A stretch of DNA of 64,000 nucleotides. Origin: an uncultured Gemmatimonadaceae bacterium (GTDB lineage: Bacteria > Gemmatimonadota > Gemmatimonadetes > Gemmatimonadales > Gemmatimonadaceae). Location: NCBI GenBank assembly GCA_963751275.1, contig CAVVTZ010000007.1, forward strand, positions 1 to 64,000. Direction: 5' to 3'. Below the pieces are notes generated by a model. The model was not told the DNA's origin. It made no database searches and saw nothing but the letters and a program-made list of their open reading frames with translations. Positions 1 to 64,000 of the stretch are shown piece by piece. The position numbers were made by a program, and so were the translations under genes. Each line of letters opens with the position of its first letter. Positions within the stretch are counted from its first letter, which is position 1.

Positions 1-885
1 TGCCACGCATCGCTTGAAGGCTAGTGTGAAGGAAGGCGTCGGCGCTGCGAAGCAAGTCCCGAACTTCGGTTGGCGGCAGTTTGCCGTAAAGCGTGACCCG
101 GGAGCCGAGGTCGAGATCTCGCACCGTATAGCGAAGGCGTTGCATTTCGTTTCCCGAACCGACGATGCTGATCCGAACCTGAACACCCCGGTCTATAACG
201 CGCCGCAGCGTCGCCAGCATGTACTCGTATCCCTTGCGCCAAATGATGGAGCCTACTGCAATCACATGAAAATCACCTTCGCCTCGCGCATGCCTGGTCT
301 GAAATGATCAACATTGACAGCCGGCCGAATCACTTCCGCCTTCGCCGGGTCGAGGCCGAGAGTGATAGCATCGTCACGTATAGCCTCGCACACACAGTGG
401 ACCGCGCTCGCACGAGCGAAAGTCTGCTTCAGTTTGTTGGCATAGTCTTCGTCAATATGCGGCCGGATGAAGACCTGAGTTCCGCGACAACTGATGACGA
501 TGGGCGCTGCCACAATTCCAGGAACGGCAGATAGTCGATCGCCGCGGAATTCCACCGAAGTGAACGACATCCGGGTAGAGCGAAGCCAGAGGAATGACCT
601 GCAGCAACGTCATGATTCCGCGGCGAAGAGATCCTTAGAGCGCGCCTCGTGTAGTATTGTCGCCCGACGAGACTGCGAAGCTCGTGCCATCATGACCAAT
701 GTGCCAAGAGTGGGCCTCCCAACATTAATCAGTCGAAAGCGAGACTCTTCGGCGTTGTCATCTCTGGCACCGCCGGTGACTGCGACAGTTACCTCAACGC
801 CGGCACGGGCAAGACCATCAAGCCTGCGTTGAATGAACGTCTCCGCAGGCCACACCCCGCCGATAACGAGCAAGCGAATGGTCAC
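1..885 (-). CDS. Glycosyltransferase family 4 (frameshifted; 3' end runs off the window)
   Basis: GTG at 885 overlaps the asnB stop (GTGA). The frames join: TIRLLVIGGVWPAETFIQR (610..915), ISCRG...VHCVCEAI...VIRPAVNVDHF (262..570), then VIAVGSIIWRKGYEY...ADAFLHTSL to the window edge. These are GT-B/GT4 motifs. Confidence 0.8.
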
Positions 886-2736
886 GGCTGCTTCCTGAGG
901 TACTCGTCCTCCCACAGCGCCAGGCTCAATAGCACCCAGAGCCCCCGGGCATGATCGGCAATGCCATTGAGGTGCTCCGCATACCAGTGCTTCAGGGCAG
1001 GTAGATCAAGCGGAAGGCCAGCTAATGCGTCGCGCTTGTAGAGCCGTTCTTCGAACAGCGGCCGCAGGCTCCCGCGCAGCCATGCGTCCATCGGGACCGT
1101 AAAGCCTCGTCTTCCTCTCCGTCTGGTATTCAAGCCTGCGCCCAAGGAGCGTGCGCAACGGCAACTTGCCGACCGACGACTTGAGATCGAGCATTGATCG
1201 CCAATCGATTCGAGTCGCAACATTGATGATTTCCTTATCCAACAACGGGACCCGAACCTCCAGTGAAAAATACATACTCGCGCGGTCGACCTTGAGCAAA
1301 ACCATCGTCAAGTGATTCTGGAATTCATTCTGGCGGAGCCACTGGGCGGTCTGATTCGACTTCCGAGCCGACGTAGTCGTAGGCCGTCATTTCACGCGGC
1401 CATGAACCCAGCGTCGGGAACAACCGCCCGAGCGTTGACTCTGGAATACGAGTATGCCTCGATCGGTACCAGTCGCCGATTGATGCGCGCCGTATATCGT
1501 AGGTGGCCGTCCCGCGTCCGAGGTACTTCTTGGCCCCCCATCGCGCAGTCCGAAGCCATTGAGGTTGCGCGAACTGCTCCGCCACGCGCAGCACCGCCGA
1601 GAATCGTCCAGCGTATCCAAGGAACAGCTCATCGCCGCCGTCTCCCGATAGAGCGACCTTGACTCGCTCGGAGGCGATCCGCGAGACAAGCATGGTCGGA
1701 AGGATCGAGTAGTCCGCGAACGGTTCTCCACATGCGCGTACTGCGTGCGGCACCAGTTCGAGCGCATCGTCGGCGGTAACGTGCCGAGTCACGTGATCGA
1801 CCCCGATCTCGGCTGCGTATCGGGAGGCATCCTCGACTCGTCTGTCTCTCAAGGTCTCGGTGCCGATCGTGAACGCGGGAAAGTCATGCCCGAGGGTCCC
1901 GGCCATCGCCGCCGTGATGAGCGGCGAGTCGATGCCGCCCGACAAGAAGGAGCCAACCGGTACATTGCTCACGATCTGCCGCTTGATTGCGGATTTCAGC
2001 GCTGAATCGAGCGCATCGATTGCCGCGGCGCCGTGCAGATCAGCCTCCCGCTCTCGCGGGAACTCGAAGTAGCGGCCCCGCTCCTCTACGCCGTTGGGCC
2101 GTACCCTGATCCAAGATCCTGGCTCAATCAATTCCGCCCCTGCATCATCGCGAAGGGCGCTGGGATGTATCCGAGTCGGAGATACAGCGACCTCCCAATG
2201 TCTGAAGTCCGCCGTCCCGCGCACCACGGATGATGAAGGATCTGATCGAACTGGGAGGCGAAGACCCACCCGCGTGCGTCTCTCAGAAGGTAGAGCGGTT
2301 TGATTCGGCGTGATCGCGCGCCACCAGCAACGTCCGATCGGCAATCGAGTAGAAGCCGAGCGCAAACATGCCATTGAACCGATCGAGCGCCGTCGTACCC
2401 CAGTCGATCAGCGCTGCGAGTACTACCTCCGCATCGCCTGTCGATCGGAACCGCCGGCCTCGCGACTCAAGTTGATCCCGCAGCACCCGATAGTTGAATA
2501 AAGCTCACCATTGAAGACGAGCGCGTATGCGCCGTCGGCGGAGAGCATTGGCTGGTGGCCGGCGGGCGACAAGTCGAGGATCGACAGCCGACGGAATGCG
2601 AGCGTGCAATGCGGATCCGCGTTCCAGAGTCCCTCATCGATCCGGCCCGACGGCGCGCCATCGCGGCGATGAGGCGTGGCCAATCGGCCTCGCTCTTGCT
2701 GGGCTCGCGCCGCAGTTCCCCGAGGACTCCGCACAC
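882..2736 (-). CDS. asnB: Asparagine synthase (glutamine-hydrolysing)-type amidotransferase, split over several frames
   Basis: N-terminal MCG; RRLSILDLSPAGHQPM; FNGE; FNGMFA; FLSGGIDS; ALSGDGGDELF; KVDRASM..SLEVRVPLLD. Spread over ORFs 2467..2736, 2423..2815, 2283..2486, 1325..2374, 1006..1311 and 882..1223. Confidence 0.9.
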
Positions 2737-3784
2737 TTACGGCGCCACCCTTGGAACGCGCCAAGAGCTGGCAGCCATGTAAAGCGAGCTTACGCGAGCC
2801 GCTACAATTGGCCACGCGAACTGGAGAGCTCTCTGCCGAGCCGAGGTGGCAAGACGTCGCTGGAGCGAAATATTCTCAAGGATACGAGCGGCCGAGTGCG
2901 CCATGGCCACGGCGTCGCCTGCGGGGGTGAACAAGGCGCAATCGTCTGACAGATAGTCGCGGACTCCACCGATGTCGGTCGCCACCACCGGCGTGCCGCA
3001 CGCGATAGCCTCAAGAGCGGAGGAGGTTGCCGTCGCGTCGAGCAGAGGAAGCAAGAGCAGAGAAGACCGTTGGTACCACATGACTAGCTCGCTATCCGGA
3101 AGATCCGTCAGCAGTGTGATTCGTGCGTGCGCAGGAACTTGGCCCGCAAACCGCGAGGGTACTATCGCGACTATTCGGGTCGGCCCCGAGGTGACGTCGA
3201 AGAGCTGAGCGACACGCAGCAGCGTCTCGAAGTCACGAAGATGACATCCGTACGAACAAGCACAGCCCGGGATCGCGCGGGGCCTCGGGCTCCGCCGGCC
3301 GAAAGACCTCGGTATCGACGCCGAGAGGTATCATCCACACTCGGTCGTGATTAACGAGCGATCGAACCGCGCGGAGCTGATTCGAGGCCACGCAGATCGC
3401 TCCGTCCAGGCGTGTTAGGAAGGAGGGATCGGGAAACAGCCTACCAAATTGGGATGGCGGAAAATGGAATGTGCCGATGCTCTTCCACCCGAGCGCGGAG
3501 CTCCAGCGAGCCGTATAGTGGAAGTCATTCTCCGCATTGAGGAAGTGCGCGACGCCTGGGCGCGTGCCAATCATGTGACCGAGTAGCGTTAGCTCCTTCG
3601 AGAAGCTTGTTGTGGAGTACACCCCTCCACACCTCCGCGCGAATGCCCGTTGGACGCGCCAAGGAGGAAACGCGCGCTCGCGCTCCTCGATTATCTCAGC
3701 ATCGACGTAGTCCTGGATTCTTCCGTAGCCGGAAGCCTCTGCGTGATGGGAGGAGCGGTGATCAATCAACACAGGTCTCGCCAA
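2737..3784 (-). CDS. Glycosyltransferase family 4 (frameshifted)
   Basis: IPLGVDTEVFRP in 3233..3946 and ALEAIACGTPVVATDIGG in 2737..3081. Probable TTG start at 3784 behind a purine-rich SD-like tract; start uncertain. Confidence 0.8.
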
Positions 3785-3954
3785 GTTTCCTTCCTCGAAT
3801 AAGGGAGCAGCGGTCCGAGGTCTCATCCAAACCGGCGCGCATTGGGGAGAAACTGTGCCACCAGTTGTGATTTCCCGGCGGGCCGTCGTTGCATTATCGT
3901 TAAGATCGAAGTAATTCTGGCCATTAAGAGCGCGGCTTCTCGCCACATCCGAAA

Positions 3955-5178
3955 TTGTCGGTGTGGATCGAGGCTTCGCAATCTAGAACACAGTCGATTG
4001 GACAGCGACCTCTGACTCCTCCGCGGTGCATTTCGACACTGTCCTTATGGCATCCCTTCACGCCCCGCTCGATCGGGTGGAAGGCCGAGGACGTCGCGAT
4101 ATCGTATAGCCGCCCTCACATCGCGGCGCTGAAAGACCTCTCCACTCGCTACGGGATCGGCTGTCGCGTCGAATACCTGACCGATGCGGTCTTTCCCTCG
4201 AGTGAAACGCGCGACGGTGTTGAGTGGCGATACTGGCCGCGAAGCCTCCGCGCAAGTGAACGCGCGGGTGAATACCGGCATGAGCTCTCCATCACCGGCC
4301 TGCTCGCCACGATCGCGCGGCCAGCCGACGCGACGATAATCAATACATCGGGGTTTGGTGGCACCTACGCGCGGGCGCTCGCCCGCGCGTCTCGTTTTCG
4401 GCATCGCCGATACATTGCGATGGTAGGCGGCCTCTTTGCGTCGCCCCTCGGGAAGCAGCGAGAGTACTTCAATCAAGCCTCCGCGATCGCCGTACATACG
4501 GAGGCTTTGCGCAACTTCCTGATTGACGAGGGTCTTCCAGCGACCAAGGTTGTGGTCGTCCCACTTGGTGTGGATACGGCCCAGTTCGCTCCGCCGTCCA
4601 CACAGCGATTGCCTGACCAAGGCCCGGTGTTGTTATTCGTCGGCCGCCTCACTCCGTCAAAGCGCGTGGACGCCGCGATCCGGGCGACGGCCGACTTGAG
4701 GCAAGTTCGTCCCCGACGCGAGACTGCGGATCGTAGGCCCGTCTTCCGACCTAGGGTACGTGGTGGCGCTTCGCGAGTTGGCCGTGAGGCTCTCGATCGA
4801 CGACGCAGTAGAGTTCGTGGGACCGGTACGCTATTCGGAGCTTCCAAATCACTATCGGGCCGCAGACCTTCTCGTTGTTCCGAGCGCGGCCGAAGGGTTT
4901 GGAATGGTGATCGTGGAGAGCATGGCGCGCTGGTACGCCAGCGGTGGTGCTCGCCTCGGCTGGAGGCCCGATCCGAGATTGTTAGCGAGGGCCGGGACGG
5001 GATGCTCGCAACGGCAGAGGGATTTTCTCGCACTGTTGCAGAGCTGGTCGAGGATAGCGAACGACTTCGCGCGATGGGCAAGGCGGCTCGCGCCAAGGTC
5101 CTTGAGCGCTATACCTCCAAGGTCACCGCTAGCGCACTTGAGGATCTGCTGTTGCGCGACGACACGCGGGATGGCTAG
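3955..5178 (+). CDS. Glycosyltransferase family 4 (frameshifted internally)
   Basis: VVPLGVDTAQF and LLFVGRLTPSKRVD in one frame; ADLLVVPSAAEGFGMVIVESM in the 4760..5383 frame; then EIVSEGRDG...MGKAARAKV. Start uncertain. Confidence 0.8.
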   Translation: MSVWIEASQSRTQSIGQRPLTPPRCISTLSLWHPFTPRSIGWKAEDVAISYSRPHIAALKDLSTRYGIGCRVEYLTDAVFPSSETRDGVEWRYWPRSLRASERAGEYRHELSITGLLATIARPADATIINTSGFGGTYARALARASRFRHRRYIAMVGGLFASPLGKQREYFNQASAIAVHTEALRNFLIDEGLPATKVVVVPLGVDTAQFAPPSTQRLPDQGPVLLFVGRLTPSKRVDAAIRATADLRQVRPRRETADRRPVFRPRVRGGASRVGREALDRRRSRVRGTGTLFGASKSLSGRRPSRCSERGRRVWNGDRGEHGALVRQRWCSPRLEARSEIVSEGRDGMLATAEGFSRTVAELVEDSERLRAMGKAARAKVLERYTSKVTASALEDLLLRDDTRDG

Positions 5179-5245
5179 CCCCCAACCGACGAGAAAGACG
5201 GCTGAGAGAACAACCCCTTTTGGCCTTGCCGATCGCATGAGCCTG

Positions 5246-6397
5246 CTACGCAAGCCGCTGTTTGACGCGGAGAAAGGGTCTCTCGACGAAACGGTACGAC
5301 ATCACCGAGACAATGACGCTGAGAGGAGCTACGATCCCCAATCGCATGTACGGATTGATGGCCGGCCACCAGACATTTACTAAGAAAACAATCGGCCAAT
5401 GCCAAAGATATAGCCCGTAAGAGATTCGACCGATGAACACGGCGGGAGCGGCCTCGAGAACGCGAGACGCCCAAGGCGAAGCCCGCTCAACGAGTCCCAG
5501 AATTATTAGGGCGGCCATAATGGCCACCAAGACGAACCCGATGTAAGCGTACAGTATGCGCGGAGGGGCCGAAACGACCATCGCGGCGATCCCAATCGCG
5601 CCGCAGATTGCCGCCGTATTCATTAGTGGCTTAGCCAGTGGGAGCGGATTCCAGCTCGCGCGCGCTAAGGCTAGAGTGGCGCCGACCAAGATCTGCGGCA
5701 GCCGGGCATCCGTGCCGAAATAGATCCGCTTCCACCCGAAGTGTCGGTATAGCAGCACCGACTCGCAGGCGGACGCGACTGTGAGCACGACTGACACCCA
5801 GAACGCGCCGCGGACTTGGAATCTTCGCAACACAAGCAAGAGCGCGAGCGGCCAGACAAGGTAGAACTGCTCCTCTACCGCCAGTGACCATGTGTGAGCG
5901 AGAATGCCGAAACGATGCTGCGTACCGCCGATGCTGAGCCAATTGATCGTATAGGTGATTGCTCCCACTGCACCATCAGCCGCCTGTTTGCGTGCGTTGG
6001 CGTCGAGGCCAGAGACGGCAAGAACTGATACGGCCGCAACAGCGAGTAAGGCCGGGTAGAGGCGCAATAGGCGCCGGACGTAGAACCTGCCGATTCGGAT
6101 GTCACCCGTCTTCGCGTACTCGGCGAGCAACACCGAGGAGATCAGGAATCCACTGAGCGTGAAGAAGATATCGACACCGATCCCACCTCCCCGCGTCCAG
6201 GGAATTTCGCAATGAAGCAGGATTACGATCGTGACCGCGACCGCACGCAGTCCGTCCAGGGCTGGCCAATAGAATTCCGTCGGCGCGGTCGGCCGATCTG
6301 CACCGAAGGAGCTCGCTTGGTCCCTTAGCGCAACTAGCGGCACTGAATCACCTCGCGTATCGTCGATCTTCCTCACGATCACTGCGGGTCGATCCAT
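5246..6397 (-). CDS. Acyltransferase family 3 (OafA-like O-acyltransferase)
   Basis: ALDGLRAVAV, GVDIFFTLSGFLI, FYVRRLLRLYP, HTWSLAVEEQFY, GRISYGLYLWH and YRFVERP motifs; many TM segments. Start uncertain. Confidence 0.92.
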   Translation of the reverse strand: MDRPAVIVRKIDDTRGDSVPLVALRDQASSFGADRPTAPTEFYWPALDGLRAVAVTIVILLHCEIPWTRGGGIGVDIFFTLSGFLISSVLLAEYAKTGDIRIGRFYVRRLLRLYPALLAVAAVSVLAVSGLDANARKQAADGAVGAITYTINWLSIGGTQHRFGILAHTWSLAVEEQFYLVWPLALLLVLRRFQVRGAFWVSVVLTVASACESVLLYRHFGWKRIYFGTDARLPQILVGATLALARASWNPLPLAKPLMNTAAICGAIGIAAMVVSAPPRILYAYIGFVLVAIMAALIILGLVERASPWASRVLEAAPAVFIGRISYGLYLWHWPIVFLVNVWWPAINPYMRLGIVAPLSVIVSVMSYRFVERPFLRVKQRLA

Positions 6398-6708
6398 CGC
6401 AGCAAGATCCTCGCCGTGCGATGCGCAATCGCCCAACTCGCACCGCTCGAGCGGTTGCAAGTATATGCCCAGGGGTCAATGGTGTCCGATTTGCGGCTTT
6501 CCGACTTCTCGAGGTACTCGGCGAGGAGAAGATCGGCTCGGAGCCGGCGTTCGTGGACGACTAGCAGCAGGCCATTTCGCTACCGTCGTTAGTCGGCGGC
6601 TTTAAGCCAAGACACGTACCGTATGCAATCGATTAGCAGTTGTCATTTGCCGAGGCAAGTAGACTGATTGATCGGGGTAAAATGTCCGTTCCGGCGTGGA
6701 GGGAGTCA

Positions 6709-7863
6709 ATGACGTGGAATCCGCTCGACGTGATCGTGGAGATCGAGGCGCCACAAGAGCTCAATAATTCTTCCTATGTGCTCGCCGGCCTCTTCGATCT
6801 TGAGCATGCCGGGATCGTGCGCGAAGTGAGACTGATGCCCAGCCTCAATCTTCATTGTGGTGAGATCCACGTTGGGCCGGCCGGTGAGATTCGTCGTTCC
6901 GAGTTTCGCGCCTACCACACGACTTTCTTCACGGTTCGAACGAATCGTAGAAGAGTCCGTGTCGCTCTGGACTTTCGCGATGCGACGTTCGTGTTCCCGG
7001 AGGATGGGCTCCTCCACGCGGACGTTCTGTTTAAGCGCAGCTTTGACGATGCGATGGTCCACGCGATCCGTCAGCGATATTCGGTCCCGATACAGCCAGC
7101 AGGCTTGTTTCTCGTTGCACGGAGTCAGTACGAACGCGAAGAAATGTTTCTCGTCATCAACTGTTTCGCGACCACGATGCGAAACGGGACATGTTTCGAC
7201 AGGTCGCTCCTGCCTCGCTGGGCAAGAGAGTTCCGCAAGGCGCGCGACCACGTGTCGCTGTTCCTGACGCAACATCCATTGACTTCACAGCTGTCGAGAA
7301 GCCGAGCGGATGCGTCGCGGCGAACAGTGTTCTTCCAGACCCGGACCTTTAACCGGACCGATGACGCGGATATCAATGAGGTTCACGCCAGCCGTGCCGC
7401 GCTGATCCGGGCGTTGAGGTCCGAATTCGGCGACCAATTCCTCGGCGGCTTTGTCCCCGATCAATTGAGTAGGTCGCAGTATTCCGACTGCCTTTCTTCT
7501 GTCCCGGCGGACAAGGCGACCTATCTCGCCGCCATGCGCAGTGCGGCGGTTGTCGTATATTCACGTGGGCTGCTCGATTCGGCTGCGCTGAAACTTGCCG
7601 AATACCTGGCGCTCGGAAAGTGTATCGTCGCAGAGCGAGTCGCCGGGCGGTTACCCGTCCCCGTTCGCGATGGTCACACCATTGCCGAATTCCGGACAGT
7701 GGAAGAGTGCGTGGCCAAGTGTCGTCACCTTCTGAACGCTCCTCTCGAACGCGCCAGAATGGAAGACGCAGCCCGCGCTTATTATGACGACTCGGTGGAC
7801 CCTGCGGCGGGGATGTACCGGATGTTGGACACCGCCCTGCGGATAGCCAACGGGGCGCCCTAG
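6709..7863 (+). CDS. Putative glycosyltransferase-like protein (GT-B C-terminal-like domain)
   Basis: Intact ORF with GGAGGGAG SD before ATG 6709. The C-terminal KLAEYLALGKCIV...LLNAPLERARMEDAARAYY resembles GT1/CgeB-type domains. Lies inside the polysaccharide locus. Confidence 0.6.
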   Translation: MTWNPLDVIVEIEAPQELNNSSYVLAGLFDLEHAGIVREVRLMPSLNLHCGEIHVGPAGEIRRSEFRAYHTTFFTVRTNRRRVRVALDFRDATFVFPEDGLLHADVLFKRSFDDAMVHAIRQRYSVPIQPAGLFLVARSQYEREEMFLVINCFATTMRNGTCFDRSLLPRWAREFRKARDHVSLFLTQHPLTSQLSRSRADASRRTVFFQTRTFNRTDDADINEVHASRAALIRALRSEFGDQFLGGFVPDQLSRSQYSDCLSSVPADKATYLAAMRSAAVVVYSRGLLDSAALKLAEYLALGKCIVAERVAGRLPVPVRDGHTIAEFRTVEECVAKCRHLLNAPLERARMEDAARAYYDDSVDPAAGMYRMLDTALRIANGAP

Positions 7864-7876
7864 GCAGCGAGCTCGA

Positions 7877-9164
7877 CTACGCGCCACCCGCCCGGGTGGT
7901 CCACGGAAGCTTCGGCCGCACGATGCCGGGCAGATGTCCCGCGTAATCCCCGCGCGCCGTGTCGCCCTCAATGTTATCCACGACCTGGAACGCCACCGAC
8001 TCCCGCTCGTTCACGTGCACGGTGACCGGATTCCACGTGGTGATCGCGCTCGTGATGACGAGACTTCCCTCCGCGAGGAAGTTCGGCGGGATCGTCACGC
8101 CGCTCGTATACCGCCCCACCGGCCGCGGACGGCGCCGCCACGACTCATCGTGGTCGACGCTGATGAACACGCAGACGCCCTCTTCGTTGTAGAAGCCCAG
8201 GTTCGGCGACAGCACGGTGCCGCCTGTCAGCACCTCGTACTCCATCTCGACCCGCACCGGCCGGCTGATATCCACCGCCTCGGCGATCTTCCCGTCCGCG
8301 TCCAGCACCCGCACCGCTCGCAGTCGCACGATCTCGTTCCCCGGTGCGGTCTTCAGATCCAACCATTCGCGCGCCGCCGTCGTGCCGATCCCCGAGTTCA
8401 GGTAGGAGCTGACGACCTCGTAGCTCGGTCCATCGGCGATCACCTGCCCTGCGTCGAGCAGGATCGTCCGCTCGCAGAGGCGGGTGATCGCGCTCATGTT
8501 GTGACTGACGAACAGCACCGTGCGCCCGTCGCGCCCGACGTCCTGCATCTTGTCCAGGCACTTCTTCTGGAAGCTCGCGTCGCCGACGGCGAGCACCTCG
8601 TCGACGACCAGGATCTCCGGCTCGAGGTGCGCGGCGACCGCGAACGCGAGCCGCACGTACATCCCGCTCGAGTAGTGCTTCACCGGCGTGTCGATGAACT
8701 GCTCCACCTCGGCGAACGCGACGATCTCGTCGAACCGCCGCACGATCTCGGCGCGCCGCATCCCGAGGATCGCCCCGTTCAGGAAGATGTTCTCGCGCCC
8801 GGTCAGCTCGGGATGGAATCCGGTGCCGACCTCGAGCAGCGAGCCGACGCGGCCGCGGATCTCGACGCGGCCGCTCGTCGGCTCGGTGATCCGCGAGAGC
8901 ATCTTCAGCAGCGTGCTCTTGCCGGCGCCGTTCGCGCCCGATGATGCCGACGCACCTCGCCCGGCTCGACGTCGAAACGACACGTCCGCGCAGCGCCTCG
9001 ATCCATTCGTCGGCGCCGTGCCTCGCGCCGAGCGCCGGCGCCGAAGCCGCGCGTGATCGTCGCCATGATCACGTCGCGCAGCGTCCGGTACGGCTCGCGC
9101 GCGCCCGATCCGGTAGCGCTTTCCGACGCGCCTCGGCGCGCGCACCGCGATGCTCAGACGACAT
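7877..9164 (-). CDS. wzt: Polysaccharide ABC transporter ATP-binding protein with Wzt C-terminal domain (N-terminus frameshifted)
   Basis: [52 protein letters not shown] and VSHN motifs; C-terminal carbohydrate-binding-type extension. Confidence 0.92.
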
Positions 9165-10035
9165 CGGCGAACGTCCTCTCGATCCGGCGGAAGTAGAACG
9201 CGCCCGCTGACCAGCAGCAGCGACCGCCGCAGCGGAGCTGACGAAGATCATCGGGCCCGGCTTGGTGTTGCACGCCGAGCAGCGCCCAGCGGAAGCCCTC
9301 GCACGACGCCGGCCATCGGATTGAGCCCGAACACCGTGCGCCACGGCTCGGGCAGCAGCGAGCTGCGGAGTACGCGACCGGCGTCGCGAACATCCAGAGC
9401 TGCGCGAGGAACGGCACGAGGAACCGCACGTCGCGGAACTTCACGTTCAGCGCCGAGAGCCAGAGCCCGACGCCGAGCGCGGTCACGAGCGCGAAGCAGG
9501 AGGAAGCCGGCAGCCAGACCGCGTTCCACGTGCGGCGCCACGCCGTACCACGCCATCATCCCGAAGAGCACGAGCATCGCGACGGCCAGGTCGACGAGGC
9601 CGGCGAGCACCGTCGCGACCGGGATGATGATCCGCGGGAAGTACACCTTCTGCACGAGGTTCGCGCTCCCGACGAGCGAGTTCGAGCTCATGTTCAGCGC
9701 CGTCGCGAAGAACGTCCACGGCACGAGCGCGGTGAACGAGAAGATCGGATACGGGATCCCGTCCGATGGAACCTTGCGCGAGCTTGCCGAAGAAGAGGCT
9801 GAACACGATCATCGTGAAGAGCGGCTGGATCACCGCCCACGCCGCGCCGAGCGCCGTCTGCTTGTAGCGGACCTTGATGTCGCGCCAGACCAGGAAGTAG
9901 ATCAGCTCGCGGTATTCCCAGATCTCGCCGGAGCTTGAGCGACACCCAGCCGCGCGACGGCGCGATGATCGGTGATCGCGTCGGCCGCGGGTCGTGTTCC
10001 AGTTGGGGTCGCTCGAGCACGTCAGGAAGGGCCAC
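9154..10035 (-). CDS. wzm: Polysaccharide ABC transporter permease (multiple frameshifts)
   Basis: [66 protein letters not shown] and [13 protein letters not shown] across several frames. Confidence 0.9.
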
Positions 10036-10080
10036 GCTGTCTCCGTCCGAGTACGGGCGCCGGGAGCGCCGGCGACCTCC

Positions 10081-10089
10081 AATATAGCA
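10081..10089 (-). promoter_or_regulatory. Candidate extended -10 promoter (TGcTATATT) for wzm-wzt
   Basis: TGCTATATT on the minus strand in the short intergenic gap just upstream of wzm. Confidence 0.45.
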
Positions 10090-10112
10090 GACGGAGGAAT
10101 CGGGCTACCCGG

Positions 10113-11337
10113 TCACGCGCGCCGCTGCTCTCCCTTCTCCCACAACACCGGCACCCACAGGAACGCGAGCCCGAGCGCCGGCACCAGATACCGCACCAGC
10201 GGCAGCGCCACCGCGCTCATCAGCCAGAAGTAGGCCACGATCACCGCCACCAACGCCACCAGCCGCCGTCGCTCGCCTCCCGCCTTCCACGCGACGCGCG
10301 CCGCCCGCGCGAGCACGAACAAGTACACCAATTGCAGCAGCGCGATGTACTCGTCCAACCGCTGACTGTCGGTGCCGTACCACGCGCGCAGCAACTTCAT
10401 CCCGATCAACCCGACCATCCCCACCGGATGCGCGCCCAACTCCCGCACCCCCGCGCGCGCGATCGCGCCGTACGAATTCAGGCTGTCGTACTCCGCGTAG
10501 AAGCTGATCATCACCGTCCGGATCGCATCCGGCACGTAGATCCCCTGCCGGTAGCTCTTGTCGGCGTTCACGCCGAACGTGAGCCCATCGCGCATGCTCG
10601 GCACGCCACCGGAACTCAGCACCACGAGCTTCCCCTCCGCGCGACTCGCGTGGATCTCCCAGGGCGCAATGACCACGAGACTCATCGCGACGATCTTCAC
10701 GATCGTGAGCACCCGCGCGCGCCGCTCCCACACGCTACCCAGCCGCCACACCAGCACCGCGAACACGAACGGAAGCAGGATCGCGATCGGACGCACCAGC
10801 ATCGCCACACCCTGCCAGCGCCCCCGCCCCTGCCGCCAGCCAGAGATCCGGCTTCGCGCCCCGCAACAGCCGCCACATCACGAACGCGCTCGCGAACAGC
10901 ACCATCGTGAACGGCACTTCGCTGTTCGGCTGCTTGGTGAACCACAGCGCCAGCGGATAGGTGCTCCACGCCGCGCTCGGCAACAGCGCCAGCCACCCGC
11001 CCCACAGGTCGCGCGCGATCAGATACAGGAAGAGCGACGACACCGCGATCGACACGAACGTCAGCAGGTCGAGCGACGTCGATTCCGGCAGGCCAATGAT
11101 GTTCCCGGCGCCGAGCGCCGCCGCCACGAGCACCGGATATCCCGGCGGATAGCGCAGCGCCGGCGCGCCACTCTCGGTCACGATCCCGTGCCCCGCCAGC
11201 AGCTGCACGGCCACCGGCCGGTAGAAACTCTCGTAGTCGGTGCTCTCGGCCACGCGATATTGCGCCGGCAGCACCATCCAGAACGCCACGGCGGCCGCCA
11301 CCGGGAGCAGCGCCGCGATCAACCAGCGCGGCATCAC
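10113..11337 (-). CDS. GT-C fold membrane glycosyltransferase (PMT/ArnT-like), frameshifted near 10810
   Basis: TDYESFY...RYPPGYP, QPNSEVPF, LVRP, PW and RYLVP motifs; polytopic membrane protein (10735..11337 + 10113..10808). Confidence 0.7.
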
Positions 11338-11359
11338 GAGGCTCCCGCTGGTGACCGCA

Positions 11360-12077
11360 TCACTCTGCCCGCACCACCGCGAGCAGGCTCTGCCCGAACG
11401 GCGGCCTCACGACTCTTCGCTCGATCGTATGCGCCGCCGGAAAGATGAGCCGGTCGAACAATCCGACCGACCCGCTGCCGAAGTGATGCCGCTTCATCAC
11501 GCAGAAGCTCAGCCACCACGCGAAATATCCCACGAGATTGAAATACTCGAGCCGCACGATCTCGAATCCCGTCCGCTCCAGCTTCCCCTTCAGCTCCGGC
11601 TTCTCATACCGCCGGAAATGTCCGAACTCGCGATCGATCGGTGCGTGCAGCTCCGGCCGCGCCGGCACGAACAGGCAGAGGTGCCCTCGCCGTGCCGTGA
11701 GCTTGCGCGCGTACTTCGCGAGTTCCTCTTCATCGCGCTCGATGTGCTCGAGTACGTTGATGCTGAGCATCGCGTCCCAGCCAGCTCCGGCCGGCATGTC
11801 GTCGATCGTCCCCTGGACCAGCGCGACCTCGGGATGCAATCGCGAGAACTCCGCGCAGAATCGCCCTTCCGGTTCGAGTGCGGTCACGCGGCTCACTCCG
11901 CTCAGCTGCGCCAACGGTCCGGTGAACTGCCCGATCCCCGCGCCGATCTCCAGAGATGTCGCCCTTGAGCCACGGTTCGAACTCCCGCAACACCGCGGTC
12001 CGGTAGTTCACGGCTTTCGACAGCGCCGCGAATTCGAAGTCCTCGGTGTTCGCGGTTGCGTTCGGCGCACCGGTCAC
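11360..12077 (-). CDS. Class I SAM-dependent methyltransferase (frameshifted near 11955)
   Basis: FEFAALSKAVNYR, (L)EIGAGIG, INVLEHIERD, FVPA..D..FGHFRRY. GTG start overlaps the GT2 stop. Confidence 0.85.
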
Positions 12078-12823
12078 GGCTGCGTCAGCCGCGGCTGCTC
12101 CCCCGAACTGCTCCACGCCTTGATGATGTGCCAGAACACCGCCACGCCGTCCCGCCACGTGATCTTCTTCCCCTCCGCGTATGTCCGCCCAGTATACGAG
12201 ATCGGCACCTCGTACACCCGCGCGCGCATCTGCGCCAAGCGCGCGACGATCTCCGGCTCCATGCCGAAGCGGTCGCTCGTCATGTGCATCACCTTGAACG
12301 CCGGCGCGGTGAACGCCTTGTAGCCTGTTTCCATGTCGGTGAGATCGAGACCCGTGAAGATGTTCGACATGGTGGTCAACGCCGTATTCCCCAGCCGGTG
12401 CCAGTAGTTCCGCACCTGGTGCTCCTCGCGCCGCGCGAAGCGGCTGCCGAGCACGGCATCGGCGCGGCCGTCGAGCAGCGGCGCGATGAGGCGCGGGATG
12501 TCGGCGGGGTCCAGCTCCATGTCGGCGTCCTGGAACACCACGAACTCGCCCTTCGCGTGATCGCGCCCCGCGCGGATCGCCGCGCCCTTGCCGCGGTTCT
12601 GCGGCTGACGCACCACGGTGAGTCCCGGCATGCGCGCCGCGCGCGCGTCGAGCTTCTCGGCGGTGCCATCCTTCGAGCCGTCGTCCACCGCGATGATCTC
12701 CACGGTCACGAACTGCGCCGCGAGCCGCGTGCGCAATTGCTCCAGCGCATCCAGCGTGCGGTCCACGCCGCGCGCCTCGTTGTAGCAGGGCATGATGATG
12801 CTCAAGAGACGCGGCTGGCTCAC
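12074..12823 (-). CDS. Glycosyltransferase family 2, polyprenol-phosphate (DPM1-like) type
   Basis: LSIIMPCYNE, VDDGSKDGT, NRGKGAA, QDADMELDP, LTDMETGYK, YEVPISY.GR...EGKK motifs. Confidence 0.92.
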   Translation of the reverse strand: MSQPRLLSIIMPCYNEARGVDRTLDALEQLRTRLAAQFVTVEIIAVDDGSKDGTAEKLDARAARMPGLTVVRQPQNRGKGAAIRAGRDHAKGEFVVFQDADMELDPADIPRLIAPLLDGRADAVLGSRFARREEHQVRNYWHRLGNTALTTMSNIFTGLDLTDMETGYKAFTAPAFKVMHMTSDRFGMEPEIVARLAQMRARVYEVPISYTGRTYAEGKKITWRDGVAVFWHIIKAWSSSGEQPRLTQP

Positions 12824-13808
12824 GCGCGTGCCTCGTGCTCGCGCACGGCCTCCAGCGTCTCGTTCAGCGAGCGCCGCGGACTCCATCCCAGCAGCGCCTT
12901 CACGCGCGAGATGTCCGGCACGCGCCGCGCCATGTCCTCGAAGCCGGGCGCGTACGCCTCGGCGTACGGCACGTGCTTGATCTCGCTCCTGGACTTCGTG
13001 AGCGCTTTGATCTTCTTCGCGAGGTCCAGGATGGAGATCTCCTCCTCGCTGCCCACGTTGAACACGCGGCCGAGCGCGGCGGGGTGATGCGCGAGCCCGA
13101 CGATCGCCTGCACCACGTCGCGCACATCGCAGAAGCAGCGCTGCTGCGTGCCGTCGCCGAACACCGTGAGCGGCTCGCCGCGCAGCGCCTGCCGCATCAG
13201 CCGCGGCACCACCATGCCGTACTGTCCCGTCTGCCGCGGGCCGACGGTGTTGAACAGCCGGAACACCACCACCGGCGACCGGTACTCGCGGTGGTACGCC
13301 AGCGCGAGGAACTCATCGATCATCTTGCTCGCGGCGTAGCCCCAGCGGCTCTTGCTCGTGGCGCCGAGCAGTACGTCGTCTTCCTCGGCGAAGGGAAGTT
13401 TGCTCCCTTTGCCGTATACCTCGGAGGTGCTCGCGATGAGCACGCGCGCGCGGTACGTCTGCGCCGCGCGCAGCACCGCGTCGGTGCCGGCGACGTTGGT
13501 CTCGATCGTGTGCACCGGGTGCTCCACGATCGAGCTGCACGCCCACGGCGGCCGCGAGGTGGATGATCACATCCGCCTGCGACGCGAGCCGGTCGAGCAC
13601 CACCTTCTCGGTGATCGACGCCTGCGCGAAATGGAATTGCGGATGGTCCAGCAGGTGCGCGATGTTCTCGAATGCGGCCGGTGGAGAGATTGTCGATCGA
13701 GAGCACGCGCTGGCCGGCGGCGAGGAGCACGTCGGAGAGATGCGAACCAATGAAGCCGGCTCCGCCCGTGATCAGGTACGTCGTGGGACGGGCGGCGGGA
13801 GCGGTCAA
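12820..13808 (-). CDS. NAD-dependent nucleotide-sugar epimerase/dehydratase (frameshifted)
   Basis: [44 protein letters not shown] and FGDG.Q.R motifs. Probable TTG start at 13808. Confidence 0.9.
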
Positions 13809-13815
13809 GTAAGGC

Positions 13816-13876
13816 TCGGGAGTCGGGAGTCGGGAATCGCGAACTGCCACTGCCGACGACCCGAATCGACTCCCGG
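13816..13876. repeat. Heptamer-type tandem repeat (GGGAGTC / GGGAATC units)
   Basis: CTCGGGAGTCGGGAGTCGGGAATCGCGAACTGC...CGACTCCCGG. Confidence 0.55.
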
Positions 13877-13901
13877 TCACCCGATCATGCTTCGATCATG
13901 T

Positions 13902-13973
13902 CCATCATGTTCATCCTGTCAAAGCAGTTCGGTTCCATTTCCCAGAACTGCTTTGACATGATGGACATGATGG
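13902..13973. repeat. 29-bp inverted repeat (2 mismatches, 14-nt loop)
   Basis: CCATCATGTTCATCCTGTCAAAGCAGTTC ... GAACTGCTTTGACATGATGGACATGATGG. Confidence 0.85.
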
Positions 13974-14099
13974 TTCCCCTGCGGGCAAGTGCTCGGTCCG
14001 CGCATCGCTTGTTTGTTGGTTGCAGCAATAACGCGGCGGATTGCTCCCGCAGAGAATGTTATGCGCTTGCGGTGGCATGGCGGGGCAAGTAGATATTGA

Positions 14100-14164
14100 C
14101 TGTCACATCCCACCTGTCGCTTCGGCGCAGGGTGCGAGGCCGCCGCGAGGCGGCCTCTGCTTTT
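14100..14164 (+). ncRNA. Candidate small RNA (cUUCGg hairpin followed by intrinsic terminator)
   Basis: CACCTGTCGC-TTCG-GCGCAGGGTG (14111-14134), then the terminator hairpin; no credible + strand CDS ends here. The 5' end is a guess. Confidence 0.35.
14136..14164 (+). terminator. Intrinsic terminator
   Basis: GAGGCCGCC-GCGA-GGCGGCCTC followed by TGCTTTT. Confidence 0.7.
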
Positions 14165-14220
14165 CCACCATTTCTTGCAATCGCCCGGTCAGCGGTGCTA
14201 GAGGCAGTCTACAGTTCTCG

Positions 14221-14260
14221 TTGCCATTTAGTCTACTAGATCGTATACTTCGGAGTATAC
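14221..14260 (+). promoter_or_regulatory. Sigma70 promoter of the TA operon with overlapping palindromic operator
   Basis: TTGCCA (14221-14226), 17 bp, TATACT (14244-14249). Palindrome GTATACT-TCGG-AGTATAC (14243-14260). GGAGG at 14271-14275. Confidence 0.8.
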
Positions 14261-14279
14261 ATCCCAAGGCGGAGGGCAT

Positions 14280-14531
14280 ATGGCCAGCACGACGACCATG
14301 CGCGTAGCGGTAAGTGATCGAGATGCCGCTTCGGAACTCGCCAGAGAGCAGGGGCGCTCGCAGATGGAGATCGTTCACGAGGCCATCGAGCTCTATCGAC
14401 GCCAGCACATGCTCGCGGCAATGAACGCGGGCTTCGCAGCATTGCGCGGAGACGCCGCCGCGTGGCACGATGAGTTGGTCGAGCGCAATGCCTGGGATGT
14501 CGTTCTTACTGATGTTGCCAAGAACGAGTAA
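14280..14531 (+). CDS. Antitoxin, ribbon-helix-helix type
   Basis: 83 aa; N-terminal TTMRV..ELAREQGRSQMEIVHEAIE RHH-like pattern; acidic C-terminus; directly upstream of a PemK/MazF toxin. Confidence 0.8.
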   Translation: MASTTTMRVAVSDRDAASELAREQGRSQMEIVHEAIELYRRQHMLAAMNAGFAALRGDAAAWHDELVERNAWDVVLTDVAKNE

Positions 14532-14545
14532 CCGGCGGCGATCGA

Positions 14546-14896
14546 ATGGCCCCTCGCGCAGCGCCGAGCAGAGGCGACATCTGGATCGTTGATCTCGACC
14601 CAACGAAGGGACATGAGACCAGCGGAGAACGCCGGGCGTTGGTCATTTCAGTCAACGAACTGAATCATGGCCCGGCCGGACTTGCGGTGGTTCTCCCCAT
14701 CACCACGAAGGACAAGGGAATAGTCACCCATGTGAAGGTGCCCGCAGGAGGCGCCGGGCAGACGAAGGACGGATTCATCAAGTGTGAAGAAGTCCGGTCG
14801 ATTTCGTTGGACAGATTCAAGGGCAGGACCGGCATGGTGGATCGGGCTACTCTGGATGCCGTCATGCAACGCATCGCTCTGTTGCTCGGCCTGTAG
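14546..14896 (+). CDS. mazF: Type II toxin, PemK/MazF family endoribonuclease
   Basis: RGDIWIVDLDPTKGHETSGERRALVIS..LN, VVLPITT and CEEVRSISLDR motifs. Confidence 0.93.
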   Translation: MAPRAAPSRGDIWIVDLDPTKGHETSGERRALVISVNELNHGPAGLAVVLPITTKDKGIVTHVKVPAGGAGQTKDGFIKCEEVRSISLDRFKGRTGMVDRATLDAVMQRIALLLGL

Positions 14897-14903
14897 CTGC
14901 GAT

Positions 14904-15680
14904 TCACTCCTCGTGCCCGCCCCCATGCTCGTGCGTCCCCCACACGAGCTTCGGATCCGTCTCCCACGGGTTCACGTGCACCATCCACCCGAACAACCGC
15001 GGGAAGAACCGCCCCCCCGCCGCGGTGCACGCTTCCTGCGTGGTGATCGAGCCCTTGGTGCCGAACAGGAGCTTCCCGTCCTGGGTCTCGGTCATCCGCT
15101 TGATCTGGTCCTTCGGCGGCACGCAGAGGTTCACGTGCTCGTGCCACTGCGCCACGCTCAACGGCACGCGCGCGTTCAGCTGCGCTTGGGTCTCGCGCGC
15201 CGGCGCGGTGTACATCGCGCCCACCAGCTGGTAGCCGTCGGCCGTCTTCCGGTAGAGCAGGCTCGTGGGCCGCGCCGCGTCGAAGGTGAACGCCGAGTAC
15301 ACGGCGCTGTGCAGGTTCGAGAAGTGATAGACCTTCTGCGGCACCTTCGGCAGGAAGATCCGGAAGCCGTCCGCGAGCGCCACGTGGTAGTCCTGGTAGC
15401 GCGCGAGGGCCGTGCGCAGCTGCTGCACGATGCTGTCGGCGCGCGCCGAGTCGCCGGGCTTCGGCGCGCCCAGCGGCGTCATCTTCATGTGCGGACTGTC
15501 CATCATCATCCCGCCACTCATCTGCTCGTTCGCGTCGGCGGCGAGCACGTCGGTGGTGTCGGCGCCCATCTTCATGCCGGGCATCGACGAAGAGCCCGCT
15601 GCCTGCGGGCGCGCGGGCACGACGGCCAGCAGCAGGATGGCAAGGATCACGGCGGCAAGGCACAATACGCGGCGCAACAT
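14904..15680 (-). CDS. Exported hypothetical protein, Met/His-rich
   Basis: Signal peptide MLRRVLCLAAVILAILLLAVVPA; MPGMKMG and MSGGMMMDSPHMKM; YHF, WHEH and WMVHV motifs; C-terminal HEHGGGHEE. Confidence 0.8.
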   Translation of the reverse strand: MLRRVLCLAAVILAILLLAVVPARPQAAGSSSMPGMKMGADTTDVLAADANEQMSGGMMMDSPHMKMTPLGAPKPGDSARADSIVQQLRTALARYQDYHVALADGFRIFLPKVPQKVYHFSNLHSAVYSAFTFDAARPTSLLYRKTADGYQLVGAMYTAPARETQAQLNARVPLSVAQWHEHVNLCVPPKDQIKRMTETQDGKLLFGTKGSITTQEACTAAGGRFFPRLFGWMVHVNPWETDPKLVWGTHEHGGGHEE

Positions 15681-15736
15681 GACGGTCCCCCGATGGAAAA
15701 GGTGCTCGGGGATGGACGAAGCCGGCATGCGGTTCG

Positions 15737-16876
15737 TTAACTCGCCACTGCGCGCAGCGCGCCGGGCCGCCGGCCATCCACCGCCTGCGTACGGTCGCCC
15801 ACGCTCCGAAGGTGGTCCGAACTCACGTAGAACCGCCCGCGTCCGTCACCGCGGCTCACGAGCATGCCGGCCGCCACCGCCTGCACCAGATCGCGCCCCG
15901 CCACCTGATCGGAGATCTCGGCCGCGCTCCGGTACATCGCGTTCCGCACGCGCACGCCCATCGCCGCGTCGAGCAGCCCGCAGATCACGCGCGCGGGCAG
16001 GTCGCGGCGGCGCACCTCGGCCTCCAGCAGGTCCCAGAGGCGCTTCATGTCGCGCGCGCGGTCGAGCAGCGCCTGCGTGTGCTCCTCGTGCGCGGTGAGG
16101 CAGAGGTCCAGCCACGGACGGATGTCGCGCGACGGGTCCCAGCGGCGCCCGGCCACCTGCCGCATCGCCTTGTGGTACGCCGGCGCGTGATCGGCCAGAT
16201 ATTCCGACAGGCTCCCGTACTCCGGCGTGCGCGGCTCCGCGCGCGCGGTCACGAGCGTCTGCACGCAGCGCGCCATGCGGCCGTTCCCCTCGGAGAAGGG
16301 CTGCAGCAGCACGATGTTCGCGTACGCCACGGCGCCGCGCACGATGGCCGGCGTGGCCGAGCGCTCGTTCTCGTTCAGGTGGTCGAAGAGCTCGCGCGCG
16401 AGTTTGGGGATCGCGGCCGCGTCGGGGCCGTCGTAGAGCGTCTCTTCCGTGGCCGGGTCGAGCAGATTCGTGGGGCCCGCGCGCCAGCGGCCGGGATTCT
16501 TCGACGGATCGTGCCGCAGCATCATGTAATGCAGGCTGCGGATGAGCGCGTCGGAGTATTCGAAATGCGGATCCGTGGCCAGCTCGAGCACATAGCTCTT
16601 GGCCATCGTGAATCCTTCGGCGGCCGCGACCGCCGCCGGCGCCGCGTCGGTGGCCGATTCTCCTTCGCCGATCGCGATCGCATCCTCGACGCTGACGTCG
16701 AATCCCTCGATGCCGATCGAGCCGCGCACCGCGCGGGCGAGCACGTCGCGCCGGAAGAGCGTCTGCCAGCGCGGGGGCGCGGTGGTGACGGCGTAACTCA
16801 GGCTCTCGTGCAGGGCGCGAATGCGATCGACCCGCTCGTGATCGCGGGCCGTGAGCGTCGGGGCTTGGTAGAGCAT
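15737..16876 (-). CDS. Fic-domain protein (degenerate motif) with N-terminal inhibitory helix and C-terminal wHTH-like region
   Basis: SIGIEG fits (S/T)xxxE(G/N); PGRWR; QPFSEGNGRMAR. Probable ATG at 16876. Confidence 0.88.
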   Translation of the reverse strand: MLYQAPTLTARDHERVDRIRALHESLSYAVTTAPPRWQTLFRRDVLARAVRGSIGIEGFDVSVEDAIAIGEGESATDAAPAAVAAAEGFTMAKSYVLELATDPHFEYSDALIRSLHYMMLRHDPSKNPGRWRAGPTNLLDPATEETLYDGPDAAAIPKLARELFDHLNENERSATPAIVRGAVAYANIVLLQPFSEGNGRMARCVQTLVTARAEPRTPEYGSLSEYLADHAPAYHKAMRQVAGRRWDPSRDIRPWLDLCLTAHEEHTQALLDRARDMKRLWDLLEAEVRRRDLPARVICGLLDAAMGVRVRNAMYRSAAEISDQVAGRDLVQAVAAGMLVSRGDGRGRFYVSSDHLRSVGDRTQAVDGRRPGALRAVAS

Positions 16877-16970
16877 TCCCAGGTTCCTCAATGTGCGTTC
16901 GACCAACGGTACCCGGCCCGGAGCGTTGGCGCGGCGGCGCACTCCGGCTTAAGCTGTCTCTCCATACCTC

Positions 16971-17165
16971 ATGCGTTCACCGACCAGCCGGCGCCACCGG
17001 CGCCTCTCGAACATCCGACGCACCATCCGCCGTCGCTGGGCGGACTACGTCGTCGTCGTGGCGCTCATCATCGCCTGCCTCGTGGCGCTCTTCCTGCTGC
17101 TCGACGTGATCGACACCACTATCGACAAGCCGGAGCGGATCATCCCGAGCGCGAGGACGAGATGA
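16971..17165 (+). CDS. Small single-pass membrane protein, hypothetical
   Basis: 64 aa: basic N-terminus followed by hydrophobic YVVVVALIIACLVALFLLL; TAAGCT -10-like box upstream. Confidence 0.4.
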   Translation: MRSPTSRRHRRLSNIRRTIRRRWADYVVVVALIIACLVALFLLLDVIDTTIDKPERIIPSARTR

Positions 17166-17258
17166 AGATGCTCGCCGCTCGGCTGTCGCGACCGCAACGT
17201 CGTATCCAGTCCCTCCGTAACACTCTCAACGCTGTCTACGTGCGAACGTCGCCGTCCG

Positions 17259-17985
17259 TTGTGCCAGTGCCCCGCCCCAACTTTCTCAGAGAACTTGCCC
17301 AGCTTCGATAATCCGCTCGCCGCCCTCCCCGCCCTCTTCCTCGCGGGCCTGCTCACGAGCTTCACCCCGTGCATCTACCCCATGATCCCGGTGACGATCG
17401 CCATCGTCGGCGGCCAATCGGTGGGGGACACGGCGCGCCGCCCGGCCCTCTGGCTCACGCTCTCGTACGTGCTGGGCCTCGCGATCGTGTACGCCGCGCT
17501 CGGCGTCGTCGCCGGCATGACCGGCACGATCTTCGGCACGGTCAGCACGAATCCCTGGCTGCAGTTCCTGATGGCGAACCTGCTCGTGCTCTTCGCGCTC
17601 GCGATGCTCGACGTGATCCCGGTGCGCATGCCCCAGTGGGTGCTGCGCCGTGCGTCGAACGCCGGCGCCAAGGGCGGCGCGCCCGGAGCCTTCGCCATGG
17701 GCGCCGCCAGCGGACTGGTCGCCGCGCCGTGCGGCGCCCCGATCGATGGCCGGCGTCCTCACCTGGGTGGCCACCAAGCACAGCCCCGTGCTCGGCTTCA
17801 TCTACCTGTTCGTCTTCTCGCTGGGCCTGTGTGCCGTGCTCGTGGCGGCGGGACTTTCGGCCGGCTTCCTGGCCCGAATGCCGCGCGCCGGTGTATGGAT
17901 GGTGTGGGTGAAACGGGCGCTCGCCGCGGTCCTGCTGGGTGCCGCCGAGTATTACTTGATCGAAATGGGGAAACTGCTCACATGA
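17259..17985 (+). CDS. ccdA: Cytochrome c biogenesis / DsbD transmembrane domain protein (frameshift near 17745)
   Basis: GLLTSFTPCIYPMIP and GLVAAPCGAP motifs; continues as MAGVL...PRAGVWMVWVK in 17650..17985. Start approximate. Confidence 0.88.
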
Positions 17986-18476
17986 TGCGGAACATTTTCT
18001 CGGCGGTCGCGATGATCGCCGCCGCGGGCACCGCCGCCGCGCAGCAGGGAGACCTGGGGATCCCGGTGGGGAGCGCCGCGCCCGCCGCCGTCGTGCAGAC
18101 GCTCGACGGCAAGGACGCGAATCTCTCCGCGTACATCGGCAAGGGTCCGGTGGTGATCGAGTTCTGGGCCACCTGGTGCGAGAACTGCCGCGCGCTCGAG
18201 CCGCAGCTCATGTCGCTCGTGAAGCAATACGCCGGCACCGTGCAATTCGTGGGCGTGGCGGTGAGCGCCAACGAGAGCGCCGCACGCGTGAAGGCCTACG
18301 CGACCAAGCACGCATTCACGCATCCGATCTTCTTCGACACGCACGGCCTCGCCACCGGCGCCTACGACGTGCCCGCCACGAGCTACGTGGTGGTGATGAA
18401 CAAGGCCGGCGTCATCGTCTACACCGGCGTTGGCGGCGACCAGGATCTGGCGGCGGCGATAAAGAAAGCGTTGTAA
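17982..18476 (+). CDS. TlpA/ResA-like exported thioredoxin
   Basis: Signal peptide; VVIEFWATWCENC; YDVPATS (cis-Pro region atypical). ATGA overlap with ccdA. Confidence 0.9.
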   Translation: MMRNIFSAVAMIAAAGTAAAQQGDLGIPVGSAAPAAVVQTLDGKDANLSAYIGKGPVVIEFWATWCENCRALEPQLMSLVKQYAGTVQFVGVAVSANESAARVKAYATKHAFTHPIFFDTHGLATGAYDVPATSYVVVMNKAGVIVYTGVGGDQDLAAAIKKAL

Positions 18477-18483
18477 CGGATCT

Positions 18484-18580
18484 CGGCTGTCGACTGTCGG
18501 CTGTCGCAAACACCGCCCAACCGGGTCGCGCCGTTACGCATCCCGCGGCGAGTCCCGACTCCCGAGTCCCGAACCCCGGA
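18484..18580. repeat. Heptamer repeats between/within convergent gene ends
   Basis: CGGCTGT-CGACTGT-CGGCTGT-CG (18484-18506) and GAGTCCC-GACTCCC-GAGTCCC-GAACCCC (~18550-18578). Confidence 0.6.
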
Positions 18581-19094
18581 GCGCCAGCTCGAGCAACAGT
18601 TTCGGCGCACTGGGCTCGACCTGCACATAGAACTGCACGCTGTTGAGGAGCACCGCCTCCTCGACCCGCACCGCCATGAGCCGCCGCTCCATGGCCTCCG
18701 TCAACTTTGGAAAGAAGGAGAGCGTGGCATGCGGCGAGAACGCGAACCGCGGCCGCTCGAAGCTCAGCCCGCTGTTCGCGATCCGCTCGTGCAGCGTGCG
18801 GATCGGGCCGTGCGGATCCACCGGCAGCACGATGATGTCCGTCTGCATGAAGCGGTGCGGACGCTCGAAGCGCACGGTGATCGGCGCGGTGTCGTTCGTG
18901 ACCGGCTCCACCAGCTCGCGGATGCGCGCGGCCGGCGTGCTCGCCGGCATCGGCCCCGCCCCCGACGACCCCGCGAGCGTGATGTGCGGCGGTGTGCCCG
19001 CGGCCATGCGCGGGTCCGCCCAGCGCTGCACCGCGAGCACCTGCTCGGCCGCCGCGCCGCTCAATTCCGCCACCACGAAGACGCCGCTCTTCAC
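18534..19094 (-). CDS. 2H phosphoesterase (2'-5' RNA ligase family)
   Basis: Two HxT motifs: PPHITL and SPHATL. GTG start overlaps the cls stop. Confidence 0.88.
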   Translation of the reverse strand: MKSGVFVVAELSGAAAEQVLAVQRWADPRMAAGTPPHITLAGSSGAGPMPASTPAARIRELVEPVTNDTAPITVRFERPHRFMQTDIIVLPVDPHGPIRTLHERIANSGLSFERPRFAFSPHATLSFFPKLTEAMERRLMAVRVEEAVLLNSVQFYVQVEPSAPKLLLELALRGSGLGSRDSPRDA

Positions 19095-20284
19095 GCCGTG
19101 TCGCCGGGGAGCACCGGGATCCTGCCGCTCTTGCGCCGCGCCACCGGCGTCGAATTCGCGAGATCCTGCTCGAACATCTGCTCCGCCGCGGCGGCGAGCA
19201 CGGTGTCCTGGATCACGGCATCGAGTTCGTAGTTCACCTGCACGCCGAGCACGTTGAAGTCCGTGGAACCGACGCGCACCCACTGTCCGTCGATCACGCC
19301 GAACTTCGCGTGCATCATCTCGCCGTTCCACTGCCAGATCTTCACGCCGGCGGCGATCAGGTACGGATATGTTCGCGAGGTGAGCCGCGTGAACCACGGG
19401 TGGTCCGACGCGCCCGGCACGAGGATGCGCACATCCACGCCATCCATCGCCGCGATCGCGAGCGACTCCATCTGCGCGTCGCTCGGGAAGAAGTACGCGC
19501 TCGCGAGCCAGAAGCTCCGCTGCGCCGCGGTGGCGAGCAGGTTGTACGTGCGCGCGAGCCGCATGCGCCAGGGTTCGCCCTCGATGATCCCCACCACGGC
19601 GCCGTTCGCGCTCTCCGGATCGATCTCCGATCCGCGCGCGTTGCGCATGGCGCGCCATTTGTGGCGCGGCTCTTCGCCCACGCAGCGCCGCCACATGGTG
19701 TCGAACGCGCCGGCCATGTCGCACGTGGCCGGCCCCTCGATGCGCACCCCGGTGTCGCGCCACGCCGCGCGCCGGCTGCGTCGCACCGTGCCGCGCCAGA
19801 GATCGGCGATCCCGATGCCGCCGGTGATCGAGACGCGGTCGTCCACCGCGAACACCTTCCGGTGGTCGCGCGGGATCACGCCGAGCCAGCGGTGGAATCC
19901 CGGTGGATTGAAGATCCGCACTTCCACGCGCTCATCGCGCAGCTCGCGCCAGAAGGCGCGCGACACGCCGCGGCTCCCCACCCAATCGGCCATCACGCGC
20001 ACACGCACCCCGCGCTGCGCCGCCTTGGTGAGCGCTTCGCCGAAGCGCGCCCCCGTCTTGTCGCTCACCATCAGGTAGCTCTCGAGCGACACGTACTGCT
20101 CCGCCGCATCGATCGCCGCGATCATCGCGTCGAAGGTCTCGGGCCCATCGCGCAACAGGCTCACGGCATTCCCGTCGGACGCGGCGGCCATGGCGGTCCG
20201 CCACAATCCGCGCGTGAAGAGCGCGCTCGAGCGGCGCGTGATGGCAACGCTCGGGAGCCGGGTATCGGGAATCGGCAGAGTCAT
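19091..20284 (-). CDS. cls: Cardiolipin synthase (phospholipase D family, ClsB-like)
   Basis: Two HKD motifs: RDHRKVFAVD..GG and MHAKFGVID..VGSTDF; also NYEL. Confidence 0.92.
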   Translation of the reverse strand: MTLPIPDTRLPSVAITRRSSALFTRGLWRTAMAAASDGNAVSLLRDGPETFDAMIAAIDAAEQYVSLESYLMVSDKTGARFGEALTKAAQRGVRVRVMADWVGSRGVSRAFWRELRDERVEVRIFNPPGFHRWLGVIPRDHRKVFAVDDRVSITGGIGIADLWRGTVRRSRRAAWRDTGVRIEGPATCDMAGAFDTMWRRCVGEEPRHKWRAMRNARGSEIDPESANGAVVGIIEGEPWRMRLARTYNLLATAAQRSFWLASAYFFPSDAQMESLAIAAMDGVDVRILVPGASDHPWFTRLTSRTYPYLIAAGVKIWQWNGEMMHAKFGVIDGQWVRVGSTDFNVLGVQVNYELDAVIQDTVLAAAAEQMFEQDLANSTPVARRKSGRIPVLPGDTA

Positions 20285-20333
20285 CGCTGGTCGGGGGCTG
20301 TCACTCCGAGTAAGCTACGGCGCGAAGTACTCA

Positions 20334-21824
20334 ATGCCACCTGTCGTCAACACCGCCATGGCCGAACCCTCCACGCTCGCGAATCTCGACCTCGACGAAG
20401 CCACGATGCGCACGCTCGGCCGGCGCGTGGCCGATTTCGTCGCGGCGCATCTGGGTTCGCTGCGCTCCAAGCCGGCGTTCACCGCGATCTCGCGCGCCGA
20501 GGCCGACCGGTTGATCGCGGGCCCCCCGCCGAAGGGCGGCGCCGATTTCGAGACGATCCTCACGACACTGCGCGAGCGGGTGTTCGCGAACGCGGCGCTC
20601 GAGCCGCATCCCGGCTTCATCGCGTACGTGCCGAGCTCGCCCGCGTTCCCCGCGGTGCTCGGCGACTGGCTCACCACCGGATACAATTTCTTCGGCGGCG
20701 CGTGGCAGATCGCATCGGGGCCGAGCGAGGTGGAGGTGGTGGTGCTCGAGTGGATGCGCACGTGGATCGGCATGCCCGCCGGCGCGCGCGGACTGCTCAC
20801 CAATGGAGGATCGGGCGCGAACCTCACCGCGGTGGTCGCCGCGCGTCACGAGGCCGTGGGCGATGACGCGGCGCGCATCGCGCGCCTCACGATCTACATG
20901 TCGGACCAATCCCATTCGAGCGCCGTGCGCGCGGCGTGGATCGCCGGCGTGCCGCGCGCGAACGTGCGCCTGCTGCCGTGCGACGGCGAGTTCCGGCTGC
21001 GCGTGAATGAACTGGAGCGCGCCATCGCGGACGATCGCGCGAAGGGGATGATCCCGCTGATGGTGATCGCGAACGCCGGCACCACGAACACCGGCGCCGT
21101 GGACCCGCTGAACGCGATCGCCGACCTCTGCGCTCGCGAGAAACTGTGGATGCACGTGGACGCCGCGTACGGCGGATTCGCGGTGCTCACGCCGCGTGGC
21201 CGCATCGCGCTCGACGGACTCGGCCGTGCCGACTCGGTGACCATGGACCCGCACAAGTGGCTCTACGTGCCCTTCGAGTGCGGCTGTCTCATCGCGCGCG
21301 ACCCGAACCGCCTTCGCGACGCCTTCCAGATCCTCCCCGATTATCTCCGCGACATCGAGGTGCGCAGCGGCGAGGTGAACTTCGCCGACTACGGCGAGCA
21401 GCTCTCGCGCATGGCGCGCGGCATCAAGGTGTGGCTCAACGTGCAGTACTACGGCACCGACGCGCTCGCCGCCGCGATCGACTACAGCCTGGGCCTCGCG
21501 CCGGTGGCCGAGCGCGAGGTGCGCGCGAACCGCGAGCTGGAGGTGCTGGCTCCGGCGACGCTCGGCATCCTCTGCTTTCGCGCCGCTCCGGCGGGCGTCG
21601 CGGCGTCCGAACTCGATGCACTCAACGAGCGCATCCTCCAGCGCGTGAATGCGTCCGGCAAATTCTTCATCAGCTCCACGCGGATCCGGGGCGCTTTCTC
21701 GCTCCGCATTTGCCCGATCGGGCATCGCACGCGGGAATCTGATATGGTCGAATTGGTGCGAATGGTGGGAGAGTTCGCGAGTGACTCGAGCGCGGGAAGC
21801 GGGAAGCGGGAAGCGCCGCGTTAA
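20334..21824 (+). CDS. PLP-dependent group II (aromatic amino acid) decarboxylase
   Basis: AGTTNTGAVDPL, WMHVDAAYGG and DSVTMDPHKWLY motifs. Start at 20334 or 20358. Confidence 0.92.
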   Translation: MPPVVNTAMAEPSTLANLDLDEATMRTLGRRVADFVAAHLGSLRSKPAFTAISRAEADRLIAGPPPKGGADFETILTTLRERVFANAALEPHPGFIAYVPSSPAFPAVLGDWLTTGYNFFGGAWQIASGPSEVEVVVLEWMRTWIGMPAGARGLLTNGGSGANLTAVVAARHEAVGDDAARIARLTIYMSDQSHSSAVRAAWIAGVPRANVRLLPCDGEFRLRVNELERAIADDRAKGMIPLMVIANAGTTNTGAVDPLNAIADLCAREKLWMHVDAAYGGFAVLTPRGRIALDGLGRADSVTMDPHKWLYVPFECGCLIARDPNRLRDAFQILPDYLRDIEVRSGEVNFADYGEQLSRMARGIKVWLNVQYYGTDALAAAIDYSLGLAPVAEREVRANRELEVLAPATLGILCFRAAPAGVAASELDALNERILQRVNASGKFFISSTRIRGAFSLRICPIGHRTRESDMVELVRMVGEFASDSSAGSGKREAPR

Positions 21825-21891
21825 CCGCGCGGGAAGCGCTGTCCGTCCGTTCTCGCGTCCCGCGGCGCTTCCCGCGTCCCGCGTCCCGCGC
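21790..21891. repeat. 31-bp inverted repeat built from GCGGGA(A/C) heptamers
   Basis: GCGCGGGAAGCGGGAAGCGGGAAGCGCCGCG ... CGCGGCGCTTCCCGCGTCCCGCGTCCCGCGC; 2 mismatches, 40-nt loop. Confidence 0.85.
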
Positions 21892-21903
21892 CATAATAAG
21901 CAC

Positions 21904-22794
21904 ATGCTCAACATCGACCTAACAGGCAAACGCGCCCTCGTAGCCGGTGTCGCCGATGACGGAGGGTTCGGCTTCGCCATCGCCCATGCATTGGCCGAGG
22001 CCGGCGCGTCCGTAGTGGTTGGTACCTGGCCCCCCGCGCTCAACATCTTCCTGAACCTCATCGAGCGCGGGAAGATGGACGAGTCGCGGAAGCTGTCGAA
22101 CGGACAGCTGCTGCAGTTCGAGAAGATCTATCCGCTCGACGCGGCGTTCACGAACCTCGGCGAAGCGCCGGCCGAGATCCGCGAGAACAAGCGCTACAAG
22201 GACACCGGCGATTTCTCGATCGAGGGGATGGCCGCGCGGCTCGTGGCCGACTTCGGCGAGCGGCCGCTGGACATCGTCTTCCATTCGCTGGCGAACGGCC
22301 CCGAGGTGAAGAAGCCGCTGATCGACACGAGCCGCGCCGGCTATCTCACGGCGCTCAGCGTGAGTTCGTATTCACTCGTGGCCATGGTGAACCGCCTCGC
22401 GCCGCTGATGCGTCCGGGCGGCTCCTTCTGCTCGCTCACCTACATGGCGAGCGAGCGCGTGATCCCCGGCTACGGCGGCGGCATGTCCACGGCCAAGGCC
22501 GCGCTCGAGAGCGACACGCGCGTCCTCGCCTACGAAGCCGGCCGCGCGCACGGCCTGCGCGTGAACTGCATCTCCGCCGGCCCCCTCGCGAGCCGCGCCG
22601 CGAGCGCGATCGGCATCATCGAGAAGATGGTCGCCTACGTCTCCCACAATGCACCGCTCACTGAGCCCCTGCGCGCATCGGAGGTCGGGACTGCGGCGGC
22701 TTTTCTGTGCTCCCCGTTGGCCTCGGGCATCACGGGAACGGTGCTCTACGTGGACAAGGGGTACCACGCGATGGGGATGGCGATCCAGGACTAA
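21904..22794 (+). CDS. fabI: Enoyl-ACP reductase, plant/Chlamydia-type
   Basis: IDLTGKRALVAGVADDGGFG, GTWPPAL, IYPLDA, ENKRY, HSLANGPEV, YGGGMSTAKAALESDTR and ISAGPLASRAA. Confidence 0.95.
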   Translation: MLNIDLTGKRALVAGVADDGGFGFAIAHALAEAGASVVVGTWPPALNIFLNLIERGKMDESRKLSNGQLLQFEKIYPLDAAFTNLGEAPAEIRENKRYKDTGDFSIEGMAARLVADFGERPLDIVFHSLANGPEVKKPLIDTSRAGYLTALSVSSYSLVAMVNRLAPLMRPGGSFCSLTYMASERVIPGYGGGMSTAKAALESDTRVLAYEAGRAHGLRVNCISAGPLASRAASAIGIIEKMVAYVSHNAPLTEPLRASEVGTAAAFLCSPLASGITGTVLYVDKGYHAMGMAIQD

Positions 22795-22895
22795 CTGCGA
22801 CGGCAAGAGGGGAAACGGGAAACGGGAGGGAGTAGTGCCTAGGCACCACTCCCTCCCGTTTCCCGTTTCCCGTTTCCCCTCTTGCCGTCGCAGTT
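22793..22895. repeat. 103-bp near-perfect palindrome filling the fabI/Kir intergenic space
   Basis: Arms 22793-22840 and 22841-22895; one mismatch plus one extra GGGAAAC unit; centre CCTAGG. Confidence 0.92.
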
Positions 22896-23920
22896 CAGAT
22901 ACTCGGAAAGCGTATCGGAGGGTTGTCGATGACAGAAGCCCGATGGTGGTGCGCGGATTCCTCCGTCGCGCCCCGCTCCACCTCGTCCAGCTTCGCGACG
23001 TCGATCCGGATGATCCCGCCCTCGCCCGGCGTCGTGTAGATGCTCTTGAACCGCGCATCCCAATCGACTTCCTCCGCGCGGTAGGACGTGCGCGTGTGCA
23101 GCGTGGTGGCGAAGGTCTCGTCGTAGCCGGTGAGCAGGATCAGGAATTCCGCGTCGCTGTTCACGAGGTCCTCGTGCGTCAGCCCGTACAGCGGGCTCGT
23201 CTCGTCAATGGGATGCACGATCGTCCACGACAACGGGAAGAACACCACCTGCCGCCGTTCCAGCCCGAGCTCGCGGAACTGGCGCGACGGATGTCCGTTC
23301 TTCATCTCGAAGCGGCTCAGCAGCACCTTCGCCTGCAGCTCCACCATCTGCGTGTTCCGTTCGTTCGCGATCCGGAACTCGAACGCCGTGATCCCGCGGT
23401 ACGGCGCGATGATCGCGCGGCGGCTGAACCGGATGCGCACCACCGGCCGCGCGAAGCGCGCGAACACGATGCCCGTCGCGAGCGCCACCGCCATCAACCC
23501 CGCGATCGACTCGAGCGTCATCAGCATGTTCGCCACGGCGCCCACGGGATAGATGTTCCCGTAGCCGATCGTCGCGAACGTCTCCACCGAGAAGAAGAAC
23601 GCCTGCAGGAATCGCCCCTCGGGCATCCCCGTCGGCGGCGATGCGAGCGCGCCGCTGCCGCACAGCAGATAACCCACCGCGAAGAGCGCGTTGGCCACCA
23701 GGTACAGCCCCGTCAGCAGCGCGAAGAAGCGCGCCCACGACATCGTGAGCAGCCAGTGGTACGGGCTCAGCGATTCGGCCAGGCTCAGCCCATCGCGCTC
23801 GACGTTGAACGTCCCGTCGCGATTCAGCAGCCGGTGGCCTCGCACATTCGAGACCACCGATCCGAAGCCGAGGTCCTTCTCCTCCTCGGCGGGCACGATC
23901 TTCGGCGCGTGCGCGGTCAC
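22895..23920 (-). CDS. Inward-rectifier potassium channel (KirBac)
   Basis: FFFSVETFATIGYG selectivity filter; FARFARP; SWTIVHPIDETSPL. GTG start overlaps the yfiT stop. Confidence 0.93.
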   Translation of the reverse strand: MTAHAPKIVPAEEEKDLGFGSVVSNVRGHRLLNRDGTFNVERDGLSLAESLSPYHWLLTMSWARFFALLTGLYLVANALFAVGYLLCGSGALASPPTGMPEGRFLQAFFFSVETFATIGYGNIYPVGAVANMLMTLESIAGLMAVALATGIVFARFARPVVRIRFSRRAIIAPYRGITAFEFRIANERNTQMVELQAKVLLSRFEMKNGHPSRQFRELGLERRQVVFFPLSWTIVHPIDETSPLYGLTHEDLVNSDAEFLILLTGYDETFATTLHTRTSYRAEEVDWDARFKSIYTTPGEGGIIRIDVAKLDEVERGATEESAHHHRASVIDNPPIRFPSI

Positions 23921-24444
23921 CAACCCTTCCCCGCCCGCAGCGTGGTGATCTGCGCCACGTGATGCTTCCCGTGCCATGCGTACTGCGCGGCCACCCAGTC
24001 CAGCGCCACTTTACCGTTCTCCGAATGGTTGTACGTGCGCGCCCATTGGGCCGGCGTGAGCGCGCGCCAGAGCGCGACCCAGCGCGCGTGGAGCGCGTCG
24101 AGCAGCGCGAGCGAACTCTCGACCGGTGCGCCGGCGGCGTCGGGGAGCTTCGCCCATTCCGCTTCGTCGTACGCCTTGACGTTCGGATTGTCCTCCGTGA
24201 GCGCGAAGCGGATGCGCACGTACGCGTTCACGTGGCTGTCGGGCACATGGTGCACCACTTGGCGCACGGTCCAGCCGCCCTCACGGTACGGCGTGTCGAG
24301 CTGCGCGGCGGTGAGCCCGCTCACGGCGGCTCGCAGCGCGGCGGGCGCGGCAGCGATGTCGGCGATGTTCCGCACGCGGATCTCCGGCGTGTACGCCGCC
24401 GGCGCCGTGAATTTCCCAATGGGGTAGCGGGGATCGGTGGCCAT
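23917..24444 (-). CDS. yfiT: YfiT/BstA-family (DinB superfamily) bacillithiol transferase
   Basis: DPRYPIGKF, QLDTPYREGGWTVRQVVHHVPDSH, YDEAEWA and YAWHGKHHVAQI. Confidence 0.9.
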   Translation of the reverse strand: MATDPRYPIGKFTAPAAYTPEIRVRNIADIAAAPAALRAAVSGLTAAQLDTPYREGGWTVRQVVHHVPDSHVNAYVRIRFALTEDNPNVKAYDEAEWAKLPDAAGAPVESSLALLDALHARWVALWRALTPAQWARTYNHSENGKVALDWVAAQYAWHGKHHVAQITTLRAGKGW

Positions 24445-24473
24445 GCGCTGAGCTGCCGGTTGAGGGGATATGG

Positions 24474-25610
24474 CTAAGACGGGGGCTTGCCGCCGAGTTC
24501 CGTGATGCGCGACAGCGCGAAGGAGATGTTCTGGGCCGCGCGCCGCGGCGCGCGTTTCGCGAATTCCGTATACGCGGCGATCGCCTTCGTGGTGTCGTTC
24601 TGCGTGTCGTACGCGGCGCCGAGCGAGAGATAGGGGTCCGCGAAATATGGCTCGAGACGCACCGCGGTACGAAGCTGCTCCGCGCCTTCCTCGGTGCGCT
24701 TCGCGCGCAGCAGCGCCTTGCCGTACCAGTAGCGCAGCGCGCCATCGGCCGGCGCGAGTTCCACCGCCTGCGCGTACTCCTCGGCGGCCGTCTTGTTGTC
24801 GGCGCGCATCAGGGCGAGGCGGGCGAGCTCCGCGTGGGCGGGGGCGAAGCCGAGGTTCTCCTCGAGCGCGCGGCTCTGCGCCTCGCGCGCGTCGGCGAAC
24901 TTGCCCTGCGCGGCGTACAGCAGGCCGAGCGCGTATTCGAACATCTCCTTCGAGTTGTAGAGGTACACGATGTGCTTGCGGTCGTCGCTGCGCATCGCGT
25001 CGAGCAGTTGCTCCATGTGCCGGCTCGCGCTGTCGTAGCGGGACATCTGCGTGTAGACCAGCGCGATCTCGAAATGGATGCGGTACCGCCCCTTCTTGCC
25101 GTCGCCCAGGGCGGCGGTGAAGCCGGCGATCGCGTCCGGATAGCGTTGGTTCACGTAGTTCACCCAGCCTTGCGACAGGAGATCGGGGGCATAGCCCCCG
25201 CTGAACGCCTTCTGGTCGAGCAGCGCCATGAGCGCTTCGTTGACGAACGGATTCCGCTCCCAGGCGCGGTATCGCACCGAGTCGGCGGCGATGACCTCGT
25301 GCTTGTCCAGGACCATGGTGCTGCCATCGAGATAGTCCGGCCATTCGCCGACATTCGCCATCCAGAAGGCCACCCAGCGTCCGAAGATCGGCTCGGCGCG
25401 CGTCGGGTCGTGGCGCCCGGCCCAGTAGAACGCCGCGTCCGCCTTCCCCGCCATCCGCGACAGCTGGTCGACGCCGATGTCGTAGTACGATTCCCAGTCG
25501 TTGGGGTCGTGGTTCTTGTCGATCTTGGGCGGCAGCATCGGCTCCTGCGCGCGGAGCGGCGCCGCGAGGAGCGGGACGAGCGCGAGGAGCGGGAGGAGCA
25601 GGGGTTTCAT
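24474..25610 (-). CDS. Exported tetratricopeptide repeat protein
   Basis: Signal peptide MKPLLLPLLALVPLLAAPLRA; C-terminal TPR repeats (AVELAPADG..YWYG, AVRLEPYFADPYLSLG). Confidence 0.85.
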   Translation of the reverse strand: MKPLLLPLLALVPLLAAPLRAQEPMLPPKIDKNHDPNDWESYYDIGVDQLSRMAGKADAAFYWAGRHDPTRAEPIFGRWVAFWMANVGEWPDYLDGSTMVLDKHEVIAADSVRYRAWERNPFVNEALMALLDQKAFSGGYAPDLLSQGWVNYVNQRYPDAIAGFTAALGDGKKGRYRIHFEIALVYTQMSRYDSASRHMEQLLDAMRSDDRKHIVYLYNSKEMFEYALGLLYAAQGKFADAREAQSRALEENLGFAPAHAELARLALMRADNKTAAEEYAQAVELAPADGALRYWYGKALLRAKRTEEGAEQLRTAVRLEPYFADPYLSLGAAYDTQNDTTKAIAAYTEFAKRAPRRAAQNISFALSRITELGGKPPS

Positions 25611-25672
25611 GGGGCCAATATGCGACCGCCCGGTCTGGCGCGCGACCGGCGCGAAAGGCAGAATGTGGGGGT

Positions 25673-25833
25673 GAGAGTGGGGAATTCCTGCTGGACCAAC
25701 GAACTGCGACGTTGGACGTTGGCCCGCGTGGGAACTGGGGAATAAGAGTGGTTACCACTCTCAGCAACCAGGATCTACGCACGCCAACGTCCAACGTCGC
25801 CCTCCGTTCGTCCAGGAGGAATCCCCCACTCTC
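25673..25833. repeat. 161-bp imperfect palindrome (80-bp arms, no indels)
   Basis: Arm 25673-25752 versus the reverse complement of 25754-25833: 63/80 identical by manual count; core GCGACGTTGGACGTTGGC. Confidence 0.85.
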
Positions 25834-25860
25834 CTCCAGCTCCCACTCCCCCGAGGCGGA

Positions 25861-26772
25861 ATGAATTTCGACGCGAAAGATGTCCTCCTGTTCGCGCTGT
25901 CCCTCTTCACGGCGTGGTATCTCTACCGCCTCACCATGGCCTTCCGCGCGAACCGGGCCGATCCCATCCCCGGCACGAGCGTCAATCCGAGCGGGCCCAC
26001 CGTCGCGACCGGCTTCGTCACGAACTTCTTCGACACGCTGGGGATCGGCTCCTTCGCCACCACCACGGCGATCTTCCGCCAGTTCCGGATGGTGCGCGAT
26101 GAGTTCGTTCCGGGAACGCTGAACGTGGGGCACACGATCGGCGCGATCCTGCAGGCGTTCATCTTCACGAAGCTCGTGCCGGTCGAGGCGCGCACTTTGA
26201 TCCTGATGATCGGCGCCGCCGTCGTGGGGGCGTGGCTGGGCGCGGGTGTCGTGTCGGACTGGCCGCGGCGGCGCATCCAGATCGGCATGGGCGTGTGCCT
26301 GCTGGGCGCCGCCGTCCTGCTGACGATCAAGGTGCTCAATGTCGGGCCGGCCGGCGGCGATCTGCTCGCGCTCACCGGACCCAAGCTGGCGATCGCGATC
26401 GCCGTCAACATGACGCTCGGTGCGCTCATGACGCTCGGGATCGGGCTCTATGCGCCGTGTCTCATCCTCGTCGCCATGCTCGGCATGGATCCCCACGCCG
26501 CCTTCCCGATCATGATGGGGTCCTGTGCGTTCCTCATGCCCGTGGCCAGCGATCGCTTCATGCGGAAGCGCCGCTATGATCCGGGTGCTTCGGTTGGGCT
26601 GGTGATCGGCAGCATCTTCGCAGTGCCCATCGCGGCGTTCATCGTGCAACAGATGAATCTCGTCGTGATCATGTGGCTGGTGATCGTCGTCGTGGTCTAT
26701 GCGGCGGTGGGCCTCCTGCGAGCGGCCTTGAACGAGGCACCGGCGGCGGCGGCAGGGGTGCCAACGCCCTAG
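25861..26772 (+). CDS. TauE/SafE (sulfite exporter) family permease
   Basis: TNFFDTLGIGSFA, PGTLNVG, GALMTLGIGLYAPC and AFPIMMGSCAFLMP; many TM helices. Confidence 0.85.
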   Translation: MNFDAKDVLLFALSLFTAWYLYRLTMAFRANRADPIPGTSVNPSGPTVATGFVTNFFDTLGIGSFATTTAIFRQFRMVRDEFVPGTLNVGHTIGAILQAFIFTKLVPVEARTLILMIGAAVVGAWLGAGVVSDWPRRRIQIGMGVCLLGAAVLLTIKVLNVGPAGGDLLALTGPKLAIAIAVNMTLGALMTLGIGLYAPCLILVAMLGMDPHAAFPIMMGSCAFLMPVASDRFMRKRRYDPGASVGLVIGSIFAVPIAAFIVQQMNLVVIMWLVIVVVVYAAVGLLRAALNEAPAAAAGVPTP

Positions 26773-26943
26773 CGAACGGTCGTCCGGATGACGGATTCGA
26801 ACTATTAGAGAAATCGAAACTTCTAAGTGTTACATTCGTCATTCGGCTGTTGGAGTGCGGCTCGCCCGGAAACCGCGGCCCGTCGCTCCTCCCCGGGGCC
26901 AAACCGGCCGGGTATCGGGGTACTAACCCTCGCAGGAGGAACT

Positions 26944-27547
26944 ATGCGTCGTCTTCTTCTCATCGTTGCAGCGGTAATTGGTACTGCATTCGTCGCGAAC
27001 ACCGCGTCGGCGCAGGTCGATACGCACCACGGCTTCTATGCCAGCGTCGGCGGCGGCTACGGCTCGCAGACGACCAGCTTCACTTTCGATGGCGAGAGCG
27101 ATGGCACCGAGTCGTTCATGGCGACCACGTGGTACGCGCAGGCCGGCTGGGGGCTGAAGCCGCAGTGGGCGTTCGGTGTCGAGGCGAACTATCTGAAGGG
27201 CTCGTGCGGGTTCTGCGGTGGCGAGGAGCACCTGACCGCGCTCTTCTACACTGCGGCGGCCACGTGGTACCCCAAGGCGAACGACAATTTCTTCCTCAAG
27301 CTCAATCTCGGGTATGGTTCGGTGGAGGACCAATTCAGCGGGGGCTCGACCACGGAAGGCGGCTTCGCCGGCGGTAGTCGGCATCGGCTATGACTGGGCG
27401 ATTGGCAAGGGCGGCTTCATCGTGAAGCCGTTCGCGAACTATCTCAGCCAGTTCTCGGAATCGACATTCAGCGGCTCGTTTGGGACTGGCGAGAAGGGCC
27501 GCGTGCAATTGCTCCAAATCGGCGTCGGTCTCGGCTTCAAACACTAA
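26944..27547 (+). CDS. Outer-membrane 8-stranded beta-barrel protein, paralogue 1 (frameshift near 27377)
   Basis: AGGAGG SD; signal peptide; amphipathic strands; continues as GIGYDWAIGKGGFIVKPF...GVGLGFKH in 27314..27547. Confidence 0.8.
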
Positions 27548-27629
27548 GCGCGACTCAATGATCGCCAACGGGGTTGCGACGAATTCGCGATGTGCCTCGT
27601 TGGGTGAATCCACCCACTTTGGAGCCAAC

Positions 27630-28244
27630 ATGAGAAAGCTCTCGACCTTTGCTGCACTTGGAATCGCAAGCCTCTTCGCGGCTGGCACGCTCTCCGCGCA
27701 GACCGACACGCATAAGGGGATCTACGCCAGCGCCGGCGTCGGCTATGGCGCACAGACCTTGAGCCTCACGCTCGCTGACGGCGACAACGGCGGCTCAACC
27801 GCGAGCCAGGAAACCACGTGGTATGGGCAGATCGGCCTCGGTGTGAAGCCGCAGTGGGCGTTCGGCGTTGAGTTCAATTACATGAAGAGCGGCTGCGATG
27901 AGTGCGGCGGCGGCAACACGCACATCACGAACTCGTTCTATTCCGCGGCGGCCACGTACTATCCCAGCGCGACGAACAATTTCTTCCTGAAGCTGAATCT
28001 CGGGTACGCGCAGAACCAGGTGGCTTTCACGGGTTCGAGCTCCGATACCGAGGGTGGCTTCGCCGCCGGCCTTGGCTTCGGTTACGATTGGGCGATCGGC
28101 AGCGGGGGCTTCATCGTCAAGCCCTTCGCCAACTATCTGGCGCAGGTCTCGAGCGCCACATACAGCGGCGGCGGCAGCGTCTCCGGCGAGAAGGGACGCG
28201 CGCAATTGCTGCAGTTCGGCGTCGGCATCGGCTACAAGCACTAA
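27630..28244 (+). CDS. Outer-membrane beta-barrel protein, paralogue 2
   Basis: GGAG SD; signal peptide; NFFLKLNLGY, GYDWAIGSGGFIVKPFANY and GVGIGYKH. Confidence 0.85.
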   Translation: MRKLSTFAALGIASLFAAGTLSAQTDTHKGIYASAGVGYGAQTLSLTLADGDNGGSTASQETTWYGQIGLGVKPQWAFGVEFNYMKSGCDECGGGNTHITNSFYSAAATYYPSATNNFFLKLNLGYAQNQVAFTGSSSDTEGGFAAGLGFGYDWAIGSGGFIVKPFANYLAQVSSATYSGGGSVSGEKGRAQLLQFGVGIGYKH

Positions 28245-28264
28245 GCACGTCGTTCCTGCATGCC

Positions 28265-28301
28265 AAAAGGGGGCCCGTCGCGAGAGCGGCGGGCCCCTTT
28301 T
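28265..28301 (+). terminator. Intrinsic terminator (possibly bidirectional)
   Basis: AAAAGGGGGCCCGTCGC-GAGA-GCGGCGGGCCCCTTTT. Confidence 0.85.
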
Positions 28302-28444
28302 CTCGCCCTGGGACGGCCGTGACGGCCGGGGTGCCTCCGGCGTCCATCCGCCAGATGTATTGGCGGTCGCGACCTGGCCGCCCATGTTAGTTCGCAACGT
28401 GCCCGGCCGGTCCGGCCGGGACATCCACCCTCGCAGGAGGAAAC

Positions 28445-29047
28445 ATGCGTAAGCTCACGCTCCTCGCAGCACTCGCGGTGCCGGCCGTATTCGCGGCCAC
28501 CTCGCTGTCCGCCCAGGCCGAAACGCGCACGGGCTTCTACGTCAGCGGCGGCGGCGGCTACGGCTCCCAGACGGCCGATGCCAGCAGCGGCGGGGAATCG
28601 CAGAACGAGAGCGGCAGTGGAGCGACCTATTACGCGCAGCTCGGTTGGCTCCTCAACCAGAAGTGGGCGATCGGCGCCGAGTGGAACTATGCCCAGACGG
28701 GCTGCGGCGATTGCGGTTCGGGCCAGCACATCACGAACAGCTTCTATTCGGCCGCGCTCACCTGGTTCCCGATGGAGAAGAATAACTTCTTCGCGAAGAT
28801 CAACCTCGGCTACGGCGGCAACGAGATCAGCGGTGACGGCGAGTCGGCCTCGGAGATGGCCTTCTCCGGCGGCATCGGCGTCGGCTTCGACTGGGCGATC
28901 GGCAAGGGCGGCTTCATCGTGAAGCCCTTCGCGAATTACTTCACTCAGTTCTCGAAAGGCACGTATGGCGGCTTCTTCGCGGGTGACGACGTTCAGGGCA
29001 CGGGCGGCCTGTTCCAGGTCGGCGTCGGCATCGGCTACAAGCACTAA
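28445..29047 (+). CDS. Outer-membrane beta-barrel protein, paralogue 3
   Basis: AGGAGG SD; signal peptide; same strand motifs as paralogues 1 and 2; ends GVGIGYKH. Confidence 0.85.
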   Translation: MRKLTLLAALAVPAVFAATSLSAQAETRTGFYVSGGGGYGSQTADASSGGESQNESGSGATYYAQLGWLLNQKWAIGAEWNYAQTGCGDCGSGQHITNSFYSAALTWFPMEKNNFFAKINLGYGGNEISGDGESASEMAFSGGIGVGFDWAIGKGGFIVKPFANYFTQFSKGTYGGFFAGDDVQGTGGLFQVGVGIGYKH

Positions 29048-29070
29048 GCACGAAGTTGCAGCAGGCCAGC

Positions 29071-29108
29071 GGGGCTCGTCGCGCAAGCGGCGGGCCCCGT
29101 TTCTCTTT
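29071..29108 (+). terminator. Intrinsic terminator, paralogous to 28265-28301
   Basis: GGGGCTCGTCGC-GCAA-GCGGCGGGCCCC followed by GTTTCTCTTT. Confidence 0.8.
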
Positions 29109-29172
29109 CGCGGACCCCGGACCGCCCCGGCGCGCGGGGGGTAGCAGTCCCACCACGCTCACGGAGCCGTGA

Positions 29173-29784
29173 ATGCGCAGAGTTCGCCGCTTGGCCATTG
29201 CCGCCGTATTGCTCGTCGCCGTCACCGCCGCGCTCCCCGCACAGCGCACTGAAGGCGTCACCGCGAGCATCGGCCTCGGCTACGGCAGCCTGTCTACGCA
29301 CCTCTCCGACAACGCCGATGAACACGTCTCCGGCTCGCAGGGCGCCGCCGCCGGCTCGATCGCGCTAGGCTGGGCCTTCAGCGACCAGTGGCGCGTGGCG
29401 CTCCAGTTCGACCAGGTGGATGCGACGAACTATCTCGTCTCGCAGGTCGGCAGCGGCACGGAGGCGATCGCGGCCTTCTACACGGCGTCGGTCGCATTCT
29501 ATCCGGGCGCCAGATCCAACTTCTGGGTGCGGGCCAACGTCGGCATGGGGCACATCGAGCTCGACCGCGCCGACGGCAACGGCAGCGCCACGAACTTCGC
29601 GGCGGGCCTCGGTGCCGGCTACGATTGGAAGTTCGGCAAGAGCACTCCCTTCGCCGCGGTGCCGTACATCAGCTATCTGGCGGTGTTCAACACCGGCGAC
29701 TTCGGCGGTGCCTTCAGCGGCCTCGACCTCCATGGATCCGTCGGGCTCCTCGAGGTGGGCGTCGCCCTGGGATTCGGCAACTAG
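29173..29784 (+). CDS. Outer-membrane beta-barrel protein, divergent paralogue 4
   Basis: Signal peptide; IGLGYGS, FYTASVAFYP, NFWVRANVGMG, GLGAGYDW and VGVALGF align with paralogues 1-3. Confidence 0.8.
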   Translation: MRRVRRLAIAAVLLVAVTAALPAQRTEGVTASIGLGYGSLSTHLSDNADEHVSGSQGAAAGSIALGWAFSDQWRVALQFDQVDATNYLVSQVGSGTEAIAAFYTASVAFYPGARSNFWVRANVGMGHIELDRADGNGSATNFAAGLGAGYDWKFGKSTPFAAVPYISYLAVFNTGDFGGAFSGLDLHGSVGLLEVGVALGFGN

Positions 29785-29866
29785 CGCACCTCGATCCGCG
29801 TCTTGACGCGACTCCGCTCCGAGCGCTACTTCCGAGGCCGGACGCCCACTGGAGATCCATCGCCCC

Positions 29867-30826
29867 ATGACATACGCGCGCATCCTCTGCGTGATCACGA
29901 TCGCCGCCGTCGCGGCGTGCAAGCCTCCCGATGCCGAGAAGGCCAAGGCGGATTCCGCCGCCGCGGTGCGGACGGCCGACTCCATCGCGGCGCCCAGCCG
30001 CACGAAAACGGTGATCGGGTTCAAGGCGCCGGAATCCGTGCGCTACGATTCCGCGCTCGACGTCTTCTTCGTCTCGAGCACCAACGGCGATGAGTTCGCC
30101 AAGGACGACAACGGCTTCATCTCGCGCATTCGCGCCGACGGCACGATCGATTCCCTGCTCTTCATCGCCGGTGGACGCGGCGGCGTGACGCTGCATTCCC
30201 CGCACGGCCTCGTCATCATCGCCGACACGCTCTGGGTGGCGGACCTCGACGCCGTGCGCGGCTTCAACAAGAACACCGGCGCGCTCGTCGCCTCGATCGA
30301 CCTCCAGAAGCTGGGCGCGGTCTTCCTGAACGACATCGCCGCCGCGCCGGATGGTTCGCTCTACATCACCGACACCGGCCCCGGCCCCGACGGGAAGGCC
30401 ACGGCCACCAAGGGCAATCGCATCTTCCGCATCGGCCCCGATCACAAGCCCTCCGTCGCGCTCCACAGTGACTCGCTCGGCTCCCCCAACGGGATCACGT
30501 GGGATGCGCGCGGCAAGCGCTTCATCATCGTGCAGTGGGGCGACACGCACATCCTCGGCTGGCGCCCGGGCGACAAGGTGGCGCGCACGATCGGCTTCGG
30601 TGCGACCCAATCGGACGGCGTCGAGGTGATGCCCGACGGCCGGCTCGTGATCACGAGCTGGGCGGAGCATGCGCTGATCATCAATCACGGCAATCAACAG
30701 ACGATCGTCCGCGGATTCAGCGCGCCGGCCGACTTCGGCGTGGATACGCGCCGGTCGCGGCTCGCGATCCCGATCATGGACCAGGATCGCGTGGAGTTCT
30801 ACGCGCTCCCGCCGCTCAAACCGTAA
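29867..30826 (+). CDS. SMP-30/gluconolactonase-like beta-propeller lipoprotein
   Basis: Lipobox VAAC; GFKAPESVRYD, DDNGFISR, FLNDIA, PNGI, DGVE and PADFG motifs. Confidence 0.85.
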   Translation: MTYARILCVITIAAVAACKPPDAEKAKADSAAAVRTADSIAAPSRTKTVIGFKAPESVRYDSALDVFFVSSTNGDEFAKDDNGFISRIRADGTIDSLLFIAGGRGGVTLHSPHGLVIIADTLWVADLDAVRGFNKNTGALVASIDLQKLGAVFLNDIAAAPDGSLYITDTGPGPDGKATATKGNRIFRIGPDHKPSVALHSDSLGSPNGITWDARGKRFIIVQWGDTHILGWRPGDKVARTIGFGATQSDGVEVMPDGRLVITSWAEHALIINHGNQQTIVRGFSAPADFGVDTRRSRLAIPIMDQDRVEFYALPPLKP

Positions 30827-30839
30827 CCGCGTGCATTCG

Positions 30840-31421
30840 ATGCGCATCACGACCGCCGCCGCCGCGCTGCTCCTCGCGCTCTCCGCTTGCGACCAGGTGA
30901 TCAAGGATCCGCCCAAGGGCCCGGAGGCGGTCAAGTCCGCCGCGGACAGCGCAGCCGCCGCGGCCGACGCCGCCGCCGCGGATTCGGCAAGGAAGTTCGC
31001 GCTCGCCGTCGCGAAGGCGCGCGCGCCGATGGCGCTCACGGTCTCCGGCGCGCAGCACTTCTCCGCCGACAGCGCATTCAAACTCAGCTGCGTCTCCAGC
31101 GAGAGCAACGGTGAGACGTTGTTGCAGGTGGAAGGCCTGCACCGGAACGCGCGCGTCAGCTTCACGATCTACAACCCGCGCGATGGCGATCTGCCCGTGG
31201 GCAATAACTACACGCGGCGCCGCGCGCACTCGCGCATCGGGAACGTCGAGGTCTCCGTCGGCACGAAGACCTACGGCGATGGCCGCGGCGCCGCCGATCT
31301 CACCGATCCGCTCGGCCGCTCCGGCTCGCTCCACGCCAGCAGCTTCATCAAGATGGGCGTGAAGAAGGGGCAGAGCCACGCCGCGGACATCTCGCTGCAC
31401 GTTCGCTGGCACTGTGAATAG
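30840..31421 (+). CDS. Hypothetical lipoprotein
   Basis: Lipobox LSAC; Ala-rich linker; stop overlaps the next gene. Confidence 0.65.
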   Translation: MRITTAAAALLLALSACDQVIKDPPKGPEAVKSAADSAAAAADAAAADSARKFALAVAKARAPMALTVSGAQHFSADSAFKLSCVSSESNGETLLQVEGLHRNARVSFTIYNPRDGDLPVGNNYTRRRAHSRIGNVEVSVGTKTYGDGRGAADLTDPLGRSGSLHASSFIKMGVKKGQSHAADISLHVRWHCE

Positions 31422-33873
31422 CGCGGCGCGCGGCGCGGCGGCGGTCCTCGCGGCCGCGGCGCTCGCTGCATGCGGGAAGCCCGGCGCTTCCACGAATCCC
31501 GCCTCCGCGCCCGACGACGCGCTGCATCGCCTGCCCACCGGCGCCTACCTCGATCCCGTGGCGCCGTCGGTGCAGGCTGGATCGCTGCCGCTCGCCATGG
31601 TGCTCGCGCCCGATCACCGGTACGCGGTGCTGCTCCTCAACGGCTGGAAGGAGCGCGGCATCCAGATCATCGACCGCCGCTACGGCGCGGTGACGGCGAC
31701 GATCGCCATGCCGAGCGCCTTCCTGGGACTCGCCTTCTCGCCGGACGGGAAGACGCTCGCGGCCTCCGGCGGGAACGCGGACGCGATCTACCTTTTCTCG
31801 TGGCACGGCGGTTCCGCCACGCTCATCGACAGCATTGTGCTCGCGGCGAAACGCACCACGGACGGCACCCGCTATCCCGCGGGGATCGCGTGGTCGCGCG
31901 ACGGGCGCACGATCTACGCGGCGGAGGATCTCGCCGACTCGCTCGCGGTGCTCGACGTCGCGTCGCGGCGCGTCGTGCAGCGTTTCCCTGCGGGCCGGTA
32001 CCCGTACGGCGTCGCGGTCGCCCCCGATGGCACGGTCTACGTGTCGGCGTGGGGCGGCTACGCCGTGGCCGCGTTCACCGCCGCCGGTGGCGGCCGGCTC
32101 GCGCTCGCCGCGCCGCTCACGGCAGGCCGCCACCCATCGGCGCTGCTGCTGAATGCCGACGGCTCACGATTGTTCGTCGCGTCGGCCACCACCGACCGCG
32201 TCATTGTGGTCGATACGCGCACGCGCAAGGTGATCGCCGAACTCCACGATCCCGCGCCCGCCGGACCCGGAGAGGGCAGCACGCCGAATGCGCTCGCGCT
32301 GTCGGCGGATGGGTCGCGGCTCTTCGTGGCCGAAGCGGACAACAACGCCGTCGCCGTATTCGATCTGTCGGCCGCGACCTCGGGCGTGTCGAGCGCGCGA
32401 AGCGCCGATCGTCTCACCGGACGCTTCCCCGTGGAGTGGTATCCCGCGGGGCTCGCCATGGCGGGCGACACCGCGCTCATCCTCAACGCGAAGGGGCGCA
32501 TCCCCGGCGCGAACCCCGGTGACCCGACGCCGGTGAGTCCGAGCGGCGCGACCACGCACATCTACACGCTCGGCCAGCTCAATGGCACCATCACCACGTT
32601 CGCGGGCGCCATGGATGATTCGGCCGCGCTCGCGCCGCTCTCCGCGCGCGTCGCCCGCGCGAATGGATGGGATGCCGCCGCCCGCACCACGGCGCATTAT
32701 CCGCCCTTCGAGCACGTGATCTACATCCTCAAGGAGAACCGCACGTTCGATCAGGTGCTCAGCGATCTCCCCGGTGTGGATGGCGACACGTCGCTGCAAT
32801 TCTTCACGCGCGCATCATCGCCCAATCATCACGCGCTCGCCGAGCGCTTCGGCGCGTACGACCGCTTCTTCGTGAACGCCGAGGTGAGCGCCAATGGGCA
32901 CAACTGGACGTTCGGCTCGTACGCGGCGGATTACGTGGAGAAGACCGTCGCGCTCGCGTACGCGGACCAGGGGCGCGACTACGACTACGAGGGGGAGAAC
33001 CGCAACGAGGTGCCGGACGACGACGTGAACGGTCCGGCGAACGGGTTCCTCTGGGACGCGGCCGCGCGCGCGAAGATCACGTTCCGCGACTATGGCGAGT
33101 TCACGCACTACGACAGCGCGCCCGGCGCGCGGAAGGGCACCTGGCAGGGCGTCCGTACGGTGATGGCGGGTCACACGAATCCCGATTATCCGGGCTTCAA
33201 CCTTGCGATCAAGGACCAGCACCGGATGGACGTGTGGCTCGAGGAATTCAAGGAATTCGAGCGCACGGGCGAGATGCCGGCGCTCATCACCATGAACCTG
33301 CCGAACGACCATACGTCCGGGATGAAGGCCGGCGCGATCGCGCCGCGCGCGGCCTTCGCCGACAACGATCTCGCGCTGGGCCGCCTCGTGGACGCGGTCT
33401 CGCGCTCCCGTTTCTGGAAGAACACGATCATCTTCGTCGTCGAGGACGATGCGCAGAACGGGCCCGATCACGTGGACTCGCACCGCTCGGTGATGTTCGC
33501 GATCTCGGCTTACAGCAAGCCGGGGCCGGTGCACCGTTTCGTGAACACCACGGATGTCATCGCGACGATCGTCGAGATCCTGCATCTCGGATCGCTCTCG
33601 CAGTTCGACTTCTACGGCCGGCCGCTGCGCGGCGTCTTCGCGAGCGAACCCGACCTCTCGCCGTACACCGCGCTGACGCCCGCGCAGGACCTGGATGAGC
33701 GCAACCCCACGCTGCGCACCGGGGCCGCAGGCGCACGGCCGCTCGATCTCTCCGGCGCCGATCGCGCGAACGAGGACGATTTCAACCGCGAGCTGTGGCG
33801 CGCGTTCAAGGGCGACACGCCGTACCCGGCGGTGAGACGCATGTCGCCGCCCGGCGCGGCGCAGGCCCGGTGA
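31414..33873 (+). CDS. YncE-like beta-propeller + phosphoesterase (alkaline phosphatase superfamily) lipoprotein
   Basis: Lipobox LAAC; propeller repeats; HVIYILKENRTFDQ, SANGHNW, LPNDHT and EDDAQNGPDHVDSHRS. Confidence 0.9.
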   Translation: MNSAARGAAAVLAAAALAACGKPGASTNPASAPDDALHRLPTGAYLDPVAPSVQAGSLPLAMVLAPDHRYAVLLLNGWKERGIQIIDRRYGAVTATIAMPSAFLGLAFSPDGKTLAASGGNADAIYLFSWHGGSATLIDSIVLAAKRTTDGTRYPAGIAWSRDGRTIYAAEDLADSLAVLDVASRRVVQRFPAGRYPYGVAVAPDGTVYVSAWGGYAVAAFTAAGGGRLALAAPLTAGRHPSALLLNADGSRLFVASATTDRVIVVDTRTRKVIAELHDPAPAGPGEGSTPNALALSADGSRLFVAEADNNAVAVFDLSAATSGVSSARSADRLTGRFPVEWYPAGLAMAGDTALILNAKGRIPGANPGDPTPVSPSGATTHIYTLGQLNGTITTFAGAMDDSAALAPLSARVARANGWDAAARTTAHYPPFEHVIYILKENRTFDQVLSDLPGVDGDTSLQFFTRASSPNHHALAERFGAYDRFFVNAEVSANGHNWTFGSYAADYVEKTVALAYADQGRDYDYEGENRNEVPDDDVNGPANGFLWDAAARAKITFRDYGEFTHYDSAPGARKGTWQGVRTVMAGHTNPDYPGFNLAIKDQHRMDVWLEEFKEFERTGEMPALITMNLPNDHTSGMKAGAIAPRAAFADNDLALGRLVDAVSRSRFWKNTIIFVVEDDAQNGPDHVDSHRSVMFAISAYSKPGPVHRFVNTTDVIATIVEILHLGSLSQFDFYGRPLRGVFASEPDLSPYTALTPAQDLDERNPTLRTGAAGARPLDLSGADRANEDDFNRELWRAFKGDTPYPAVRRMSPPGAAQAR

Positions 33874-33889
33874 GCGCCGGCCGCCGGCC

Positions 33890-34945
33890 GTGACGCCCTT
33901 CCGTTGGATCCTCGCGGCGGTCTCCTTCGCCGCCGCGATCGCGGTCTCGCTGTACATCGTGCGCTCGTCGTGGCCCGCGGAGAACGCCGCGGTCTCCGTG
34001 TCGCCGCTCGTGCACGCCGCGCTGCTGGCGCTCGCGCTCCTGGAGCTGGGCGCGCGGGGACTGAAGGTGCGGCTCAGCGCGGCGGCGCTCTCGATCCCGA
34101 TGACCTACGGCTCCGCCCTGCGCGCGAGCGCGGGCGGCGACTTCGGCGCGGCGATCACGCCGGCGCGCACGGGCGCCGAGCCCGCGCGGTTCCTCATTCT
34201 CACCGAAGCGGGGATGTCCTCGGCCCATATCATCCTCGTGATCTTCGCCGAGTTGTTCCTCGAGATGATCTCGCTCGCGCTGGTGGCCGTCGCGATGTTC
34301 GTGGTGTTCAAGGGCTCGGGCGGGATGATCCTGGGCATGGCCGGATTGGTCGCCGCGTACGCCGTGTTCGTGCTCGGCGGCGCGGCGATCGGGTTCGCGC
34401 TCTCGCGGACGCACGCGTCGGGACCGCCGCCGAAATGGGCGGCCTACGTGGGGCTCGACGCCGGGCGGTGGCGGGCCGTGCAGCGCTCACTGCGCCAATT
34501 GCGCGACGGGATCGAGGGGCTGCGCAATGTGCGGTACGGCATGGCCACGCTGGCGCTGCTGGCGTCGCTCGCGCATGTCGCGCTGCGCCTCTCGATCCTG
34601 CCGCTCATCGTGTACTCGTTCCACGAGCCGGCGCCGCTCGCGCCGCTCATCCTGTGGCCGATCGCGCTCACGTACGGCAGCGTCGTCGCGCCGGTGCCGG
34701 GCGGCGGCGGAGCGATCGAGGTCGCGTTCAAGGCGACGCTCGGCCACACGATCCCGGCGCGCGTCTTCGGCGCGTCGCTCATTTGGTGGCGCTTCTACAC
34801 GTTCTACATCTTCGTGCTGCTCGGTGCGCTCGTCGCCGGCGGCACCGTGCTGCGCGCGCTCCGCGACGATCCCGCCAAGGACAGCGGCGGGAACGGCGTT
34901 ACGGACGCTGTGGACGCGGCACGAGGATCGGCCGCAGCACCCTGA
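33890..34945 (+). CDS. Lysylphosphatidylglycerol synthase TM-region (UPF0104 flippase-like) protein
   Basis: ITPARTGAEP, PVPGGGGAIE and WWRFYTFY motifs; polytopic membrane protein. Confidence 0.85.
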   Translation: MTPFRWILAAVSFAAAIAVSLYIVRSSWPAENAAVSVSPLVHAALLALALLELGARGLKVRLSAAALSIPMTYGSALRASAGGDFGAAITPARTGAEPARFLILTEAGMSSAHIILVIFAELFLEMISLALVAVAMFVVFKGSGGMILGMAGLVAAYAVFVLGGAAIGFALSRTHASGPPPKWAAYVGLDAGRWRAVQRSLRQLRDGIEGLRNVRYGMATLALLASLAHVALRLSILPLIVYSFHEPAPLAPLILWPIALTYGSVVAPVPGGGGAIEVAFKATLGHTIPARVFGASLIWWRFYTFYIFVLLGALVAGGTVLRALRDDPAKDSGGNGVTDAVDAARGSAAAP

Positions 34946-36110
34946 GCGAATCCAGCGGCAGGGGGCCGCTGAGCGTGAACTCCGTGCCGGTGGAATCCGT
35001 CCACTGGATGGAGTTGACGCCCTCCTGCTCGTCCATGCTCTTCATGCGGAATTGGCGCCGCGCCGCGCGTCCCGCCGAATCGCGCGCGGCAGTGGCGGCG
35101 CTGTCGGCATCGCTCCGCGATTCCGCCGGCGCCGTGGCGGTGGACGCGGCGGGCGCCGATGCGAAGCTGGCGAGCGTCACTTCGACCCCGGGCCGCACCT
35201 CGAACACCTTCTTCTGAACGACGCCGGCCTCCTCGGGCACCGTCTGCTCGCTCACGAGCCGCATGCCGGGGAACGGCAGCACGACCGCGCGCTTCGCGGT
35301 GGGCGCGACCGCCATCTGCGACATCTGTGGCGAGGGCGCCTTTGGCGTGAGCTGCGCCTGATCCGTGGCCAGCCCCGGGGCGAGCGCGCCGGAAGCGGCT
35401 GCGGAAGCGGCTGCGGGAGCGGGTGCGGGAGCCGCCGCGACGGCACCATTCACCGGCATGCCGGCCGCCGGTGATTGCATCGCGGGCTTCGGCGCCGCGG
35501 CGCGATCCAATGCGCCTCCCTGCGCTGCGCCATTCTCGTTCGCGCCGCCCGAATCGCGCATTCCGGCGGCGAGCTGCGGCTCCTCGGCTTTCTGCTTCGT
35601 CTTCTCCTCGAGCTTGTCGGCCATCACGCGCGCGTCGGCACCGGCGCCGGCGGCGCCCGCCGGAGCGGCTGCAGGCGCGCTCGTATCGACCGACGGTGAC
35701 ACCGACGCCACCGCCGCGGGGGCGGCCACCGGGAGATCCTTCGCCTTCAACTGGTCTCGTTGTGGCGCCCGCATCGCGGAGCCGCCGTAGGTCATCACGA
35801 GCAGCGTGCCGGTCGCGACCACCACCAGCGATGCCGCCACGCGCAATGTCCACGGCGGGATCCGCGGAGCGGTGCGCGGCGCGGCGGCCGCACCCGGTGT
35901 CGCGCGATAGTCCTTCGGGATCACGCCCGCCGGCACATTGTCGAGCGCCGCGAGGATCCGCGAGGACGCGGCGATGAACCCGCGCGCGTCGGCTACGGCG
36001 GACGCGCACTGGGTGCAGCGCGCGGCGTGCGCTTCCGCCTTGCGCTCATCCTCCGCGCTCAGCGCGCCATCCAGCCACGCGTGGATCGTTCCTTCGTCAA
36101 GATGCCGCAT
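34899..36110 (-). CDS. Zinc-finger (zf-HC2) anti-sigma factor with TM helix and long Ala/Pro-rich extracytoplasmic region
   Basis: MRHLDEGTIHAWLDGAL...HAARCTQC (HxxxCxxC); TM WTLRVAASLVVVATG; overlaps the ECF sigma stop. Confidence 0.88.
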   Translation of the reverse strand: MRHLDEGTIHAWLDGALSAEDERKAEAHAARCTQCASAVADARGFIAASSRILAALDNVPAGVIPKDYRATPGAAAAPRTAPRIPPWTLRVAASLVVVATGTLLVMTYGGSAMRAPQRDQLKAKDLPVAAPAAVASVSPSVDTSAPAAAPAGAAGAGADARVMADKLEEKTKQKAEEPQLAAGMRDSGGANENGAAQGGALDRAAAPKPAMQSPAAGMPVNGAVAAAPAPAPAAASAAASGALAPGLATDQAQLTPKAPSPQMSQMAVAPTAKRAVVLPFPGMRLVSEQTVPEEAGVVQKKVFEVRPGVEVTLASFASAPAASTATAPAESRSDADSAATAARDSAGRAARRQFRMKSMDEQEGVNSIQWTDSTGTEFTLSGPLPLDSLRVLRPILVPRPQRP

Positions 36111-36618
36111 GATCGCTCCCGATCCGGCGCGGCATGCGCTGCAGCGCCTCATAATGTTCAACGAGCCGGCGGCGGGCGCGCGAGAGCGTCGTGCCCACCG
36201 AGCGCACCGACAGCTTCAGCGCCACCGCGATCTCTTCGTAATCCAATCCCTCTTCCCGCATCAGGAGCGCGAGACGGTCGCGTTCGGCCAGCCCATCCAC
36301 CGCCGCGCGCGCCAATGCGGCATCCTCGGCCCGTTCGGCGCTCAGCGGCTCCGGTTCGAATACGTCGTCCTTCTGCTCCTCGCGCAGCAACTCGAGGTGC
36401 CGCCGCTGGCGCGCGCTCTTGCGGGCATCGTCGCGCACGAGGTTGTTGGCCACGGTGAACAGCCACGCGCGCTCGTTCGTGATCGTCTCCTGCCGGAGCG
36501 CGCGCACGAACGTCTCCTGCGCCACCTCTTCCGCCCAGTCGCGGTCCCCCAGCCGGCGGGTCAGGTAGCGCACGAGCATGTCGTGATAGGTGCGGAACAA
36601 CCGGTCAACGTCGTGCAC
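36097..36618 (-). CDS. ECF RNA polymerase sigma factor
   Basis: AEEVAQETFVRA, AWLFTVANNLVRD and EGLDYEEIA..L..SVRSVGTTLSRARRRL. GTG at 36618 with GGAGA SD. Confidence 0.92.
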   Translation of the reverse strand: MHDVDRLFRTYHDMLVRYLTRRLGDRDWAEEVAQETFVRALRQETITNERAWLFTVANNLVRDDARKSARQRRHLELLREEQKDDVFEPEPLSAERAEDAALARAAVDGLAERDRLALLMREEGLDYEEIAVALKLSVRSVGTTLSRARRRLVEHYEALQRMPRRIGSDHAAS

Positions 36619-36701
36619 GCCATCTCCGCGTTGGAGACGAACTATACCCTTGCAATGGTGGGACGTCCGAGCCGGCCCGACTTGCACATCGGGGGTTCAG
36701 G

Positions 36702-37958
36702 TCAGTAGTCCCCTGCTCCGGACGGGATGCTCGCCATGCCGAGTGGCGGCGTGACCAGCTTGTCATCCCGTGTCACCTCGGAGATCTGCGGTTCGAGCCG
36801 CCGCATCATGGATGTGAACGCCCGCGCGACGTCGGTGTCGAATTCCTTCCCGGCGCGCTCGTCGATGAAGAGCAGCGCCTGCGCCGCCGGGTACGGCGAG
36901 CGGTGCGCCCGCTCGATCCGCAGCGCGTTGTACACGCTGCACACGCGCACCATCTTGCTCCCGAAATGGATGGGGCGCTTGAACAGCCCCTGCGGATAGC
37001 CGCTCCCATCGGGACGGAGATGGTGTTCGTAGGCCACCGTGGCGCCCAGTTCCATGCGCTTGTCGCTCTGCAGGATGATGCGCGCGCCATCCACCGGGTG
37101 CCGTTCCACGATCTTCCGCTCCGCATCCGTGAGCTCGATCGGCTTGGACACCAGCTCGCGCGGCACCTTCGCCATGCCGAGGTCGTGCAGCAGCGCGGCC
37201 ATGCCGAACTCGTGCACGTCCTTGTTGCCGAGTCCGAGCGACTCCGAGAGCGCCATCACGAGCACCGCGACGTTGATCGCGTGGATCGCGTTGTACGGAT
37301 CGCTCGCCTTGAGGCGCAGCAGCGGGATGATCATCGCGCTGCTCCCCTTCATCGCGACCGTGAGCGACCGCACCACCGCGTCCGCTTCCACCAGCGGCAC
37401 GACGTCCTTCGCCTCCACCTGCTCGTAGATCCACGTCGCGGCGCCGGCTTCCTCTTCGAGGGCGAAGGGCAGCCCGGTGCCCTCCATGCCCCCCGCGGGC
37501 GTCGGGGTGCGGGTGTCGCCGAGATCGGCGTTCCCTTCCTCGAGTTCGCGCACGGTGACGATGCCGAAGCGGATGCTCTGGCGCGCGCCCGGTGCGCGCG
37601 TAGGCGCCGGGACGGTCCCGCCCGCGCCGCTCTGCACCACGCGCGCGAGCACGTCGGCCACGAAGTCCTCGAACTCGTCGCGCGTCACCTCGGCGTCGAA
37701 CTCCATGCGCTGCACGCCGGATTCGGCGAGCCGCTGCGCCCAGGGCCAGTCCTTGAGGTCGTGCAGCGGCGCCTGGCCGTAGATCACGTCGCGGCCGATG
37801 AAGGAGAAGAGCGGCTGCGCGTTCTCCTTCTGCAATTCCGCGAGCTGGTCGTACGAGGCGTCGGCCGCGCGCTTCCACGTGGGATGCTCGCGCGGGTACA
37901 GCATCATCGTCGACAGGCTCTGCGCGAGCGACGTCAAGAACTTCGCGGGGGCGTTCAT
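36702..37958 (-). CDS. HD-GYP domain protein (degenerate), copy B
   Basis: DPYNAIHAINV, LLHDLGM, HPVDG, EHHLRPDGSGYP and KEFD. ATGA overlap with the upstream HEAT gene. Confidence 0.88.
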   Translation of the reverse strand: MNAPAKFLTSLAQSLSTMMLYPREHPTWKRAADASYDQLAELQKENAQPLFSFIGRDVIYGQAPLHDLKDWPWAQRLAESGVQRMEFDAEVTRDEFEDFVADVLARVVQSGAGGTVPAPTRAPGARQSIRFGIVTVRELEEGNADLGDTRTPTPAGGMEGTGLPFALEEEAGAATWIYEQVEAKDVVPLVEADAVVRSLTVAMKGSSAMIIPLLRLKASDPYNAIHAINVAVLVMALSESLGLGNKDVHEFGMAALLHDLGMAKVPRELVSKPIELTDAERKIVERHPVDGARIILQSDKRMELGATVAYEHHLRPDGSGYPQGLFKRPIHFGSKMVRVCSVYNALRIERAHRSPYPAAQALLFIDERAGKEFDTDVARAFTSMMRRLEPQISEVTRDDKLVTPPLGMASIPSGAGDY

Positions 37959-40069
37959 GCGCTCCTCGTGCCGCGCAACGCGGCCTGGATCTCGGGGTCA
38001 CCGTCGCGCGCCGCGATGGCCAGCACCCGCTGCGCGGCGGGCTCCTGCTTCCACGTCGTGGCCAGCGCCGCGAGCGCGGCGACCGTCACCGGCGTCTTCG
38101 GGGCGAGTTTCCGGCGGAACTGGAACCGGCGCTTCGGCGCGAGTGTGGCCGCCACGAGGCAATCCAGCACGGCCTGGAGGCGCACCGGCTGCAGCACTTT
38201 CACGGCGAGCACGCCGAGCATGCCTTCCAGCGAGTGCGCGGTGAGGCGTGCGGTGAGCACGGGCATCGCGTCGCGCGGGCATCCCCGCTCCGCCGCGACG
38301 TTCAGGCCGGCGCGCACGATGCGTTCGTCCTCATCGCCCACCGCATCGGCCACCGCCTTGTCGCGCAGCTTCTCATCGTTGAGCAGCAGCGCGTAGGCCT
38401 CGCGCCGCACCCGCGCGTCCGGATTGCGCGCGTAGGGCTCCGCGCTGAACCCCGCCGGCCACTGCGGGAGCCGTCCCATGAGGAGCAGCAGGTTGCGCTG
38501 CACGAACCACTGCGCCTTCGGAAGCCGCGCCACCACCGCGTCGCCCACTTCGGGGCCGAGCTGCGTGAGCATTTCGAACAGTTTCCAGCGCGCGCCGCGC
38601 TCATCTTCCAGTTCCAGCGCGTCCAGCAGCGCGCCGGCGGCCGGGAACCCCACGCGCGAGACGAGCCGGTACAGCACCTCGAAGTCGATCGGGCGGTCGC
38701 GCAGGAGCCGGCGGATCGTGCCGGTGTTGTCGAGATGGCGGCGCACCGTGCGCACCACCTTGTTCTCCTCCGGCGTCCCATCGACGAGCGCGAGCAGCGC
38801 CGCGATCTGGCCCCGCTTCACCATCTCGGCCACCGCGTGTTTCGTCGTCGCGCCGAAGACCTCGGTCTCCAGGCTGAGCTGCACGATGTGCTCGGCCGGC
38901 ACGTCGTACATCCCGCTCGCCGCGGCTTCCTTCGCCGGCTCGGCGATCAGCTTCTCGAGCGTCTGCCAGTAGTTCTCCTCGGGCAATTCAGCGGCGTGGT
39001 CCCAGTCGTTGATCAGCTGGCGCACGTTGTCGCGCAGCGCCGCGTCGGCCTTGTCGCGCCGGTTCGGCGACCCCTTGCCGGCGTGCTTCGCCAGCTTCGC
39101 GAGCAGGAGCAACAGCGCTTCCGACATTGTGTGCGCGGACGCCGAAGCGACCGCCTTCGCGAGATCGAGCACCGTGTCGGCCGCGAGCGCGTGCGACGCG
39201 TTGAGCATGAGCTGCTTCTGCTGCGCCCAGTCCGTGTTGACCTTCAGGATCCGCTGCAGCGCTTGCGGCGTGAGACTGCCGATCAGGTTCGAGACGCGCG
39301 ACTGGAGCGCCTTGGCCGCCTGTCCGCCTTTGGATCGGATCTCGTCCATGAACGAGCCGAACATTGAGAGGATGCCCTTGTCGAAGTCCGGGTCGTTCTC
39401 GCGCCGCTCGATCGCGCCGGCGAGCGCGAGCGGATCGTTCGCGTACTCCGGCACCGTGATCGCGCCGCCCATCATCTCCGGACCGACGGCCGACCGCGCG
39501 AGGCGCGTCCAGAGTTGGCTGGCCCAGCTGCCGCGCTCCGGATCCTCGGCGTTCGCGTCCTTGTCCTGCAGTTCGAGCTGGTCGTACGAGAGCGGGAGCA
39601 GGCGGAGGTGCGGCCACTCGCGCACCGGCAGCGGCGCGGCCGCGTTCTCCTGGCCGTCCTTCACCGCCGCGATCTTCGCGGAGTTCCGTTCGCCCGCCTT
39701 CGAGCCCTCGCGGGCGATCGTCTTCATCACCTCGACGAGCTCGACGTCCTCCACGCCCTCCTGGATGCGCACACCACCGACCTCCCGTCGGTAGAGCTTC
39801 ACCGCGAGCTCGCGGAGCACCGCCGTGTTGCGGTCGGTGGCCATCCCATCGATCAGCAGGTGGTCGCGCGCCACGCCGATCGAGAAGGTCGGGCGCTCGG
39901 CGAGGATCGGCTTGAGACGCCGCGCGATGCCCGTGGCCGCCGTCTCGAGCAGCGGGTGCCCGTCGGGGTACATGGTGTACTTGTGGAGCGCGGTGGACAG
40001 CTCCACGAGGAACTCGGTCAGTTCACGCGGCAGCGCGGCGGTGTCGGCGCTGGCCTGGGTTGTAGGCAC
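37955..40069 (-). CDS. HEAT-repeat protein, copy B
   Basis: 704 aa, helical; WFVQRNLLLL, PDARVRREA, DEDERIVR and DGDPEIQ HEAT-like motifs. Confidence 0.85.
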   Translation of the reverse strand: MPTTQASADTAALPRELTEFLVELSTALHKYTMYPDGHPLLETAATGIARRLKPILAERPTFSIGVARDHLLIDGMATDRNTAVLRELAVKLYRREVGGVRIQEGVEDVELVEVMKTIAREGSKAGERNSAKIAAVKDGQENAAAPLPVREWPHLRLLPLSYDQLELQDKDANAEDPERGSWASQLWTRLARSAVGPEMMGGAITVPEYANDPLALAGAIERRENDPDFDKGILSMFGSFMDEIRSKGGQAAKALQSRVSNLIGSLTPQALQRILKVNTDWAQQKQLMLNASHALAADTVLDLAKAVASASAHTMSEALLLLLAKLAKHAGKGSPNRRDKADAALRDNVRQLINDWDHAAELPEENYWQTLEKLIAEPAKEAAASGMYDVPAEHIVQLSLETEVFGATTKHAVAEMVKRGQIAALLALVDGTPEENKVVRTVRRHLDNTGTIRRLLRDRPIDFEVLYRLVSRVGFPAAGALLDALELEDERGARWKLFEMLTQLGPEVGDAVVARLPKAQWFVQRNLLLLMGRLPQWPAGFSAEPYARNPDARVRREAYALLLNDEKLRDKAVADAVGDEDERIVRAGLNVAAERGCPRDAMPVLTARLTAHSLEGMLGVLAVKVLQPVRLQAVLDCLVAATLAPKRRFQFRRKLAPKTPVTVAALAALATTWKQEPAAQRVLAIAARDGDPEIQAALRGTRSA

Positions 40070-40150
40070 GCGGTGGTGGGCGACGGGTGTGGACGGCTCG
40101 AAACGGGGGCATGATGCCCCTCAAATCTGACCGTCTCCCCCTCGGTCACG

Positions 40151-41461
40151 TCACGACCGGATGATGCCGCTCCCCTTGGGGGTGGCCGGGCGGCCCCCCA
40201 CGTGCGGCACCCCTGCCCCGGGCGTCGCTGCGCCCCGGCGCATCGGCTCGTTCTGGATCGGCACCTCGCCCGAGACGCGCGCGGGGGGCGTGATCGTCTG
40301 CCCCTCGTCGAACGGCATGATCCGGCGCTCCCAGCGCCGCATCATCGTGATGAACGACTTCGAGATGTCGGCGTCGAACACCGTGCCCGCCTTCTCCTCC
40401 ACATAGCGCAGCGCGCTCTCCGGGGTCCAGGCGCCGCGATGGAAACGCCGGGTGCGCAGCGCATCGTAGCAGTCGCACACCTGCACGAGCTTGCTCGCGA
40501 AATGCAGATCGCGCTCGAAGTGCGTCGTGGGGTACCCGCCCCCGCCCGGCAGCATGTGGTGCTCGAAGGCCACCACCGCCGCGAGGTCCAGCTGCGGCTC
40601 GCTGCCGAGGATGATCTTCGCCCCCTCGGCCGGGTGGATGCGCAGCAGCGCCCACTCTTCCTCGGTGGGCGGGCCCGCCTTCGACACGATCTCCTTGGGC
40701 ACGCGCGTCATGCCGACATCGCGCAACAGCCCCGCGACGCCGATCGCGCGCGTGTCGCGGCCGCCCAGTCCGAGGAACTCGGCGAGCCCCATGACCAGCA
40801 CCGAGACGTTGAGCGAATGTGCCGTGGTGTACTGGTCGAACTCCTTCAGCTGCAGCAGCGGCATCATGATCTCGCTGTCGCCATGCATTGCGACCGACAG
40901 GGAGCTCACCACCGCCTCGACCTCCGCCGCGGGCAGCGGACGGCCGGCCGCCACATCGGTGTAGATCGTGCTGATCGTGTCGATCTCCTCGTCCAGCGGG
41001 AAGTTCATCCCGAGGATGGGGAGCGGATCGGTGAGGAACTGGTCCTGGTCGCCGCGGATGCCGATCGCGCCGAACTTGATGCTCTTGTACTCCTTGCCCT
41101 CCACCTTCTGCGTATGGCGCGGGTCGACGAAGCCCGGCGTGATGAGCGCCATGATCTCGAAGAGGAAGTCATCGAACTCCTGCTTCGTGACCTCGTCGAC
41201 GAACTCCAGGCGCTGGATCCCGTTCCGGGTGAATCGCTCGGACCACTCCCAGTCGCGCAGTTCCTTCAGCGTCTTGTTCTGGTAGACGACCTCGTCGCCA
41301 AGGAAGGAGTACTTCACCTCCTTCTCGGCGCGCTGGAGCTTCTGGATGATCTCCAGCGCCAGGTTCGCGGATTTCTCGCGCGCCGGGTGCGATGGCGAGT
41401 AGAGCGCCATCGCGGCGAGCGTCTTGCCGAAGGCGTTAAGGAATCGAATTGGTTCGATCAC
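40151..41461 (-). CDS. HD-GYP domain protein (degenerate), copy A
   Basis: DQYTTAHSLNV, LLRDVGM, HPAEG, EHHMLPGGGGYP, VCDCYDAL and GTVFD. Confidence 0.88.
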   Translation of the reverse strand: MIEPIRFLNAFGKTLAAMALYSPSHPAREKSANLALEIIQKLQRAEKEVKYSFLGDEVVYQNKTLKELRDWEWSERFTRNGIQRLEFVDEVTKQEFDDFLFEIMALITPGFVDPRHTQKVEGKEYKSIKFGAIGIRGDQDQFLTDPLPILGMNFPLDEEIDTISTIYTDVAAGRPLPAAEVEAVVSSLSVAMHGDSEIMMPLLQLKEFDQYTTAHSLNVSVLVMGLAEFLGLGGRDTRAIGVAGLLRDVGMTRVPKEIVSKAGPPTEEEWALLRIHPAEGAKIILGSEPQLDLAAVVAFEHHMLPGGGGYPTTHFERDLHFASKLVQVCDCYDALRTRRFHRGAWTPESALRYVEEKAGTVFDADISKSFITMMRRWERRIMPFDEGQTITPPARVSGEVPIQNEPMRRGAATPGAGVPHVGGRPATPKGSGIIRS

Positions 41462-43547
41462 TGGGCCTCCGGCGCGCCGTCGCGGCCGCGCGGACCTCGA
41501 GATCCTTCGACTTCTGGGCGATGTCGAGCACCGGCATCACCTCGGGGTTGTCCGACCAGCCGCTGGCGAGTCCGCTGAGCGCGGCCAGCATCTCCGGCGT
41601 CTTCGGCACGAGCTTCGTGCGCCGCAGGAAGCGGGTCTTCGTCACGGCGTACGCGAGCAGCCACGTGAGCGTCGCCGGATCCTTCGCCGCCCCGACGACG
41701 CGCAATCCGAGCGCGCGCAGTTCCGGCGAGATCGACTTGCGCTCGACGTGCCGCACGAGCAGCGGCACCGCAGGCTTCGGGCAGTCCTCGAGCGCAGCCT
41801 GCATCGCGAGCTTCACGATGCCGTCGTCGCGGTCGCTCAGCGCCGCGATGATCGTCTGGGCGCGCAGCTTCGGCAGACGCAGCAGCAGCTTGAGCGCTTC
41901 GCGGCGCACGCGCTCGTCGCCGTGCGTCATGTACTTCTGCGGCTGGAATTCCTCGGGGATCGCCGGCAGCATCGAGAGGAGCGTGAGCAGGTTCCGCTGC
42001 ACGTACCACGGCGTGTCCTCCATCGCGAGGCGCTTGAGCACCATCGGCCCCACGTCCGAGCCGAATTTCGCCAGGAGGTCGAGCAGTTTCCGCCGCATGG
42101 TGCGCGTCTCGCTCGTCTCGAGGCCCTCGAGCAGCAGCTCGACGACGTCGAGTCCCATGCGCGTCGTGATCCGCTCGAGCAGCCCCGGGTCGATCTGCTC
42201 TTCGCGCAGCAGGTGGCGGATGTTCTCGGGCGTCGCCACCAGCGGCCACAATTCCTCGGCCACCTTGCTGCCCTGCGGCGCGCGGTCGAGGAGATCGAGG
42301 AGCATCGCGATGCCGCCGTGCGAGATCAGCTGGTTCACCGCGAGCCACACGGGGGCGCCGAGTGTGTCCGTCTCGAGCGAGGTCGCGACGAGGCGCTTCG
42401 GCTCGCACGGATGCTGGCGCTGCAGCATCAGCGTGAACACGCGGCGCTGCGCCATGCGATCGAGCGCATCCTGGTAGCTGTCGGGGTTCAGGCGGCGCGG
42501 GTCCCAGTCGTCGGAGAGCTGCTCCACCTGGTCCTTCAGCGCGCGGCTCGCACCTGCGCGCATCACCGAGCCCCCCTTCTCCGCCTGGAGGGCGAGCTTC
42601 CCGATGAGGCGCAGCATCGTATGCGAGATCGTCTGCTTGGACGCCTTGGCCGCCGCCTGCACGAGCACGAGCACCGCTTCGGCGGCGAGCGTCTGGGAGG
42701 CGTCGAGCACGAAACGCTTCCGCTGCTCCACGTCGCCGCCCATTTCCATCAGCCGCTCGAGCGTCTCGGGCGCGAGTGTCTTGAGCAGCTCCGCCATCTT
42801 GCCGGCGGTCTCCGTCGCCTCCTCGCCCTGCGCGCCCTTGAGCGCTTCGGTGATCGACATGAGCGCGCTGACGATCGTCTGATCGTACGCGGGGTCGTCT
42901 TTGCGCTCGTTGAGGGCGCTCGCGAGCGTCATAGGGTCGAGGAGGTCCTCGGTCTCCATGCCCTCGGCGAGCATCAGCGTCGCGCGGGCGAGCGCGATCC
43001 AGATCAGCTTCGCGCCGGCCTTCTTGGCTTCGTCGTCCGTGAGGCCGCTGTCCTCGCCCATGAGCTCGAGCTTGTCGTAGACGACCGACGTCAGGGCGAT
43101 GTGCGGCCAGCGCTCCGTTTGCGCCGCGAGCGCGATCTGCGGACCCTCGTGCTCCTCCTTCGACGACGCGACGAGGAAGTCGGCCAGCTCGTCGCGCAGC
43201 ACCTCGGGGCTGATCGTGATCGAGCCCAGGCGGTGCCGGTGGAATCGCTGCGCGAGCTCCTTCATGAGCGAGTTGGTCGGATCGGTGGCGATCCCCTCGA
43301 TCACGACCTGCGTGCGCGCGATGCCGAGCGAGATGGAGCGGTTGTTCGACATCGCGGCGTCGAGGCGCTTCATGACGCGCTCGACCGCGGCCGTCAGCTG
43401 CGGGTGGCCGGCGGGGTAGATCGCGTGTTTCTGGACGGCGACGCCGAAATCCAACAGGAAGTCGGTGATGCGCTTGTCGATCGCGCCCGCGCCGGGCGCG
43501 CCCGAGGCGGGAACGCCCGTGGCGGGGGTAGCGGTCGGGTGGCTCAC
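41436..43547 (-). CDS. HEAT-repeat protein, copy A
   Basis: PWYVQRNLLTLL, HGDERVRREA, LSDRDDGIV and SKDLEVRAAA; paralogous to 37955..40069. Start uncertain (43547 or 43592). Confidence 0.85.
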   Translation of the reverse strand: MSHPTATPATGVPASGAPGAGAIDKRITDFLLDFGVAVQKHAIYPAGHPQLTAAVERVMKRLDAAMSNNRSISLGIARTQVVIEGIATDPTNSLMKELAQRFHRHRLGSITISPEVLRDELADFLVASSKEEHEGPQIALAAQTERWPHIALTSVVYDKLELMGEDSGLTDDEAKKAGAKLIWIALARATLMLAEGMETEDLLDPMTLASALNERKDDPAYDQTIVSALMSITEALKGAQGEEATETAGKMAELLKTLAPETLERLMEMGGDVEQRKRFVLDASQTLAAEAVLVLVQAAAKASKQTISHTMLRLIGKLALQAEKGGSVMRAGASRALKDQVEQLSDDWDPRRLNPDSYQDALDRMAQRRVFTLMLQRQHPCEPKRLVATSLETDTLGAPVWLAVNQLISHGGIAMLLDLLDRAPQGSKVAEELWPLVATPENIRHLLREEQIDPGLLERITTRMGLDVVELLLEGLETSETRTMRRKLLDLLAKFGSDVGPMVLKRLAMEDTPWYVQRNLLTLLSMLPAIPEEFQPQKYMTHGDERVRREALKLLLRLPKLRAQTIIAALSDRDDGIVKLAMQAALEDCPKPAVPLLVRHVERKSISPELRALGLRVVGAAKDPATLTWLLAYAVTKTRFLRRTKLVPKTPEMLAALSGLASGWSDNPEVMPVLDIAQKSKDLEVRAAATARRRPSDRTNSIP

Positions 43548-43664
43548 CGGATCGGCCGCGCGGACGCGGGAACGCGCATTCTCACCATGCACCGCAAGGA
43601 CAGCGGGACGAACGAAAGGCAACGCAGAGGAGATAATACGGACAAAGCGGCGGGTTGCAATCCT

Positions 43665-43706
43665 TAACTGCAACGGCGGGCAGCGACTGTCGACTGTCGA
43701 CTGTCG
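43665..43706. repeat. CGACTGT x3 heptamer repeat preceded by AACTGCAACGGC
   Basis: TAACTGCAACGGCGGGCAG-CGACTGT-CGACTGT-CGACTGT-CG. Confidence 0.65.
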
Positions 43707-43758
43707 CCCGCGAACAGCCCGGGCGAAGCGAACAACTGCCAAATTGCGGCGCTGGGCA

Positions 43759-43811
43759 AGTCACCATCAAGTGACAATATCTTGCGTAGTCACTATGTAG
43801 TGACTTACCTT
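43759..43811 (+). promoter_or_regulatory. Two AGTCAC-N6-GTGAC palindromes (candidate TetR operators) overlapping the tetR promoter
   Basis: AGTCAC-CATCAA-GTGACA (43759-43776) and AGTCAC-TATGTA-GTGACT (43788-43805). The second lies between TTGCGT (43782-43787) and TACCTT (43806-43811). Confidence 0.7.
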
Positions 43812-43817
43812 GCCTCG

Positions 43818-44438
43818 ATGACCCGGGACCGAGAAGCCACGCGCGCACGGATCCTGGCGGCGGCCGAGCAGGTGCTGACGCGACGGGGCGTGGGCGCCGT
43901 GCGCATCAACGCCGTTGCGGCGGCGGCCGGCGTGGACAAGGTGCTCATTTACCGTTATTTCGGCGGGCGCGCGCAGCTCCTGCGCGCGCTCGCGCGCGAG
44001 CGGCGCCTCTGGCCCGACGCCGATGCGGTGCGTGCCGCGACCGAGGACGCCGGCGGTGATGCCCCGTCGCTCGCGCAGGATCTCACCGCGATGCTGCTCG
44101 ATGCCGCGCGCGAACTTCGCTCGAGTCCGCTCGCGCGGCGCGCCGCCGCGTGGAGCATCACGGAGAGCGATGAGTTCGCCCGCGAGATCGCGGCGGCGCG
44201 CGGCGAGCACGCGCGCGCCATCGCCGGCGCGCTTCGCGCACGCCACCGGCTCCCCCCGTTCGTGGACCTCGATGCGATCGTCGCCCTGCTCGCCGCGGCG
44301 ATGACGCATCTCGCTCTGCATGCCGGGCCCGGCGCTGCGTTCGCGGGACTCGAGCCACGCCGCGATGAGGATTGGCGCCGTGCCGAGCGTGCGCTCACGA
44401 ACATCGCGCACGCCCTGCTCGGCCCGGTCGATCAATAA
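43818..44438 (+). CDS. TetR/AcrR family transcriptional regulator
   Basis: RDREATRARILAAA...GVGAVRINAVAAAAGVDKVLIYRYFG HTH. Confidence 0.92.
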   Translation: MTRDREATRARILAAAEQVLTRRGVGAVRINAVAAAAGVDKVLIYRYFGGRAQLLRALARERRLWPDADAVRAATEDAGGDAPSLAQDLTAMLLDAARELRSSPLARRAAAWSITESDEFAREIAAARGEHARAIAGALRARHRLPPFVDLDAIVALLAAAMTHLALHAGPGAAFAGLEPRRDEDWRRAERALTNIAHALLGPVDQ

Positions 44439-44458
44439 GTCACTTACCGGTGACTTAT
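44435..44458. promoter_or_regulatory. Third copy of the palindrome, at the tetR stop codon
   Basis: ATAAGTCAC-TTACCG-GTGACTTAT: perfect 9-bp arms with the same 6-bp spacer length. Confidence 0.65.
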
Positions 44459-44462
44459 GGCG

Positions 44463-46520
44463 CTAGATCCCGTGACGCACGCTCAACACCAACTGCCGCG
44501 GTGTGCCGGGGCTGAGGAACCCGCTCGCCTGTACCTCCACGTACCGGTGGTCCAGAATGTTCTGCACACCCACGGCGCCGCTCCAATCGCCGCTCACCGG
44601 GAAGACGCCGCGCAGGTTCAACAGCGTATAGGGTGAAGTGAGCACGCCAGGCTCGTTCACCGGCGTCCACGGTCCCGTGTACGCGGCCCAGATCGAACCC
44701 GCAAAGGCGCCCTGCTGCAGGTCGAATCCCGCCTGCACGGTGGACTTCGCCACCTGGAATACCGGCTGCCCCGAGAGGTCCGTGCCCTCCTCCGTCACGA
44801 GATGCACGTAATGCGCATCGTTCACGGTGGCGTGCGCGAACACCGAGAGCCACCGCAGGATCCCCACGCGGCCGTCCAGCTCCACGCCCTGCTGCCGTGT
44901 CGTACCGCCCGAACTCGGCTGCAGCGTCACCGGGTCCACCGTCTGCTGGTTGCTGACGTTGATGAGGAAGAGCGCGACCGAGCCCTCCACCTTCTGCCCC
45001 GTGTACCGCATGCCGAGTTCGCTCGCTCGCTCGAGCGCCGGCGGCAGCGAGGGCGTGACGATCGCGCCATCGCTCGAGCGGTACCCGCCGTTATAGGAGA
45101 TGTACGCCGAGAGCGCGTTGGTGAATCGATAGATCGCGCTGAGCTTGGGCGATGCGATCCATTGGCCATCGCTCGTGGTCGGACCGCCGCTGCGCTGCCC
45201 GGACTCGTAGTAGATCCAGTCCAGCCGCCCCCCGATCCCCAGGCTCAGGTCGCGGGTGACGTCCCAATGTGCTTCCACGACCGGTGCGATGCCGCCATAC
45301 AGCGCACTGAGATTCGCGGGCGTCTCATCGAAAGAGAAGATCGAGTCGCGCACACGGTCGGTGGTGTAATAGCGCTGGTACTGTGCCTCGACCACGCGAT
45401 AATCGATCCCCACCTCGAGGTGCGTCTCGCCGAGCTGCTTCGCCCAGCGGGTCGTGCCGCCCATGCCGAAGCGCTGGTCGAGTTCCTCCGTTTGCGACTG
45501 CACGCCTTCGCCAATGCCGCCCTCCGGCGGGATCGTGAGGAAGATGTGCCACGTGCCGCCGTGCGCGTACAGCGATGACGTGAGTGTGCCACGCCAGGCA
45601 TCGCGCTCCATCGCGAAACGCACGGTGCCGAACCCTTCGTTGCCACCGTCGGTCGGATTCGTGGCCGCGGTGAGATCACCCGCCTTGTATTGCGAGTCGC
45701 TGATGAATCCCGGCGAGTGCCATCCGCCGCCGTAGCCGCTCACGCCGAGCGTGTACGTGCTGCCGCCGTCACCGTACCAGACACGACTCACCATGAGATG
45801 CCCGATCGCCTCCTGGCTGTTGTCGCGCCAGCCGTCGGCGCGTTGCAGGTCGCCGGCGAACATCCAGCCGCCGTCGGCGGTCTCATCGCCGGTGAGCAGC
45901 TGCACGCGCGCGTCGCCCCACGAGCCCACGCGCGCGCTCCACTCCGTGCCCAGGTTCATCGGCACGGTGATCACGTTCATCGTGCCGCCCATCGCGAAGT
46001 TCCCCGCCCACGGCGACGCCGGTCCCTTGGTGACCTCCACCCGCTTCACCGCTTCCGGAATGAGCGCGTTCCAGTCGGCGTAGCCCTCGGCGTGCCCGCT
46101 CACCGTCTCGTTGAGCGGCACGCCGTCGATGAACGCCGCGTCGTCGGTCGAGTGATCGGAAGTGAATCCGCGCACCGCCGCATCGGACGCGAAGCCCGGT
46201 CCCTGACCTTGCAGGTGGACCTCGACCCCGGCCGTCTGCCGCACGATGTCCCACGCGTCGGTGGCGGGCACGGTGCGGATCGCGCTGGGCAGGATGATGA
46301 CGCTGCTCGCCGCGTCGGCGCGATGTGTGGGCGGGGCGACTACGCGGATCACCGGCATGCTGGTCATGCCGTGGGTCGAATCGCGCGGCGCGCGCGTGGT
46401 GCTGTCGGCGGCGGGCTTGCGCGTCGTGTCGGGCTGCTGCGCCGTCGCGTGGAGCGCCGCGGCGAACAGGATGGCCGCCGCCGGCGCGAGTGCGCGGGCA
46501 CGCGAGGATATCACATGCAT
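44463..46520 (-). CDS. TonB-dependent receptor
   Basis: Signal peptide; plug motifs (VRGFTSDHSTD, IDGVPLN, HAEGYADWN, RVEVTKGP); barrel C-terminus VQNILD..Y...PGTPR. Confidence 0.93.
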   Translation of the reverse strand: MHVISSRARALAPAAAILFAAALHATAQQPDTTRKPAADSTTRAPRDSTHGMTSMPVIRVVAPPTHRADAASSVIILPSAIRTVPATDAWDIVRQTAGVEVHLQGQGPGFASDAAVRGFTSDHSTDDAAFIDGVPLNETVSGHAEGYADWNALIPEAVKRVEVTKGPASPWAGNFAMGGTMNVITVPMNLGTEWSARVGSWGDARVQLLTGDETADGGWMFAGDLQRADGWRDNSQEAIGHLMVSRVWYGDGGSTYTLGVSGYGGGWHSPGFISDSQYKAGDLTAATNPTDGGNEGFGTVRFAMERDAWRGTLTSSLYAHGGTWHIFLTIPPEGGIGEGVQSQTEELDQRFGMGGTTRWAKQLGETHLEVGIDYRVVEAQYQRYYTTDRVRDSIFSFDETPANLSALYGGIAPVVEAHWDVTRDLSLGIGGRLDWIYYESGQRSGGPTTSDGQWIASPKLSAIYRFTNALSAYISYNGGYRSSDGAIVTPSLPPALERASELGMRYTGQKVEGSVALFLINVSNQQTVDPVTLQPSSGGTTRQQGVELDGRVGILRWLSVFAHATVNDAHYVHLVTEEGTDLSGQPVFQVAKSTVQAGFDLQQGAFAGSIWAAYTGPWTPVNEPGVLTSPYTLLNLRGVFPVSGDWSGAVGVQNILDHRYVEVQASGFLSPGTPRQLVLSVRHGI

Positions 46521-46526
46521 GAGAAT

Positions 46527-46540
46527 CCCCCTCCGCAGGG
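46527..46540 (-). promoter_or_regulatory. Hairpin that could sequester the receptor's SD
   Basis: mRNA reads CCCCU-GCGG-AGGGG just upstream of the ATG at 46520; GGAGG lies in the loop and 3' arm. Confidence 0.4.
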
Positions 46541-46589
46541 GTAAGGGTGTGCTCAGGGATCGATTGGTGATGCAGGAGCGCGAACGGCG

Positions 46590-46979
46590 TTACGCGGCGA
46601 GCGCGGGCGGAGGGCCGTTGGCGAAGGGAAGGCGGGTGTCGACGCGGGAGGGCGGCACGAGGCGGGCCGCGAGCGGAACGCGCCCGGCAATGATCGTGCG
46701 CGCCTCGGGTACCGCCGCCGTGGGGGCGGGCAGGGTGAAGAACGACGCCGCGGCGCACTGCTCCAGACAGCAGCACTGATGATGCCGGTGCCCGCCGTGT
46801 CCCGAGTGCGCATCGTGGTGCGCATCGTGGTGCGCATCGTGGTGCGCCATCTCGAACGCGGCCGCCGCCAGCGGGTCGTGCAACGGACAATGGTCCATGA
46901 GGGCCCGCTCCCCGAGGGAAGCGGACATCCACAGGACCATGAGCACGGCGCTCAAGCGGCGCATCGCGGAACGGCGCAT
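46590..46979 (-). CDS. His/Cys-rich leader protein (DUF2946/CruR-like) upstream of the TonB-dependent receptor
   Basis: Hydrophobic N-terminus; HCPLH; (HHDA)x3; HQCCCLEQC; Pro/Ala-rich spacer; terminal LPFANGPPP. Start at 46979 or 46964. Confidence 0.75.
   Translation of the reverse strand: MRRSAMRRLSAVLMVLWMSASLGERALMDHCPLHDPLAAAAFEMAHHDAHHDAHHDAHSGHGGHRHHQCCCLEQCAAASFFTLPAPTAAVPEARTIIAGRVPLAARLVPPSRVDTRLPFANGPPPALAA
46806..46846. repeat. 12-bp tandem repeat x3 encoding His-His-Asp-Ala
   Basis: GTGCGCATCGTG repeated three times plus a partial copy. Confidence 0.85.
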
Positions 46980-47042
46980 GAGGCGACAATCTAACTTCCG
47001 GCCCGCATTGCGACAGCGCATCGCGCGCTCCAGACTTCCCGA

Positions 47043-47774
47043 ATGATCGAAGTCGCGTCCCTCACGAAGCGCTACGGCGAGTTCACCGCCGTGCGCAACC
47101 TGTCGTTCACGGTCGCGCCCGGCGAAGTGCTCGGGCTGGTCGGCCCGAACGGCGCGGGGAAGACCACCACGCTCCGCTCGCTCGCCGGGATCATCACGCC
47201 CACGGCGGGCCGCATCAGCATTGGCGGCTTCGACCTCGCGCAACGGCCCGAACGCGCGAAGGCGCTGCTCGCCTTCATCCCCGATGAGCCGCAGCTGTTC
47301 GACTATCTCACGGTCGAGGAGCATCTCGTCTTCACCGCGCGCGTGTACGGGGTGGCCGACGCGGCGGGGCGGATCCCGGCGCTGCTCAGCGAGCTCGAGC
47401 TGTCCGACAAGCGCGGCGCGCTCCCCGCCGAACTGTCACGCGGCATGAAGCAGAAGCTCGCCATCGCTTGCGGGCTCGTGCACGCGCCATCGGCGCTGAT
47501 CCTCGACGAGCCGCTCACCGGCCTCGATCCGGCCGGGATCCGGCGGATGCGCGCGACGATCGCCGCGCGCGCGCGCGAAGGCGCGGCGGTGCTGCTCAGC
47601 TCGCATCTCCTGCATCTCGTGGAGGAGTTGTGCACGCGCCTGCTCATCATCCAGCGTGGTGAGCGCGTCGCGATCGGCACGATCGCGGAGATCGTCGCCG
47701 GGCAGCCGCAGCTCGCGGGGCAGGGTCTCGAGGACATCTTCCTCGCGCTCACGGGCGACGGGCACGGCGGGTGA
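47043..47774 (+). CDS. ABC transporter ATP-binding protein
   Basis: GPNGAGKTT, LSRGMKQK, ILDEPLTGLD and SSH. Confidence 0.93.
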   Translation: MIEVASLTKRYGEFTAVRNLSFTVAPGEVLGLVGPNGAGKTTTLRSLAGIITPTAGRISIGGFDLAQRPERAKALLAFIPDEPQLFDYLTVEEHLVFTARVYGVADAAGRIPALLSELELSDKRGALPAELSRGMKQKLAIACGLVHAPSALILDEPLTGLDPAGIRRMRATIAARAREGAAVLLSSHLLHLVEELCTRLLIIQRGERVAIGTIAEIVAGQPQLAGQGLEDIFLALTGDGHGG

Positions 47775-49498
47775 GCGACTCCGTCGAGGCGCTGCGGTTC
47801 CTGCTGGCGCGCTCGCTGGCGAACCGCGTGCGTGTGGAAGTGCGGCGCGCGCGGTCGCCGCGCTACGCGATCGCGATCGTCATCGGCGCACTCTGGCTCT
47901 GGACCGTCCTGGGCAGCGGCGCACGCGGCGGCGCGCCGGCCCCCGCCGGCGACGTGGTCCAGTATGTCTATGAGGTGCTGATCGCGCTCACGACGGCGTG
48001 GCTCTGGGTGTTCGGAGCACCGGAACCCGCAATGACGTTCAGCCGCGCGGAAGTGCAGATGCTCTTTCCGGCCCCGATCACGCGCCGCGCGCTCATCAAT
48101 TACAAGCTCGCGCAGTCGCAGATCGCCATCCTGCTGAGCGTGCTCATCTGGAAAGTGCTGCTCGTGCGCTCAGTGGCGGGCATGCCGTTCCGCCACGCGC
48201 TCGCGCTCTGGGTGCTGTTCACCACGCTCTACCTGCATCGCGTGGGTGCGTCGTTCGTGCGCGTGAGCGCGGCGCAGCACGGTCGCGCCGGACTGCGCCG
48301 CAATTGGTTGCCACTCACGATCGCGGCAGCTGCGATCGGGGCGACGGCCTGGACGGTCTACGAAGCGATCCCCACGCTCACCGCCGCGTTGACCACCGGG
48401 GCGATCGGCAGCGCACTGCGCGCGCTGCGAGAGACGCCGGTCCTCCGCGTGGTGTTCTGGCCGTTCCATGCGCTCGTCGCTCCCGTCTTCGCGCGCACCG
48501 GCGCCGAGTGGTCGGGCAGCATCGGCTGGGCACTCCTGCTCCTGGCCGCCTCCTACGCGTGGGTCGCGCGCACCGGGGTCGCCTTCGAGGAAGCGGCCAT
48601 GCAGCGCTCCGAGCGAATGGCGGCGCAGCGCGCGGCGCGTCGTACGCGCGGCAATGTCGCGCTCCGCGCGAGCCGCATCTGGCCGCCGCTCCCGCCCAAA
48701 GGCCGGCCGGCCGCCGCCATCGCGTGGAAGGTGGTGGTCGCCTTCCAGCGGTTCGTGCCGCTCACGCGCGCCGCGCTCCTCACGTTGCTCTTCGTCGGCG
48801 TGATCCTGCTGTCGATGCCGGGTGTGCGTTTCGGCGTGCAGCTCATGGGCACGGGAATGCTCGTCGCCGCCGGGCTCCTCGCCCTCATGGGCCCGCTCTT
48901 CACGCGCACCGATCTGCAGCAGGACATGCTCATGCTGTCGCTCCTGCGCACCTATCCGCTGAGCGGCCGCACGATCGTGGCCGCCGAGATCGCCGGAACG
49001 GTGGCCGTGCTCAGCGCGGCCCAACTCGCGCTGGTCGTGGCCGGATTCGCGCTGCTCGCGCCATGGGCAATGCAATGGGTGCGCGACGTCGCTCCATCGC
49101 GCGTGGTATCCGCGGCGCCGATCGTCCTCTCCCTGCTGCTCATCACGCCGGCGGTGACGGCGCTGCGCGTCGCGGTCGCGAACGCCTGGGCCGTCCTCCT
49201 GCCCGGCTGGGTACACCTCGGGCCGGGACGCTCGGGCGGCATCGAGTCGCTCGGCCAGAATCTGTTGAGCGTCATGGGATCCATGGTCGCGCACCTGCTC
49301 CTGCTCGTCCTCCCCGTGCTCGCCGGGGCGATCGTCCTCTGGGCGCTGCGCGGGATCGTGGGACCGGCGGCGTCCATTCCCGCCGCGATCGTCGCCGCGG
49401 CGGCCGCCGGCGCGGAACTCTGGTTCATCGTCGGCTGGCTCGGCGCCGTGCTCGCGCGCACCGACCCGGCGGTCGTGGAGGCGGCTACGGCTTCGTGA
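47771..49498 (+). CDS. Putative ABC exporter membrane protein
   Basis: GTGA overlap with the ATPase gene; FSRAEVQMLFPAPITRRALINYKL; more than 10 TM segments. Confidence 0.85.
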   Translation: MSDSVEALRFLLARSLANRVRVEVRRARSPRYAIAIVIGALWLWTVLGSGARGGAPAPAGDVVQYVYEVLIALTTAWLWVFGAPEPAMTFSRAEVQMLFPAPITRRALINYKLAQSQIAILLSVLIWKVLLVRSVAGMPFRHALALWVLFTTLYLHRVGASFVRVSAAQHGRAGLRRNWLPLTIAAAAIGATAWTVYEAIPTLTAALTTGAIGSALRALRETPVLRVVFWPFHALVAPVFARTGAEWSGSIGWALLLLAASYAWVARTGVAFEEAAMQRSERMAAQRAARRTRGNVALRASRIWPPLPPKGRPAAAIAWKVVVAFQRFVPLTRAALLTLLFVGVILLSMPGVRFGVQLMGTGMLVAAGLLALMGPLFTRTDLQQDMLMLSLLRTYPLSGRTIVAAEIAGTVAVLSAAQLALVVAGFALLAPWAMQWVRDVAPSRVVSAAPIVLSLLLITPAVTALRVAVANAWAVLLPGWVHLGPGRSGGIESLGQNLLSVMGSMVAHLLLLVLPVLAGAIVLWALRGIVGPAASIPAAIVAAAAAGAELWFIVGWLGAVLARTDPAVVEAATAS

Positions 49499-49955
49499 CG
49501 ATATCCGCCTCGAGCGACCGGATGATCGCGAGCACCTCGTTCCGTTCGTCGCGCCCGATGTGAAAGTAGTCCATCGCCGCGTTCATCTCGCCGACCTCGG
49601 CCTGCCACACCGCCGGTGTGATGCCCAGGTCCTTGTGCGCTGCCTTCATGCTCGGGCCGGTGTAGATGCACGGCCCGCCGGACGCCTGGCAGAGCTGGTC
49701 GATGATCCCCTGCCGGATGCGATTCCCCTCGAGCGGCGTGAGGCCGGCGAAGAAGGGCGCGGTGATCGTGTCCTTGCCCATGCGCGCGATGAAGTTGTCC
49801 ACCAGGGCGGCGATGGCGTCGTAGCCGCCGAGCCGGACGTAGAGCGAGTTGGACTTCGGGGTGCTCGGCGTCGCGGGCGCCGAGGCGCAGCCGGCGGCGG
49901 CACCGAAACAGGCGGCGAGCACGAGCGCGCGGACGAGCGTGGTGGACCGGATCAT
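49485..49955 (-). CDS. Group I truncated hemoglobin, predicted lipoprotein
   Basis: Signal/lipobox ...AAAGC; SLYVRLGG.DAI, GGPCIYTG and M..AHKDLGIT (proximal His). Confidence 0.88.
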   Translation of the reverse strand: MIRSTTLVRALVLAACFGAAAGCASAPATPSTPKSNSLYVRLGGYDAIAALVDNFIARMGKDTITAPFFAGLTPLEGNRIRQGIIDQLCQASGGPCIYTGPSMKAAHKDLGITPAVWQAEVGEMNAAMDYFHIGRDERNEVLAIIRSLEADIVTKP

Positions 49956-50178
49956 TCGTGGATGCTCCGCTCGCGCGCCTGCCCGGATGTGGGACCGTAG
50001 ATCGACGGCGAGGCCACTCCGAGCATCCCGAGCATAAGAGAGAGTTGTCCTAATCGAACTCCATGTCCACAAGATGCGCGGTGCGGGCGCGGAGGCCAGT
50101 GCCCGCCGCCGCGGCCGGGCGATTGCGGCACCCCGGCCGTGCCCGTAACGTCCACAGCGTCGCTCTGGAGAGAGGATC

Positions 50179-50859
50179 ATGCCGGCCACCATGGTAGAGT
50201 TTCGCGCGAACGGACACACGGCGTCCGGGTATCTCTCCCTGCCGCCCTCCGGCAAGGGTCCCGCGCTGATCGTGCTGCAGGAATACTGGGGCCTCGTGCC
50301 GCATATCACGGATCTCGCGGACCGCTTCGCGAGCGCCGGGTTCGTGGCGCTCGCGCCGGACCTCTACCATGGCGAGAAGACCAAGAGCCCCGACGAGGCC
50401 GGCAAACTCTTCATGGCGCTCAATATCGATCGCGCCGGCAAGGACATGCGCGGCGCGGCGGGGTTCCTGCTCGGCCACAAAGCGGTGTCGTCGAAGAAGG
50501 CGGGGATCGTCGGATTCTGCATGGGTGGGCAACTCGCGCTCTATGCCGCGATGGAACATCCCGACCTGATTGCGGCGTGCGTGGATTTCTACGGCATTCA
50601 TCCGAACGTCAAGATCGATCCCGCGCGCGTGAAGGTGCCGGTGCTCGGCCACTTCGCCACGCGCGACAAGAGCGTCCCGGAAGCACGGGCTCGGGCGCTC
50701 GCCGCGGCGATCACCGCCGCCGGTGGTTCGTTCACGCTGCACATGTACGAGGCCGAGCACGCGTTCTTCAACGACACCCGCCCCACGGTATACAGCGAAG
50801 CGAGCGCGAAGCTGGCGTGGGAGCGAACGGTGGCGTTCTTGAAGGAGCACGTGCACTGA
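50179..50859 (+). CDS. Dienelactone hydrolase family protein
   Basis: QEYWGL, ALAPDLY, GFCMGG and HAFFNDTRP. Confidence 0.93.
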   Translation: MPATMVEFRANGHTASGYLSLPPSGKGPALIVLQEYWGLVPHITDLADRFASAGFVALAPDLYHGEKTKSPDEAGKLFMALNIDRAGKDMRGAAGFLLGHKAVSSKKAGIVGFCMGGQLALYAAMEHPDLIAACVDFYGIHPNVKIDPARVKVPVLGHFATRDKSVPEARARALAAAITAAGGSFTLHMYEAEHAFFNDTRPTVYSEASAKLAWERTVAFLKEHVH

Positions 50860-50904
50860 GACAGACTGAGACGCTGGACGTTCGATACGACCAACTCCAA
50901 TCCC

Positions 50905-52417
50905 GTGAGTGACATGCCGCATCGTGTGAAGGCGATCTTCGCGTTCCTTCTCTTGTTGACCAGCGCTGCCAGCGCACAGGGAGTACGGTACCAGCGACTG
51001 CTGATCAAGAACGCCCTGATCATCGATGGCGCGGGCAATCCGGTGCGCGGACCCTTCGACATCACCGTCGAAGGGAACACGATCGTCGCGATCACCGATC
51101 CCGCGGTGCGGGAGGGGGGCGGCAGCGCGCTCCCGGGCGCGGTGGTCACCGGCAAGCCCGACCGCGTGATCAATGCGACGGGCATGTACGTGATGCCCGG
51201 CATCATCGACGTGCACTCGCACATCCAGTTCAGCCGCGCCGGCATCGCGATGCCCAAGGATTACGAGTACAAGCTCCTGCTCGCCTGCGGCATCACCACG
51301 ATCCGCGATCCCGGCTCGCTCGAAGGGATCGACACGATCGTCGCGCACGCGAAACTCTCGGCCGACAACAAGATCGCGGCGCCCACGATCATCCCGTATG
51401 CCGTGATCGAAGCGAACACGCCCGCTGAAGGGCGCGCGATGGTGCGCCAGGTGAAGCAGAAGGGCGCGAAGGGCCTCAAGATCTTCATCCTGCGGCCGGA
51501 ATGTGTGGGCCGCGGTCTCCGAAGAGGCGAAGGCGCTCGATCTGCCGATGGCCACCGACCTCAAGATCCAGGAGACCAATGCGCTCGCGGCCACGCGCTA
51601 CGGTGTGAAGTCCATCGAGCACTGGTACGGCATCCCGGATGCCGCGATCGTCGGCAAGCAGCAGTTCCCGGACTCCTACGTCTACGACAACGAACTCGAC
51701 CGCTTCCGCTGGGCGGGCGACATCTGGCGCCAGGCGGACTCCGCGCGCCTCTCCGCCGTGCTCGACACGATGCTGGCGCACGGCGTGACGTGGGACCCGA
51801 CGTTCGCCATCTACGAGGCCAATCGCGATCTGCAGCGCGCGCGGTCACAGCCGTTCCTGAAGGACTACGCGCTGCCTGCGGTGATGGCGCAGTTCGAGCC
51901 GAGCGCCGCGCGCCATGGTTCGTACTTCTTCGACTGGACCACCGCCGACGAGGTCCGCTGGCGCAACGACTACCGGATCTGGATGCATTGGGTGCGCGAG
52001 TACGCCGCGCGCGGCGGCAACGTGACCGTCGGCTCGGACGCCGGCTTCATCTGGGAACTCTACGGATTCACCACCATTCGCGAGATGGAGCTGCAGCAGG
52101 AGGCGGGGTTCCAGCCGCTCGAGGTGATCCAGCACGCGACCTCGAATGGCGCCAAGCTGCTGGGCTTGGCGAATACCGGCGTGGTGCGCCCGGGCTTCAA
52201 GGCCGATCTGATCATCGTGGACGGGAACCCGCTGCACAACTTCAAGGTGCTCTACCCGACCGGCGTGCAGACCGCCGAAAACGGAAAGCTGGTGCAGCGT
52301 GGCGGCGTGAAAGTCACGATCAAGGACGGCATCGTATTCGATGCGCCGGCCCTCGCCGCGGAAGTGCGGGCGATGGTGCACGCGGCCCAGGCGACGGCGC
52401 CGGCGCCGAAGAACTGA
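50905..52417 (+). CDS. Exported amidohydrolase family protein (frameshift near 51500)
   Basis: MPGIIDVHSH and GITTIRDPG; continues in 51503..52417 with SIEH, GSDAG, ATSNGA and ADLIIVDGNPL. Confidence 0.88.
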
Positions 52418-52485
52418 GCGGGTGGGGACACTGGCATGCCGTGACGGATTGTAATAGATAGTGCTGGCTCACAAACCAGGGTCCC

Positions 52486-53361
52486 ATGGCACGTCTGAGA
52501 ACAAGCGCCGGAGTGGTGATTCTTGGGGTCGCGGGGCTGGCAGCCTGCCGCGCGACACCCGCGCCGGCGGCACGCAGTAGCGATCGTGTCGCATTACTGG
52601 CAGATACCACCTGGCCCGCGACGCCCATGGGAATCGCGGCGCGGCGCGGGCATGCGCTGCTCGCGCATACGCCCGATAGTCTCCCGCAATATGCGCACAG
52701 CGCCTTGCGCTGTTTCAATTGTCATCTCGATGAGGGCACGCGCCGCCACGGACTGATGTTGATCGGCGCCGCGGCGCGCTATCCCCAGTACCGCACGCGC
52801 AGCAATTCGGTGGAGACGCTCACCGACCGCGTGAACGATTGCTTCCGTCGCAGCCTGAACGGCAGCGCGCTGCCGCTCAATGGGCGCGACATGCGCGACA
52901 TCATCGCCTATCTCTCGTGGATCTCGCGCGGCGTCGGCGTGTTCGATTCGGTGCCGGGGCAGGGGCTGCCAAAGATGAAGCCGCTCAAGCCCGACACCGT
53001 GAACGGCGCCGCGATCTTCGCGACCATCTGCAGCGTGTGCCATGGCAAGGATGGGCAGGGGAGCGGGATCTATCCGCCGCTCTGGGGGCCGCGTTCCTAT
53101 AACATCGGCGCCGGCATGGTTCGCCTTTATACGCTGTCGTCGTTCGTGCGCAACAACATGCCGTTCGACAAACCCGGGTCCCTCACCGATCAGCAGGCAT
53201 TCAATGTTGCGGCGTTCGTGGCGTCCCATCCTCGCCCCGACTATGCGCCGAAGTCGGCGGATTGGCCGAATGGCGATCCGCCGCCCAATGTGGCATATCC
53301 TACTGCCGCCGCGAAGCAGAAGACCGCGGCGGCCCGCACTACCCCAAACGGCGCGCACTGA
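52486..53361 (+). CDS. tsdA: Diheme cytochrome c, thiosulfate dehydrogenase (TsdA) family, lipoprotein
   Basis: Lipobox LAAC; CFNCH and CSVCH; YPQYR; RVNDCFRRSLNG (active-site Cys); PPLWG..SYN.GAGM.R; NNMP. Confidence 0.8.
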   Translation: MARLRTSAGVVILGVAGLAACRATPAPAARSSDRVALLADTTWPATPMGIAARRGHALLAHTPDSLPQYAHSALRCFNCHLDEGTRRHGLMLIGAAARYPQYRTRSNSVETLTDRVNDCFRRSLNGSALPLNGRDMRDIIAYLSWISRGVGVFDSVPGQGLPKMKPLKPDTVNGAAIFATICSVCHGKDGQGSGIYPPLWGPRSYNIGAGMVRLYTLSSFVRNNMPFDKPGSLTDQQAFNVAAFVASHPRPDYAPKSADWPNGDPPPNVAYPTAAAKQKTAAARTTPNGAH

Positions 53362-53381
53362 TGGCGCGCAGGAGGAGACCG

Positions 53382-54065
53382 ATGCAGGATCTCGAGCTCG
53401 AGAGCACGCCGCGGCGCGGCTTTCTCGGACGTCTGGCGGCCGGAGCGATCGCACTCGCGGCAGGCGGCATGGCGACGAGCAAAGCGGGCGCGGAACCCTC
53501 GCACCCGGCCGCTGCCGGCTGGGATGAGAGTTGGCAGACGAAGATCAAGGGGAAGCACCGCCAGGTCTTCGACGGCATGGACATTAACAACGGGTTCGGG
53601 CTGGTCATGACCCGGATCTGGTTCACGACCAACAAGGAAGCCTACAACCTGAGCGAAAAGGAGCTCAGCGCCGTGGTCATCCTGCGGCACGCCGCGCTTC
53701 CCATCGCGCTCGACGATGCGATGTGGTCGAAGTACAAGCTGGGCGAAGCGTTCAACGTGACCGATCCGGCCACGAGCAAGCCCGCGGAGCGGAACGTGTT
53801 CGCGACGACGGCCGGCTTCGCGATCCCGCCGTTCGCGAGCGCGTCGGTCGAGGCACTGGTCGCGAGCGGCGCGCTGCCGTGTGCGTGCAACATGGCGCTC
53901 CAGCATTTCGCCACGGAAGCGGCGACGAAGATGAACATGGCGCCCGCGGACGTCATCAAGGAATGGCAGGGTGCACTGCTGCCCGGCGTGACGCTCGTCC
54001 CGTCAGGCGTGCTGGCCGTGGGCCGCGCGCAGGATCACGAGTGCCGGTACTGCAACGTCACCTGA
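53382..54065 (+). CDS. Tat-exported DsrE/F-like protein
   Basis: GGAGG SD; TPRRGFLG twin-arginine signal; VFD, VILRH, CACNMAL and LLPGVTLVPSGVLAVGRAQ. Confidence 0.7.
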   Translation: MQDLELESTPRRGFLGRLAAGAIALAAGGMATSKAGAEPSHPAAAGWDESWQTKIKGKHRQVFDGMDINNGFGLVMTRIWFTTNKEAYNLSEKELSAVVILRHAALPIALDDAMWSKYKLGEAFNVTDPATSKPAERNVFATTAGFAIPPFASASVEALVASGALPCACNMALQHFATEAATKMNMAPADVIKEWQGALLPGVTLVPSGVLAVGRAQDHECRYCNVT

Positions 54066-54088
54066 TGTAGGCGGCGAGCGCGATCACG

Positions 54089-54123
54089 GAACGCGGGGGC
54101 ACGCGATGCGTGCTCCCGCGTTC
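54089..54123. terminator. Hairpin between convergent genes
   Basis: GAACGCGGGGGCACGC-GAT-GCGTGCTCCCGCGTTC; 16-bp stem with one G-U pair. Confidence 0.7.
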
Positions 54124-54128
54124 TGCGT

Positions 54129-55391
54129 TCAGTCGGGGTCGACGAGTCCCGTGGGGGGCTTCGCGTTCACGCGCGCACCGAACAGGCACGCGTCGGTGTA
54201 CTTCGGCTCCGCGGACCCGCACATGCGTTCACGCTCCGCGGTGACCGGACTCAGGCTCGCGATCTCTTCGCCCACGGCTTCGTAGCAGCGCAATTTGCCG
54301 TCCTGGCTCGTCACCAGCTGGCAGAAGGCCATCCCGCTCTCGAATTTCGCATTGTCCTCCACGCGATTCTTCGCGACGCCGGCGTAACACCACGGTCGCC
54401 CGGTGGCGCTGGACTTGTCGCAGAGCGCGAGTGCCGCCGGACCGTTGCGCAGCGTGCGCCCGTTGATGTCCGTCCCGAGCCCAAGGAAGCACCAATGCAC
54501 GTACCTGGCCGGTGCGTGGTCGCATCCCTTGGCCGCGCGCCCGACATCGCCATCGTTCAGATAGAAGAGCACCGACACCTGATTCGTCCAGCACGATTCC
54601 TGGTAGCGCTCGGCGAGCTGCGAGCAGGGGTACGCCGGGTCGTTGCGGTCGATCTGCTTGTACTTGGGCTTCGCGGGATCGTGCATTCCCGGCATGTCCG
54701 CCATCGCCATCGCGACGGGCGGCTGCGTCGCGTCCATGATGTTCTCCATGAACGCGCCGCCGTAGCAGGAATCGCGGTCCCAGCGGTCGAGGAGGAGATC
54801 GCACTTCAACAGCGCGGCCGGCAGGTCGTGGTCGTAGCGCATCGTGAGCCCGTGTCCCAGCCCGTGCACGCACTGGAAGCGGAGCCATCCGTACACGCCG
54901 GCCACCGTCCACGGCGCGCAGATCGCGCGCACCGCCGTGCTGTCGTCGGTGCCGGCGCGCAGGAAGAACGCCTGGATCACCCCGTGATAGCAGCCGGACT
55001 GGAAGATCTCGCTGCACTGCGGGAAGGTGGTCTTCACATCCGGATGCGCATCGTATGCCGCGATCCCGATCGCGTGCGCGAACTCGTGTCCCGTGACGAG
55101 CACGTCGTGATCCAGCGTCGTGAGCTGCTGCAGCTCGGCGAGCGCCGCCTTCGGACCGCGCGCCGTCGCGACCGGGAGCAACTGCGCTTCGTAGCATGAG
55201 TGCTTCGTCGCCTCCGGACTCCCGCTGCATTTCTGGAAGGCCAGCTCGGCGGCCTTCGCTGAGTCGCGGGGCGGGAGCGCGCTGAACGACGGCCAATGCT
55301 TCGGCAGCGCCACCGGGTGGAGGAGCGTGCCGGCGGCGAATCCGGCGACCGCGAGTCCAAGGGTGCTCCACACGAATGCAGAACGGGTCAT
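54129..55391 (-). CDS. Exported Cys/His-rich helical repeat protein, unknown function
   Basis: N-terminal anchor; 18 Cys in regularly spaced pairs; HEFAHAIG, GCYHG, CVHGLGHG and CYGGAFME. Confidence 0.8.
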   Translation of the reverse strand: MTRSAFVWSTLGLAVAGFAAGTLLHPVALPKHWPSFSALPPRDSAKAAELAFQKCSGSPEATKHSCYEAQLLPVATARGPKAALAELQQLTTLDHDVLVTGHEFAHAIGIAAYDAHPDVKTTFPQCSEIFQSGCYHGVIQAFFLRAGTDDSTAVRAICAPWTVAGVYGWLRFQCVHGLGHGLTMRYDHDLPAALLKCDLLLDRWDRDSCYGGAFMENIMDATQPPVAMAMADMPGMHDPAKPKYKQIDRNDPAYPCSQLAERYQESCWTNQVSVLFYLNDGDVGRAAKGCDHAPARYVHWCFLGLGTDINGRTLRNGPAALALCDKSSATGRPWCYAGVAKNRVEDNAKFESGMAFCQLVTSQDGKLRCYEAVGEEIASLSPVTAERERMCGSAEPKYTDACLFGARVNAKPPTGLVDPD

Positions 55392-55421
55392 GCTGTGAGG
55401 ACGAGCATGCCTGCCCGCAAG

Positions 55422-56426
55422 TCAGTTACCGCTGAGCTCCAGCGCCGAGATCCAATCGCGCACCGCGCGCACCTCCGCGGCCTCCAGACGTTCGAAGATC
55501 GCGAGCGCCTCGCGGGCGAGCGCCACGGCGCGCTTCGTGTCACCCTGCGCCAGCGCGAGCTCCGCGCTCGCGCGCCGCCCCTCGGCTTCGATGAGCGCGA
55601 ACCCGTGGTCCCGCGCGAGACGCACCGCGCGCGCGAGGAGCAGCACCGCCTCGTCGAACCGGCCGCGCGCCGTCGCGGCGGCGCCCGCCAGCCGCAGCGC
55701 GTCGGCCTCCCCCTTCGGGTCGCCGGCCTCCGCGAGATCCTGTGCCGCGCGCCGCGCCTCCACCTCGGCGAGCTCCGCATCGCCGTCCCCAAGCCGGACC
55801 TCGGCCAATCCGACCACCGCCATCGCAGCCAGCCGCGCATCCAATGCCTGGCGCGCGAACTCGAGCGCGCGCTGCTCACTCTCCTCGGTGTGCGCCGCGT
55901 CGCCCAGGTCGCGGAAGCTGATCGCGATGTTGTGGTAGGTCTCGGCCATCCCGCGTGGGTTGCCGAGCCGCTGATATGCGGGGATCGCAAGACGGTAGAG
56001 TGCGAGCGCCTCGCGCGCGGCACCGCGCACGTTCGCGATCGTGCCGAGGTTATTGGTCGCGCGCGCGAGCAGCAGATCATCGCCATCCTGGCGGCCGAGC
56101 TCCATCGCCTCCTGGAACCGCTCTTCGGCGCGCCCGATCTCGCCGCTCTCGAAGCACGCGACGCCCTCGAGATTCGCCGCCTTGCGCGCGGCCGCGCGGT
56201 CGCCGGACCGGCGCACCATCGTGCCGGTCTCCGCGAGCCAGGCACTCGCCTCGCGCGGCGCGCGCGTGCGGAGGAGCGCTTCGCCATAGAGCGTGACCAG
56301 CTCCGGATGCGCGCGCGCGTCCGCCCTGTGCGCGCCGAGCAGCGCGCGCACGTCGCTCCACGCTCCGCGGGCGCTGTCGGCGCGCGCGGAGGCGAGCAGG
56401 GCGGGGGCGAGGGATCCGGACGTCAT
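55422..56426 (-). CDS. Cytoplasmic tetratricopeptide repeat protein
   Basis: AANLEG, ARATNNLGTIAN, AETYHNIA and EADALRLAG repeats; no signal peptide or HTH seen. Confidence 0.85.
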   Translation of the reverse strand: MTSGSLAPALLASARADSARGAWSDVRALLGAHRADARAHPELVTLYGEALLRTRAPREASAWLAETGTMVRRSGDRAAARKAANLEGVACFESGEIGRAEERFQEAMELGRQDGDDLLLARATNNLGTIANVRGAAREALALYRLAIPAYQRLGNPRGMAETYHNIAISFRDLGDAAHTEESEQRALEFARQALDARLAAMAVVGLAEVRLGDGDAELAEVEARRAAQDLAEAGDPKGEADALRLAGAAATARGRFDEAVLLLARAVRLARDHGFALIEAEGRRASAELALAQGDTKRAVALAREALAIFERLEAAEVRAVRDWISALELSGN

Positions 56427-56433
56427 CGTGGCG

Positions 56434-57034
56434 TCAGTACGCGAGGGCGTAGTTGGTGAAGCCCAGGATGTCGGCCTCGACTTCCTCGGTGCTCACGTTC
56501 ACGTTCGTCGCCAGCTGGATCCACGGATCCGCGGCCGTCTCCTGCCGCCAGGAGATGCAGGATCGCCTTGAGCGAATCATCCGTCGCGTTCACCTGGCCG
56601 TCGTCATTGACGTCGTCGTCCGTCTCGCCGAATTCGAATAGGAACTGTGCCGGGTCGGATGCCGAGAAGGTCAAACCCGACGGCTCGAACTGCACGACGA
56701 GATGCACCGGGTCGATGACCGTCACGCGAATGAGGATCGAGTCGCCGGTGGCGAACGGCGTGCCGTCGGGCCGGCGCAGCAGCGCCTGCGAAGGGACCTT
56801 GAACTCGAGCAGCTGCGCCGAGTCCTCTCCCGGTTCGGTGGGTTGGTAATCGATGCGGATCCGGCGGCTCTGGCCCTTCACCGCCCAGAAGCTGTCCACC
56901 GGATTCGCGAGCGGCGGCGCGGTGCTGGCGGCCCGGAGATAGTTCAGCTGCTGCGTCGGCGTGGTGGGCGCCGGATCGCCGCTGCACGCGGCCACGAGTG
57001 CGCCGGCGGCCAGGATCAGAGTGATTCTACGCAT
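56434..57034 (-). CDS. Hypothetical lipoprotein with DxNxDG Ca-binding-like loop (frameshift near 56555)
   Basis: [17 protein letters not shown] lipobox; [14 protein letters not shown]; after the shift WRQE...PW...[15 protein letters not shown] at 56434. Confidence 0.75.
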
Positions 57035-58382
57035 CGGATACCTCGTCAAGGTCATTGTCATCGGATGTATTGGCGGCATCCAGGAGCCGCATGAGCCGTG
57101 CGCGGGAGATCCCGAGCCGGCGCGCCGCCTCGCTCTTGTTGCCGCCGCAGTGCTGCAACATGGTGTCGGCCGCCGCGCGGCCGATCTCGCGCATCGTGGC
57201 GGGGAACGGGATGGCACCGTCGGATATGACGATCGGTTTCGGCGGCGGGAAGTCCGCCGCGGTGAGCGCATCGCCGCGCGCGAGGATGAGCGCACGCTCG
57301 GCGGCGTTCCGCAGCTCCCGCACGTTGCCCGGCCAATCGCGCGCCTCGAGGGCCGCGATCGCGCTGTCATCGAGACGGGGCGCCGCGATGCCGGACTGCG
57401 CGGCGAAACGCGCGATGAAGTGCCGCGCGAGCGGCGCGATGTCCTCGCGCCGCGCGCGCAGGGGCGGCAGCTCGATCGACACGACATCGAGACGGTAATA
57501 GAGATCCTCGCGGAACGTGCCGGTCTTCACGTGCGCGGCAAGGTCCACGTGCGTGGCCGCGATGATGCGCACATCCACCGGCACCAGGCGCGTGCCGCCC
57601 ACCCGCCGTGCCGCGCGTTCTTCGAGTACGCGCAGCAGTTTGCCCTGCAGCGCGAGGGGGAGGTGTCCGATCTCGTCGAGGAAGATCGTACCGCCGTGGG
57701 CGACCTCGAACAATCCGGGCTTGGACGCCACCGCGCCCGTGAATGCGCCCTTCTCATGGCCGAACAATTCGCTCTCGAGCAGCTGATCGGGGATCGCCGC
57801 GCAATTCACTTCGACGAATGGCGCCTCGCGGCGCGGTCCGTTGTAGTGGATCGCCCGCGCGATGAGCTCCTTGCCCGTGCCCGTCTCGCCGGTGATGAGG
57901 ACCGTGACGCCGCCGTGCGGGATCACGCGCGATGCGCGATCGAGGGCGGCCCGGAGCGCCGGACTGTCGCCCAGGATCTCATCGAAGCGGTACTTCGCGC
58001 GCTCCGCCTCGGCGAACGCCGCACGGTCGGTCAACGCACGGAACCGCGCGGCGCGCTCCAGGAGCCAGGCGCGCAGGACATCCGCGTCCTCCGGCAGCGC
58101 GAAATACTCAGCGGCTCCCGCGCGCGCGAGCGCGGCCGCGAGCCGGTGGCTCGAGTCGGCGCCCACGGCGGCGACCTCCATCGACCCGCCGGCCAATTGC
58201 CGCACGAACGGCTCGAGCCGCTCCTCCTCGCCGCCGGCGGTCACGAGCGCGACCGCGCCCGAGAGCCGCGCGAGCGATGAGGGCTCGTCGACGGCGAGGA
58301 ACTCGTAGCCGCAGTCGGCCGCCAGCGCGGGCCAGACCGCGGAGAAGGAATCGGTGATCGCGTAAACAGCGAGCATCGGCAT
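57027..58382 (-). CDS. Sigma54-dependent enhancer-binding protein with pseudo-receiver domain
   Basis: [45 protein letters not shown] and Fis-type HTH ([14 protein letters not shown]). Confidence 0.95.
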
Positions 58383-58424
58383 GCGTGGAGCACCGGGGAG
58401 CGCCCGCTCCCCAGTGTTCTACGC
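58383..58424. promoter_or_regulatory. 20-bp stem hairpin abutting the activator start codon
   Basis: GCGTGGAGCACCGGGGAGCG-CC-CGCTCCCCAGTGTTCTACGC; 17/20 Watson-Crick pairs. Confidence 0.65.
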
Positions 58425-58460
58425 CGGGAACGGGCTAGGGCGGCGATTCGTCGTGGCCAT
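58419..58460 (-). CDS. Candidate 13-aa peptide MATTNRRPSPFPA
   Basis: GAGGA 8 nt before the ATG; the stop lies in the hairpin arm. An alternative 26-aa ORF (58435..58515, GAGGAGG SD) overlaps it. Confidence 0.3.
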   Translation of the reverse strand: MATTNRRPSPFPA

Positions 58461-58534
58461 CTGTGTCGTCCTCGACCGCGGAGTGGATGTTATTGAGTGC
58501 GCGTTGGTCACGCACGGTGACACCCCTCCTCAAA

Positions 58535-58549
58535 GCACGGATGGTGCCG
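58535..58549 (-). promoter_or_regulatory. Candidate sigma54 -24/-12 promoter
   Basis: CGGCAC-CATCC-GTGC with the GG-N10-GC spacing. Confidence 0.5.
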
Positions 58550-58653
58550 TCCACAGGTCGAGAGTGGCAGATGTCTAAGCGCCCATAAGATAATGAGTTA
58601 TGGCGCCAGACTGCCACTCGAGCCCGGCACTGGGCATGCGAAATAGCGCATCG

Positions 58654-58672
58654 GTGTACCGTTCCGGTACAC
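58654..58672. promoter_or_regulatory. Palindrome, candidate upstream activator sequence
   Basis: GTGTACCG-TTC-CGGTACAC, about 130-150 bp upstream of the predicted start site. Confidence 0.45.
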
Positions 58673-58686
58673 GTGGCCGTAGCCGC

Positions 58687-60231
58687 TCAGTTCCGCCCGG
58701 CGAGCGTCGGCCAGAGCGCCTGCAATGTCGTGCGCGGATCCTCACACACACGCACGGACACGTCCTGCTCTTCTTCCACAGTCCAGTCGTTCGTGATGCG
58801 GCCCGCTTCAGTGACGGTCCCGCAGAACTTCTCGAGATCTTCGCGGCTCACGCCCAGCGTGACCACGACCGTGCCGGGTTTGTCGCCGGGCCCGAAGAAC
58901 CAGTAGCTCCCCGCCGCGCTCACCGCAGGTGGAAGCCCGAAGCGCGGACCATAGAAGTCGATGGCTCCGGCTTCGCCGTAGTTCTCGCCGATGAGCACGG
59001 CCTGGGCGCGCTTCTCCGGCGGCAGTGAATCGAAGACGTGCGCGACGAGCGCGACCCGTTCGGGCCAGCCGATCATGTCGGCGTAATCCTGCGGGAGTCT
59101 CAGCATTGTGCCGCGGTTCGTGCGCGTCGCTTCGCTGATCCCCAGCGCCGCCGCGTAGCGCGCCATGACCGGCGGCGGAAGGACGGGCAAGCCGATGGGC
59201 GTGATCAGGATCCCGTAGAGTATGATCGCGGCGACGAGTGCGGCGCGTCCTACGCGCGCGAGCACGGTCGGTCCCGTCATTCCCAGCCATACCGCGCCGG
59301 CGGCGAAGAGCGTCGGATAGATCGGCCCGACGTAATACGGTTTTCCGCGCAACACGAAGAGGGTCGCGAACACCGTGAGGCAGGCGAGCCCGACGGTGCG
59401 GTACGGGCGGCCCGCCCGCGAGCGCACCAGCCACGCGGCGCCGGCGGCGGCGAGAATGAGCGAGGGACCGAGCAGCATCTGCCAAGAAAGGAACGAAGCG
59501 AAGGAGACGTGTACGAGCTGTTGTTGGCGCAGCGCATCCATTTGCGCGCGGAGCGGGAATCCGAGCTGGATCTGCCCGATGATGCTGGGGCTGCCGATGG
59601 CGAGCGCGACCGGGAGCGCCAGCCAGGGACCGCGCGTACGCAATGCGGCGCGGTCATCGAGCACGAGTGCCGCGAGGATGCCGAAGCCAATGAAGAGGAT
59701 GCTGAACTTCGTGAGCAATCCGAGCCCGCCGATCACGCCGATCGCCCGCCACCAGCGCCGGTCGCGGGTGCGCTCGAAGCACGCGAGCGCGAGGAGCACG
59801 GCGCTCCACCAGAATTGATCGAAGACGACGGGCTGGAAGAGGCTCCCGGGGCGCAGGAAGAGCGGGTGGACGGCGACGGCGATCGCCGCGGTGATCTGTG
59901 CGAAGCGGGCGCCCCCGAACTCGCGCGCCAACAACGCCGCCATCAAGATGGTCGCGGCGGCCGCGAGCGCCGGCGCAAAGCGGATCGCCACCAGCGAGTC
60001 ACCGAACAGGCGCTCCACGTTCGCGACCAGCGCGATCCCCGGCGGGAAGTCCATCGCGAACAGCCGCAGATGCTTGCCCATCGCGAGATAGAGCAGCTCG
60101 TCGCGATGGATGCCGTAGGGCGTGATGATATTCACTGCCACATGCGTGGCGAACACCAGCGCCGCGATCGCGGCGGCCGGCTTCCAGTGGAACGGCGCGC
60201 GCGCGCCGGAATCCGTGGCCGGCGCGCTCAT
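58687..60231 (-). CDS. Glycosyltransferase family 39 (ArnT/PMT-like GT-C)
   Basis: YGIHRDELLY, DFPP, GLGLLTKF, GKPYY, DYADMIGW and NYGEAGAI. Confidence 0.88.
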   Translation of the reverse strand: MSAPATDSGARAPFHWKPAAAIAALVFATHVAVNIITPYGIHRDELLYLAMGKHLRLFAMDFPPGIALVANVERLFGDSLVAIRFAPALAAAATILMAALLAREFGGARFAQITAAIAVAVHPLFLRPGSLFQPVVFDQFWWSAVLLALACFERTRDRRWWRAIGVIGGLGLLTKFSILFIGFGILAALVLDDRAALRTRGPWLALPVALAIGSPSIIGQIQLGFPLRAQMDALRQQQLVHVSFASFLSWQMLLGPSLILAAAGAAWLVRSRAGRPYRTVGLACLTVFATLFVLRGKPYYVGPIYPTLFAAGAVWLGMTGPTVLARVGRAALVAAIILYGILITPIGLPVLPPPVMARYAAALGISEATRTNRGTMLRLPQDYADMIGWPERVALVAHVFDSLPPEKRAQAVLIGENYGEAGAIDFYGPRFGLPPAVSAAGSYWFFGPGDKPGTVVVTLGVSREDLEKFCGTVTEAGRITNDWTVEEEQDVSVRVCEDPRTTLQALWPTLAGRN

Positions 60232-61313
60232 GCGCGCTCCGCCAGCCGCGCGAGATCCCCGCGTTGCCGCTCGAGCGACGCGAGCAGTGCGAACTGCACG
60301 CGGCAGCGGTCGAGATTCTGCCCCGGGCGCGTGATGCGGTAGTACGCATCGCCCTCGAGATGGTCGGTGAGGAAGCGCAGCCCCTGCTCGTAGACGATCG
60401 TCTCCGCGGCGACCGGCAGCAGACGCCGTTCCGCCGCGCTCAGCAGACCTGCCGTGCCCGCGAGATAGCCGCGCACGATCCCGGCGAACCGATCGCGTTC
60501 CGCATGAACGCGCGATGGATCCGGTTCGTCCTCGGCGCCGGGCGAGACCATCGATCGCACGAGGTCTCCGAAATCATAGAGGGAAAGGCCGGGCATCACC
60601 GTATCGAGATCGACCACGCAGAGCGGCTCGCCGCTGATCTCGTCGAACAGGATGTTCGCGATCTTGGCGTCGTTGTGCGCGATCCGGCGCGGGGCATCGC
60701 CGCGCGCGTGCGCGTCGGTGAGCGTCGTGGCGAGCGCGCGGCGCGCGAGCGCGAACTGCGCCGGCTCCGCCGCTCCGGAAGCGCGATGATGGCTGTCGGC
60801 GTCGAGCGCGCGCTCGAGAGCGCGCAGCCGCCGGCCGGTATCGTGGAAGCGCGGGATGGTGACGTGCAGCTGCGGCCCATCGTACGCCGCGAGCCGCCGC
60901 TGGAAATCGCCGAACGCGTGCGCGGTGACCTCGGCATCGGACGCATTCGCGGCGACGGCGCGCGTGACCGCGCCCTCGAGGAACTCGAACATCCGCCAGC
61001 ACTCGCCCAGCGCGTTCCGTGCGAGCCAGCCACCGTCGCGCGCGCGCACCGTGGTGAGCGCGCGAGCGCTCCGCGGCATCGAGCGCGCGAGGAACGCGGT
61101 CACCGACGCGATGTTGTCCATCACGCGCTCCGGCTCCTGGAAGACGCGCGTGTTCATCCGCTGCAGGAACCACCGGCGCGCCGGCGTGGCGACCACGAAT
61201 GCGTCGTGGATGTGGCCGCCGGCGTGCGGTTCGACCGTGGATACCGTACCGTCGATCGCGAACTGCGCTGCGATCGCGGCCGCGCGCGCGAGCAGGTCCT
61301 GACCCGCGCTCAC
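60228..61313 (-). CDS. Aminoglycoside-phosphotransferase-fold sugar kinase (NahK-like)
   Basis: GGHIHD, FLQRMN..VF, TIPRFHD, HNDAKIANIL, VDLDTVMPG, YDFGD and LRFLTDHLEGD.YY. GTG start overlaps the upstream stop. Confidence 0.85.
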   Translation of the reverse strand: MSAGQDLLARAAAIAAQFAIDGTVSTVEPHAGGHIHDAFVVATPARRWFLQRMNTRVFQEPERVMDNIASVTAFLARSMPRSARALTTVRARDGGWLARNALGECWRMFEFLEGAVTRAVAANASDAEVTAHAFGDFQRRLAAYDGPQLHVTIPRFHDTGRRLRALERALDADSHHRASGAAEPAQFALARRALATTLTDAHARGDAPRRIAHNDAKIANILFDEISGEPLCVVDLDTVMPGLSLYDFGDLVRSMVSPGAEDEPDPSRVHAERDRFAGIVRGYLAGTAGLLSAAERRLLPVAAETIVYEQGLRFLTDHLEGDAYYRITRPGQNLDRCRVQFALLASLERQRGDLARLAERA

Positions 61314-62149
61314 GCCCAGAGATCCAGCGGGTAGACTCCGCTCGCCGTGAGGGCCGCCAGGCGCGCCGCGACGCGCGGCGCGTCGGCCGGGTACGTCACT
61401 CCGCACCACTCCCCTCCCGTGGGCAGGACGAGCACGCGCGCGGCGCGGGCGGCCACGAGCCGCCCGAGCGCATCCGGCAACAGGAATTCCCTCGACCGGT
61501 TCACTCCCGGCCCGCGCCGGAACGTATCGAACATGGGCTCGAGCTGCGCGAACACTGCCGGTGTGAATCCCCAGCAGTTCATCGACACGAGCGCGTCGTC
61601 CGGAACATCGCCGCGAACGAGGTCCGTGCGTTCCGTGATGCGCACCAGCCAACCGTCCGCATCGGTCTCGCACACCGCGCGATTCACCGGACCGGCGTCG
61701 CTGAGCGTGGCGCCCGCCGGGAATCCCGCGATGACATAGGCGGGAACGCCGGGCGACGCGGGCGCCGCGAGGAAGCCGCCGATCGCCGCGAAGGTCTCCC
61801 GTCCGTAGAAATCATCGGCATTCACCACCGCGAATGGCTCACGCACTTCGTCGGCGGCCGCGAGCACGGCGTGCGCCGTGCCCCAGGGGCGGGTGCGATC
61901 GCGATCCGTCTTCTGCACCACGCACACCACCGGAACGCGCCCCCGCAGCCGCGCTTCGAGCGAAGCCTGCGTCGCTTCCCGCATCTCCGCGCGCACCACG
62001 ACCACCACGCGGCCGAATCCCGCGTGCAGCGCGTCGAACAGCGCGTACTCCATGAGCGTCGCGCCGCCGGGGCCGATCGGCACCGTCTGTTTGTCACCTC
62101 CGAACCGCCGGCCCATTCCCGCGGCGAGCACGACGAGCGCCGGCTTCAT
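61310..62149 (-). CDS. Sugar-phosphate nucleotidyltransferase
   Basis: LVVLAAGMGRRFGGDKQ, PWGTAHA, VVNADDFYG, VSMNCWGF, EFLLP and GVTY. Confidence 0.9.
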   Translation of the reverse strand: MKPALVVLAAGMGRRFGGDKQTVPIGPGGATLMEYALFDALHAGFGRVVVVVRAEMREATQASLEARLRGRVPVVCVVQKTDRDRTRPWGTAHAVLAAADEVREPFAVVNADDFYGRETFAAIGGFLAAPASPGVPAYVIAGFPAGATLSDAGPVNRAVCETDADGWLVRITERTDLVRGDVPDDALVSMNCWGFTPAVFAQLEPMFDTFRRGPGVNRSREFLLPDALGRLVAARAARVLVLPTGGEWCGVTYPADAPRVAARLAALTASGVYPLDLWA

Positions 62150-62156
62150 GTGCGTG

Positions 62157-63935
62157 CTACGCCTTGGCGCCGTTGGCCGCGGGCCAGAGCCGCGGAAAGA
62201 GCCGGATCAGCCCCAGCGCACTGCCAATGAACACCGCGAGGAACATCAGCCCCTGCGGCACGCGGCCGTACAGGAAACTCCCGGTGCCGAACAGCGCCGA
62301 ATAGATCAGCGTGCAGCCGAGCACCCAGCCCAGCAGCGCCTGCGCGAGACTGTCCGGCGATGCGTTGACGCCCGACTCCGCGCGGATCGCGCTCCAGCCC
62401 GGGCCCGCGGGGCGCACGCGCTTGTAGAAGTCGACGAGCGTGCCGTGGTCCGTCGGCTCCGTGAGGAAGGCGACGGCGACCCAGATCACCGTAGTGCTCG
62501 CCACCGTGATGATGAGCGACGTGGTGGATGGCACCGCGTGCCCCAGCTTGCGCGCAACGAAGAAGCCCACCGCCACGATGAACGAACTCGCCATCGCCGC
62601 GACCTCGCTCCACGCGTTGATGCGCCACCAGAACCACCGCAGCAGGTAGATGAGCCCCGTGCCGGCGCCAATGCCCAGGATGAGATCGAAGCTCTCCTTC
62701 GCGGTGTCGAGCGCGAAGGTCAGCGACGCGGCGGCGATCATCAGCAGCGCGGTGACGACGCGGCCGGCCCACACGTAGTGGCGCTGGCTCGCATCCTTCT
62801 TGATGAATCGCTGGTAGAAATCGTGCACGAGATACGACGCGCCCCAATTCAGATGCGTCTCGATCGTCGAACGGTATGCCGCCAGCATGCCGGCGATCAT
62901 GAGGCCGAGGAATCCCGCGGGCAGGAACCGGAGCATCGCGGGATACGCCATGTCGTTCCCGATGAGCTTGGGGTCGACGTACGGATACGCATGCGCGATG
63001 TCGCCGAGCGTCGGGAAGATGAGCGTGGACGCGAGCGCGACGAGGATCCAGGGCCATGGGCGCAGCGCGTAGTGCATGAAGTTGAAGAACAGGGTGCCCG
63101 AGAGCGCGTCCTTCTCGCTCTTGGCGGCGAGCATGCGTTGCGCGATGTAGCTGCCGCCGCCCGGCTCGGCGCCGGGGTACCATACCGACCACCATTGGAT
63201 CGTGATCGGGATGATCAGCACCGCGAGCGCGGTGGGCCAGTCGCCGAAATCGGGCAGGAGCGAGAGCGTCTTAGGGTCGATCTTCTGGATGAGCCCGCTG
63301 AGCCCGCCCACCGCCGGCTGCTGGAGCGCGAAGTACGCGACGGCGAACGTGCCGGTCATCGTGATCAGGAACTGGATCGAGTCGGTGACCATCACGCCCC
63401 ACAAACCGGACACCGACGCGAAGAAGATCGTGATCGTCGCGGCGAAGAGGAGCGTGCGTTCCATGCTCCAGCCGAGCACGACGTTGCCGATCTTGGCGGC
63501 GGCGAGGTTCACCGTCGCCATGATGACGCAGTTGAAGAAGAGGCCGAGGTAGATCGCGCGGAATCCGCGCACGAAGGTGGCCGGTTTGCCGGAGTAGCGG
63601 ATCTCATAGAATTCGAGGTCCGTCATCACGCCGGAGCGGCGCCACATCCGCGCGTAGAAGAAGACCGTGAGCATGCCGGTGAGCAGGAACGACCACCAGA
63701 GCCAGTTGTCGGAGACGCCCTTCTCGCGCACCATGTTGGTCACGAGGTTCGGCGTGTCGGTGCTGAAGGTCGTGGCGACCATCGAGACCCCGATGAGCCA
63801 CCACGGGGCGGCACGGCCCGACGTGAAGAACTCCGTGGTGCTCCGGCTCGCGCGCTTCACGAGGAAGATCGCCGGCAGGAACGAGATGATGATCGAACCG
63901 AAGATGATCGCGAGATCGAGCGTGGTCAGATGCAT
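62157..63935 (-). CDS. Sodium:solute symporter
   Basis: FFTSGR..PWW..G.SMVATTFSTDTP, EPGGGSYIAQRM and LLRWFWWRINAWSE; many TM helices. Confidence 0.93.
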   Translation of the reverse strand: MHLTTLDLAIIFGSIIISFLPAIFLVKRASRSTTEFFTSGRAAPWWLIGVSMVATTFSTDTPNLVTNMVREKGVSDNWLWWSFLLTGMLTVFFYARMWRRSGVMTDLEFYEIRYSGKPATFVRGFRAIYLGLFFNCVIMATVNLAAAKIGNVVLGWSMERTLLFAATITIFFASVSGLWGVMVTDSIQFLITMTGTFAVAYFALQQPAVGGLSGLIQKIDPKTLSLLPDFGDWPTALAVLIIPITIQWWSVWYPGAEPGGGSYIAQRMLAAKSEKDALSGTLFFNFMHYALRPWPWILVALASTLIFPTLGDIAHAYPYVDPKLIGNDMAYPAMLRFLPAGFLGLMIAGMLAAYRSTIETHLNWGASYLVHDFYQRFIKKDASQRHYVWAGRVVTALLMIAAASLTFALDTAKESFDLILGIGAGTGLIYLLRWFWWRINAWSEVAAMASSFIVAVGFFVARKLGHAVPSTTSLIITVASTTVIWVAVAFLTEPTDHGTLVDFYKRVRPAGPGWSAIRAESGVNASPDSLAQALLGWVLGCTLIYSALFGTGSFLYGRVPQGLMFLAVFIGSALGLIRLFPRLWPAANGAKA

Positions 63936-63959
63936 CACGGGCTCCGGATGGGCGCGTGG

Positions 63960-64000
63960 TCAGCGCGCGTCGGTCGCGAGCGTAAGGACCTGGAACGGTT
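63960..64000 (-). CDS. 3' end of an upstream gene (partial)
   Basis: ...PFQVLTLATDAR-stop, about 24 nt before the symporter start. Too short to assign; PFQVLTL is reminiscent of GH38 alpha-mannosidase C-termini. Confidence 0.35.
   Translation of the reverse strand, partial: PFQVLTLATDAR

Follow-up and report, generated by a model that had tools for sequence, protein, structure and literature searches.

We propose that the four-gene block analysed here, located in a 64,000-nucleotide stretch of a contig from an uncultured Gemmatimonadaceae bacterium (the window), comprises two paralogous versions of a module that occurs widely and consists of two proteins: a soluble HEAT protein, and an HD-GYP protein whose gene lies downstream of the HEAT gene and overlaps it, the former being the dedicated binding partner of the latter. 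The majority of genomes have an intact phosphodiesterase as the HD-GYP protein, which its HEAT partner would regulate and position, and in the lineage represented in the window the HD-GYP proteins would act as c-di-GMP receptors signalling through the HEAT scaffold, a role for which DvhD provides a precedent. We consider this the best explanation overall, with about an even chance of being right in its entirety.

The genes are ordered HEAT-A, HD-GYP-A, HEAT-B, HD-GYP-B, all on the minus strand (Table 1), and the ORF coordinates bear out both this order and the overlap at each pair junction reported in a first-pass annotation of this DNA: the overlap is 26 nt in pair A and 4 nt (ATGA) in pair B, with 81 nt between the pairs. 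For HEAT-A and HEAT-B the start codon (GTG, with no clear ribosome site) is uncertain. The paralogues share 34% (HEAT, 689 aligned positions) and 40% identity and, judged from these alignments, are old; a recent tandem duplication of the pairs is ruled out by the 34-40% identity and by their separate clades. The neighbours of the block are a TetR gene and an ECF sigma/anti-sigma pair. A promoter scan gave a single sigma-70-like site (43660-43633; chance expectation 0.4), and a terminator scan of the locus found none; neither scan was informative.

Table 1. Features of the HEAT/HD-GYP locus and its ECF neighbours (positions in the window)
Feature	Positions	Strand	Basis
HEAT-A, 703 aa: N-domain, middle helices, HEAT repeats, C-terminal basic/aromatic hairpin	41436..43547	-	ORF, Pfam, model
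Shared LYPxxHP N-domain in HEAT-A	43062..43478	-	pairwise tests, profile, model
HEAT-A residues 308-424, predicted HD-GYP-binding helices with conserved EPxR...LE...G motif	42276..42626	-	model, conservation
Basic/aromatic beta-hairpin near HEAT-A C-terminus, candidate membrane anchor	41610..41645	-	strands in model, alignment
HD-GYP-A, 436 aa: N-domain and HD-GYP domain, HD->RD (R247), GK->GM (M251)	40151..41461	-	ORF, Pfam, model
Shared N-domain in HD-GYP-A	41042..41458	-	pairwise tests, profile, model
HD-GYP-A residues 154-322, containing predicted HEAT-A-bound surface	40496..41002	-	model
HEAT-B, 704 aa, HEAT-A paralogue	37955..40069	-	ORF, pairwise alignment
Shared N-domain in HEAT-B, with variable insert	39569..40030	-	profile, alignment
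HD-GYP-B, 418 aa: HD intact, GK->GM (M262), DxxD->SxxN (S341, N344)	36702..37958	-	ORF, Pfam, alignment
Shared N-domain in HD-GYP-B	37536..37958	-	pairwise tests, profile
ECF sigma factor (Sigma70_r2, r4_2), likely start GTG 36618 after GGAG	36097..36618	-	Pfam, ORF
zf-HC2 anti-sigma factor, likely start ATG 36110	34899..36110	-	Pfam, ORF

The conserved unit is almost certainly the two-gene HEAT/HD-GYP pair and not the four-gene block. The N-domain is encoded in 116/151 genomes of Gemmatimonadota and in genomes of three other phyla (56/121, 30/81 and 40/51), mostly in pairs of a HEAT gene followed by an HD-GYP gene, so that the co-occurrence across phyla that had been proposed as a check was indeed found. 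Co-oriented pairs 1.3-2.6 kb apart account for 110/145 domain matches in the phylum of genome G178 and for 53/71 in Acidobacteriota. All 17 of the fetched two-match regions, which were picked for having two domain matches, contain a long ORF and then an HD-GYP gene, and Pfam HEAT_2 matched 10/10 of the upstream proteins scanned from such regions. Most relatives possess one A/B-type pair, the pair order is reversed in genome G017, and the A+B block is mainly confined to the genus of the window; the four-subunit signalling complex suggested by the first-pass annotation is thus left without specific support.

All four proteins open with a LYPxxHP domain of about 135 aa (the N-domain), and the motifs quoted for their N-termini in the first-pass annotation are all found in the translations. 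That a single pattern is common to the four is upheld by pairwise tests, a profile and the AlphaFold2 element order. Similarity between HEAT and HD N-termini is above chance in three of the four pairings (z of 9.0, 5.7 and 5.0, with 0/500, 0/500 and 1/500 shuffles scoring as high), and is not significant for the N-termini of HD-A and HEAT-B alone (z 1.3; 54/500 shuffles as high). A profile of the four N-termini picked up an independent HEAT/HD-GYP pair, the third in this genome, on contig C11; its two genes matched at E 5.5e-6 and 0.04, the iterated profile reaching 2e-22 and 3e-24. The HD-A and HEAT-A N-domains are predicted to have the same element order: helix, YPxxHP loop, helix, two strands, helix, strand, helix and a late strand (pLDDT of 84-97 by block across residues 1-110). 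The loop Tyr and Pro are invariant in 36/36 N-domain rows, and the Tyr is retained in at least 90% of 68 diverse rows. As to the identity of the domain, the earlier view that it has no name held: no match was found in Pfam or NCBIfam for this part of the four proteins, no Pfam family matched more than 3/36 rows at E <= 10, PDB sequences gave one chance match only (DivIVA, E 0.86), and ESM Atlas scores (0.76-0.77) were within the chance range; full-length fold searches of HD-A and HEAT-A were taken up by matches to the HD and HEAT parts. The topology may resemble that of PATAN/DUF4388; hhalign against one DUF4388 sequence gave a probability of 0.3%, a single-sequence comparison being a weak test, and PF14332 (DUF4388) had no Pfam match among the rows. 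The family that the N-domain represents is uncatalogued and large, with 4,964 clusters when grouped at 50% identity (E <= 0.001).

That the HEAT and HD-GYP proteins bind each other directly is quite probable, judging by the predicted complex. HEAT-A has a HEAT_2 match just under the curated Pfam cut-off (E 1.7e-5) and alpha-solenoid matches spanning model residues 361-673 in fold searches; HEAT-B alone has no Pfam match. The model of HEAT-A with HD-GYP-A (pair A only, 1:1, HEAT-A residues 23-640) has an ipSAE of 0.80, with the best control at 0.00, a mark reached by 116/157 solved complexes and 2/215 mismatched pairs (figures that apply only approximately to a model built from our own alignments); at least 89% of contacts agree between runs, and partner pLDDT is 73 or higher. 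The binding suggested at first pass is thus also predicted here. In this model, the middle helices of HEAT-A would grip the HD-GYP domain, and the shared N-domains are not part of the confident interface, residues missing from which are uncertain rather than non-contacting, so that an N-N contact may still exist. Charged residues on the HEAT side (R313, K317, E382, R385, E392) and on the HD side (E159, E180, R317, H320) are conserved at 0.87-0.98 in the A/B type, and on average interface residues are no more conserved than the domain around them (0.53 vs 0.54; 0.68 vs 0.68). An interface-region profile retrieves A/B-type partners, no type C partners and a single partner outside the phylum (L185, E 0.002), and so the binding mode may not be general. 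Complexes like this one were not among the matches listed by either fold search. The HEAT scaffold may be membrane-held by the hairpin near its C-terminus, which has an aromatic residue and a net charge of at least +2 in 50/60 alignment rows.

In the model the N-domain is not the main contact within pair A, and its likeliest role is to pair with another copy of itself, either adding a further contact to a larger assembly or joining other carriers such as the GGDEF fusions. We infer such self-pairing, to which we give somewhat less than an even chance, from tandem N-N copies: 68 matches, mainly GGDEF-AAA-N-N-HEAT, in Gemmatimonadota, Desulfobacterales, Acidobacteriota and Nitrospirota. The domain is found in an N-HEAT-cNMP-PilZ fusion as well. 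No GGDEF-N fusion was found in the genome of the window, in which the iterated profile finds just the six known N-domain copies. A different role for the domain, as a small-molecule or signal sensor through which HEAT and HD-GYP share a cue, bound by the LYPxxHP loop, is rather unlikely. Its place at the N-terminus of HD-GYP and its occurrence in GGDEF fusions are what one would expect of an input domain, and both the conserved loop and the position of the domain outside the confident modelled interface are consistent with a sensor, but a HEAT protein lacking an output domain would need an extra step, and the N-domain copies cluster by protein type and not by locus (4 label changes vs a shuffled mean of 47.8, in a quick tree of few columns with many open forks). 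In the same tree, the A and B clades of the HEAT subtree are matched by those of the HD subtree, which together with the clustering by protein type points to co-inheritance of the partners.

Less likely still is that N-to-N docking or polymerisation is primary, assembling the A and B pairs into a complex of four subunits with output to the neighbouring ECF sigma factor. The domain is present on both partners in every module type examined, tandem N-N copies occur in fusions, and the four genes come directly before sigma in 3/3 other genus loci reaching that far; yet docking via the shared N-domains, as first proposed, runs against the pair A model with its interface elsewhere, and the single pairs of most relatives and the reversed order in G017 argue against a four-subunit complex. 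The sigma and anti-sigma genes do follow HD-GYP-B on the same strand, and this adjacency, pointed out in the first-pass annotation, stands for the window and its genus; outside the genus, however, an ECF sigma gene is near only 2/16 fetched loci (at distances of 2.5 and about 3.4 kb, with 0-5 kb of downstream flank). We conclude that the ECF link is local synteny, the sigma factor not being a conserved part of the module; a conserved link finds no support beyond the genus.

As to the HD-GYP proteins, both possess the HD-GYP fold and the GYP motif, and both are very probably inactive in catalysis, or nearly so, judging by their residues. Compared with PmGH, HD-GYP-A has H221R and K225M, its HD motif (PmGH H221, D222) reading RD, and HD-GYP-B has an HD motif, K225M, D305S and D308N. 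The R and M at the H221 and K225 sites are found in 22/22 close HD-A homologues. In PmGH, alanine mutants of H221, K225 or D308 essentially abolish activity, and D305A leaves some (PMC4159591). Both proteins keep H189, H250, H276, H277 and the guanine-reading Rxx(K/R) (PmGH numbering; RxxR in each), HD-GYP-A thus retaining its other His ligands; the retained set includes R314, an Arg at K317, K235 and Y285. In the RxY(K/R) motif both have His in place of Tyr. As catalytic residues are lost but guanine-reading residues are kept, the proteins are most likely c-di-GMP receptors, and binding of c-di-GMP itself is somewhat favoured over its absence. The cyclic-dinucleotide-binding subunits of the first-pass annotation would fit these degenerate sites. 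It is improbable that the two proteins are partner-activated enzymes, with HEAT reshaping or completing the active site, or with a changed substrate. HEAT is modelled on the helices bearing metal ligands H276 and H301/H302, six of seven canonical His/Asp ligands are left in each protein, and selection is strongly purifying, but the residues lost include those at which single PmGH mutations are so damaging, and intact relatives share both the partner and the interface residues.

By dN/dS, both HD-GYPs are under purifying selection: HD-domain values against genus orthologues are 0.004-0.17 for A (4 loci) and 0.05-0.16 for B (3 loci), excluding paralogue pairings at contig ends (HD-B with L023, HEAT-A with L022). 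The HD-A N-domain, at 0.25-0.60, evolves faster than the HD-A HD domain. The window proteins belong to a K225M pseudo-enzyme lineage, whose members form two supported clades (98; 88) spanning two families; the two may share one origin (support 65). That the degenerate copies are decaying leftovers of duplication, paired incidentally, is largely refuted and barely credible: K225M is found only in genomes with at least two A/B-type modules, but frames are open, dN/dS is far below 1, the same substitutions recur in 22/22 homologues, the clades extend over two families, and pairing spans four phyla.

Compared with known systems, PmGH (PDB 4MCW) belongs to the same phosphodiesterase family but has a GAF domain, the module proteins having an uncatalogued N-domain and a dedicated HEAT partner gene. 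The Bd1817 family (DUF3391-HD-GYP, PDB 3TM8) has no HEAT partner described. DUF3391 consists of four strands followed by two helices (10.1101/2021.11.05.467447), whereas the module N-domain is predicted to start with two helices. PF11871 (DUF3391) is absent from the four proteins and 36 N-domain rows in Pfam, hhalign against one DUF3391 sequence gave a probability of 0.3% (again a weak single-sequence test), the ESM Atlas score was 0.76, within the chance range, and alignment to 3TM8 leaves residues 1-146 uncovered. DvhD of Desulfovibrio vulgaris (PDB 9RBZ; PMC13090378) resembles the window proteins in having lost metal or catalytic residues while keeping substrate-contact residues, but it sits in the membrane, carries dCache and PAS domains and is encoded in an adhesin operon, and more of its ligands have been lost; the module proteins are soluble, have no dCache or PAS Pfam domains, are paired with a HEAT scaffold, and have a receptor role suggested by sequence. 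The PmxA-type cGAMP phosphodiesterases (10.1101/600031) carry RxxQ/N, and the type C paralogue shares RxxQ, unlike the RxxR window copies. PmxA has Cache and HAMP domains and not the module N-domain.

Control of HD-GYP enzymes by fused sensor domains is known. The literature searched contained neither a report of an HD-GYP protein with a dedicated HEAT subunit co-inherited with it nor a description of HEAT-paired HD-GYP, most subscription papers being outside that search. Neither 'HEAT' nor 'Gemmatimonad' occurs in the main text of the Galperin and Chou preprint, and its supplements might mention such proteins. Phyla of soil, sediment and nitrifying bacteria that have been little studied commonly carry the module, and the complex model supplies a testable interface. 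To our knowledge, many of these bacteria have no identified c-di-GMP receptor proteins, and the pseudo-enzyme lineage would be a candidate new class of such receptors. A broader proposal, to which we give about one chance in four, is that of an undescribed class of cyclic-dinucleotide signalling units, in which HEAT clamps and a self-pairing domain would wire interchangeable membrane-tethered complexes from GGDEF-fusion synthases, RxxR c-di-GMP hydrolases, RxxQ cGAMP hydrolases and dead receptors, the window holding the receptor version. In that case cGAMP signalling would operate in Gemmatimonadota too, its synthase being a GGDEF with the Hypr signature. The type C paralogue (trp operon, contig C11) has RxxQ in 103/106 homologues, and RxxQ is also present in 5/18 copies outside the phylum.

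The four proteins of the module (HEAT-A, HD-GYP-A, HEAT-B and HD-GYP-B) share one N-terminal domain, as the first-pass annotation had proposed. Pairwise likeness of this N-domain across protein types exceeded 500 shuffles in three of four tests (z 9.0, 5.7 and 5.0), the fourth giving no excess (z 1.3), the order of secondary structures is identical in AlphaFold2 models of the HEAT and the HD-GYP proteins, and a profile built from the four copies recovers, at another place in the source genome, a third and paralogous pair of HEAT and HD-GYP genes, here called type C. The domain was also correctly called unnamed, as sequence-level searches of Pfam, NCBIfam and PDB sequences gave no match, while the profile has 4,964 matches among 1.84 billion cluster representatives (E <= 0.001).

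It is the two-gene HEAT plus HD-GYP pair that forms the conserved unit. The N-domain is present in 116 of 151 genomes of its own phylum, most likely Gemmatimonadota, given that NCBI names the homologues as Gemmatimonadales or Gemmatimonadaceae. In the phylum of G178, whose record reads 'Deltaproteobacteria' and which treekit labels Myxococcota, 56 of 121 genomes carry the domain, and around an Acidobacteriota and a Nitrospirota centre 30/81 and 40/51 do, respectively. The predicted co-occurrence across phyla is borne out, with 110 of 145 matches in the phylum of G178 and 53 of 71 in the Acidobacteriota set lying in co-oriented pairs 1.3-2.6 kb apart. A long ORF is followed by HD-GYP in all 17 fetched regions, which were picked for carrying two N-domain matches, and HEAT_2 matched all ten upstream proteins scanned from such regions. 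In a quick tree, N-domain copies cluster by protein type, and the HEAT and HD-GYP subtrees are mirrored, A with A and B with B. The A+B block recurs in all five other genomes of the genus, and tandem pairs are also found in G012 (a genome flagged unpublished), G015 and G017, the latter in reversed order; however, most other fetched loci carry a single pair, and the block of four genes is not a general arrangement. Nor is adjacency to the ECF sigma and zinc-finger anti-sigma genes that come after HD-GYP-B: within the genus a sigma gene directly follows the module, but of 16 loci fetched outside it just two have one nearby, leaving this pair a possible but poorly supported output of the module.

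Coordinates of the module and related features (G000, source genome; C, its contigs; L, fetched loci)
Feature	Position	Strand	Remarks
Module: HEAT-A, HD-GYP-A, HEAT-B, HD-GYP-B	window 43547-36702	-	four co-oriented genes
HEAT-A	within 43547-36702	-	703 aa
HD-GYP-A	within 43547-36702	-	436 aa
HEAT-B	within 43547-36702	-	704 aa
HD-GYP-B	within 43547-36702	-	418 aa
Type C HEAT/HD-GYP pair	G000:C11 about 150040-153220 (L001:7040-10222)	+	between trpB and trpA, trp operon
MASE1-GGDEF with Hypr signature	G000:C7:836572-838059 (L087:472-1959)	+	
GGDEF-AAA(STAND-like)-N-N-HEAT fusion family	L072:3490-7791, L073:3084-7529, L095-L127		about 1,400 aa
N-domain + HEAT + cNMP-binding + PilZ, one protein	L198:4926-7673		

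Modelling supports binding of HEAT-A to HD-GYP-A. The model of HEAT-A (23-640) with HD-GYP-A (1-379) reached an ipSAE of 0.80 versus 0.00 for the best control. Among solved complexes 116 of 157 attain this mark, among mismatched pairs 2 of 215 (approximate counts with custom alignments); the runs have no fewer than 89% of contacts in common, with a partner pLDDT of 73 or more. Confident contacts place HEAT-A 308-424 against HD-GYP-A 154-193, 232-240, 278-299 and 311-322, the bound patch comprising the helices that bear three His ligands and the helix preceding the HD core. The latter would correspond to the long helix through which the GAF-HD-GYP phosphodiesterase PmGH (PDB 4MCW) dimerises (PMC4159591, excerpted text). 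Of the notion of assembly through N-domain docking, the model supports the binding but does not place it at that domain: N-domain residues are absent from the confident contacts, making contacts by this domain uncertain. Highly conserved charged residues lie in the interface, though its mean conservation merely equals the domain background. The interface-region profile scarcely reaches partners beyond the A/B type, and therefore other module types may use another binding mode.

Judged from their residues, HD-GYP-A and HD-GYP-B look catalytically dead yet maintained. On PmGH numbering, the former carries H221R and K225M and the latter K225M, D305S and D308N, departing at the active site from a working HD-GYP enzyme; replacing H221, K225 or D308 of PmGH by alanine left essentially no activity, and D305A strongly reduced it (PMC4159591, in the portion consulted). 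Both retain R314, K235, Y285 and an Arg at K317, and the earlier designation of cyclic-dinucleotide-binding subunits fits, as a putative role, the keeping of guanine-reading residues while catalytic ones were lost. All 22 close homologues of HD-GYP-A share its substitutions; the remaining A/B-type homologues have the intact residues at these positions in 92 of 92 aligned rows. K225M is found in 13 of 25 A/B-type locus sequences, every one from a genome with at least two such modules; the other 12, including both G015 tandem copies, are intact, as are all 18 copies outside the phylum. Proteins with K225M fall into two supported clades, which span two families and perhaps share one origin (support 65), and HD-domain dN/dS inside the genus is 0.004-0.17.

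In the type C HD-GYP the motifs are intact, and RxxQ, the signature of cGAMP phosphodiesterases such as PmxA (10.1101/600031, partial text), is present (103 of 106 homologues). Its gene is frameshifted in the source assembly, and the frame is open for at least 550 aa in the five other genomes of the genus. A MASE1-GGDEF protein is a candidate cGAMP synthase by its Hypr signature (PMC6456294, in part), Ser replacing Asp 26 residues ahead of the GGDEF Asp, which occurs in 9 of 11 matching genomes (31 searched); a text search found no literature joining Hypr GGDEF with a Gemmatimonad. Two DUF4388 proteins lie 5 kb apart on another contig (G000:C5:63645-64118 and 69282-69764).

Other carriers include GGDEF-AAA-N-N-HEAT proteins, with the N-domain twice in tandem (68 matches in a protein search). 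Their 33 loci among species genomes bear the names Desulfobacterales, Syntrophobacterales, Acidobacteria, Nitrospirae or unclassified; these fusions span at least four phyla, and several Deltaproteobacteria loci have two such genes in tandem. Other proteins carry the domain once: GGDEF-AAA-N-HEAT proteins, the N-HEAT-cNMP-PilZ fusion, and N-HEAT proteins whose genes have no adjacent HD gene. HEAT and AAA aside, all identified partner domains belong to cyclic-nucleotide signalling.

The structures closest to the HD-GYP catalytic domain are 3TM8, 4MCW and 9RBZ. By the DUF3391 sequence criterion, the window proteins fall outside the Bd1817 family (3TM8; compared with 10.1101/2021.11.05.467447, partial text), while DvhD of Desulfovibrio vulgaris (9RBZ) is a precedent for such a domain acting as a c-di-GMP receptor (PMC13090378, excerpt). 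While c-di-GMP signalling itself is known, the N-domain and the HEAT subunit appear undescribed: literature searches aimed at the HEAT/HD-GYP module or its phylum, in openly available main texts, found no published description. The present analysis itself supplied the location of the interface, the lineage of pseudo-enzymes and the cGAMP signatures.

The HEAT-A and HD-GYP-A genes overlap by 26 nt and those of the B pair by ATGA; translational coupling would produce 1:1 HEAT/HD-GYP units, in which the middle HEAT helices are modelled to clamp the HD-GYP domain. In most genomes the HEAT subunit would control and place an active enzyme, and the apparently dead HD-GYPs of the window probably sense c-di-GMP and would relay the signal via the HEAT scaffold. 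A basic/aromatic hairpin of the HEAT protein (50 of 60 alignment rows) may tether the scaffold to the membrane, and the N-domain could provide a second contact by self-pairing, or sense a signal.

Three head-to-tail copies of a 7-bp unit (window 43684-43706), 5' of HEAT-A, are a possible operator; the gap holding them also borders a divergent TetR gene (43782-44438). An amidohydrolase (50905-52461) is seemingly broken over two overlapping frames (starts 50905 and 51503), which, with the frameshifts on C11 in the type C HD-GYP gene and probably trpA, suggests assembly indel errors. Three similar outer-membrane beta-barrel-like genes are consecutive at 27480-29784, one weakly matching OMP_b-brl and two called by eye.

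Follow-up and report, generated by a model that had tools for sequence, protein, structure and literature searches.

The question raised by this locus is whether a small open reading frame (ORF) directly in front of a TonB-dependent receptor gene encodes a protein in its own right or a leader peptide that controls the receptor. The window, a 64,000-nucleotide stretch from an uncultured Gemmatimonadaceae bacterium, carries this ORF at 46590..46979 (129 codons plus stop, ATG at 46979 to TAA at 46592-46590; it and all features below lie on the minus strand). A second possible start, ATG 46964, would give 124 aa rather than 129 aa. The leader stop is separated from the receptor ATG (46520) by exactly 69 nt. 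A sequence-only reading had placed an ORF of 124-129 aa at this distance, with an export-like N-terminus, HCPLH, (HHDA)x3-HSGHGGHRHH and CCCLEQC, and all of these were present on the minus strand. We consider it rather probable that the ORF encodes a metal-sensing leader peptide like CruR and CutF, which acts in cis to control the receptor gene behind it.

The leader begins with a basic and hydrophobic N-terminus (residues 2-28, 46896..46976), a putative signal peptide or membrane anchor. In the AF2 model (pLDDT 68.8, pTM 0.36), helix 2-28 was the sole confident part (pLDDT about 90), and no fold was predicted past it. Residues 30-34 (46878..46892) form HCPLH, in which CPxH is the conserved first ligand motif. 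Across 150 sequences C31 was invariant, and P32, H34 and also W17 in the N-terminal helix were at least 90% conserved. The Cys cluster CCCLEQC (C69-C75, 46755..46775) follows the conserved pattern CxCxxxC; C69, C71 and C75 were at least 90% conserved in the 150 sequences and invariant in 40. A Pro/Ala-rich spacer of fixed length and variable sequence comes next (46620..46754); it had been read as about 40 aa long and has 45 residues. The predicted stall site, LPFANGPP (residues 117-124, 46608..46631), was invariant in close homologues. LPFANGPPP had been described as terminal, and it does start at L117, but ALAA comes after NGPPP, such that NGPP is followed by five residues (PALAA) to the end of the leader.

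Between the two ligand motifs lies a His-rich tract, (HHDA)x3-HSGHGGHRHH (residues 46-67, 46779-46844). Its HHDA units are coded by a perfect 12-nt tandem repeat at 46806..46847 (TRF period 12, 3.5 copies, 100% matches). The three closest homologues (P0002-P0004) have a single unit, the extra units being specific to this genome, and the tract varied in length and sequence across the family. Judged by these alignments, the tract varies and stems from a recent expansion of the repeat, and it gives no reason to expect Ni, Zn or Co, as had been suggested. Upstream, a −10-like box, TAGATT (46988..46993), lies 8 nt before ATG 46979, with TA(G/A)(A/T)TT in 4/4 aligned loci; the mRNA may be leaderless. 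A promoter and terminator scan around the leader returned nothing at its thresholds.

We assessed the extent of the family by profile search, in which 764 cluster representatives matched at E ≤ 1e-3. A copy was present in 138/301 sampled Gemmatimonadota genomes. None of the 120 profile matches listed was named or Pfam-labelled, and every family match seen bears the name "hypothetical". By these searches, the family is real, widespread and unannotated, and invisible to Pfam and NCBIfam. A loci scan by narrow motif patterns returned Gemmatimonadaceae only, and outside the phylum the only signs of the family are Atlas hints. We searched metagenome contigs for LPFANGPP by means of a degenerate codon pattern; this gave 80 loci, of which 34 were not family-like and were excluded from counts. 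Many of the excluded loci have in common a frame unrelated to the family, SLPFANGPPPP...; in L017 this frame lies antisense to a 577-aa ORF. The sequencing runs listed for this DNA include no RNA runs, and the DNA runs have small shares only. Literature searches on NGPP, ANGPP, FANGPP, LPFANGPP and NGPPP found nothing relevant.

CPxH, CxCxxxC and LPFANGPP were conserved across the family, in contrast to the His tract and the spacer sequence. Eight homologues of the leader had 48-79% identity to it. Conservation of PFANGPP, proposed earlier as a check on the arrest idea, held: LPFANGPP was invariant in 9/9 close homologues at identities down to 48%, and also in a set of 40 sequences. More widely, xGPP or xAPP was present in 251/259 family proteins. 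NGPP accounted for 218/251, the remainder being T/I/N/H/L/M/V/Q-[GA]-PP. The residue before [GA]PP in the 251 proteins was N (223), T (13), I (7), H (3), L (2), or M, V or Q (1 each). Arg occurred at this first motif position in 0/251, in agreement with the earlier description of the motif as Arg-less. P123 and P124 were invariant and G122 was at least 90% conserved (150 sequences). The motif sits 1-9 residues from the stop across the family, and those tail residues were variable. Synonymous codons varied at L, P, A and G of LPFANGPP while the amino acids stayed the same, which shows that the peptide is under selection.

The gene behind the leader encodes a 685-aa TonB-dependent receptor (44463..46520) with a Plug domain and a 22-strand barrel (Pfam Plug 2.5e-16, barrel 3.7e-29). 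Both SDHSTD and SGHAEG, reported previously, were found in the plug. The receptor matched no NCBIfam model above cut-off and none of the copper-receptor models; its best solved relatives were CntO, FoxA and FptA, at about 1e-10. Among the neighbouring genes near the window we found no copper or other metal genes. In 42 metagenome loci, the gene after the leader encoded a TonB receptor (31), CopC/CopD (2), MbnP (1) or CCP_MauG (1); the other 7/42 were short fragments, left without downstream assignment. The leader was always directly upstream of the next gene in these loci, on the same strand. In 6/6 intact genome loci it precedes a gene with a signal-peptide-like start, and a paralogue of the leader in the same genome precedes a Plug-domain ORF.

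We measured the distance between the Cys cluster and the C-terminal motif. From the last Cys to the Asn, 120 proteins have 45 residues, and 241/251 fall within 43-47 (sd 1.4); the Cys-to-PP distance, the second check proposed earlier, was also conserved. The CPxH-to-CxC distance was looser (sd 9.6). RAPP-type leaders of the same phylum have Cys-motif spacings of 43-46 residues. CruR has 45 intervening residues, of which changes by ±2 were tolerated and +5 was not (as described in PMC9426467), and a 45-residue spacing is also reported for CutF (PMC9973294). Free in sequence and fixed in length, the spacer behaves as a ruler as far as the aligned proteins tell.

These data bear on the strongest alternative: the product would be a small metal-binding protein, exported or anchored in the membrane, that works in trans, such as a metallochaperone or a partner of the receptor, and LPFANGPP would be a protein-protein contact or processing motif. 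Such a protein would account for the export-like N-terminus, the three conserved ligand motifs and a weak similarity to the CopL "metal-binding regulatory protein". It would also suit a conserved tail of 8 residues, longer than RAPP cores, in which the Arg reported as essential in known RAPP arrest (PMC12992588) is missing, and the report that the CutF tail does not stall by itself (PMC9973294). However, no fold was predicted after the N-terminal helix, and a length-fixed, sequence-free spacer at the CruR/CutF value suits a ribosome distance better than a folded domain. A motif always held 1-9 residues from the stop with a variable tail, a rare-codon bias limited to one Pro (see below), and a gene always directly upstream on the same strand also speak against a protein acting in trans, which we regard as unlikely.

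We analyzed codon usage at the predicted stall site. The first Pro of PP was the rare CCT in 33/53 loci and in 20/29 clusters at 60% identity, against background CCT shares of 6.0% and 4.4%. The bias was confined to this one Pro of the motif. In the window the P123 codon is CCT (46613-46611); by analogy with RAPP peptides, P123 is predicted to occupy the P site and P124 the A site. In loci inspected by eye, CCT at the first Pro did not clearly go together with a Shine-Dalgarno (SD) sequence before the next gene. A genome tRNA scan returned Pro(CGG) and Pro(UGG) only; the assembly is 83% complete and is also without tRNA-Met, and nothing follows from this result.

PP motifs generally pause ribosomes. 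The ORF could then be a leader with an ordinary polyproline pause, in which GPP slows elongation and EF-P relieves it. Leader translation would be coupled to the receptor without any arrest specifically controlled by metal, and the Cys/His part would have another role or none. The Arg-less motif and the weak stalling reported for CutF (PMC9973294) would be in line with such a pause, and rare CCT might merely slow decoding. Against this, eight residues are conserved rather than PP alone, a pause would not account for the strictly kept 45 residues between motif and Cys cluster, and an EF-P knockout is described as having had no effect in CruR (PMC9426467). We therefore consider an ordinary pause improbable, more so than a protein acting in trans.

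For the favoured metal-sensing leader, we propose that the ribosome slows or arrests once P123 and P124 of LPFANGPP have reached the P and A sites, respectively. By then the Cys cluster, which lies 45 residues nearer the N-terminus, would just have emerged from the exit tunnel, with CPxH and the His residues farther out. Binding of a metal, most likely copper, to the nascent chain would alter ribosome dwell time, and ribosome occupancy of the last codons would then set receptor expression. Two routes could connect occupancy to expression, and both may act. Along the first, the ribosome would keep Rho off the C-rich, G-poor leader end and spacer, as in CruR. Along the second, it would melt mRNA pairings of the stall codons and the receptor ribosome-binding site (RBS), as in CutF and SecM. 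It is conceivable, though we hold this only tentatively, that LPFANGPP is a distinct Arg-independent arrest motif in which LPFA, perhaps with the CCU-reading tRNA, replaces the Arg contact, and the metal site 45 residues away tunes the arrest.

We assessed the RNA for features that relate to these routes. The 69-nt intergenic region (46521..46589) is rich in C and poor in G (C 0.47 and G 0.16 when the RBS is left out) and belongs to a C>G stretch from about 46700 to 46540. A Rho homologue was found in the genome; like the C>G stretch, it would permit Rho-dependent termination of the CruR kind. The small hairpin that had been noticed over the receptor SD is present as a 5-bp stem, CCCCU-GCGG-AGGGG (46528..46541; described as 46541-46528 when read along the transcript), and overlaps the SD GGAGGGGG (46534-46527). 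In alignments of this hairpin 89.6% of cells were paired, compensatory changes occurred in one sequence (L044), and 44/500 shuffles reached the same; comparative support for it was weak. Within the G-P-P-P codons, CCCUCCGC (46607..46614) is fully complementary to GCGGAGGG (46536-46529), which lies in the receptor RBS. This pairing was kept in 64/64 cells across 8 related loci, without covariation.

A further hairpin, H1 (46579..46623, 9/10 bp), appeared in both the MFE and centroid folds. It pairs the F-A-N-G codons CGCCAACGGC (46623-46614) with GCCGUUCGCG (46588-46579) just past the stop codon, and its loop holds the PP, tail and stop codons. We observed 84.4% of cells paired for H1, compared to 17-53% when the pairing was slid, and a C-G to U-A compensatory change in 2/8 sequences. 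The nucleotides right after the leader stop codon were conserved. The whole leader-end and intergenic fold was no more stable than shuffles (z −0.24). Masking the stall site in the window raised predicted RBS accessibility slightly, from 0.436 to 0.482. Among 26 loci, masking outdid every control in 11 and tied in 1, and it reduced accessibility in 4; the control masks sat farther from the RBS. The masking effects are mixed and small, with a biased control, and do not tell the two read-outs apart. Counting against the metal-sensing leader are these fold and masking results, the absence of Arg from the whole family, the Pfam, NCBIfam and profile-profile comparisons given below, the reported failure of the CutF tail to stall alone (PMC9973294), an intergenic region shorter than that of B. 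pertussis, and the lack of copper genes nearby and of a copper-receptor match.

That conservation acts on RNA alone, the ORF end and spacer being a regulatory RNA and the peptide irrelevant, is very improbable: conserved nucleotides past the stop pair with the F-A-N-G codons and the stall codons complement the RBS, but the motif varies at synonymous sites and not in amino acids, spacer indels preserve the reading frame, LPFANGPP is kept across loci with unrelated intergenic regions, and no Rfam match was found at E ≤ 1 within 46300-47200.

The metal-sensing arrest peptides CruR and CutF were discovered only recently, and structural studies regard the Arg of RAPP/RAGP as indispensable. Here, a large natural family has the same ruler geometry and gene context, together with an invariant Arg-less eight-residue motif and a codon bias at the predicted P site. 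If LPFANGPP stalls ribosomes, the rules for peptide-mediated arrest widen; if it does not, some other reason must be found for the 45-residue geometry that this family has in common with CruR and CutF. Should LPFANGPP prove to be a distinct Arg-independent arrest motif tuned by metal, the family would be the principal means by which Gemmatimonadota switch TonB receptors post-transcriptionally in response to metals; about half of the sampled genomes have it. The family also marks candidate receptors for uptake of copper or other metals in a poorly studied soil phylum.

We compared the leader with known leader families. Like the CopL metal-binding regulatory protein (NCBIfam NF033807), it is small and Cys/His-rich and is encoded upstream of other genes, which for CopL are copper genes; it differs from that family in the type of downstream gene. 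The CopL match (E 4.7e-4) scored 20.8 bits against a cut-off of 40, and 21/150 family members matched this model. Its distant similarity to both CopL and DUF2946 speaks for the leader reading. CruR (Bp2923, Pfam DUF2946/PF11162, Bordetella pertussis) is described as the uORF of cruR-crtA(bfrG)-bp2921 (PMC9426467), and its arrest is reported to have been shown in vitro by toeprinting (PMC12992588). Both are small first genes before a TonB-dependent transporter, with an export-like N-terminus, poor structure, C-rich G-poor RNA at the leader end, and a Cys motif 45 residues before an xxPP a few residues from the stop. The downstream gene set is also common to the two (TonB receptor, CopC/CopD, MbnP/MbnH-like). 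The proposal of a CruR-like architecture stood for the N-terminus, Cys cluster, spacer, PP and TonB receptor, and did not extend to CXXC and RAPP: the family has CxCxxxC and an extra CPxH rather than CXXC, and the Arg-less LPFANGPP rather than RAPP. The intergenic region is 69 nt compared to 162 nt in B. pertussis, and in the model and structure-relative searches done, the receptor of this locus did not come out as CrtA-like.

Membership in DUF2946 was rejected on score, CXXC and RAPP. The match of the leader spans profile positions 7-110 of 117 and reaches 17.3 bits (E 0.0084), below the gathering cut-off of 23.7; a whole-genome search gave 15.6 bits. In the family, 20/150 members matched at E ≤ 0.01, the best at 2.3e-4. 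There is no conserved CXXC in the cluster (C69-x-C71-x3-C75), and NGPP with five further residues stands where DUF2946 proteins have RAPP about 3 residues before the end. The Cys-to-PP distance of about 45 residues (45 in the window, mode 45 in the family) and the place of the gene, at the start of an operon and ahead of a TonB transporter or copper-homeostasis genes, do agree with DUF2946. An hhalign comparison of the NGPP family with ten CxxC-RAPP leaders of the same phylum gave 19.7% probability with an N-terminal match only, and homology to DUF2946 is thus not established.

With ApdA, ApdP, ApcA and SecM, the leader shares a small secretory or membrane protein, a C-terminal motif and Pro-Pro at the (here predicted) P and A sites. 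According to PMC12992588, Arg is irreplaceable in the RAPP/RAGP arrest of these four, and Gly at the second position is allowed and supports or boosts arrest. The leader has Ala/Gly second and Pro-Pro third and fourth near the C-terminus (G122-P123-P124), and Asn121 in place of the Arg that opens R-[AG]-P-[PG]. Unlike RAPP-like peptides, the family has Asn first (T/I/H/L in relatives), never Arg, and a longer conserved LPFA part. RAPP/RGPP uORFs are described as over-represented ahead of TonB-receptor and copper genes (PMC12992588).

CutF of Rhodobacter capsulatus also has an Arg-less xGPP tail, PEPEGPPPRL (PMC9973294). By the definition given there, what marks a CutF-like protein is a PP anywhere within its final 15 residues, and the leader fits this definition (129 aa, PP at 123-124, receptor 69 nt downstream). 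Also in common are a length below 150 aa, CxxxC (here C71-x3-C75), a spacing of about 45 residues and a stem-loop over the SD of the next gene. The EGPPP tail of CutF alone is reported not to stall in LepB fusions (PMC9973294). The earlier suggestion of a new arrest-peptide class is partly pre-empted by this definition and by the EGPPPRL ending. LPFANGPP is absent from the text of PMC9973294 on CutF-like proteins, whose 29 SSN-cluster logos (Fig. S6) may hold the NGPP type. CutF is described as turning on an exported copper oxidase (detoxification) under copper (PMC9973294), whereas the gene behind the present leader is for an uptake receptor, so that regulation of the opposite sign is predicted. 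The leader is no demonstrated DUF2946 member, but it probably works like CruR and CutF, switching the receptor through a modified form of their mechanism.

We observed that the leader open reading frame (ORF) runs on the minus strand from an ATG at 46979 (with a second in-frame ATG at 46964) to a TAA at 46592-46590, giving 129 (or 124) residues. The TonB-dependent receptor gene starts at 46520 on the same strand and encodes 685 aa with Plug (E 2.5e-16) and barrel (E 3.7e-29) domains. The gap between them is exactly 69 nt, and these coordinates confirm the ORF length and spacing proposed in the sequence-only reading. The motif elements proposed there were also all present: a basic and hydrophobic N-terminus, H30-CPLH, (HHDA)x3-HSGHGGHRHH, C69-CCLEQC75 and a Pro/Ala-rich stretch leading to L117-PFANGPPP. 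However, this stretch spans 45 residues, not about 40, and the motif is not terminal, as ALAA follows it before the stop. The divergent upstream neighbours of the leader are genes for an ABC ATPase and a putative ABC exporter, and the convergent downstream neighbour of the receptor is a TetR gene; the operon therefore consists of leader and receptor only.

The divergent pair (47043-49498, plus strand; the 575-aa 'putative ABC exporter' matches PF16962) is arranged in this way at the related loci L001-L003 but not at L004, with no evident link to the receptor. The leader ATG and that of the divergent ABC gene are merely 64 nt apart. A GCGCTGTCGCAA block, which may be a regulator site, is conserved in the window (46981-47040, minus strand) and in L001, L003 and L004; all four also have a TA(G/A)(A/T)TT box 8 nt upstream of the leader ATG. 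The leader transcript may have little or no 5' untranslated region.

A word-indexed search returned eight homologues at 48-79% identity. C31-P-x-H-D, C69-x-C71-L-E-x-C75 and T115-RLPFANGPP were invariant among the eight, and the His tract and spacer were variable. The His tract itself (46806-46847, minus strand) is a perfect 12-nt tandem repeat of 3.5 copies. Because the three closest homologues carry a single HHDA unit, the expansion of the repeat is recent and local, and its significance had been overstated. When 1.84 billion cluster representatives were searched with a profile, 764 proteins matched at E<=1e-3, of which 103 reached E<=1e-10. C31, P123 and P124 were invariant in a 150-sequence alignment, and W17, P32, H34, H47, C69, C71, C75, P118 and G122 were at least 90% conserved. 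The C-terminal motif singled out from the sequence proved to be conserved, with P-[FYWLP]-x-x-[GA]-P-P near the C-terminus of 251 of 259 family proteins. The core was NGPP in 218, TAPP in 10, IGPP in 7, NAPP in 5, TGPP and HAPP in 3 each, LGPP in 2, and MGPP, VGPP and QAPP in 1 each; 1-9 variable residues follow. In a further profile search, all 120 matches listed were without a Pfam label and bore the sole name 'hypothetical protein'.

The family profile matched 138 of 301 sampled Gemmatimonadota genomes, including one unpublished genome (G057), and 57 of 128 genera, often at 2-5 copies per genome. All eight loci found in the species-representative collection were from Gemmatimonadaceae MAGs. 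The window's genome (3.1 Mb and 83% complete) holds a second copy (G000:C1:23456-23842; 5456-5842 of locus L011, plus strand) with CPCMGDCC and the tail HLLPPAQAPPALRV, a QAPP variant; a Plug-domain ORF of 482 aa follows ~100 nt past it. In two 7-8 kb contigs (L005, L006) from the same MAG as L003, frameshifts interrupt both the leader and the receptor; misassembly or strain variation in a long-read MAG is the probable cause, not noteworthy pseudogene formation.

Across 53 loci, the L, P, A and G codons of the motif varied synonymously while the residues stayed constant. Spacer indels preserved the reading frame, and the motif was retained across loci with unrelated intergenic regions. These data show selection on the peptide, not on the RNA alone. 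CCT encoded the first Pro of the PP pair, which is the predicted P-site residue, in 33/53 loci (20/29 clusters at 60% identity), and the two remaining motif prolines in 2/53 and 1/53. The CCT background was 6.0% (31/517) of upstream Pro codons in the same leaders and 4.4% (23/528) in downstream genes. A CCU-reading tRNA may matter for pausing. Alternatively, the bias could reflect the anti-SD-like string CCUCC that CCU-CCN creates: CCCUCCGC in the window (46614-46607) perfectly complements GCGGAGGG of the receptor RBS, stall-codon/RBS pairing was possible in 64/64 cells of eight related loci (without covariation), and at locus L070 a shifted CCCUCCGAG matches the RBS variant CUCGGAGGG, but inspection by eye found many CCT loci without an SD before the next gene, so this reading is not general.

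We scanned metagenome contigs for the motif codons (at least 120 stretches) and examined 80 loci, keeping 46 as family-like and dropping 34. Many of the dropped loci had pattern matches antisense to an unrelated gene. In L012, L013, L017, L020 and others, a SLPFANGPPPP... frame is antisense to a conserved 577-aa ORF (L017 2281-4014) that contains GGGGPFAKG; this frame mirrors the motif codons by chance and can mislead pattern searches. The downstream ORF was testable in 42 of the metagenome loci examined. Among the matches listed, it was a TonB-dependent receptor in 31/42 (Plug, barrel or CarboxypepD_reg N-domain), CopC or CopC-CopD in 2, MbnP in 1 and CCP_MauG (MbnH-like) in 1; short fragments without a domain match made up 7/42. 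The same partner genes have been reported for cruR homologues (PMC9426467) and for RAPP/RGPP uORFs (PMC12992588). This gene context is the sole evidence for copper as the metal, and the proposed Cu/Ni/Zn/Co range was overstated. No copper genes were found near the leader in the window. The receptor matched no NCBIfam model over cut-off, and its best solved relatives were CntO, FoxA and FptA (about 1e-10).

We also assessed the mRNA. In both the MFE and centroid folds, 9/10 bp form between the F-A-N-G codons (46623-46614) and the ten bases directly after the leader stop codon (46588-46579, minus strand). In eight related loci 84.4% of cells were paired, versus 17-53% in slid registers, and one pair turned from C-G to U-A in two sequences, where a synonymous change in the Gly codon is matched by the first base after the stop. 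The small hairpin described over the receptor SD was recovered as a 5-bp stem, CCCCU-GCGG-AGGGG (46541-46528, minus strand), with 89.6% paired and compensatory changes in one sequence (44/500 shuffles equal). The whole-region fold was no more stable than shuffles (z -0.24). Unpairing 30 nt under a modelled stalled ribosome raised predicted RBS accessibility in the window from 0.436 to 0.482 only. Across 26 loci, the stall mask beat all seven control positions in 11, tied in 1 and lowered accessibility in 4; the controls lie further from the RBS, a bias that favours the stall mask.

The mRNA from ~46700 to 46540 is markedly C-rich and G-poor (C 0.46-0.55, G 0.19-0.27). Excluding the RBS, the window's intergenic region is 0.47 C and 0.16 G, and C exceeded G in the intergenic region of 35/35 loci (at least 1.5-fold in 15). 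The window's genome encodes a Rho homologue (442.6 bits). An intact Rho-like gene lies at G000:C9:106815-107879; a second Rho-like region (G000:C9:524704-525950), split over three frames with an internal TGA, could represent a paralogue with frameshifts or a misassembly. Given the RNA pairings, the C-rich stretch and the Rho homologue, control by Rho access, as in the copper-sensing leader CruR of Bordetella pertussis, and RBS unmasking, as in CutF of Rhodobacter capsulatus and SecM, are both possible. We infer that the CruR logic is the more natural for an uptake receptor. Without metal, ribosome arrest would keep receptor expression on; with metal, the ribosome would be released and expression would be turned off.

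The leader scored 17.3 bits against DUF2946 (PF11162; cut-off 23.7; E 0.0084), and the match covered positions 7-110 of the 117-position profile, nearly its full length. Its score against CopL_fam was 20.8 bits (cut-off 40). At E<=0.01, 20/150 family members matched DUF2946 and 21/150 matched CopL_fam. When the family profile was compared with a profile of the RAPP-type leaders from this phylum, the N-terminal segment alone matched (probability 19.7%), and the DUF2946-defining CXXC and RAPP motifs were absent from the family. The leader should therefore not be filed under DUF2946. True DUF2946 leaders were rare in Gemmatimonadota (9/301 genomes over cut-off). Canonical CxxC...(S)RAPP leaders (L134-L144) occurred in genomes G074, G106, G100, G204, G200, G244, G255, G286, G172 and G253. 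The next gene (n=10) encoded a TonB receptor in 4, an ABC ATPase in 3 and an outer-membrane efflux protein in 2, and was an unassigned ORF in 1, so RAPP leaders in this phylum also precede genes other than those for uptake receptors.

The distance from the last cluster Cys to the first xGPP residue is 45 in the window. This Cys-to-PP spacing was conserved, as the sequence-only reading had anticipated: it was 45 in 120 proteins and 43-47 in 241/251 (sd 1.4), with the spacer sequence free. CPxH lay 23-109 residues from the Cys cluster (sd 9.6). The family value equals that of CruR, where the 45 residues between CXXC and RAPP are reported as conserved within one or two, with changes of +/-1-2 tolerated and +5 not (PMC9426467), and that of CutF, where 45 residues are likewise stressed (PMC9973294). 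Ten CxxC...RAPP leaders found in Gemmatimonadota genomes with the Pfam model had spacers of 43-46. Because the spacer lengths match, Asn121 occupies the position of the RAPP Arg. When P123 occupies the P site, C75 lies 48 residues away from the peptidyl-transferase centre. The ribosomal exit tunnel holds ~30-40 residues; C75 is just outside it at the predicted stall, and the other ligands are all further out. AlphaFold2 (40-sequence alignment) predicted only the N-terminal helix, 2-28, with confidence; for the model as a whole, mean pLDDT was 68.8 and pTM 0.36. Poor structure is likewise reported for CruR.

In systematic mutagenesis of ApcA, ApdA and ApdP, no other residue could replace the Arg of RAP(P/G), as had earlier been found for SecM, and Gly was fully permissive or better as the second residue (PMC12992588). 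By this rule, RAPP-type arrest would not be expected at NGPP. The DUF2946 protein CutF, whose stalling-like mechanism is supported by genetic evidence, shares the Arg-less xGPP tail (PEPEGPPPRL); in the LepB fusions described, this tail alone did not stall, and the Cu motif and copper were needed (PMC9973294). An Arg-less xGPP leader therefore has precedent. The absence of Arg from the first core residue held in 251/251 family proteins, but the proposed novelty of the class is partly pre-empted by EGPPP of CutF. We found no paper naming the motif; the 29 CutF-like clusters or CruR Table S1 may hold such members. What is new is the invariant eight-residue LPFANGPP, the family size and the phylum. 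The comparison upholds the proposed CruR-like architecture (Cys cluster, 45-residue spacer, PP near the stop, TonB receptor next), and the description that fits the family best is a new and widespread form of CruR/CutF-type leader, with LPFANGPP in place of an Arg-containing motif and a predicted role in metal sensing.
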